Virus record (IMG/VR): IMGVR_UViG_2630968808_000003
Coordinates: 1 to 10,112 of that record
Direction: 5' to 3' (one strand)
Source of the DNA: a virus
Lineage: Duplodnaviria > Heunggongvirae > Uroviricota > Caudoviricetes
Length of the DNA: 10,112 nucleotides
Shown here: piece after piece, positions 1 to 10,112 of the stretch
Position numbering within the stretch: position 1 is the first letter of the stretch
Layout of the letters: each line of letters begins with the position of its first letter
The notes under the pieces: model-generated
Databases searched by the model: none
What the model saw: the letters and a program-made list of their open reading frames with translations, nothing else
Told to the model about the DNA's origin: nothing
Translations under genes and position numbers: made by a program

Positions 1-77
1 TTTGCACAACAGGTAAGAGCATTGAACCCGCAGACCTCGCGGAATTGGTGAAAGGTGCCGCGCAGTGCTCTTATCGT

Positions 78-207
78 TGTGGTGAAGCTCAATGGCGAGC
101 TAGCAGATAGGCGACAGTGAAAATACTAGTCATGTAACTGACCGCCGCGCGTACTGCAATCGGCAGCGCACCGATGGAAGCCGGTTCGATTCCGGCCGCC
201 ACAACCC
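78..207 (+). ncRNA. tRNA-like element of atypical length (degenerate or insert-containing tRNA, or tRNA-mimic RNA)
   Basis: Exact T-arm GCCGG-TTCGATT-CCGGC at 180-196 carrying the conserved GGTTCGATTCC motif. The 3' acceptor strand CGCCACA (197-203) pairs over 7 bp (6 Watson-Crick plus 1 G-U) with TGTGGTG at 78-84. A D-arm-like GCTC-AATGGC-GAGC sits at 87-100, at the expected distance from the 5' acceptor strand. However 79 nt lie between the D-arm and T-arm (about 22 expected), I could not fold a canonical anticodon arm, and the 3' end reads ACCC rather than encoded CCA. Confidence 0.35.
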
Positions 208-293
208 AAACTGAGCCGTAGCCACTGGCTATCCTGAATTCATCAGTGATAGTTATGCTGCGTCTTTCTACACATGACCTTCGTGAAAGCGGT

Positions 294-333
294 GGCAGGA
301 GGTTGCGCTAACAACCTCATGCCGTTTTGCCCG
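294..333 (+). terminator. Candidate intrinsic terminator or stable leader hairpin upstream of the lysis genes
   Basis: 12-bp stem with one G/A mismatch (294-305 GGCAGGAGGTTG pairing with 312-323 CAACCTCATGCC), 6-nt loop CGCTAA, followed one nucleotide later by TTTT (325-328). Its position upstream of the holin is consistent with a lambdoid tR'-type terminator that would be overridden by Q antitermination. Confidence 0.4.
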
Positions 334-428
334 TGCATATCGGTCACGAACAAATCTGATTACTAAACACAGTAGCCTGGATTTGTTCTATCAGTAACCG
401 ACCTTATTCCTAATTAAATAGAGCAAAT

Positions 429-444
429 CCCCTCAATGAAGGGG
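429..444 (+). promoter_or_regulatory. RNA hairpin immediately upstream of the holin dual start (possible translation-initiation control structure)
   Basis: CCCCT (429-433) pairs with AGGGG (440-444) around loop CAATGA; the purine-rich AGGGG that could act as a Shine-Dalgarno lies in the 3' arm, 6 nt before ATG 451. This is analogous in position to the sdi stem-loop that controls the two starts of lambda S. Confidence 0.4.
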
Positions 445-450
445 TAGAGC

Positions 451-654
451 ATGTACCGTATGGACAAAATCAGAGAATGGTTCAGTTACAGCTTCGGAGG
501 ACTGACTGCGATGGGTGGCATTCTCTCCCTGAATGACTGGGCTGTCATCATTGGTATTCTTTGTACTGTCGGCACATTTGGCATCAACTGGTACTACAAG
601 CGCAAAGAGCGCGAGGACAGATTGAATGGCAATGTCACCGGCACTACGAAATAG
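451..654 (+). CDS. Holin, class II, likely pinholin (67 aa), with dual-start motif
   Basis: Two predicted transmembrane segments (Gly-rich [17 protein letters not shown], then [20 protein letters not shown]) and a charged C-terminal tail KRKEREDR. N-terminus MYRMDK gives starts at 451 and 460 with an Arg between, the pattern of antiholin/holin dual starts (compare phage 21 S, MKSMDK as recalled). Lies directly upstream of and overlapping a SAR-type endolysin. Confidence 0.75.
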
Positions 655-1129
655 CGTAATAGCGGCGATAAGTGGCGGGGCTATTGCTATAGCATCTGTG
701 TTAATCACTGGGCCAAGTGGTAACGATGGTCTGGAAGGTGTGAGACATAATCCTTACAAAGACATAGTTGGTGTATGGACTGTGTGTCACGGACATACCG
801 GAAAAGACATCATGCTCGGGAAAACGTATACCGAAGCAGAATGCAAAGCCCTCCTGAATAAAGACCTTGCCACGGTCGCCAGACAAATTAACCCGTACAT
901 CAAAGTCGATATACCGGAAACAACGCGCGGCGCTCTTTACTCGTTCGTCTATAACGTGGGCGCAGGCAATTTCAGAACATCTACTCTTCTTCGCAAAATA
1001 AACCAGGGCGATATCAAGGGCGCATGTGACCAGCTACGTCGCTGGGCATACGCTGGCAGTAAGCAATGGAAAGGCCTGATGACTCGTCGTGAGATTGAGC
1101 GTGAGGTCTGTTTGTGGGGGCAACAATGA
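626..1129 (+). CDS. SAR endolysin, T4-lysozyme-like muramidase (GH24), 167 aa
   Basis: N-terminal Gly/Ala-rich weakly hydrophobic segment [19 protein letters not shown] typical of signal-anchor-release domains. Catalytic spacing E-x8-D-x5-T in [16 protein letters not shown] matches T4 lysozyme E11/D20/T26. Recalled resemblance to phage 21 R and E. coli prophage RrrD-type lysozymes is unverified. Start overlaps the holin 3' end by 29 nt; an alternative start at 632 is possible. Confidence 0.9.
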
Positions 1130-1563
1130 GCAGAGTAACCGCGATTATCTCCGCTCTGGTTATCTGCATCATCGTCTGCCTGTCATGGGCTGTTAATCAT
1201 TACCGTGATAACGCCATGACCTACAAAGAGCAGCGCGATAAAGCCACATCCACAATCGCTGACATGCAGAAGCGTCAACGTGATGTAGCTGAACTCGATG
1301 CCAGATACACAAAGGAGCTTGCTGATGCTAACGCGACTATCGAAAGTCTCCGTGCTGATGTTTCTGCTGGGCGTAAGCGCCTGCAGGTCGCCGCCACCTG
1401 TGCAAAGTCAACGACCGGAGCCAGCGGCATGGGCGATGGAGAAAGCCCAAGACTTACAGCAGATGCTGAACTCAATTATTACCGTCTCCGAAGTGGAATC
1501 GACAGGATAACCGCGCAGGTTAACTACCTGCAGGAATACATCAGGACGCAATGCCTTCGATGA
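1126..1563 (+). CDS. Rz: Rz, inner-membrane spanin subunit (i-spanin), 145 aa
   Basis: ATGA start/stop overlap with the endolysin. N-terminal transmembrane helix [18 protein letters not shown] followed by a coiled-coil-like charged region. The N-terminus [30 protein letters not shown] matches my recollection of lambda Rz. The supplied ORF starts at GTG 1114, but ATG 1126 is preferred. Confidence 0.85.
1325..1510 (+). CDS. Rz1: Rz1, outer-membrane lipoprotein spanin subunit (o-spanin), embedded in the +1 frame of Rz, about 61 aa
   Basis: Lies wholly inside Rz in another frame. Strong Shine-Dalgarno AAAGGAG (1311-1317) sits 7 nt before ATG 1325. Signal peptide [20 protein letters not shown] ends in a lipobox (VSAC), followed by the Pro-rich stretch [13 protein letters not shown] characteristic of Rz1. 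The supplied ORF begins at 1298, but the first Met there lacks signal-peptide character. Confidence 0.75.
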
Positions 1564-1657
1564 TAGCGATAATTTTACTCATCATCCTTCACATCTGGCT
1601 CTGTAGACAGGGTGGTGATCACTTCTGGAGTGAATCCAGATTAAACATCTCATTGCT

Positions 1658-1677
1658 GATGCTTGATATTGAGCATC
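1658..1677. repeat. Perfect 6-bp inverted repeat with 8-nt spacer (GATGCT-TGATATTG-AGCATC)
   Basis: Dyad symmetry read directly from the sequence in the Rz-to-Rha intergenic region; could be a protein-binding site or an RNA hairpin. No function can be assigned from sequence alone. Confidence 0.3.
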
Positions 1678-1738
1678 TGGCGCGCAGTAAGGGGCTGCGT
1701 TGAGATAAGAGCCAGTTCATTACAAATACCAGGATTTA

Positions 1739-1762
1739 GCCTCGCATTTGCGGGGCTTTTTT
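1739..1762 (+). terminator. Rho-independent terminator downstream of the lysis cassette
   Basis: GCCTCGC (1739-1745) pairs with GCGGGGC (1750-1756) as a 7-bp stem (6 Watson-Crick plus 1 G-U) around loop ATTT, followed immediately by TTTTTT (1757-1762). Confidence 0.7.
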
Positions 1763-1906
1763 ATATCTGAATTTCACAGCGCATCTCACGCGCATATTAA
1801 CGAGAGCCTTTCAGTAAGCGAGCCTGAGAAATGCCGTTATAGGTGGCGACCTCTCTCGGGCGGCTTTTCTGTGAGACAGGCTCACTTTCTAAAAGGTAAA
1901 GACGCT

Positions 1907-2431
1907 ATGAATAGTCATTCAGTTATTCCAGCCTTCGACTTCCGAGAAATGGTGCAAGCCAAAAACGGAGAGGTCGTTACCACATCCAGAAAAATTGCCA
2001 AGTACTTCGGCAAGCGACACGGTGATGTTCTCAGGAAAATCGAGCAGGTTAAGGCTGATTGCTCGCGTGAGTTTAGCCAACGCAATTTTGCGTCGGCTGA
2101 TTATATCGATGAACAGGGCAAGGTTCGCCCGATGTACAGCCTGACGAAAGATGGCTGGATCATGGTTGTAATGGGGTTCACCGGGAAAGCTGCTGCAGCA
2201 ATCAAGGAGAGCTATATCGCAGCATTCAATTGGATGGCAGAGCAACTGAGCCGCCGCATGGCAATTGGCGAAGAAATGCAGCACCGCTACGCCATCAAAG
2301 AAACACGCTCAAAGCTGAAAGGTACGATCGGCAGTCGATTAATGAACGAACGGAAGAAAGAGAAGCGTGTCCTGGCTGTCGAGCATGAATACATCTTGCA
2401 GGTGACACAGCCTGAACTGCTGATTAATTGA
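1907..2431 (+). CDS. rha: Rha-family phage regulatory protein (antirepressor-like), 174 aa
   Basis: N-terminal region VTTSRKIAKYFGKRHGDVLRKIEQ ... MYSLTKDGWIMVVMGFTGKAAAAIKESYIAAFNWM fits the conserved phage pRha domain as I recall it. Shine-Dalgarno AAAGG lies about 9 nt before ATG 1907. The supplied ORF extends upstream to TTG 1748, but that start lies inside the terminator hairpin and has no ribosome-binding site. A gene in this position (between the lysis genes and terS) is common in P22-like phages. Confidence 0.8.
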   Translation: MNSHSVIPAFDFREMVQAKNGEVVTTSRKIAKYFGKRHGDVLRKIEQVKADCSREFSQRNFASADYIDEQGKVRPMYSLTKDGWIMVVMGFTGKAAAAIKESYIAAFNWMAEQLSRRMAIGEEMQHRYAIKETRSKLKGTIGSRLMNERKKEKRVLAVEHEYILQVTQPELLIN

Positions 2432-2470
2432 AGATGTCATTACAAAGCCTATCTACGGGTGGGCTTGATA

Positions 2471-2653
2471 ATGAAACCGGAATTTATTCTGGGTAACCAG
2501 TTACGGCAGCACCGCGAAACAACCCAAGCCAGTAAGTGGGAAAATAACACTGGCAGCCACTGAAAGATGAACCTCCTGCCTTATGGCAAAAAAGATTCTT
2601 TGTGGTGGCGGACTGATGGAAAGACATCGGTTATTGCAGAGGCCATTCAATGA
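2471..2653 (+). pseudogene. Possible small ORF interrupted by an in-frame TGA (two same-frame ORFs of 30 and 28 aa joined across the stop at 2561-2563)
   Basis: ATG 2471 to TGA 2561-2563 (MKPEFILGNQLRQHRETTQASKWENNTGSH) and ATG 2567 to TGA 2651-2653 (MNLLPYGKKDSLWWRTDGKTSVIAEAIQ) are in the same frame, separated by one stop and one codon. A G-rich stretch GGGTGGG lies upstream of 2471. No homology could be assessed. Confidence 0.2.
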
Positions 2654-2683
2654 GTGGTCTCGACAATGGCTTATACCCTACAC

Positions 2684-2709
2684 GGGATAACTTAACTGAT
2701 ATCCCTTTT
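2684..2709 (+). terminator. Weak candidate intrinsic terminator closing the Rha module
   Basis: GGGATA (2684-2689) pairs with TATCCC (2700-2705) as a 6-bp stem with a 10-nt loop, followed by TTTT (2706-2709). The stem is AT-rich, so termination efficiency is uncertain. Confidence 0.3.
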
Positions 2710-2730
2710 AACGGATAAACGGAGCCAACA

Positions 2731-2973
2731 ATGGCAGAGATTATTCCCATGACTGAAGAACAGAAATTCCAGTTAGAGATTTACAAACTGGTCATGAACC
2801 AGAACGCAGCCGCAGAAGAAGCATTTCAATTCATCGGCACTGACGAGTTGAAGCTTGAGCTATTCAAAATTCACTTCCAGTCAGGCGGCGCTAATTCAGA
2901 TATCACGACCCGCACTATCGAAGCGGTGCGTAAATCGAAGGAAGCGTTAGACCTGTTCACTACCGGAGCATAA
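2731..2973 (+). CDS. Hypothetical small protein (80 aa) immediately upstream of the terminase small subunit
   Basis: Shine-Dalgarno GGAG 8 nt upstream of ATG 2731; its stop lies 2 nt before the terS start. The product is acidic and predicted helical. A small ORF of similar size occupies this position in P22-like genomes (recollection, unverified). Confidence 0.65.
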   Translation: MAEIIPMTEEQKFQLEIYKLVMNQNAAAEEAFQFIGTDELKLELFKIHFQSGGANSDITTRTIEAVRKSKEALDLFTTGA

Positions 2974-2975
2974 AC

Positions 2976-3416
2976 ATGGCGCGCCCAACAAAGTATCAAG
3001 AGGCGTATGCCGAACAGGCACGCAAACTGTGCTTGCTGGGCTACACCGATGCAGAACTTGCTGATTTCTTTGAAGTCAGTGAGTCAACTATTAACAAGTG
3101 GAAGCTTGATTATCCTAAGTTTTCGGAGTCCATAAAAAAGGGTAAGGCCGTCGCTGATGCAGAAGTTAGTGACCGTCTTTATCAACGCGCTATGGGCTTT
3201 GTGGCTCCAGACATCGATATTCGTGTTATTGAAAACAGAATTGTCGAAACTCCGCTTGAGAAGTATTACCCGCCTGATACAACCGCTGCCATCTTCTGGC
3301 TTAAGAACCGACAGAAGGATAAATGGCGCGACAAGGTTGATCACGAGCTAACAGGCAAAGACGGCGGCGCAATCCAGATTGAAACATCACCGATGAGCAC
3401 TCTATTCGGAAAATGA
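2976..3416 (+). CDS. Terminase small subunit (146 aa)
   Basis: Sits immediately upstream of the large terminase with an ATGA overlap. N-terminal helix-turn-helix-like segment LLGYTDAELADFFEVSESTINKWK typical of the DNA-recognition domain of small terminases. GGAG ribosome-binding site upstream. Confidence 0.8.
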   Translation: MARPTKYQEAYAEQARKLCLLGYTDAELADFFEVSESTINKWKLDYPKFSESIKKGKAVADAEVSDRLYQRAMGFVAPDIDIRVIENRIVETPLEKYYPPDTTAAIFWLKNRQKDKWRDKVDHELTGKDGGAIQIETSPMSTLFGK

Positions 3417-4828
3417 CCTCGATTAATCCTATCTTTGAACCGTTCATTGAGGCGCATCGCTACAAAGTCGCCAAAGGCGGTCGAGGTAGCGGTAAATCAT
3501 GGGCAATTGCGAGACTGCTTGTTGAAGCGGCGCGTCGGCAGCCAGTGCGTATTCTCTGTGCTCGTGAACTGCAAAACAGTATCAGCGATTCGGTAATCCG
3601 GTTGCTTGAAGACACCATAGAGCGGGAAGGGTATTCGGCTGAGTTTGAAATTCAGCGTTCAATGATTCGTCATCTCGGAACGAATGCTGAATTCATGTTC
3701 TACGGCATCAAAAACAACCCGACGAAGATTAAATCGCTAGAAGGCATTGATATCTGCTGGGTGGAGGAAGCGGAAGCGGTAACGAAGGAATCATGGGATA
3801 TCCTGATACCAACCATCCGCAAGCCATTTTCCGAAATATGGGTGAGCTTTAACCCGAAAAACATCCTCGACGATACCTATCAGCGATTCGTCGTAAATCC
3901 TCCAGATGATATTTGTCTGCTGACGGTGAACTACACCGACAACCCGCACTTTCCTGAAGTTCTCCGTCTGGAGATGGAAGAGTGTAAACGCAGAAATCCG
4001 ACACTGTATCGTCACATCTGGCTTGGTGAGCCAGTAAGCGCAAGTGATATGGCAATCATCAAACGTGAATGGCTTGAAGCCGCAACCGATGCGCACAAGA
4101 AACTAGGATGGAAAGCGAAAGGCGCTGTTGTTTCTGCACATGACCCGTCAGATACAGGGCCGGATGCTAAAGGTTATGCATCGCGTCACGGTTCGGTAGT
4201 TAAGCGCATTGCCGAAGGTCTGCTGATGGACATCAACGAGGGGGCTGACTGGGCTACTTCGCTGGCGATTGAAGACGGTGCTGACCACTACTTGTGGGAT
4301 GGTGATGGTGTCGGTGCAGGGCTACGCAGACAGACAACGGAAGCGTTCTCCGGTAAGAAAATCACCGCCACGATGTTCAAGGGCAGCGAATCGCCATTTG
4401 ATGAAGATGCACCATATCAGGCTGGAGCATGGGCTGATGAAGTCGTGCAGGGCGACAACGTTCGCACTATTGGCGATGTGTTCCGCAATAAGCGAGCGCA
4501 ATTCTATTACGCGCTGGCTGACAGGTTGTATCTGACATATCGGGCGGTTGTCCACGGTGAGTATGCAGACCCCGACGACATGCTGAGCTTCGACAAAGAA
4601 GCGATAGGCGAGAAGATGCTGGAGAAGCTGTTTGCAGAACTGACGCAGATTCAGCGCAAATTCAATAACAACGGGAAGCTGGAGCTTATGACTAAGGTCG
4701 AAATGAAGCAGAAGCTCGGTATTCCATCTCCTAACCTGGCTGATGCGCTGATGATGTGTATGCATTGCCCGGAGTCGGCTGCGCAACCCGACTATTCCAG
4801 TTACTCAATTCCTTGTGGTGTAGGTTGA
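3413..4828 (+). CDS. Terminase large subunit (471 aa; ATPase plus nuclease)
   Basis: Walker A P-loop KGGRGSGKS near the N-terminus and a Walker B-like hydrophobic stretch ending DICWVEEAE. Size and position between terS and portal are as expected. The N-terminal sequence resembles, by recollection, the Sf6-type large terminase (unverified). Confidence 0.93.
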   Translation: MTSINPIFEPFIEAHRYKVAKGGRGSGKSWAIARLLVEAARRQPVRILCARELQNSISDSVIRLLEDTIEREGYSAEFEIQRSMIRHLGTNAEFMFYGIKNNPTKIKSLEGIDICWVEEAEAVTKESWDILIPTIRKPFSEIWVSFNPKNILDDTYQRFVVNPPDDICLLTVNYTDNPHFPEVLRLEMEECKRRNPTLYRHIWLGEPVSASDMAIIKREWLEAATDAHKKLGWKAKGAVVSAHDPSDTGPDAKGYASRHGSVVKRIAEGLLMDINEGADWATSLAIEDGADHYLWDGDGVGAGLRRQTTEAFSGKKITATMFKGSESPFDEDAPYQAGAWADEVVQGDNVRTIGDVFRNKRAQFYYALADRLYLTYRAVVHGEYADPDDMLSFDKEAIGEKMLEKLFAELTQIQRKFNNNGKLELMTKVEMKQKLGIPSPNLADALMMCMHCPESAAQPDYSSYSIPCGVG

Positions 4829-4829
4829 T

Positions 4830-7028
4830 ATGGCAGAAAAAAAGATGACTGACTGGCATCGCAAGGTGCTGTGCAACTTTGATAATGCCTGGTCAGCAAC
4901 GCAGGATATGCGTGAGCAGATTATTGAGGCTCAACGTTTCGTCCGGGTATCCGGCGCACAGTGGGAAGGCAGCACAAACGCTGGTTACTCATTTGATGAA
5001 GGCAGGTTTGAGCATTACCCGCGCTTTGAACTGAATAAGATTGCCCGTGAATGTGATCGCATCATTGGCGAGTATCGACAGAATCGCATCAGCGTTAAAT
5101 TCAGGCCGAAGGATGACAAGGCATCGGAAGCGTTAGCCGAAAAGATGAACGGCAAATTCCGCGCTGACTATCAGGAAACATCAGGTGGCGAAGCGTGTGA
5201 TAACGCATTTGATGATGCTGTAACGGGCGGATTCGGTTGTTTCCGCATGTGTGCCGATTACGAAGATGAAATGGACCCAAGTAACGAGCAGCGACGCATC
5301 AGCCTTCTTCCTGTTTACGACCCAGCGACATGCGTCTTCTTCGATCAGGACAGCAAGCAATATGACCGCTCTGATGCTATGTGGGCTATGGAAATGTTCT
5401 CCATGACGCCTAAAGCGTTCGAGGCTGAATACCCTGATTCCATCGCGGCAAGCCTTTCTCGTGATGACACTGGCACTCAATATGACTGGTCAACGCCAGA
5501 TGCCATCTATGTTGGTCGCTACTACGAAGTTCGCATAGAGAAGGTGAAGCTCACGGCATGGCGCAACCCTGTTAGCGGAGAAACGGCAATCTATGATGAA
5601 GAGCAAATCAAAGATATTGTCGACGAGCTGACCGATGGCGCATTCGAACTGATTGGTGAGCGAACTGTGAAGAAACGCCGCGTTTATTGCGGCCTTCTGT
5701 CTGGCGCTGAATGGCTGGAAGAACCGAAGCGTATTCCGGGCGAACATATTCCACTCATCCCGGTATATGGGCGTCGCTCATTTGTTGATAATCAGGAGCG
5801 AATCGAAGGCCACGCAGCAAAAGCGATGGATGCACAGCGTCTTGAGAACCTGATGGTTTCCATGATTGCAGATAACGCTACTCAGGCTGGCGGTGATGGC
5901 ATTCCTGTAGTTGATGTTGACATGATTCCTGGTCCTCTCGCCAATCATTGGGCGGAGCGCAACAAAAAGCGCCCGGCGTTCCTGCCGATGGTCAGTCTGA
6001 AAAACAAAAACGGAGATATTACTGCGCAGGCTCAGGTCAGCAGTTATACGCCTCCGACACAAATGCCTCCAGCTCTTGCCGGGCTATTGCAGTACACCGG
6101 AACGGCTATTCAGCAAATTACAGGTGCGTCGCAGCTTGAGAATATGCCGAGCAACGTCGCTACCGATACCGTTGATAGCATCTTTAACCGGATGGACACG
6201 CAGTCCTATATCTACATGGACAACATGGCTAAATCCATGCGCCGCGCTGGCGTCGTGTGGCTTTCTATGGCTCGTGAAGTCTATGGCAGCGATACGCCAA
6301 TGCGCATCGTTAATGAGGACGGCAGCGATGACGTGGCGTTGATGACTGGTGAAGTGGTTGACCGTCAGACAGGGCAGGTTATCGCGCTTAACGACCTTTC
6401 GCAGGGTAACTATGAAGTGACTGTCGATGTCGGTCAGTCGTTCGCTACTCGCCGTGACGCAACGGTTAAGTCGTTACTTTCCATGCTGGCACTTATCCCA
6501 CCAGGAACGCCGAAGCACGACCTTGTATCGTCGATGATTCTCGACAATATGGACGGCGAAGGGATGGACGACCTTAAAGAATACAACCGCAATCAGTTGC
6601 TTCTGTCTGGAGTTATCAAGCCGAGAACACCAGAAGAACAGCAGATGGTTGAGCAGGCGAAACAACAACAGGCCAGTCAGCCAGATCCGGCTATGGTTGC
6701 AGCGCAAGGTCAGCTTCTTGCAGGTCAGGCTGAATTGCAGAAAGCGCAGAACGAACAGGCAGCCATTCAGGTTAAAGCATTCCAGGCACAGACTGATGCT
6801 CAGGTTGCAGCGGCAAACGTTGTGAAAATCCTCGCATCTGCCGATAGCCAGCAGAAATCTGATATCCGCGAGGCTCTGAAACTGCTCGGACAGTTCCAGC
6901 AACAGCAAGGAGACAATGCCCGTGCTGATGCAGAGCTTGTCCTGAAAAGTCAGGCACAGGGCCATGCGCAGCGCATGGACATCAGCAGCATCCTGCAAAA
7001 ATCAACTCAGCAACAACCACAGCAGTAA
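4830..7028 (+). CDS. Portal protein (732 aa), P22 gp1-like with C-terminal Gln/Ala-rich helical extension
   Basis: Starts 1 nt after the TerL stop. Size is close to P22 gp1 (about 725 aa). The last ~130 residues are Q/A/E-rich and lack helix breakers, consistent with the long C-terminal barrel helix of P22-type portals. Confidence 0.92.
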   Translation: MAEKKMTDWHRKVLCNFDNAWSATQDMREQIIEAQRFVRVSGAQWEGSTNAGYSFDEGRFEHYPRFELNKIARECDRIIGEYRQNRISVKFRPKDDKASEALAEKMNGKFRADYQETSGGEACDNAFDDAVTGGFGCFRMCADYEDEMDPSNEQRRISLLPVYDPATCVFFDQDSKQYDRSDAMWAMEMFSMTPKAFEAEYPDSIAASLSRDDTGTQYDWSTPDAIYVGRYYEVRIEKVKLTAWRNPVSGETAIYDEEQIKDIVDELTDGAFELIGERTVKKRRVYCGLLSGAEWLEEPKRIPGEHIPLIPVYGRRSFVDNQERIEGHAAKAMDAQRLENLMVSMIADNATQAGGDGIPVVDVDMIPGPLANHWAERNKKRPAFLPMVSLKNKNGDITAQAQVSSYTPPTQMPPALAGLLQYTGTAIQQITGASQLENMPSNVATDTVDSIFNRMDTQSYIYMDNMAKSMRRAGVVWLSMAREVYGSDTPMRIVNEDGSDDVALMTGEVVDRQTGQVIALNDLSQGNYEVTVDVGQSFATRRDATVKSLLSMLALIPPGTPKHDLVSSMILDNMDGEGMDDLKEYNRNQLLLSGVIKPRTPEEQQMVEQAKQQQASQPDPAMVAAQGQLLAGQAELQKAQNEQAAIQVKAFQAQTDAQVAAANVVKILASADSQQKSDIREALKLLGQFQQQQGDNARADAELVLKSQAQGHAQRMDISSILQKSTQQQPQQ

Positions 7029-7118
7029 TTAACCCATAACGTGCAATGGCTGTCTTTATGAGGCCTGGCACCTTATTGCCTTCCGATGGGCTGAACATCG
7101 AGTAAACAGGGGTAACAA

Positions 7119-8012
7119 ATGGACCAGATGGCAGAAAACACACCAGAAGTTGAAATCGAAACCGATACATCAGAGCAGATTCCTGATGATGTCGAACTGG
7201 CTGAAGAAGTTGAAACAGAAGATGGCAGTGAGTCCTCTGGCAATGATGCAGAGGAAGCTACTGAAACTGATGACGACGAATCAGAACAGGAATTCTACTT
7301 TGGTGACGAAAAGCTGGATTCGCCAACCAGCGAAGATAGCGCAGAGCATGGACTGGTAAAACACCTGCGCAAGACGATTAAAGAGAAAGACCGCGAGCTG
7401 AAAGAGCTGATGCGTCAGTCTCAGAAACCCGTCGAGCAGCAGCCGGTAATCACTCAACCACCGCGAATGCCAAAACTGGATGATGAGGACATCGGTTTCG
7501 ATGAAGAAATCTATCAGCAACGCATGGCTAAGTGGGCAGAGGATAACGGAAAGTACCAGCAACAGGAGATGGCTCGCAAGCAGAAGGAGCAGGAGCTTCA
7601 GGCTGCTTATCAAGAGCGATTATCCAAATATCAGCAACGTGTTAAGGCTCTCAAGGTTCCTGGCTATCAGGAAGCAGAACAGGCCGTACTCGAGGAAATC
7701 CCCATCGAGACACAAAACGCGATCCTGTTTGAGTCAGAGAAGCCGGAAATCGTTGTTCTGGCGCTTGGTCGCAACGCTGAACTGCGCAAGCAACTGGCAG
7801 AAGCTACCAACCCCGTAGCAATTGGTCGTCTGCTGGAACGTATCGAATCTAAGGCCAGAATCATGCCAAAAGCAAAAACCACGGCAGCCACAACCCCGAC
7901 AGTTAAGGGGAGCAACGGCGCAGTAATCAATAACCTCGACAAACTGAAAGCCAAGGCGCTGGAAACTGGTGACTGGACGCCGTATTTCGCCGCTAAAAAG
8001 GCAAAAAAATAA
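7119..8012 (+). CDS. Scaffolding protein (297 aa)
   Basis: Lies between portal and coat. Strongly acidic N-terminal ~70 residues, a long charged helical middle, and a basic C-terminal tail ending GDWTPYFAAKKAKK. Local pattern LFESEKPEIVVLALGRNAELRKQL resembles the P22 gp8 region LFPEKSAALMYHLGANPEKARQL (recollection). Ribosome-binding site AGGGG upstream. Confidence 0.85.
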   Translation: MDQMAENTPEVEIETDTSEQIPDDVELAEEVETEDGSESSGNDAEEATETDDDESEQEFYFGDEKLDSPTSEDSAEHGLVKHLRKTIKEKDRELKELMRQSQKPVEQQPVITQPPRMPKLDDEDIGFDEEIYQQRMAKWAEDNGKYQQQEMARKQKEQELQAAYQERLSKYQQRVKALKVPGYQEAEQAVLEEIPIETQNAILFESEKPEIVVLALGRNAELRKQLAEATNPVAIGRLLERIESKARIMPKAKTTAATTPTVKGSNGAVINNLDKLKAKALETGDWTPYFAAKKAKK

Positions 8013-8030
8013 CCTATCGGAGCATTAAGC

Positions 8031-9284
8031 ATGGCTAACCAATTAGCAAAAGACCTTGAAATCATGTTCGAAAACTACGTTGAAGGCTTTGAGGCCGCCT
8101 GCGTAGTTTCCCGTAACGCTAAAAAATTCCGTCCCGGTGATACAGCAATGCAGCGAGCAGGTGATGTTCTGTATCGTCCGCAGCATTACCACATGAACAT
8201 TGAGGAAGGCCTCGACCTCAGCAGCAAAACGCCAACAGCACTGGTTCAGCGCCTTGTTCCTTCTGTGTTCAAGGAGCCTAAAAACATTCTGTACACTCTG
8301 GATGCGCGTGAAATGCGTGACTCGGAACATAAAACTGAAGCTGGTCGCGCCGCAGGTATGCGCCTTGCTGCACAGATTGACTCTGACCTGATTTCCATGG
8401 TCACGCAGCGTGCTACTAACGTGATCACGATGGCTGACTCAACCACAGGTTCACAGGGCCGTGATTTGTGGAACTGTGCGGCAGGTATTGATGCCACCAT
8501 GACGGCGATTGGTGTACCGCAGGGTATCAACCGTCGCTCTTTCTGGAACCCCTTCAACTACAAAGACCTTGCTGGCGAGCTTGGTCACCGTGCCTACGCT
8601 CAGGGCGCAACCCTGACAGCATACGAAAAAGCGCAGATCCCTCCGGTTGCTTCCTTTGATAGCTACAAGACCGATATTTCTGGTCGATTACCGAAAGGAA
8701 GCGCTGAATCCTTGACAGTATCAGGCCAACCTGAACACAAGGTTGAAGCGAAAGATTCAAATGGTATGCCAGTTGATAACCGACAGGGGACTATTACGGT
8801 ATCTGCATCTGGCTTGCAGGTTGGTGATGCGTTCACCATTGCCGGTGTGAATTCTGTACACCAGATCACCAAAGACACCACCGGGCAGCCGCAGGTATTC
8901 CGCGTTCTGGCAGTAAGCGGAACGACAGTGACTATCTCCCCGAAAATTCTGCCGCCTGACAACGCAGATGTCGCCAGCCGTCCATATGCAAACGTTGATG
9001 CTAACGCGGCAAATGGTGCAGCAATCACCATTCTCAATAAAAATGCCGCACCGGCTAACCTGTTCTGGGCTGATGGTTCTGTTGAGCTGATGTACGGCAA
9101 ACTGGCGTTCCCGACTGGTCAGGGTCCACAGGTAATGACAGCAACCACCGAGCAGGGCGCTACGCTGATCATGTCTTACGCCTTCGACCACATCAAAGGT
9201 GTAACCACTGCTCGTTTCACCACTCTGTACGGTTGCTCTGTACTTGTTCCTGAATATACGGGCATCGTTATTGCCGGGCAGTAA
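8031..9284 (+). CDS. Major capsid (coat) protein (417 aa), P22 gp5-like
   Basis: Directly follows the scaffold gene with a GGAG ribosome-binding site and is followed by a strong terminator. Size is near P22 coat (430 aa). C-terminal motifs RPYANVD and NLFWADGS parallel the recalled P22 gp5 motifs AYANVN and NVFWADDA. Confidence 0.9.
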   Translation: MANQLAKDLEIMFENYVEGFEAACVVSRNAKKFRPGDTAMQRAGDVLYRPQHYHMNIEEGLDLSSKTPTALVQRLVPSVFKEPKNILYTLDAREMRDSEHKTEAGRAAGMRLAAQIDSDLISMVTQRATNVITMADSTTGSQGRDLWNCAAGIDATMTAIGVPQGINRRSFWNPFNYKDLAGELGHRAYAQGATLTAYEKAQIPPVASFDSYKTDISGRLPKGSAESLTVSGQPEHKVEAKDSNGMPVDNRQGTITVSASGLQVGDAFTIAGVNSVHQITKDTTGQPQVFRVLAVSGTTVTISPKILPPDNADVASRPYANVDANAANGAAITILNKNAAPANLFWADGSVELMYGKLAFPTGQGPQVMTATTEQGATLIMSYAFDHIKGVTTARFTTLYGCSVLVPEYTGIVIAGQ

Positions 9285-9290
9285 TTTTGG

Positions 9291-9314
9291 TGGGGCTTCG
9301 GCCCCATTTTTATT
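9291..9314 (+). terminator. Rho-independent terminator or attenuator after the coat gene
   Basis: TGGGGC (9291-9296) pairs with GCCCCA (9301-9306) around a TTCG tetraloop, followed by TTTTTATT (9307-9314). The operon continues on the same strand, so this is most likely a partial terminator. Confidence 0.7.
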
Positions 9315-9325
9315 GGGAGAAGACA

Positions 9326-9514
9326 ATGGCACGAACAATGCTCTATAAGCCTGGCAACATGATCACCTGTGGTCAGTTTGCTGTCGATTACATCATTGTT
9401 GATGACGAAGAAGTTAAATCTCACCTGAAAAAAGGTTGGGTAAAAACTCCTGAAGAAACCGCAACGAAGCAAAAAGTGGCTAAGGCGGAAGAAGATGGCG
9501 AAAACGAAGGGTGA
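9326..9514 (+). CDS. Hypothetical small protein (62 aa) between coat and gp4-like gene
   Basis: Ribosome-binding site GGGAGAAG about 6 nt before ATG 9326 (the supplied ORF starts earlier at 9287, inside the terminator). The 3' end overlaps the next gene by 20 nt. Acidic C-terminus. A small ORF is found at this position in P22-like phages (recollection). Confidence 0.55.
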   Translation: MARTMLYKPGNMITCGQFAVDYIIVDDEEVKSHLKKGWVKTPEETATKQKVAKAEEDGENEG

Positions 9515-9956
9515 TCTCGTTCTAAAGGCTTTACGAAAAGCCGGGCTGTATTCCAATGCCACGTTGACAGATGCTGACCCTCAGGCAATTGAAGATGCCA
9601 TTAATGACCTCGAAGACATGATGGCAGCATGGCAGGCGAAAGGTATCGAGCTTGGGTATCAGTTTGCTGATACAGAAAACGGCATCATGCCGTTACCTGA
9701 CGATGATTCAGGCATCCCTGCATGGGCAAATGATGGCGTCGCTTTGAAACTCGCTGTGCAAGTGTGCATGGATAACGTCATTCAGCCGTCAGACGCTCTC
9801 CTTACCGCTGCTGACAGTGCATATCAAACAATCTGTATCGCTTTAACCAAAATACCACCACTTGAGCGGCGAAATGACATGCCTCGCGGTAGTGGTAACA
9901 AAAGCGCGTTTACGTGGAATCGGTTTTACATCGAGAAAGATGATCCGAGTACGTGA
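9495..9956 (+). CDS. Head-to-tail adaptor / head completion protein, P22 gp4-like (153 aa)
   Basis: Position after the coat gene and before a gp10-like gene. N-terminal pattern KTKGDLVLKALRKAGL...ATLTD...PQ...DA..DLEDMMAAW resembles my recollection of the P22 gp4 N-terminus (unverified). Confidence 0.7.
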   Translation: MAKTKGDLVLKALRKAGLYSNATLTDADPQAIEDAINDLEDMMAAWQAKGIELGYQFADTENGIMPLPDDDSGIPAWANDGVALKLAVQVCMDNVIQPSDALLTAADSAYQTICIALTKIPPLERRNDMPRGSGNKSAFTWNRFYIEKDDPST

Positions 9957-9965
9957 GGTGAATAA

Positions 9966-10112
9966 ATGCCGATTCAGCAACTTCCGCTCATGAAAGGCGT
10001 CGGCAAAGACTTCCGAAACGCCGACTATATCGACTATCTGCCAGTGAATATGCTGGCTACACCCAAAGAAATCCTGAACAGCAGCGGATATCTTCGCTCA
10101 TTCCCGGGCATT
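9966..10112 (+). CDS. Tail accessory / head completion protein, P22 gp10-like; 5' partial, continues beyond the window
   Basis: Strong ribosome-binding site GAGGTG 6 nt upstream of ATG 9966; the frame is open to the window end (49 codons). The N-terminus MPIQQLPLMKGVGKDF matches the recalled start of P22 gp10 (unverified), and synteny agrees. Confidence 0.7.
   Translation, partial: MPIQQLPLMKGVGKDFRNADYIDYLPVNMLATPKEILNSSGYLRSFPGI

Follow-up and report, generated by a model that had tools for sequence, protein, structure and literature searches.

Bacteriophage T4 encodes, beside its tRNA genes, rnaC (species 1 RNA), a stable RNA of still unexplained function (PMC9697503). This RNA is 139 nt long and combines a canonical T arm, located by an acceptor-like 3′ end, with a large structured insert. 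The tRNAs of SPLA1b-type phages are about 76 nt long. Other RNAs that do not decode, namely tmRNA, YrlA and the 'tRNA scaffolds' engineered for the expression of foreign RNAs, also use a body of acceptor stem, T arm and elbow for processing and stability of the tRNA type; in the engineered scaffolds the payload is carried in the anticodon stem. The HIV-1 DIS has a 6-nt self-complementary sequence in a 9-nt loop, and its palindromes are lineage-specific. The N leader of phage lambda includes, between nutL and N, a hairpin that is the RNase III site controlling the translation of N.

The window analyzed here, a stretch of 10,112 nucleotides from a virus of the Caudoviricetes (IMG/VR record IMGVR_UViG_2630968808_000003), carries an element at positions 76-207 that resembles parts of these systems. 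The SPLA1b-type tRNAs share its slot, strand and 3′ register, and their acceptor stem, D arm, elbow, 4-nt linker and T arm can be aligned with it. They differ in that the element is 127-130 nt long, has an additional arm at position 26/27, A33 and C37, and a 9-bp closing helix, and lacks CCA. The element probably evolved from a phage tRNA. Judged by architecture, T4 rnaC and rnaD (species 2 RNA) are the closest analogue in kind, i.e., oversized phage RNAs with a tRNA body. The likeness does not extend to homology, since the family model (R1) matched rnaC with 14.1 bits and over the T arm only. The phage group and the genomic setting also differ, and an equivalent self-complementary loop hexamer was not seen in rnaC or rnaD. 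The HIV-1 DIS and the element have in common six self-complementary nucleotides in a hairpin loop, A-rich flanks and a palindrome that varies by lineage. However, the DIS is part of a viral genome, while the element's hexamer lies in an 18-nt loop on an arm of a tRNA-shaped RNA whose dimer is predicted. Unlike tmRNA, the element lacks an alanine identity pair, a tag frame and pseudoknots; unlike YrlA, it has another strand topology and no Ro60 gene; and unlike the engineered scaffolds, it has its insert in an additional arm. The lambda N-leader hairpin occupies the same site as 33 copies of the element, in which its interior is wholly replaced, whereas the copy in the window is found in the late leader.

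A five-helix fold was predicted for positions 76-207 (-50.5 kcal/mol, z = -3.05), and none of 200 shuffled sequences equaled it. Table 1 lists its parts together with the surrounding features. A preliminary description of the window had pointed out a T arm, a D-arm-like hairpin and a 7-bp acceptor-like helix, and all three were confirmed where it had placed them. The closing helix consists of 7 bp (78-84/197-203, with CGCCACA at 197-203) that include one U·G pair, and the outer pairs 76-77/204-205 lengthen it to 9 bp. The D arm, GCTC-AATGGC-GAGC at 87-100, has a stem at 87-90/97-100 and a loop at 91-96 with GG at 94-95. The T arm, GCCGG-TTCGATT-CCGGC at 180-196, has a stem at 180-184/192-196 and a loop at 185-191; its motif GGTTCRANTCC occurs once within the whole window, against a chance expectation of 0.03. 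The absence of an encoded CCA was also verified, as the discriminator-position A204 is followed by CCC at 205-207. The excess of about 55 nt over a tRNA was borne out as well, and it takes the form of one discrete arm, outside any anticodon loop, between the D arm and a hairpin at the anticodon position. This arm has a base stem (103-106/154-157), a conserved internal loop in which ATA (107-109) faces GCGCGTA (147-153), an upper stem (110-118/137-146) and an apical loop of 18 nt (119-136).

Table 1. Features of the window at and around the element
Feature	Positions	Strand	Basis
Hairpin 1, upstream leader hairpin	12-75	+	Fold and alignment A3
Closing (acceptor-type) helix, 5′ strand	76-84	+	TGTGGTG (78-84) pairs with 197-203; fold and covariation
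Linker A85 A86, D arm, T101 A102	85-102	+	Fold, alignment, match to tRNA-Thr D arm
Extra arm	103-157	+	Helices 3 and 4 covary; one-block deletion against real tRNA
Self-complementary hexamer ACTAGT, proposed kissing-loop site	125-130	+	Self-complementarity kept across the family
Anticodon-position hairpin, 5 bp/7 nt	159-175	+	Covarying stem; alignment to tRNA-Thr anticodon arm
GGAA linker (176-179) and T arm	176-196	+	Exact motif, covarying stem
Closing helix, 3′ strand, and tail	197-207	+	Helix 197-203, extended to 205
Downstream hairpin GGCAGGAGGTTG-CGCTAA-CAACCTCATGCC, then GTTTT	294-328	+	Fold; common to lambda late leader
Holin gene, first late-operon gene after the leader	451-654	+	PHROG match
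Endolysin	626-1129		PHROG match
Rz spanin	1114-1563		PHROG match

The elements of a cloverleaf are present in their proper order, with a 7-bp acceptor helix, a D arm with GG, a 4-nt variable linker and a T arm with a TTCRA loop. When a real tRNA-Thr was aligned to R1, all tRNA parts matched and the extra arm was deleted as a single 57-nt block, which puts the insertion point at position 26/27, outside the anticodon loop. The preliminary description had reported no canonical anticodon arm. This holds for the loop, which is non-canonical, but a hairpin of 5 bp and 7 nt had been overlooked (ATCGG-CAGCGCA-CCGAT, with the stem at 159-163/171-175). Across the family the 7-nt loop reads N-A-(G/U)-C-G-C-A, with A33 and C37 in 60/60 sequences, so that U33 and the purine at position 37 are missing. 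The discriminator is A, C or U, the sequence of the tail differs by context and CCA is not conserved. The length and the extra arm also lie outside the bounds of canonical tRNAs, which span about 72-95 nt and have the variable arm as their sole optional extra. A conserved tRNA body without the features of a decoding loop agrees with the earlier suggestion of a tRNA-mimic non-coding RNA rather than a working tRNA.

Standard detectors did not assign the element to a described class. ARAGORN, in its default, intron, mitochondrial and tmRNA modes, returned no genes over the element, so the intron option proposed earlier as a check yielded nothing at normal thresholds; when relaxed to -ps80 it called a 'tRNA-Ala with intron' at 77-208, amid plainly spurious calls. 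None of the 4227 Rfam models reached threshold anywhere in the window. Within positions 1-500 at E<=10, neither the tRNA model nor a group I intron model produced a match, and the output consisted of a tmRNA 3′ end and noise. The tmRNA match scored 12.9 bits, compared with a gathering threshold of 47, and covers the T arm and the 3′ strand only. In addition, the third acceptor pair is U-A instead of the G·U (G3·U70) required for alanine charging of tmRNA, and no suitable reading frame for a tmRNA-type tag was found over the element. A protein-coding explanation fared no better: the open reading frames that overlap the element are short and non-conserved, and the T-arm motif, which the preliminary description had allowed might fall inside a conserved frame, lies outside any such frame.

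Although a match in the covariance-model library is missing, the secondary structure is strongly conserved among homologs. In an alignment of 60 distinct sequences (A1), 95.2% of the cells were paired, versus 83.6% in shuffles and 27-46% when the partners were slid. Both sides had changed in 23 of the 40 pairs, with compensatory changes in every helix, and the covariation score of 0.333 (versus 0.142) was reached by none of 500 shuffles. The closing helix (columns 3-11/126-134) has 97.8% of its cells paired and two-sided changes in 5/9 pairs; the corresponding fractions are 11/13 for helices 3 and 4 of the extra arm and 3/5 for the T stem. The stem at the anticodon position also varies in the sequences anchored on the D arm, where it occurs as ATCAG/CTGAT, ATTGG/CCAAT and ATAGG/CCTAT. 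Because many U·G and G·U pairs are found in the alignment, the functional strand is the plus strand. The GG of the D loop and A85/A86 are invariant (60/60), as are TTCGA and the last T of the T loop. Measured from end to end of the 7-bp helix, the copies are 126-128 nt long; the closing helix comprises 9 bp in about 55 of the 60 sequences, and in N leaders it can reach 17 bp. The family is narrow, with sequences resembling one another (the effective sequence number of R1 is 1.06), and part of the covariation thus mirrors a few lineages. The alignment does not represent one recent clone, as seven types of hexamer and over six contexts are represented in it.

The hexamer in the apical loop of the extra arm is self-complementary in all 60 distinct sequences and in 152/152 copies, in spite of being spelled in seven ways. 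ACUAGU is the most common (82 copies), followed by UCUGGA (22), UCUAGA (21) and UCGCGA (19), and the rarer spellings are GCUAGC (5), UCCGGA (2) and ACCGGU (1). Only in UCUGGA does self-complementarity depend on G·U pairs. According to nearest-neighbor duplex energies, the self-duplexes amount to -5 to -11 kcal/mol and the cross-pairs are mostly weaker. The shifts in spelling while self-complementarity stays point to RNA-RNA kissing dimers and, as far as the pattern of variation can indicate, to the hexamer as the putative site of loop-to-loop homodimerization. Two further contacts were considered and rejected. The GCGC of the 7-nt loop is used by RNAcofold as a second dimer site, yet it is broken in 7/60 sequences. 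A pseudoknot between this GCGC and the GCGCG of the arm's internal loop was discarded because the variants (loop G to U; strand U to C or G to A) do not covary.

A total of 152 copies were found in the fetched loci, all in phages and prophages of Enterobacterales. The element is carried by 92 phage records, among them Lederbergvirus, Lambdavirus and the virulent Skatevirus, and by 175 of 5426 complete E. coli genomes (about 3%); in the E. coli genomes among the matches listed for these 175, PGAP annotation of the element was absent. Further hosts are Klebsiella, Enterobacter, Superficieibacter and Rosenbergiella. When 185,579 species genomes were scanned for the pattern, all hits came from Enterobacterales except three, of which two are chance matches and one is a probable contaminant. 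Anchoring the scan on the internal loop revealed no new subfamily. Where annotation exists, the element has been called a 58-nt 'tRNA-Ser' or a 'polyubiquitin-A' CDS; otherwise it has none.

The genomic settings show that the cassette is portable. Late leaders and N leaders house 97 of the 152 copies. The 33 copies at the N-leader hairpin site replace the upper part of the hairpin and retain the nutL boxB, the lower 17-bp stem that lambda also has (GCUUUGGGGUGUG/CACACCACCAAAGC) and the start of N. Two alignments (A2 and A3) show the cassette swapped within otherwise identical lambda-type leaders. The copies L004 and L021 are instead stand-alone units antisense to tail or baseplate genes, each with its own sigma-70-type promoter and terminator. 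Neighboring genes are lysis, N, cI or structural genes, and among the 104 copies with flanking open reading frames, 75 are co-oriented with both neighbors and 10 are antisense to both.

In the window, the element sits in the late leader, downstream of tR'. The near-identical homolog L003 has a PR' promoter and a tR' hairpin with its U-run upstream of the element, and the register taken from it indicates that the window starts directly after this U-run. Expression should therefore need Q antitermination, and the short constitutive late-leader transcript proposed earlier is not supported. Hairpin 1, which precedes the element, has a closing stem (GGTAAGAGCATTG/CAGTGCTCTTATC) in common with lambda and a replaced interior, and it accompanies the element into Skatevirus and L021. 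A strong hairpin with a U-tract was expected downstream and is indeed present at 294-328, although a simple terminator scan missed it because it is followed by only four T. The expectation of tRNA genes between Q and the lysis genes of relatives was likewise correct: in Salmonella phage SPLA1b a tRNA-Asn and a tRNA-Thr fill the same late-leader slot on the same strand, and the 3′ end of the tRNA-Thr is in register with positions 203-207 of the window.

We consider that positions 76-207 of the plus strand are a cassette for a non-decoding, tRNA-bodied RNA of a conserved family of Enterobacterales phages, with putative processing, dimerization and action in trans; as a whole, we give this reading a probability of roughly 55%. 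The copy in the window would not be made until tR' is read through in a Q-dependent manner, and it would then belong to the late transcript. Its tRNA body would let host maturation enzymes excise the RNA, with RNase P acting at the 5′ end and endo- and exonucleases at the 3′ end, and would also stabilize it; in the N-leader copies, RNase III could in addition cut the retained lower stem. Excision of the element would sever the leader too. Two released copies may then join loop to loop through the hexamer to form a symmetric dimer, each end of which would be a tRNA-like body; this dimer would act in trans during lytic growth. The likeliest mode would be the binding or titration of a host factor that recognizes tRNAs, e.g., a defense nuclease directed at tRNA. 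As an RNase P substrate, the element has the tRNA elbow and the stack of acceptor and T stems, and cleavage by this enzyme is plausible; it is not assured, because the helix, mostly of 9 bp, is longer than the acceptor stem of tRNAs and because the RCCA tail, which assists RNase P in E. coli, lacks conservation. Expression that is early in N leaders or late in late leaders argues against a function confined to one stage. Given roughly 10^5 cellular tRNAs, titration of a tRNA-binding factor would require an unusually high affinity.

A bolder version of this proposal, which we regard as speculative and rather unlikely, is that the family constitutes a new class of RNA that dimerizes through a 'programmable' hexamer with at least seven partly orthogonal codes, spreads as a 'moron' and serves to decoy or inhibit, with high avidity, a host factor directed at tRNAs. 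Candidate targets would be anticodon nucleases that act against phages or toxins that modify tRNAs. If this were true, selection would have diversified the hexamers so that phages resident together do not form mixed dimers, and an RNA-only accessory cassette would be seen to enter the hairpin tips of antiterminated leaders as well as stand-alone units.

The location of the copies also bears on a different explanation, by which the element is a cis-acting module for processing or insulation of long antiterminated transcripts ('tRNA punctuation') and the released RNA has no function. Cutting would detach the leader RNA next to nut or qut from the cistron that comes first (N or holin) and set the 5′ end and the stability of the downstream mRNA. 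The 97 copies in late or N leaders, the real tRNAs in the same slot of SPLA1b and the N-leader copies, which supplant the upper part of the RNase III-site hairpin above an intact 17-bp stem, are all compatible with such a role, and the 75 co-oriented copies fit it equally well, being in 5′ leaders. However, a cleavage signal needs neither an extra arm, a conserved internal loop and an invariant non-decoding loop nor a hexamer with seven spellings, and the stand-alone antisense units that run from promoter to terminator have no downstream cistron to regulate. We judge a purely cis-acting role to be possible but doubtful.

Much less can be said for a chargeable tRNA, or a miniature tmRNA-like RNA, that receives its CCA after processing, is aminoacylated and acts on the ribosome. 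The acceptor helix, T arm and elbow nucleotides are intact, CCA can be added post-transcriptionally in E. coli, and both the weak tmRNA 3′-end match and the relaxed ARAGORN call can be quoted in its favor. Nevertheless, A33 and C37 are invariant, the discriminator varies, CCA is not conserved, the third acceptor pair is U-A, no tag frame exists, the tmRNA score is far under its gathering threshold and the ARAGORN call is accompanied by obviously spurious ones, all of which render this reading very unlikely.

The possibility raised in the preliminary description that the element is a tRNA gene broken by an insertion or containing an intron, or else a decaying pseudogene, has to be given up almost entirely. 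A phage tRNA is the likely evolutionary source, the position is in register with the real tRNA genes of relatives and the D arm is like those of phage tRNAs, but purifying selection acts on both the insertion and its shell, and every helix has undergone compensatory changes among the 60 sequences, in unrelated contexts. Group I introns of bacterial tRNAs are located in the anticodon loop and have a core of about 200 nt or more, whereas the insertion has about 55 nt and lies at 26/27, and the intron mode of ARAGORN was negative.

Equally hard to credit is a feature of the DNA itself that has no function as RNA, either a 'boundary sequence' for recombination or a palindrome bound by a protein: the annotators of CUS-3 did apply the term 'boundary sequences' to the flanking conserved segments, and the borders of the cassette are sequences common to different phages, but the covariation, which tolerates G·U, is specific to one strand and meaningful in RNA only, the nucleotides of the tertiary contacts in the tRNA elbow are invariant, and the hexamer is wholly respelled yet self-complementary where a protein site would retain its sequence. 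A Y-RNA-like (YrlA-type) module that tethers Ro60/Rsr, also put forward in the preliminary description, is highly improbable, for although YrlA RNAs are said to have a tRNA-like domain and to be found in some phages, no Rfam match was obtained at E<=10, the ends of the RNA are in the acceptor helix while the ends of YrlA RNA reportedly lie in the Ro-binding helix, and no rsr gene is present in the window or the fetched contexts.

The early and late leaders of the lambda and P22 types are among the most closely studied DNA, yet in about 3% of complete E. coli genomes and in several phage genera they carry a conserved, covarying and unannotated structured RNA. The tips of the leader hairpins behave as exchangeable slots for RNA cargo, occupied by real tRNAs, by the element, by a 215-nt alternative in CUS-3 or by the lambda inserts. 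The element is a tractable relative of the problem posed by the T4 species 1 RNA, and its covarying palindromes offer a clean, testable prediction of RNA homodimerization. Should the target be a tRNA-directed defense, the element would be an RNA-only counter-defense.

Two of these inserts were considered as members of the family and rejected: the lambda late-leader insert, as a degenerate member, scored 10.7 bits with R1 (E = 0.28), and the 215-nt CUS-3 insert had no significant match to R1 and no match in Rfam. The Pas sRNAs and STnc100 are different RNAs of the same neighborhood. The literature, searched by topic as well as for sequence strings in sources other than the supplements of a phage RNA catalogue of 10,006 candidates, yielded no description of the family, and the RNA family of positions 76-207 is apparently undescribed. 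The closing stem of the lambda late-leader insert nonetheless contains a compensatory pair relative to the window.

The element, a tRNA-shaped RNA cassette, is composed of the features collected in the table. The fold predicted for window 76-207 is the five-helix shape (-50.5 kcal/mol, z = -3.05; equalled by 0 of 200 shuffles), and the 10 kb contain a single T-loop motif GGTTCRANTCC, where 0.03 would be expected. The acceptor-like helix, D arm, T arm and missing CCA of the preliminary description are all present where it had placed them. Its surplus of about 55 nt over a tRNA stands, but that this surplus is a single arm had been missed. The lack of a canonical anticodon arm holds in that the 159-175 loop is non-decoding, but the hairpin with anticodon-arm geometry found there had been overlooked.

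Features of the element, its surroundings and its alternative contexts (window coordinates unless a locus is named)
Feature	Position	Strand	Description
Acceptor-type helix	78-84/197-203	+	TGTGGTG/CGCCACA, 7 bp, one U·G pair
Closing-helix extension to 9 bp	G76/T77 with A204/C205	+	
D arm	87-90/97-100	+	stem positions; loop AATGGC; preceded by A85 A86
Extra arm	103-157	+	about 55 surplus nt in one discrete arm between D arm and 5/7 hairpin
Hexamer ACTAGT	125-130	+	within 18-nt apical loop of extra arm
Hairpin with anticodon-arm geometry (5/7 hairpin)	159-175	+	ATCGG-CAGCGCA-CCGAT; 5 bp, 7-nt loop
Linker GGAA	between 5/7 hairpin and T arm	+	4 nt
T arm	180-196	+	GCCGG-TTCGATT-CCGGC; textbook form
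3' tail	A204, then CCC	+	
Holin gene	451-654		late region also encodes endolysin and Rz spanin
Rha-like regulator/anti-repressor family gene	1748-2431		between lysis cassette and small terminase gene; unrelated to element
Late-leader interior, window			tRNA-shaped element
Late-leader interior, lambda			about 75 nt of unrelated sequence, closed by GTTGTGCTG/CAGCACAAC
Late-leader interior, CUS-3			215-nt alternative
Late-leader slot, SPLA1b			two real tRNAs
Stand-alone unit, Skatevirus (L004)	promoter 2307-2335, element 2501-2634, terminator 2733-2758	antisense to flanking tail genes	promoter TTGACA-17-TAGATT
Stand-alone unit, L021	promoter 13375-13403, element 13612-13746, terminator 13888-13915	antisense to baseplate genes	

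An alignment of 60 distinct element sequences (137 columns) was scored for pairing in the five-helix structure and in the loop hexamer. Standard pairs filled 95.2% of the cells, compared to 83.6 ± 0.4% with shuffled partners and 27-46% with partners slid by 1-3 columns. The covariation score of 0.333 (versus 0.142) was attained by 0 of 500 shuffles. Both sides had changed in 23 of the 40 pairs; the family is narrow (effective sequence number 1.06 in R1, the covariance model built from this alignment), so these counts reflect a limited number of lineages. The diversity covered includes seven hexamer types, several acceptor variants and more than six genomic contexts. Changes on both sides were distributed over the closing helix (5/9 pairs, including the two outermost, UA/GC/AU), the base and upper stem of the extra arm (3/4 and 8/9), the anticodon-position stem (2/5; ATCGG/CCGAT to ATCAG/CTGAT, ATTGG/CCAAT or ATAGG/CCTAT) and the T stem (3/5). 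The D stem hardly varies and is the sole helix that does not contribute covariation. Read on the opposite strand, the many U·G and G·U pairs would become C·A, which identifies the plus strand as the functional one. A85, A86, the D-loop GG, the T-loop TTCGA and the 7-nt loop pattern N-A-(G/U)-C-G-C-A are invariant in all 60 sequences, and the internal-loop strands of the extra arm, A-U-A opposite G-C-G-C-G-U-A, are nearly so. The 7-nt loop has A at position 33 and C at position 37, where decoding tRNAs have U33 and a purine, respectively. The discriminator position is variable (A/C/U), and a CCA behind it is not conserved. These results show an RNA structure that is conserved and strand-specific, has a tRNA body without the decoding features and carries a conserved extra arm, in agreement with the tRNA-mimic RNA proposed at the outset.

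The window sequence scores 159.6 bits on R1. The tRNA-Thr of phage SPLA1b aligns to the same model over its full length, with one deletion of 57 nt, which is the extra arm. The acceptor, D and T arms correspond to their counterparts, the 5/7 hairpin to the anticodon arm and GGAA to the variable loop. When the genomes were aligned, the 3' end of this tRNA (…AACCAGC-A-CCA) was in register with …CGCCACA-A-CCC of the window. Taken together, these alignments indicate a resemblance to a phage tRNA with an added arm, and the element looks like one that gained the arm at position 26/27 and no longer has the features needed for decoding. In an alternative reading, also compatible with the sequence, the long arm would occupy the place of the anticodon arm and the 5/7 hairpin would act as a long variable arm.

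ARAGORN found no gene in the element in the default, intron, mitochondrial or tmRNA modes, and Rfam yielded no family at threshold; the ARAGORN and Rfam checks suggested in the preliminary description were negative. At an 80% threshold ARAGORN called a 'tRNA-Ala with intron' alongside plainly spurious genes. At E<=10 the sole relevant Rfam match was the tmRNA 3' end; its 12.9 bits, where the gathering score is 47, came mainly from the T arm. Membership among tRNAs, tmRNAs, YrlA RNAs or group I intron-containing tRNAs was rejected because the element lacks at least one of the defining features tested for each family. Among the E. coli genome matches listed, PGAP left the locus without annotation. 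Two existing annotations are erroneous: a 'polyubiquitin-A' CDS in vB_EcoP-611R6 (L003 1485-1610) that lies over the upstream leader hairpin and the 5' part of the element, and a 58-nt 'tRNA-Ser' in Salmonella phage vB_CECAV_048 (L004 2575-2632) that comprises the 3' part only. Among known RNAs, T4 rnaC (species 1 RNA) comes closest in kind, a 139-nt RNA of unexplained function that has a canonical T arm and adjoins tRNA genes (PMC9697503). The two are not homologous (14.1 bits on R1). The element may work like a tRNA-bodied stable RNA. A description of the element was not found in the literature, and a 2023 catalogue of 10,006 candidate phage RNAs (PMC10690425) could hold it anonymously. The element is a tRNA-like noncoding RNA of putative function, and its family, apparently undescribed, consists of oversized, non-decoding tRNA-shaped RNAs that are probably self-dimerising.

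The proposal of a dimer stems from the loop hexamer, which was self-complementary in 152 of 152 copies despite its different spellings (ACUAGU, 82; UCUGGA, 22; UCUAGA, 21; UCGCGA, 19; GCUAGC, 5; UCCGGA, 2; ACCGGU, 1). Each of its three mirror pairs is 100% paired in the alignment, where they show 3, 1 and 4 pair types, and its flanks are A-rich. The hexamer is under selection for self-complementarity. Six palindromic nucleotides without a gap cannot fold back on themselves, a site bound by protein would retain its own sequence, and G·U pairing, through which alone UCUGGA is self-complementary, exists in RNA only. Loop-loop pairing of two RNA copies is the simplest explanation, and the hexamer behaves like the site in retroviral dimerisation hairpins. 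Computed self-duplexes ranged from -5.2 to -11.2 kcal/mol. Most cross-combinations were much weaker, the exceptions being UCUGGA with UCUAGA or UCCGGA, ACCGGU with UCCGGA, and ACUAGU with GCUAGC.

A BLAST search with the 146-nt region matched 92 phage records, including Lederbergvirus, Lambdavirus and Wanchaivirus phages, HK75, two Pantoea phages and the virulent Salmonella Skatevirus/seszw group. Of 5426 complete E. coli genomes, 175 carry the element. The 152 copies, in 152 loci, were recovered from IMG/VR by three pattern scans, which used three different parts of the element as anchors to avoid any part being conserved by search construction alone. When one genome was scanned for every bacterial species, it was detected in Enterobacterales only (Klebsiella, Enterobacter, Superficieibacter and Rosenbergiella); of three matches elsewhere, two were discarded as chance matches and one as a probable contaminant.

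The phage is lambdoid and P22-like (Lederbergvirus-type), and the window is its late region, with bases 1-450 as late leader and further genes for small and large terminase, portal, scaffold and coat protein. The sequence to the left of its edge was taken from the near-identical phage vB_EcoP-611R6. There, the Q gene is followed by a TTGACA-18-CATAAT promoter over its end and a U-run hairpin (tR'), directly after which the window begins; lambda has the same layout. By this comparison the element is located downstream of tR', and its transcription is expected only with Q-mediated read-through. The earlier suggestion that it may belong to a short constitutive leader transcript is not supported by this position. 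A hairpin within the leader (GGCAGGAGGTTG-CGCTAA-CAACCTCATGCC then GTTTT, 294-328), kept in lambda (L162 about 552-586), looks like a weak intrinsic terminator; a simple scan did not call a terminator there because it has four T only.

The best-studied phage leaders carry the family as a cassette that can be exchanged. In the late-leader alignment, the flanks …CAGTGCTCTT(T/A)(C/T)CGTTGTG and CACAAC… are common to lambda, the window, CUS-3 and the Skate-type locus, and the interiors differ. The slot of SPLA1b confirms that tRNA genes can lie between Q and the lysis genes, as had been anticipated. The lambda closing stem has one compensatory pair relative to GTTGTGGTG/CGCCACAAC of the window. 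The lambda hairpin (L162 376-465; NC_001416 about 44855-44944), to which we know of no assigned function, has an interior unrelated to the element and was rejected as a member (10.7 bits on R1, not significant). The same interior replacement was found in the N-leader alignment (33 copies). An E. coli EC28 prophage is identical to lambda through nutL boxB and the 5' strand GCUUUGGGGUGUG, and again from CACACCACCAAAGC through the N start codon, with the element in between. The lambda hairpin at this location is described in the lambda literature as the RNase III site that relieves N autoregulation. The N-leader fold is the tRNA shape atop a 17-bp lower stem (z = -6.1). Another 27 copies precede a different holin/endolysin pair, with the known sRNA STnc100 after the element, and other copies are inside structural operons. 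STnc100 (Rfam, 55.7 bits, above the gathering score) was located in L014 at 7060-7262 (minus strand), directly downstream of the element (7340-7475) and before the holin genes; one late leader can thus carry two tandem RNA genes. Sizeable ORFs flank 104 copies on both sides; 75 of these copies share the orientation of the two neighbours, 10 lie antisense to the two, and the other 19 are mixed. The sequence arrangements show that the cassette is portable and, in some phages, has its own transcription unit.

In the proposed mechanism, the window copy would very likely be expressed within the late transcript in a Q-dependent manner. The tRNA body would then permit excision and stabilisation by RNase P and 3' processing, with RNase III also acting on the lower stem of N-leader copies; on this model, this step has somewhat better than even odds. 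The RNAs would quite probably form homodimers through the hexamer. Lastly, they may act in trans on a tRNA-recognising host factor, a tentative step to which we assign a probability of about 0.3. Excision of the element would necessarily cut the leader too. The main rival is a cis 'punctuation' role. The predominance of leader positions among the copies agrees with it, but a product acting in trans is favoured by the stand-alone units and by how elaborate and conserved the 'payload' is; a cis role as the main explanation is less likely, and may coexist with the trans role. Several facts caution against over-reading the mechanism: the closing helix exceeds acceptor-stem length, RCCA is not conserved, expression timing varies with context (early in the N leader, late in the window), and a decoy would compete with the cellular tRNA pool.

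The leader hairpin upstream of the element is a second exchangeable cassette (window 12-75; lambda, L162 313-385; L021 13538-13614). Its closing stem GGTAAGAGCATTG/CAGTGCTCTT(A/T)(T/C)C is common and its interiors differ: lambda and Skate share one allele, the window and CUS-3 another, and the allele of L021 holds the T-loop-like GCAGAG-TTCGATT-CTCTGC. This hairpin accompanies the tRNA-shaped element into Skatevirus and L021. Upstream of it, a conserved region of about 130 nt (…TAGCGGTCCGGGG…CAGCGGGTAGCCGGAATGTG…ACAGCGACT…CATCGTGGCGGT…) is present in two stand-alone units (L021 13415-13535 and L033 9765-9905); it has no Rfam match and could be a further RNA domain or the leader of another phage group. 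In CUS-3, Huey and IME10, a different 215-nt insert occupies the slot of 76-207 (L001 1576-1797), with the closing helix GTTGTGGTGAA…CGCCACAAC. It matched neither Rfam nor R1. This insert begins with a D-arm-like hairpin (ACGCA-GGCTGA-TGCGT), ends with a T-arm-like one (GTCGG-AGTTCAGCA-CCGAC) and may be a second, larger tRNA-shelled RNA; its last 60 nt or so match intergenic DNA of Aeromonas, Acinetobacter and Pseudomonas phages.

Follow-up and report, generated by a model that had tools for sequence, protein, structure and literature searches.

A predicted ~120-base leader RNA with two pseudoknots heads interchangeable antirepressor-like genes in many temperate enterobacterial phages

Introduction

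A phage moron, as Juhala et al. reportedly described it in 2000, is an additional gene that sits in a late operon together with a promoter and a terminator of its own. In phage T4, homing-endonuclease genes (I-TevI, seg) lie behind simple hairpins that sequester the Shine-Dalgarno (SD) sequence, with relief provided by late promoters inside the hairpin. Riboswitches such as preQ1-II/III and SAM-II/V are cis-acting 5' leaders that are compact and covarying, with the ribosome-binding site in a pseudoknot-stabilised helix. The preQ1 classes have been reviewed (PMC11625349). In the Salmonella prophage Gifsy-1, a terminator precedes the anti-repressor-like gene anrP, whose expression is toxic and whose structured read-through RNA is translationally silent until a rearrangement of the RNA turns translation on (Hershko-Shalev et al. 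2016, PMC4825925).

Here we analyze the rha gene and its surroundings in a stretch of 10,112 nt from a virus of the Caudoviricetes (IMG/VR record IMGVR_UViG_2630968808_000003, positions 1 to 10,112), which we call the window and whose numbering is used throughout. Our main reading, to which we assign a probability of roughly 0.55, is that a conserved cassette of the late operon carries the rha ORF as one of its interchangeable payloads.

How does this locus compare with the systems above? Gifsy-1 isrK-orf45-anrP is alike in that a terminator and then a structured leader precede an anti-repressor-like gene of a lambdoid prophage (PMC4825925). It differs in that isrK lies right after Q at the late promoter, has its own promoter, and works with an upstream ORF and a short IsrK RNA in trans, with no pseudoknots described. 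Homology to isrK/anrP was considered and rejected: model R1 matches nothing at the isrK locus (34076–34349). The Rfam isrK family has no match in the window. With preQ1-II/III and SAM-II/V, the rha leader shares pseudoknots, covariation and an SD sequence that forms a helix strand. Unlike them, it matches no Rfam riboswitch, the downstream genes are not metabolic, and few conserved unpaired nucleotides remain. As in a moron, rha is an extra, dispensable gene in a variable late-region slot, patchy among relatives and bounded by hairpins; unlike in a moron, the terminator is upstream rather than downstream, there is no promoter-like site, and the conserved flanks are RNA elements common to many unrelated payloads. 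The T4 genes I-TevI and seg are likewise accessory nuclease genes in abundant transcripts, and some payloads of the cassette are HNH or GIY-YIG-like; however, the rha leader has two pseudoknots and no internal promoter-like site.

Results

The rha gene and its product

The rha ORF (+ strand, ATG 1907 to 2431) encodes 174 amino acids, with a Phage_pRha domain at residues 25–111. A first-pass annotation of this DNA had placed the gene in the Rha family and proposed a profile search as a check. That search bore out the assignment (PF09669 Phage_pRha, E = 2.2e-28, 99.1 bits versus a gathering cut-off of 29.9), and the ORF also matches phrog_518, 'Rha-like transcriptional regulator' (E = 1.6e-77). 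The product is 72.8% identical in amino acid sequence to phi80 Rha over 99% of the protein, and gene order in phi80 is the same as in the window, with Rz, terminator and rha following the lysis genes in the late region. Both phi80 rha and P22 rha (orf201) carry the same leader as rha of the window. P22 Rha has an ORF11CD3 C-terminal domain, which Rha of the window lacks. No solved structure of a Rha protein was found by sequence search.

According to a passage in PMC4936722 that cites Mozola and Friedman 1985, Rha blocks phage growth in IHF-defective hosts. The exact IHF consensus (WATCAANNNNTTR) has no match anywhere in the window, and hence we find no support for direct IHF control at the rha locus. 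The lysogen transcriptomes of Owen et al. 2020 do not mention rha.

Payload exchange at single-codon precision

The description of rha as a self-contained module stands, in that the gene is exchangeable: DNA homology between phages breaks at the ATG and returns at the stop codon. With phages that carry other payloads, homology ends at 1911–1913 and resumes at 2430–2443. Of 242 phage records with a match, a single one spans 80% or more of 1500–3000; in most of them, the flanks alone match and other genes occupy the slot. The order of the cassette is an intrinsic terminator (T0), the ~120-nt leader RNA, the payload ORF and a hairpin with a UACG tetraloop. Conserved RNA elements on both flanks explain how the exchange of these genes can be accurate to a single codon.

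Use of the leader is not confined to rha, as it is found with at least nine differing payload architectures. Domains seen in the payloads are Phage_pRha, KilA-N, Bro-N, P22_AR_N, ANT/KilAC, T5orf172/MUG113, ORF11CD3, P63C and HNH_3/AP2, and an N15 gp59-like gene is also among them. Two cassettes per phage are present in Stx phages, phi80 and two further loci (L011 and L020).

Anatomy of the leader RNA

The conserved RNA domain comprises 120 nt of the + strand (1778–1897) and contains helices P0–P4 and pseudoknots PK1 and PK2. At the 5' end, hairpin P0 (1779–1793) pairs GCGC 1779–1782 with GCGC 1790–1793 around the loop AUCUCAC (1783–1789). A long stem (1807–1896), evident in the minimum-free-energy (MFE) fold and supported comparatively, consists of four helices: P1 (1807–1814 with 1889–1896), P2a (1816–1818 with 1885–1887), P2 (1820–1826 with 1877–1883) and P3 (1827–1836 with 1861–1870). 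P4 (1841–1844 with 1849–1852) is a side hairpin with the loop GGCG. PK1 joins the 6–8 nt just 5' of P1 to the apical loop of P3; in the window, its 5' strand CGAGAG (1801–1806) directly abuts P1 and pairs with CUCUCG (1853–1858). PK2 joins the P0 loop (UCUCAC, 1784–1789) to J3/2, the bulge between P3 and P2 (GUGAGA, 1871–1876). The SD sequence AAGG (1893–1896) is 3' strand of P1. PK1 may coexist with P1–P3 or may alternate with them.

Inverted repeats in this leader had been reported earlier. GAGCCTG is indeed at 1820–1826, and CAGGCTC is at 1877–1883, one base away from the 1878–1884 given before. The MFE fold of 1763–1915 includes the inverted-repeat pairings, with z = –2.2 and with 6 of 200 shuffles folding equally well. 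As a fold of a single sequence, this is only marginally above chance, and the significance comes from comparative evidence. The earlier view of a structured leader thus holds, on the MFE fold and then on covariation across homologues.

Covariation across homologous leaders

Two alignments were used, a model-fitted one of 40 distinct leaders (A4) and a raw MAFFT one (A2). In A4, 88.2% of cells pair, and changes on both sides (compensatory) occur in 28 of 42 pairs. The covariation score is 0.258, compared to no more than 0.063 for slid partners, and none of 500 shuffles reaches 0.258. Values for A2 are 78.8% of cells paired and 21 of 43 pairs compensatory, with 0/500 shuffles as good. Considering individual helices in A4, P0 (helix 1) is 94.3% paired, with a flanking pair that covaries (UA, UG, CG, AU), and P2 is 96% paired, with compensatory changes in 5/7 pairs. 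In type C leaders, the P2 sequence is wholly exchanged (AGCCCAG/CUGGGCU). All pairs (8/8) in the inner part of P3 are compensatory. The leader model scores 136.8 bits on the + strand versus 20.1 on the – strand, which, together with the G-U pairs, fixes the RNA strand as +.

PK2 was left out of the model that built A4. It is nonetheless 95.6% paired in that alignment (helix 2), with 4/6 pairs compensatory, and was recovered unprompted by RNAalifold on the raw MAFFT alignment. At least five Watson-Crick pairs are kept in 13 of 14 distinct loop/bulge combinations, among them UCGCAC/GUGCGA, UCACAC/GUGUGA, UUCUCC/GGAGAA, UGCCC/GGGCA and CCGCAA/UUGCGG. The sole other output of RNAalifold on the raw MAFFT alignment, a 4-bp CAGN/NCUG pairing, was not adopted, because three of its four pairs never vary and the remaining column finds a better partner within P3.

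On the model-fitted alignment, the 3' strand of PK1 is out of register between leader types, and PK1 was therefore counted by script. There are 16 distinct 5'-strand sequences, each complementary to its own loop. In 83% of 29 unique sequences, a helix that abuts P1 and has 6 bp or more can be formed, versus 6% with shuffled loops, and positions –4 to –7 show 3–4 pair types each. With the pseudoknot strands set aside, few of the unpaired nucleotides are strongly conserved.

In 32/40 distinct leaders, the 3' strand of P1 contains the sequence AGG, and the distance from the end of P1 to the AUG is 8–10 nt in 38/40. The SD sequence is outside P1 in 8/40 leaders. In the P22-type and L020b-type variants, it is found just 3' of P1 rather than inside it, indicating that simple occlusion is not universal.

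We also considered a coding leader, as the frame in the window is open from TTG 1748. This was rejected, because most copies have stops 1–5 codons before the ATG and the indels are not multiples of three. The annotated starts of P22 orf201, phiv205-1 rha (GTG), g341c gene 63 and phi80 PHI80_65 lie within the leader RNA and are annotation errors.

Distribution of the leader and its relation to P22F

The leader sequence type of the window is present in 953 of 5,426 complete E. coli genomes. By blastn, the leader of the window matches 170 phage records and the ant copy of Stx phages matches 305. Carriers include P22, phi80, HK97-like phages and ST64B, and Stx1 and Stx2 phages have one copy before ant and another before rha. 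Pattern scans gave 3 loci when one genome per species was searched and 16 loci, several of them duplicates, in metagenomes. Eight pattern hits (L012, L019, L035, L036, L039, L044, L047 and L048) were dropped as chance.

A search of the whole window against Rfam 15 (4227 models, E up to 1) returned nothing except a weak tmRNA-like match elsewhere (1–207, 12.9 bits), which we took as chance; ARAGORN found no tRNA or tmRNA. Searches with the leaders of the window, L008 and L010 at E up to 10 yielded nothing beyond terminator look-alikes and generic hairpins. The best Rfam scores for three leader types are 19 bits or less, versus thresholds of 32 bits or more. The element is new to Rfam 15, and the only mention of it that we found is as a P22 small RNA of no known function.

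This RNA is the 89-nt sncRNA P22F, seen in P22-infected Salmonella; it accumulates in infected cells and in outer-membrane vesicles (926 and 2054 reads), with reads reported for infected cells only (PMC13397905). P22F is a fragment of the leader, covering P2-P3-P4 and the P1 3' strand, and the P22 locus reaches 81.9 bits with the model. Its 5' end is inside the P1 5' strand and its 3' end at the SD sequence. Discrete ends suggest processing, which could itself be the function, with the caveat that they derive from small-RNA sequencing and may be imprecise.

The upstream terminator and the source of the RNA

The cassette opens with T0, an intrinsic terminator on the + strand (1738–1763) with the sequence AGCCTCGC-ATTT-GCGGGGCT followed by TTTTTT. 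Its stem (1738–1757) has 8 pairs, 6 of them G-C, around a loop of 4, with a folding z of –3.7, and the terminator scan ranks it top among the terminator-like sites of the whole window. The strong terminator placed at 1739–1762 in the first-pass annotation is real: the hairpin (1738–1757) is G+C-rich and the U run comes directly after it. Homology with the lambda-like phages 2B8 and phi80 begins exactly at 1738. Such a terminator, ending 3–21 nt upstream, is present in 34 of 42 unique leader copies; the other 8/42 are without a canonical T0.

Upstream of T0, a small + strand ORF (1551–1703) of 50 amino acids with a hydrophobic N-terminus overlaps the stop codon of Rz and matches phrog_11822 (E = 1.4e-37). 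This ORF is an insert, outside the cassette, that may or may not stand between Rz and the terminator; of the loci compared, phiv205-1, PhiR70_1 and g341c alone have segment 1557–1737.

A sigma70-like promoter had been proposed between T0 and rha. The hexamers are present (TTCACA 1773–1778 and TATTAA 1795–1800, with a 16-nt spacer), but the candidate fails the criteria of the promoter scan, as its –10 has no T at position 6. The scan found no promoter-like site anywhere on the + strand of the window, and none (0/42) at the corresponding place in the homologous leaders. The candidate –35 falls in a segment that is absent or different in those leaders: it is replaced in phi80, 2B8, HK106 and g341c, and in type B leaders the segment is missing altogether, with the U run only 3–5 nt from P0. 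Transcription from a start downstream of the candidate –10 (~1807) would omit P0 and the 5' strands of both pseudoknots. Because these elements covary as part of the functional RNA, the RNA must start upstream of 1778. In many homologues, only 3–5 nt lie between the 5' boundary of the RNA and the U run of the terminator. Most simply, the RNA would arise when polymerase reads through the terminator, i.e. from Q-antiterminated late transcription.

The 3' boundary and flank

The first-pass annotation had ended the module at a weaker terminator (2684–2709). A hairpin exists there, but its loop is 10 nt long, just 4 T follow it, and the terminator scan omits it; no + strand terminator-like site was found between 1758 and 3150. 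This hairpin is inside an ORF25-like small frame (2650–2718) and spans a mosaic junction (2689/2717). The true 3' limit of the module, in structural terms, is a far stronger hairpin, previously unlisted, at 2437–2474 of the + strand, which consists of an outer stem (2437–2442/2469–2474), an inner stem (2445–2453/2458–2466) and a UACG tetraloop (2454–2457). No U tract follows it, and 2430–2500 folds at –25.7 kcal/mol (z = –5.0). The hairpin is kept directly after the stop codons of differing payloads in HK106, S107, phiKp_30, CobraSix and 2B8, and homology with 2B8 and PhiR70_1 ends at 2473. As for the moron-like layout suggested for rha, we did see presence and absence of the gene between related phages; a promoter of its own and a downstream terminator were not found.

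Beyond this boundary lies a conserved, strongly structured non-coding flank (2477–2730, + strand), which includes the ORF25-like frame. The folding z-score is –6.0 for 2432–2730. The flank is present in 207 phage records, in which it is mostly unannotated, and is homologous to the P22 sncRNA 'P22G'.

Discussion

The leader is probably regulatory, as was proposed in the first-pass annotation, and probably gates translation of the payload on late read-through transcripts. In this scheme, T0 would halt ordinary transcription leaving the lysis genes, such that only Q-antiterminated late RNA polymerase would transcribe the cassette. On the very abundant late mRNA, the folded leader, locked by PK1 and PK2, would keep the ribosome-binding site closed, and would thereby limit or time the translation of payloads whose mis-expression does harm (Rha, Kil/Ant-type antirepressors and nucleases, for example). 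The intricacy of the tertiary fold suggests that there may be a specific trigger for opening, be it a ligand, a protein, processing or the ribosome. One point against gating is that two pseudoknots exceed what occlusion needs. A more tentative idea is that the leader represents a new class of sensing or catalytic RNA, which might be a riboswitch, a ribozyme or a switch that senses a protein or the ribosome, and which would set the time at which the payloads are translated. A covarying fold and an SD sequence in P1 are what one looks for in a riboswitch, and both are present; on the other hand, 8/40 leaders have the SD sequence outside P1, and the small number of conserved unpaired nucleotides would be atypical of a small-molecule pocket.

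Other explanations deserve consideration. It is unlikely, in our estimation, that the functional product is a processed, P22F-type small RNA acting in trans (as an sRNA, sponge or decoy), with the payload merely linked. Accumulation of the 89-nt species in infected cells and vesicles (PMC13397905) would fit such a role, as would a compact, likely nuclease-resistant fold and the one copy (L014/L032) that has no ATG after it. Yet the element ends 8–10 nt before the start codon in 38/40 leaders, mostly with its SD sequence inside, homology stops exactly at the ATG, and there is no conserved single-stranded seed, the conserved loops being paired intramolecularly. The 5' end of P22F in the P1 5' strand raises the alternative that the leader is a self-cleaving ribozyme or an RNase processing site, at which late RNA would be cut between the lysis genes and the payload. 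Such a cut would uncouple RNA stability or activate translation by removing the P1 5' strand, thereby freeing the SD sequence; two pseudoknots within ~120 nt are a typical feature of catalytic RNAs, and some payloads are HNH and GIY-YIG-like mobile genes. We hold this to be improbable, given that no ribozyme family of Rfam 15 matches even at E up to 10, that no invariant unpaired core is obvious, and that the ends of P22F may be imprecise.

The original proposal, that rha is a moron expressed independently of late transcription, possibly in lysogens, from its own sigma70 promoter between two terminators and regulated by hairpins, now appears very improbable. It can draw on the two hexamers with their 16-nt spacer, on the recurrence of a TTTCAC-like –35 in S107, Lyz12581Vzw, L031 and P22, and on the Rz–terminase slot being a known variable position in which genes differ by phage. 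These points are set against the negative promoter scans in the window and in the 42 leaders, the replacement or loss of the –35 segment in relatives, the removal of P0 and both covarying pseudoknot 5' strands by a start near 1807, and a downstream 'terminator' that is not canonical. Finally, the leader could be viewed as a patch of DNA homology, a linker for module recombination without RNA function, inasmuch as mosaic junctions coincide with its ends (1738 and 1911–1913) and it flanks many different genes. But such patches need no compensatory changes, and these occur in 28/42 pairs, two long-range pairings included; moreover, the G-U pairs fit one strand only. Covariation already contradicts the linker view, and we give it next to no credence.

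The rha leader is a common, unstudied RNA that heads a whole set of domain-shuffled antirepressor-like genes. If it controls payload translation, it bears on cross-talk in prophage induction and on the biology of Shiga-toxin phages, and it may bear on the old Rha/IHF phenotype. Should the leader prove to be a sensing or catalytic RNA, it would link prophage cross-induction, or the commitment to lysis, with a signal from the cell or the phage, and this would extend to Rha, KilA, Ant, Bro and nuclease payloads, including those of Shiga-toxin phages.

Genomic context of the Rha gene

The window comes from a P22-like (Lederbergvirus) phage and represents its late region. Genes for lysozyme (626–1129) and Rz (1114–1563), a small ORF (1551–1703), rha (1907–2431) and a DUF2560 gene (2731–2973) are followed, in order, by genes for the small and large terminase subunits, portal, scaffold and coat. 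The nearest record is Escherichia phage phiv205-1, with 98% identity across 1528–3100. Assignment of the gene at 1907–2431 to the Rha family, made in the first-pass annotation, was confirmed by Pfam (Phage_pRha, 99.1 bits versus a cut-off of 29.9). The product also matches phrog_518 (E = 1.6e-77), shares 72.8% identity with phi80 Rha, and is an ordinary member of its family. In hosts defective in IHF, Rha is reported to inhibit phage growth (PMC4936722, citing the primary work). The small ORF overlaps the Rz stop codon (ATGA) and encodes a 50-aa product with a hydrophobic N-terminus; it matches phrog_11822, is found in only some related phages, and forms an optional insertion that separates Rz from the terminator. 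At the edge of the window (1–207, cut by its end), we rejected a weak match to tmRNA (RF00023, 3′ part; 12.9 bits versus a gathering score of 47, E = 0.07). ARAGORN predicted no tmRNA or tRNA, and the similarity is probably due to chance.

The first-pass annotation suggested that rha is a moron-like module with a possible promoter of its own, bounded by two terminators. The upstream terminator is indeed strong: its stem (1738–1757), with a loop of 4 and a six-T run, is the top terminator-like site in the window (folding z = –3.7). The other two elements fared less well. The proposed sigma70-like promoter did not pass our promoter scan, which reported no promoter-like site on the + strand of the whole window, and a sigma70-like site at that position between terminator and ATG occurs in 0 of 42 unique leader copies. 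A hairpin does exist at 2684–2709, but it has a 10-nt loop, is followed by only four T, and was not reported as terminator-like by the scan; it sits in an ORF25-like small frame (2650–2718), across a mosaic junction. A second strong intrinsic terminator-like site (9289–9308; GGTGGGGC-TTCG-GCCCCATT, then a T run) lies directly past the coat gene, within the late operon. Intra-operon terminators of the same kind have been discussed for phage L (bioRxiv 10.1101/2020.10.05.325894).

A leader RNA shared by many phages

With window 1730–1930 as the blastn query, the non-coding stretch from terminator to ATG was found at 82–94% identity in 170 phage records. In these, homology ends at the start codon, and the genes behind the leader encode Rha proteins (99%, 73%, 43% or 37% identity), KilA-N, GIY-YIG-like and other proteins. 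One Stx phage has two copies, one ahead of rha and a diverged one ahead of ant, which lies between R and Rz; by itself, the diverged ant-type leader accounts for 305 phage records. Pattern scans across collections of viruses, genomes and metagenomes, together with further phage records, yielded 40–42 distinct leaders of several types. A canonical terminator ends 3–21 nt upstream in 34 of the 42 unique copies, and the window's sequence type is present in 953 of 5,426 complete E. coli genomes. No leader type matched an Rfam 15 family, and we did not find the leader as a described structure in Rfam or the searchable literature. Its fold and the family it defines appear to be new; Shine-Dalgarno-sequestering structured leaders are, as a kind, already known.

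Outside Enterobacterales, Halomonas halocynthiae DSM 14573 carries a copy of the type C sequence variant (locus L014 1891–2040, equal to L032 6254–6403), with no ATG at the usual distance. A weak match (16.4 bits, E about 0.03) lies on the minus strand of Gifsy-1 (L063, NC_010392; 33256–33378), downstream of anrP and where the sRNA IsrJ is reported. This copy has P0, then GAGCCUUUCAG, and is apparently degenerate.

Fold and covariation of the leader

Comparison of the leader sequences gives good support for a structured RNA of ∼120 nt (1778–1897). The helices are P0 (1779–1782 with 1790–1793), P1 (1807–1814 with 1889–1896), P2a (1816–1818 with 1885–1887), P2 (1820–1826 with 1877–1883), P3 (1827–1836 with 1861–1870) and P4 (1841–1844 with 1849–1852). 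Two long-range pairings join CGAGAG 1801–1806 with CUCUCG 1853–1858 (PK1) and the P0 loop UCUCAC 1784–1789 with the P3/P2 bulge GUGAGA 1871–1876 (PK2). The inverted repeats of the first-pass annotation are present, with GAGCCTG at 1820–1826 as described and CAGGCTC at 1877–1883, one base from where it had been placed. They fall within the minimum-free-energy fold of the leader, which as a single sequence folds only modestly better than shuffles (z = –2.2).

Leader types differ by swaps of entire helices, with complementarity kept. In an unfitted MAFFT alignment, 78.8% of cells were paired and 21 of 43 pairs showed changes on both sides; 0 of 500 shuffles and no slid control came near the real structure. 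On alignment to a covariance model built from the nested helices, and with PK2 added to the count, 88.2% of cells were paired, 28 of 42 pairs were compensatory, and the covariation score was 0.258, compared to at most 0.063 for slid partners. PK2, although absent from the model itself, is 95.6% paired with four compensatory pairs. Its bulge occurs in seven different sequences, each complementary to its own P0 loop, and RNAalifold recovered it unprompted. PK1 has 16 different sequences among the leaders; a PK1 helix of at least 6 bp adjoining P1 is present in 83% of unique leaders, versus 6% with shuffled loops. To judge from these sequences, PK1 may either coexist with P1–P3 or alternate with them. 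P3 plus PK1 (16–18 bp) is similar in length to P1-P2a-P2 (about 20 bp) and joined to it at both ends, a geometry that would be compatible with two stacks lying side by side and PK2 docking P0 on the hinge.

G-U pairs and the model scores at the window's leader (136.8 bits on the + strand, 20.1 bits on the – strand) show that selection acts on the + strand RNA. The frame upstream of the ATG closes within a few codons in most copies, so the leader does not code for protein. A second phi80 copy (L062, JX871397; 338–464; 87.3 bits), which precedes PHI80_66 (N15 gp59-like), lacks P4, as does the leader of mEp237 (L051); hence P4 is dispensable. In one widespread class of Stx2a phages, exemplified by Stx2_EH0787 (L060 1222–1358), the leader before rha lacks the 5′ half of P0 and hence PK2, and may be either degenerating or a variant with another mode of action.

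Payload exchange between conserved flanks

When the window was aligned locally to eleven loci, four blocks emerged. Sequence up to 1556, at the end of Rz, is common to phi80, HK106, phiKp_30 and P22; 1557–1737 is an optional insert; and terminator plus leader (1738–1911/1913) is common to phages with other genes behind it. Homology picks up again at 2430–2443, directly past the stop codon, where a very stable UACG-tetraloop hairpin (2437–2474; z = –5.0 for 2430–2500) follows. This hairpin also lies 3′ of the stop codon of various other genes (in HK106, S107, phiKp_30, CobraSix and 2B8), and 1738–2473 is a unit in common with the lambda-like phages 2B8 and PhiR70_1 (97.5–98.7% identity). These blocks indicate that a payload ORF is exchanged, ATG to stop, between conserved RNA-forming flanks.

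Payloads include Phage_pRha (with or without ORF11CD3), KilA-N (with or without ORF11CD3 or P63C), Bro-N with ORF11CD3, P22_AR_N with ORF11CD3, ANT/KilAC, T5orf172/MUG113, HNH_3 (with or without AP2), an N15 gp59-like protein, a membrane protein and unknowns. Most of these domains belong to the domain-shuffled phage DNA-binding set of Iyer, Koonin and Aravind (2002). Stx phages, phi80 and two further loci (L011, L020) have two cassettes in one genome. In two Klebsiella prophage-derived phages (L056 1197–1339, L052 1226–1370), leader and payload (KilA-N/P63C or Rha) lie among tail and structural genes, not after lysis genes; the cassette is therefore not bound to one slot.

The non-coding 3′ flank (2432–2730) is highly structured, folding at –101 kcal/mol, versus –73 ± 4.7 for shuffles (z = –6.0). 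A total of 207 phage records, HK97, HK106 and many P22-like phages among them, carry this mostly unannotated stretch at 89–98% identity; these homologues are too alike for a covariation test.

Traces of the leader in P22 and elsewhere

A 2026 small-RNA study of P22 infection reported an 89-nt sncRNA of unknown function, P22F, whose 3′ end is 6 nt upstream of the start codon of rha, and a 204-nt sncRNA, P22G (PMC13397905). P22F corresponds in sequence to this leader (81.9 bits for the model at the P22 locus), and P22G is homologous to window ∼2503–2645. In P22 (L061, NC_002371), the element spans 705–856, and the annotated start of orf201 (rha), L061:776, falls inside it; the start that fits the model is the ATG at L061:845, 23 codons downstream. 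The Rha CDS of phiv205-1 (L001 3340) is annotated from a GTG within P2/P1. Two annotated ORFs, g341c gene 63 (L007 1497–1667) and phi80 PHI80_65 (L062 330–629, minus strand), overlap the element, and neither is likely to be a gene.

A possible role in gating translation

In 32 of 40 leaders the Shine-Dalgarno makes up the 3′ strand of P1, and the distance from P1 to the AUG is fixed at 8–10 nt. The RNA domain starts upstream of the –10 element once proposed, and only polymerase reading through the terminator at 1738–1763 would transcribe the cassette. In lambdoid late operons such polymerase is Q-modified, as in late transcription of lambda and P22. On this abundant late mRNA, the fold would hold the ribosome-binding site closed. 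The main weak points of such gating are the P22-type variants, in which the Shine-Dalgarno lies outside P1, and the discrete ends of P22F, which leave room for processing or a trans-acting role. In Gifsy-1 isrK-orf45-anrP, terminator read-through generates a structured mRNA, translationally silent, that carries an anti-repressor-like gene (PMC4825925). We regard this as a functional precedent for the window's leader rather than a homologue, homology between the two RNAs having been considered and rejected. Gating by a closed ribosome-binding site would limit or time the production of payloads whose mis-expression is harmful.

Follow-up and report, generated by a model that had tools for sequence, protein, structure and literature searches.

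The DNA analysed here, called the window below, is a 10,112-nt stretch from a virus of the Caudoviricetes in which rha is followed, after a gap of 299 nt, by orf80 and the terminase genes (Table 1). The product of rha matched Pfam PF09669 (Phage_pRha, E = 2e-28), the Rha domain lying in the portion encoded from ATG 1910 onward. A preliminary description of the sequence had recognized a low-coding island of about 300 bp at this place, and the gap did contain short open reading frames (ORFs) only. The tiny ORFs of 20, 30, 28 and 22 amino acids that it had listed were all present in the sequence and in the ORF list, and ORFs 2471-2563 and 2567-2653 lie in one frame with only TGA (2561-2563) and AAG between them. 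ORF 2583-2690 was absent from that description, as were five further ORFs of 21-49 amino acids on the - strand of the gap.

As 300 nt without long ORFs are by themselves statistically unremarkable, the reality of the gap rests on comparative evidence. The gap is 90-98% identical in 207 phage records, and pieces of it are present in 2,556 of 5,426 complete E. coli genomes, i.e. in nearly half. The folding energy of its + strand is an outlier among 49 overlapping 300-nt segments tiling the 10-kb window (z = -5.7 versus -3.4 for the next best segment; z = -6.1 in the tool's own run). From 5' to 3', the gap consists of a hairpin (HP1), a hypervariable mini-hairpin, core B, a cargo insertion point, a second hairpin (HP2), two small palindromes and the ribosome-binding site of orf80.

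Table 1. Genes, ORFs and non-coding modules at and around the gap
Feature	Position	Strand	Description
rha	1748..2431	+	Upstream neighbour; stop TGA 2429-2431
ORF 2434-2496	2434-2496	+	20 aa from ATG; 22 aa from TTG 2428
HP1	2437..2474	+	UCAUUA / CA / AAGCCUAUC-UACG-GGUGGGCUU / GA / UAAUGA; two-tier; starts 5 nt past the rha stop
ORF 2471-2563	2471-2563	+	30 aa from ATG; 34 aa from GTG 2459
Hypervariable linker	2475..2502	+	33-nt form; CUGG-GUAA-CCAG (GNRA-loop) mini-hairpin at 2489-2500
Module B (core B)	2503..2628		Highly conserved non-coding core
ORF 2567-2653	2567-2653	+	28 aa
ORF 2583-2690	2583-2690	+	35 aa, MAKKIL...
Cargo insertion point	2628..2629		Between GACATC and G; empty in the window
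HP2	2630..2667	+	UUAUUG / CA / GAGGCCAUUC-AAU-GAGUGGUCUC / GA / CAAUGG; HP1 paralogue
ORF 2650-2718	2650-2718	+	22 aa; P22 'orf25'; AGAGG 7 nt 5' of its ATG
Module C	2671..2719		Palindromes TTATACCC-N5-GGGATAA (2671-2690) and ATATCCC-N7-GGATAAA (2699-2719)
orf80 (DUF2560)	2731..2973	+	Downstream neighbour; GGAG at 2721-2724; Pfam PF10834, E = 1e-43
Small terminase	2976-3416		After orf80
Large terminase	3413-4828		Pfam PF04466 Terminase_3

Accessory-gene cassettes at one fixed point

Cargo is present or absent at a single fixed point of the gap. The position had been called a variable cargo slot, and 39 of 126 relatives indeed had a cassette, of at least six kinds in all, inserted exactly after 2628. 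The insertions measure 129-1315 nt; homology to the window is lost at 2627-2643 (31 of the 39 loci lose it at 2628) and starts again at 2630-2652. The cassettes encode a Gp49/Sf6 gp66-family protein, proteins of 61 and 80 amino acids, a DUF551 protein, and a 59-aa protein together with a trypsin-like protease. In most of them the last element before HP2 is a canonical terminator, GGTCGCTCAGGCGGCC-TTTTTTATTGCC or an equivalent closing the cassettes for the 61-aa, 80-aa, DUF551 and protease proteins; the Gp49 cassette runs straight into HP2.

A consensus scan of positions 2200-3000 detected no sigma-70 promoter, and inspection of the cassettes by eye gave only a weak TAGAAT with a 3/6 match to the -35 element, in two cassette types. 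The terminator scan returned two weak - strand candidates only. A - strand 'terminator' annotated in phage L, at approximately 2561-2605, was likewise weak and was not adopted.

Hairpins of the HP type were found repeatedly on both sides of accessory genes in Enterobacterales prophages. One locus (L026) reads HP, HNH endonuclease gene, HP, and an Enterobacter locus (L256) reads HP, 173-aa ORF, HP. In a third locus (L130), an HP1/HP2 hybrid stands in place of the two hairpins and everything between them, core B included, is deleted. The Stx2 phages retain only ~87 nt of the gap, in two pieces and apparently without B, which fits an L130-like hybrid form. P22 lacks HP1, and ES18 has HP1 and part of B only. 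HP copies recombine with each other, as the L130 hybrid shows. The Chi sequence GCTGGTGG does not occur in the window, the only 7/8 match being TGTGGTGG at 2600-2607.

The HP hairpin family

HP1 and HP2 are members of a single hairpin family, which is maintained by compensatory substitutions. Our covariance model R1 scored 59.4 bits on HP1 (E = 8e-14) and 64.7 bits on HP2 (E = 4e-15), with 59-65 bits on the + strand as compared with 8-9 bits on the - strand. The folding energies followed the same direction, with -19.5 kcal/mol (z = -6.2) on the + strand versus -11.5 on the - strand for HP1 and -23.6 kcal/mol (z = -6.1) versus -10.2 for HP2, so that both hairpins fold far more stably on the strand that is read together with the late genes. 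Of 39 copies found independently, 35 had the hairpin in the same direction as the neighbouring ORFs.

HP2 alleles differ from each other by compensatory pairs. Among 24 curated HP sequences, 96.4% of cells were paired and both sides changed at 8 of 16 pairs, which none of 500 shuffles equalled; among 45 distinct sequences including other genera, the corresponding figures were 94.5%, 10 of 16 and 0 of 500. A reservation is that the A4 alignment had been fitted to the model, so that pairing is favoured. The covariation score was 0.468 for the 24 sequences (at most 0.175 for slid partners) and 0.339 for the 45 (at most 0.093), i.e. the controls lay 3-5 times below the HP score; these values concern HP1 and HP2 only and exclude core B. 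Two pairs are broken in the HP1 of HK97, and in one natural variant (L052) the internal loop is closed.

The family occurs in species representatives of Enterobacter, Leclercia, Kluyvera, Pantoea, Budvicia and others, in Enterobacterales prophages. It has no entry in Rfam release 15, and searches by gene names or by hairpin sequence found no published description. At the Rfam gathering thresholds, the window gave no match and 18 related loci gave only tRNAs, C4, isrK and isrJ, all elsewhere than in the gap. The suggestion of a non-coding RNA locus, made in the preliminary description, was thus borne out in part: two strongly covarying hairpins do lie on the transcribed strand, while a discrete transcript found no support.

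Neither hairpin has a U-tract, GAAACC coming after HP1 and CUUAUACC after HP2, and they are therefore not ordinary terminators. With 17-20 bp-equivalents and a 2x2 internal loop, the predicted shape, taken alone, would be compatible with an RNase III site. For TTGATA/TCGACA, located in the 3' arm, a -10 partner at a suitable distance is lacking. We also considered a constant abutment of HP on a stop codon. In a crude test, the stop of an ORF of at least 50 codons adjoined the hairpin in only 25 of 110 cases, and we therefore do not claim it as a rule.

A rather unlikely alternative is that the gap has no RNA function at all and is a graveyard of moron boundaries kept alike by lambdoid recombination, or that its palindromes are DNA sites such as operators in module C. 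The region is in fact mosaic, with recurrent breakpoints at 2437, 2486/2496, 2501-2503, 2628, 2652, 2682-2689, 2719 and 2740, and every gap module is dispensable in some functional phage. No homologues at 65%-85% identity were found, as would be expected of recently exchanged DNA, and module C, whose better fold is that of the - strand, has the look of paired operator palindromes. These points are opposed by the hairpins themselves. The compensatory double substitutions at 8-10 of the 16 pairs, the abundance of G-U pairs, which are A-C mismatches on the opposite strand, and the persistence of the CA/GA internal loop beside pairs that go from A-U to G-C together indicate that selection acts on a single strand of + polarity in its folded state.

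Core B, module C and the short ORFs

The linker between HP1 and core B has a nucleotide diversity of 0.15 as compared with 0.02 in the adjoining core; other forms, seen in relatives, are 34 nt long, with another hairpin, or 91 nt long, with two. Core B contains the invariant TGA and a CCUCCU anti-Shine-Dalgarno-like motif (2572-2577). Its diversity was 0.022 at 2523-2589 and 0.004 at 2611-2628, versus 0.096 at the third codon positions of orf80; the estimate for B is biased downward since most loci were collected via an exact 21-mer inside B. No 3-base periodicity was detected in core B, and by itself it is not unusually structured (z = -1.1 on the + strand and -1.3 on the - strand). We accordingly rejected core B as a structured RNA, given z values of about -1 on both strands and common variants (T2551C and T2577A) that break predicted pairs. 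Core B speaks against the explanation of the gap as a spacer and cassette slot: more conserved than any other part, it nevertheless shows no unusual structure, and the model leaves it unexplained.

One could suppose instead that core B is a small regulatory RNA akin to the Proteo-phage-1 motif, or descends from one, and that it is cut out of the late transcript, possibly at the two HP hairpins, and shows a CCUCC anti-Shine-Dalgarno loop. The conservation of B is on a par with that of codon positions 1 and 2 in the adjacent gene, and Proteo-phage-1 (RF03044), at 2523-2558, is the only phage-related Rfam match in the region, the stretch 2527-2558 resembling the 3' half of the motif. In an alignment by eye, AGCCAGUAAGUG...GGGAAAUAACACUGGCAGCC of core B corresponds to AGCCGGUAGUG...GGAAACAACACCGGCAGCC in 46 Proteo-phage-1-like sequences, the pair 2531/2551 being exchanged from G-C to A-U, and in both an ACCUC-exposing hairpin comes next. 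The two also share an AGCCAG/AGCCGG element and, after it, a conserved single-stranded tail (AAAUAACACUGGCAGCC in core B versus AAaAACaCCGGCAGCC).

Nevertheless, we consider this origin of core B quite unlikely. The RF03044 match reached 16.4 bits, far under the gathering score of 42 (E = 1.3-1.8, and about 1.3 over all families), a threshold that none of the 18 related loci attained either. The motif has two central hairpins that core B lacks, the 28-nt and 26-nt hairpins of the model being replaced by 4 and 8 nt. An HMM match of B to Proteo-phage-1 (E = 4e-4) is inflated because a 17-mer was fixed by the scan pattern. The Proteo-phage-1-like RNAs appear in another slot, between a Q-like gene and holin-like genes, in five loci whose ORFs were listed and whose gene functions were guessed from sequence and position only. 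Finally, B alone is unstructured, the promoter and terminator scan found none for it, and it is absent from L130 and apparently not retained in the short remnant of the Stx2 phages.

Known small RNAs were compared as well. PreS/LPR of lambda belongs to another region; Pas, AgvB, AsxR and STnc100 lie near Q/holin and gave no Rfam match in the gap; STnc6030 of BTP1 is antisense to the tailspike gene. A tRNA/tmRNA scan gave no match.

The most widespread piece of the gap, 2652-2719, comprises module C and is found alone in O157:H7 prophages, mEp460 and Ayreon. In prophages of Enterobacter and Leclercia, similar paired TATCCCC-N4-GGGGATA hairpins come after the HP hairpin. Module C, delimited from an inverted repeat and from folds, also has an alternative middle hairpin, GGGATA...TATCCC (2684-2705), followed by TTTT (2706-2709); as a terminator, GGGAUA...UAUCCC-UUUU (2684-2709) is weak (-9.4 kcal/mol).

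A decaying gene and genuine micro-proteins had both been proposed for the short ORFs, and neither agrees with the related loci. In their alignment, no small ORF showed an excess of diversity at third codon positions: the values at the three positions were 0.081/0.051/0.086, 0.044/0.037/0.036 (ORF 2567, the flat second member of the pair), 0.062/0.048/0.049 and 0.068/0.054/0.099 for four ORFs, and 0.032/0.014/0.096 for orf80, as expected of a real gene. None of four small-ORF peptides matched a PHROG family, whereas real cargo proteins do match PHROGs or Pfam, and RefSeq (PGAP) called no CDS in the gap in the E. coli records listed.

The reading frames themselves vary. ORF 2471 has 30 amino acids in 35 of 88 loci and, owing to indels, 3, 21 or 9 in the rest; the 1-nt length difference between the linker forms breaks its frame. 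ORF 2567 keeps 28 amino acids in 69 of 126 loci, and ORF 2583 keeps 35 in 52 of 124. In 4 loci the start codon of ORF 2583 is AAG by the ORF scan (T2584A in 8 loci by the site table), and its A-run, A7 in six loci and A5 in ST-87, shifts the frame.

It is very unlikely that one or more of these ORFs, for instance 2583-2690 or 2650-2718, encode real micro-proteins. Some depositors do annotate them (Dewey, Huey, P22 orf25, ST64T/L orf118), among them ORF 2583 in some phages (in ST64T and phage L it is fused to 'orf118'), and ORF 2650 with its upstream AGAGG retains 22 amino acids in 76 of 83 loci. Against this, ORF 2583 has at least eight different, unrelated C-termini among relatives besides its lost starts and frame shifts, ORF 2650 lacks its ATG in the alternative HP2 allele of cargo-bearing loci, and the sequence constraint in 2630-2667 results from the compensatory changes of the hairpin.

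A ~59-aa accessory gene recently broken by the TGA, or expressed by read-through of it, is most improbable despite the common frame of the two ORFs: the TGA and the surrounding CCACTGAAAGATG are kept in 126 of 126 homologous loci and also in three more divergent phages (sal5, ST-87 and L), 53 of 88 loci have an upstream half that is truncated or out of frame, T2584A creates a TAA in the same frame, the diversity of the second ORF is flat, and in tblastn the read-through product matched the same locus only (161 phage records), with no distant intact gene.

We judged the ORF pair 2471-2563/2567-2653 and ORF 2583-2690 to be spurious. On the evidence of the aligned loci, the gap holds no gene, intact or broken, and the region is non-coding. 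For annotation, the tiny ORFs should not be called genes, including those deposited as 'hypothetical protein' and P22 orf25, and the same applies to the N-terminal third of ST64T/L orf118.

Proposed role of the hairpins and comparison with known systems

Overall, the gap is probably a non-coding spacer of the late operon that serves as a slot for accessory genes (morons), empty in the window, with tiny ORFs that arose by chance. Within this explanation, we infer that the likeliest role of the hairpins is a double one, in processing or stabilizing the late mRNA and as recombination joints. The hairpins would form in the late polycistronic mRNA at the cassette boundaries and there, as sites of processing or barriers to exonucleases, would insulate adjacent cistrons, and as ~45-nt repeats the HP copies are proposed to offer the homology by which phage recombinases swap, gain and delete cassettes. 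More tentatively, HP (YCAUUA-CA-AAGC...GCUU-GA-UAAUGR) may represent a new class of cassette boundary in lambdoid Enterobacterales prophages, a mark of the 3' end in RNA or single-stranded DNA serving both insulation (e.g. of the RNase III type) and exchange, with core B perhaps a processed small RNA set free between two HP sites.

Close precedents are the promoter-early stem-loops (PeSLs) of T4-type phages, short repeated intergenic stem-loop motifs that flank variable ORFs in plastic regions; PeSL copies recombine, by which cassettes are inserted, deleted and swapped, and they are composite terminator/promoter units (PMC2839356, PMC4122927). HP resembles them as a repeated intergenic stem-loop that brackets cargo and in the HP1/HP2 hybrid that marks a deletion. 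It differs in that no promoter or U-tract was detected, in its occurrence in lambdoid temperate phages, and in its unrelated sequence.

A moron, in the concept of Hendrix and Juhala, is defined as having its own promoter. The cassettes described here share with lambdoid morons the presence or absence of an extra gene at a precise point of the late operon and, in four cassette types, an own intrinsic terminator; in contrast, no such promoter was detected, and the conserved scaffold and boundary hairpins lie outside the moron concept.

REP/BIME palindromes and the intercistronic RNase III sites of T7 are imperfect operon hairpins of 35-45 nt near gene ends, which act as 3'-exonuclease barriers or processing sites and set the relative stability of cistrons; REPs are chromosomal and are mobilized by RAYT transposases. 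By analogy, the two-tier stem of HP with its internal loop may be likened to the T7 RNase III substrates, although HP has no sequence similarity to either group. Integron attC sites are imperfect hairpins at the 3' boundary of each cassette whose strand-specific folding matters. HP has both traits in common with them, but no integron integrase lies nearby, HP is shorter, and R/L core sites and extrahelical bases were not seen. Cassette exchange at the gap is more simply explained by homologous recombination than by an attC-type process.

If the proposed boundary class is real, accessory, defence or anti-defence cassettes in the late operon would be marked at their 3' end by HP, which would be a lambdoid counterpart of the PeSLs of T4 or of integron attC sites. 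Should the RNA or the recombination role hold, it would show how a long, packed late operon takes up cassettes undisturbed. The region is a precise and easily recognized hotspot of variable accessory genes in lambdoid prophages. The trypsin-like protease among its cargo resembles the protease domain of a defence-associated reverse transcriptase-protease family, and the flanking hairpin could be used as a search handle for such cargo.

Coding potential of the gap between rha and orf80

The window comprises late genes of a Lederbergvirus-type podovirus resembling P22 and Sf6, and phiv205-1, the closest phage record, has an identical gene order.

Positions of the late genes and of the modules within the gap
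Feature	Position	Strand	Remarks
Lysis genes	626-1563		
rha	ends 2431		Pfam Phage_pRha
Gap rha-orf80	2432-2730		299 nt
HP1	2437-2474	+	-19.5 kcal/mol, z = -6.2; minus strand -11.5
Linker	2475-2502		
Core B	2503-2628		
HP2	2630-2667	+	-23.6 kcal/mol, z = -6.1; minus strand -10.2
Module C	2671-2719		
orf80	2731-2973		DUF2560
Small terminase	2976-3416		by position
Large terminase	3413-4828		Terminase_3
Portal, scaffold, coat genes	3' of large terminase		in that order

Two tiny ORFs of the gap, 2471-2563 and 2567-2653, do share a frame and are parted by a TGA (2561-2563) and an AAG. Beyond the ORFs of the preliminary description, the gap contains one of 35 aa at 2583-2690 (MAKKIL...) and several of 21-49 aa on the minus strand. 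We compared 126 homologous loci (6 from annotated phages, 120 from IMG/VR via a 21-mer; more were added later). The sequence CCACTGAAAGATG, TGA included, was present in 126 of 126, and none of these relatives carried an uninterrupted version of the ORF, so that the proposed recent nonsense mutation is not borne out. The TGA was also kept in the more divergent sal5, ST-87, and L, found by BLAST and not via the 21-mer. A tblastn search for an intact homologue of ~60 aa, using the hypothetical read-through protein, matched only this same locus among 161 phage records.

The tiny ORFs were also unstable. Of 88 loci, only 35 have ORF 2471-2563 at 30 aa, its length being 3, 21, or 9 aa in the others; the segment 2475-2502 comes in 33-, 34-, and 91-nt forms. 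The ORF at 2583 has at least eight unrelated C-termini among relatives, lacks the ATG start in 4-8 loci, and is frameshifted where the length of the A-run changes. The ORF at 2650 (P22 'orf25') has no ATG in an alternative allele of HP2. Codon-position diversity, which would reveal third-position conservation patterns, was flat in all four tiny ORFs versus 0.032/0.014/0.096 in orf80. No PHROG family matched their peptides, and RefSeq annotation placed no CDS in the gap among the E. coli genomes listed. Because the coding evidence is consistently negative, neither the nonsense mutation nor the suggested micro-proteins are supported. The idea of a possibly interrupted small gene, ordinary in itself, is answered in the negative. 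The region is a non-coding scaffold.

The annotated 118-aa orf118 of phages L and ST64T takes its first ~33 codons from the conserved non-coding block (in L, locus L004, orf118 lies at 1647-2003 and matches window 2583-2682), and in ST-87 an A5 run instead of A6 shifts the orf118 N-terminal frame. The true start is probably the downstream ATGGCAGAGATTACAGCA (MAEITALTELQQ...), whose RBS and first codons are the same as those of orf80. The 146-aa protein at the small-terminase position had no Pfam match at E <= 0.01; its phiv205-1 counterpart carries the label 'HNH homing endonuclease', apparently in error. In HK97 (L001, 1795-1876, matching window 2731-2812), the first ~80 nt of orf80 survive as a remnant upstream of the HNH endonuclease gene. 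By ORF scan, the orf80 start there opens an unannotated 45-aa ORF (MAEIILMTEEQKF...WQPMG) extending beyond the annotated HNH start codon in a different frame.

Paralogous hairpins kept by compensatory change

The segment 2432-2735 folded at -104.6 kcal/mol on the + strand versus -74 +/- 5 for shuffles (z = -6.1; minus strand, z = -3.1). Among 49 overlapping 300-nt segments tiling the window, the gap segment was an outlier (z = -5.7; next best -3.4), and so was its HK97 homologue (-6.6 versus -2.4). When the modules were folded separately, the signal was traced to two hairpins, HP1 and HP2. These are paralogues with a common architecture: an outer stem of 6-8 bp, a 2x2 CA/GA internal loop, an inner stem of 9-10 bp, and a 3-6-nt loop (UACG in HP1). 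An alternative HP2 allele from cargo-bearing loci, UUAUUA-CA-AAAGCCAUUC...GAGUGGCUUU-GA-UAAUGG, has an outer part nearly identical to that of HP1 and differs from the window HP2 by paired changes.

The boundary hairpins are kept by compensatory change in a sense-strand-specific manner. In 24 curated hairpins, 96.4% of cells were paired and both sides had changed at 8 of 16 pairs, values matched by 0 of 500 shuffles; the covariation score was 0.468 (slid partners <=0.175). With a covariance model, R1, the window gave two copies and no more, scoring 59 and 65 bits on the + strand (8-9 bits on the minus strand). Further variants with different, co-varying inner stems emerged when IMG/VR and one genome per species were scanned for the pattern, their hosts including Enterobacter, Leclercia, Kluyvera, Pantoea, Budvicia, Siccibacter, Franconibacter, Pseudocitrobacter, Superficieibacter, and Scandinavium. 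Across 45 distinct sequences, in an alignment fitted to the model and with the outer-stem sequence fixed by the search pattern, 94.5% of cells were paired, double changes occurred at 10 of 16 pairs (0/500 shuffles), and the covariation score was 0.339 (slid controls <=0.093).

Of 39 hairpin copies found independently, 35 were oriented like the neighboring ORFs. G-U pairs, which would be A-C mismatches on the opposite strand, are numerous; therefore, the selected fold is that of the sense strand, most simply of the late mRNA. A terminator function was ruled out by the lack of a U-tract, and no promoter was found to accompany the hairpins. At the portal gene start, window 4853-4891 (+) gave a weak model match (12.9 bits, E = 0.13; CUGGCAUCGCAAG...UUGAUAAUGCCUG) that retains the outer stem and CA/GA loop and may be due to chance.

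A cargo slot within a mosaic block

The view of the gap as a variable cargo slot was borne out and can be given a base-pair address. In 39 of the 126 loci, homology breaks off at 2628 (GACATC|) or close to it, and an insert of 129-1315 nt precedes its return at 2630-2652; cargo thus enters at a fixed point, and the window represents the empty form. At least six + strand cassette types were found, encoding a 118-126-aa protein of the N4 Gp49/Sf6 gp66 family (PF13876), a 61-aa protein (phrog_5425), an 80-aa protein, a 72-aa protein (DUF551), or a 59-aa protein with a 246-aa trypsin-like protease, or consisting of a 129-nt mini-insert. A canonical intrinsic terminator closes four types, and HP2 follows every type. 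The slot fits the moron idea, but the promoter is missing here.

The largest cargo, in L057 (IMGVR_UViG_2588253749_000007, ~9177-10493), carries the 59-aa ORF and the 246-aa protease (Pfam Trypsin_2), whose best PADLOC matches were to the RT-Protease_XI protease domain (E = 3e-15). The cassette is a candidate for prophage defence or abortive infection. tRNA genes occur near the hairpin in some phages (L138 1935-2005, L135 2228-2378, L136 3518-3674); the L138 tRNA lies ~130 nt downstream of it, so that tRNAs, too, are among the cargo this slot can take.

The block from 2437 to ~2730 was found at 90-98% identity in 207 phage records, including HK97, HK022, HK620, CUS-3, Sf6, P22, L, epsilon34, and ES18. 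Among 5,426 complete E. coli genomes, 2,556 contained one or more pieces of the block, and 656 had 80% or more of its length. Its position is constant: the head-gene/terminase region lies on one side, and on the other the lysis cassette, which may or may not be accompanied by rha or KilA-N genes, independent of packaging module type. The block is mosaic with recurring breakpoints: it begins at 2503 in P22, right after the rha stop, ends at 2682 in L and ST64T, and is reduced to 2438-2549 in ES18 and to 2652-2719 in O157:H7 prophages, mEp460, and Ayreon. In P22 (L127, 1690-2334), rha and orf80 lie ~830 nt apart, and 'orf25' is the sole annotation in between; the part beyond the shared block is non-homologous to the window, and the first 375 nt showed strong structure on either strand (z = -4.5 to -5.2).

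Hairpin pairs enclose other genes as well. Besides core B and the empty cargo point in the window, two variants lie on either side of a 172-aa HNH endonuclease gene downstream of a putative Q gene (assigned by position and sequence) in locus L026, and in the Enterobacter prophage L256 a 173-aa ORF (phrog_6169), which follows a KilA-N-like gene and precedes the next late gene, has a copy on each side. One E. coli prophage, L130, contains an HP1/HP2 hybrid joined at GATAATG with all intervening DNA deleted, and in several Stx2 phages the region is down to ~87 nt, split into two pieces, as would fit such a hybrid. The hairpin copies therefore recombine.

At cassette boundaries in the long late transcript, the hairpins might serve as processing sites or 3'-exonuclease barriers, and their two-tier shape with an internal loop is consistent with a substrate of RNase III. 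Being repeats of 45 nt, they could also supply the homology that cassette exchange by phage recombinases requires. The closest concept is the PeSL motif of T4-type phages, an intergenic stem-loop motif whose repeated copies flank variable ORFs and allow modules to be shuffled (PMC2839356, PMC4122927); a promoter is part of PeSLs but is absent here. With REP elements, T7 RNase III sites, and integron attC sites, the analogy is confined to function. The hairpin has no entry in Rfam release 15, and the searchable literature yielded no description of it. Overall, the gap is a non-coding cargo slot of wide distribution whose boundary hairpin covaries, a combination that is moderately interesting and testable.

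Core B and module C

Core B is the most conserved part of the block. Diversity was 0.022 at 2523-2589 and 0.004 at 2611-2628, similar to orf80 at its first two codon positions and at least four-fold lower than at its third, values biased downward by the gathering of most loci through an exact 21-mer at 2590-2610. Its structure was unremarkable (z about -1, both strands), and common variants fail to preserve predicted pairs. The invariant part contains a 7/8 Chi match, TGTGGTGG, at 2600-2607 (Chi = GCTGGTGG); no true Chi site was found on either strand of the window.

The sole relevant Rfam match of B was sub-threshold, to Proteo-phage-1 (RF03044; 16.4 bits versus gathering 42, E ~1.3), spanning the conserved single-stranded flanks of that family, whose two central hairpins are missing in B. 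Scanning with a shared 17-mer gave ~48 genuine-looking Proteo-phage-1 relatives. Aligned by eye, B corresponds to their 3' half with one G-C to A-U exchange, and a hairpin exposing ACCUC comes next in both; an HMM test (E = 4e-4) was non-independent of the scan pattern. We regard the resemblance as a lead, not membership. In one related prophage (L010, 1745-1933), isrK and C4 antisense RNA (Rfam, above threshold) are adjacent, ~11 kb upstream of the region.

Module C consists of two small palindromes, TTATACCC...GGGATAA and ATATCCC...GGATAAA, which can pair mutually into a weak terminator-like hairpin followed by UUUU; module C folds slightly better on the minus strand. Similar paired TATCCCC-N4-GGGGATA hairpins occur 3' of the HP hairpin in other Enterobacterales prophages. 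They may act as RNA or as DNA sites.

A well-conserved RNA-like element (GTAGCCAGG..CCTGGAC, GTCGATAGCCGGTAGTGCGAC, GGAAACAACACCGGCAGCC, then a hairpin exposing ACCUCAC) was observed in L142, L155, L156, L158, L163, L176, L181, and ~40 other IMG/VR loci, and is probably the true Proteo-phage-1 motif. From the ORF listing of 5 loci, it seemingly lies between Q-like and holin-like genes of high-G+C lambdoid phages, a slot different from that of B. The lambda late promoter leader occupies the same Q-holin interval, and by this analogy the position suggests a role in late transcription or in the control of holin translation.
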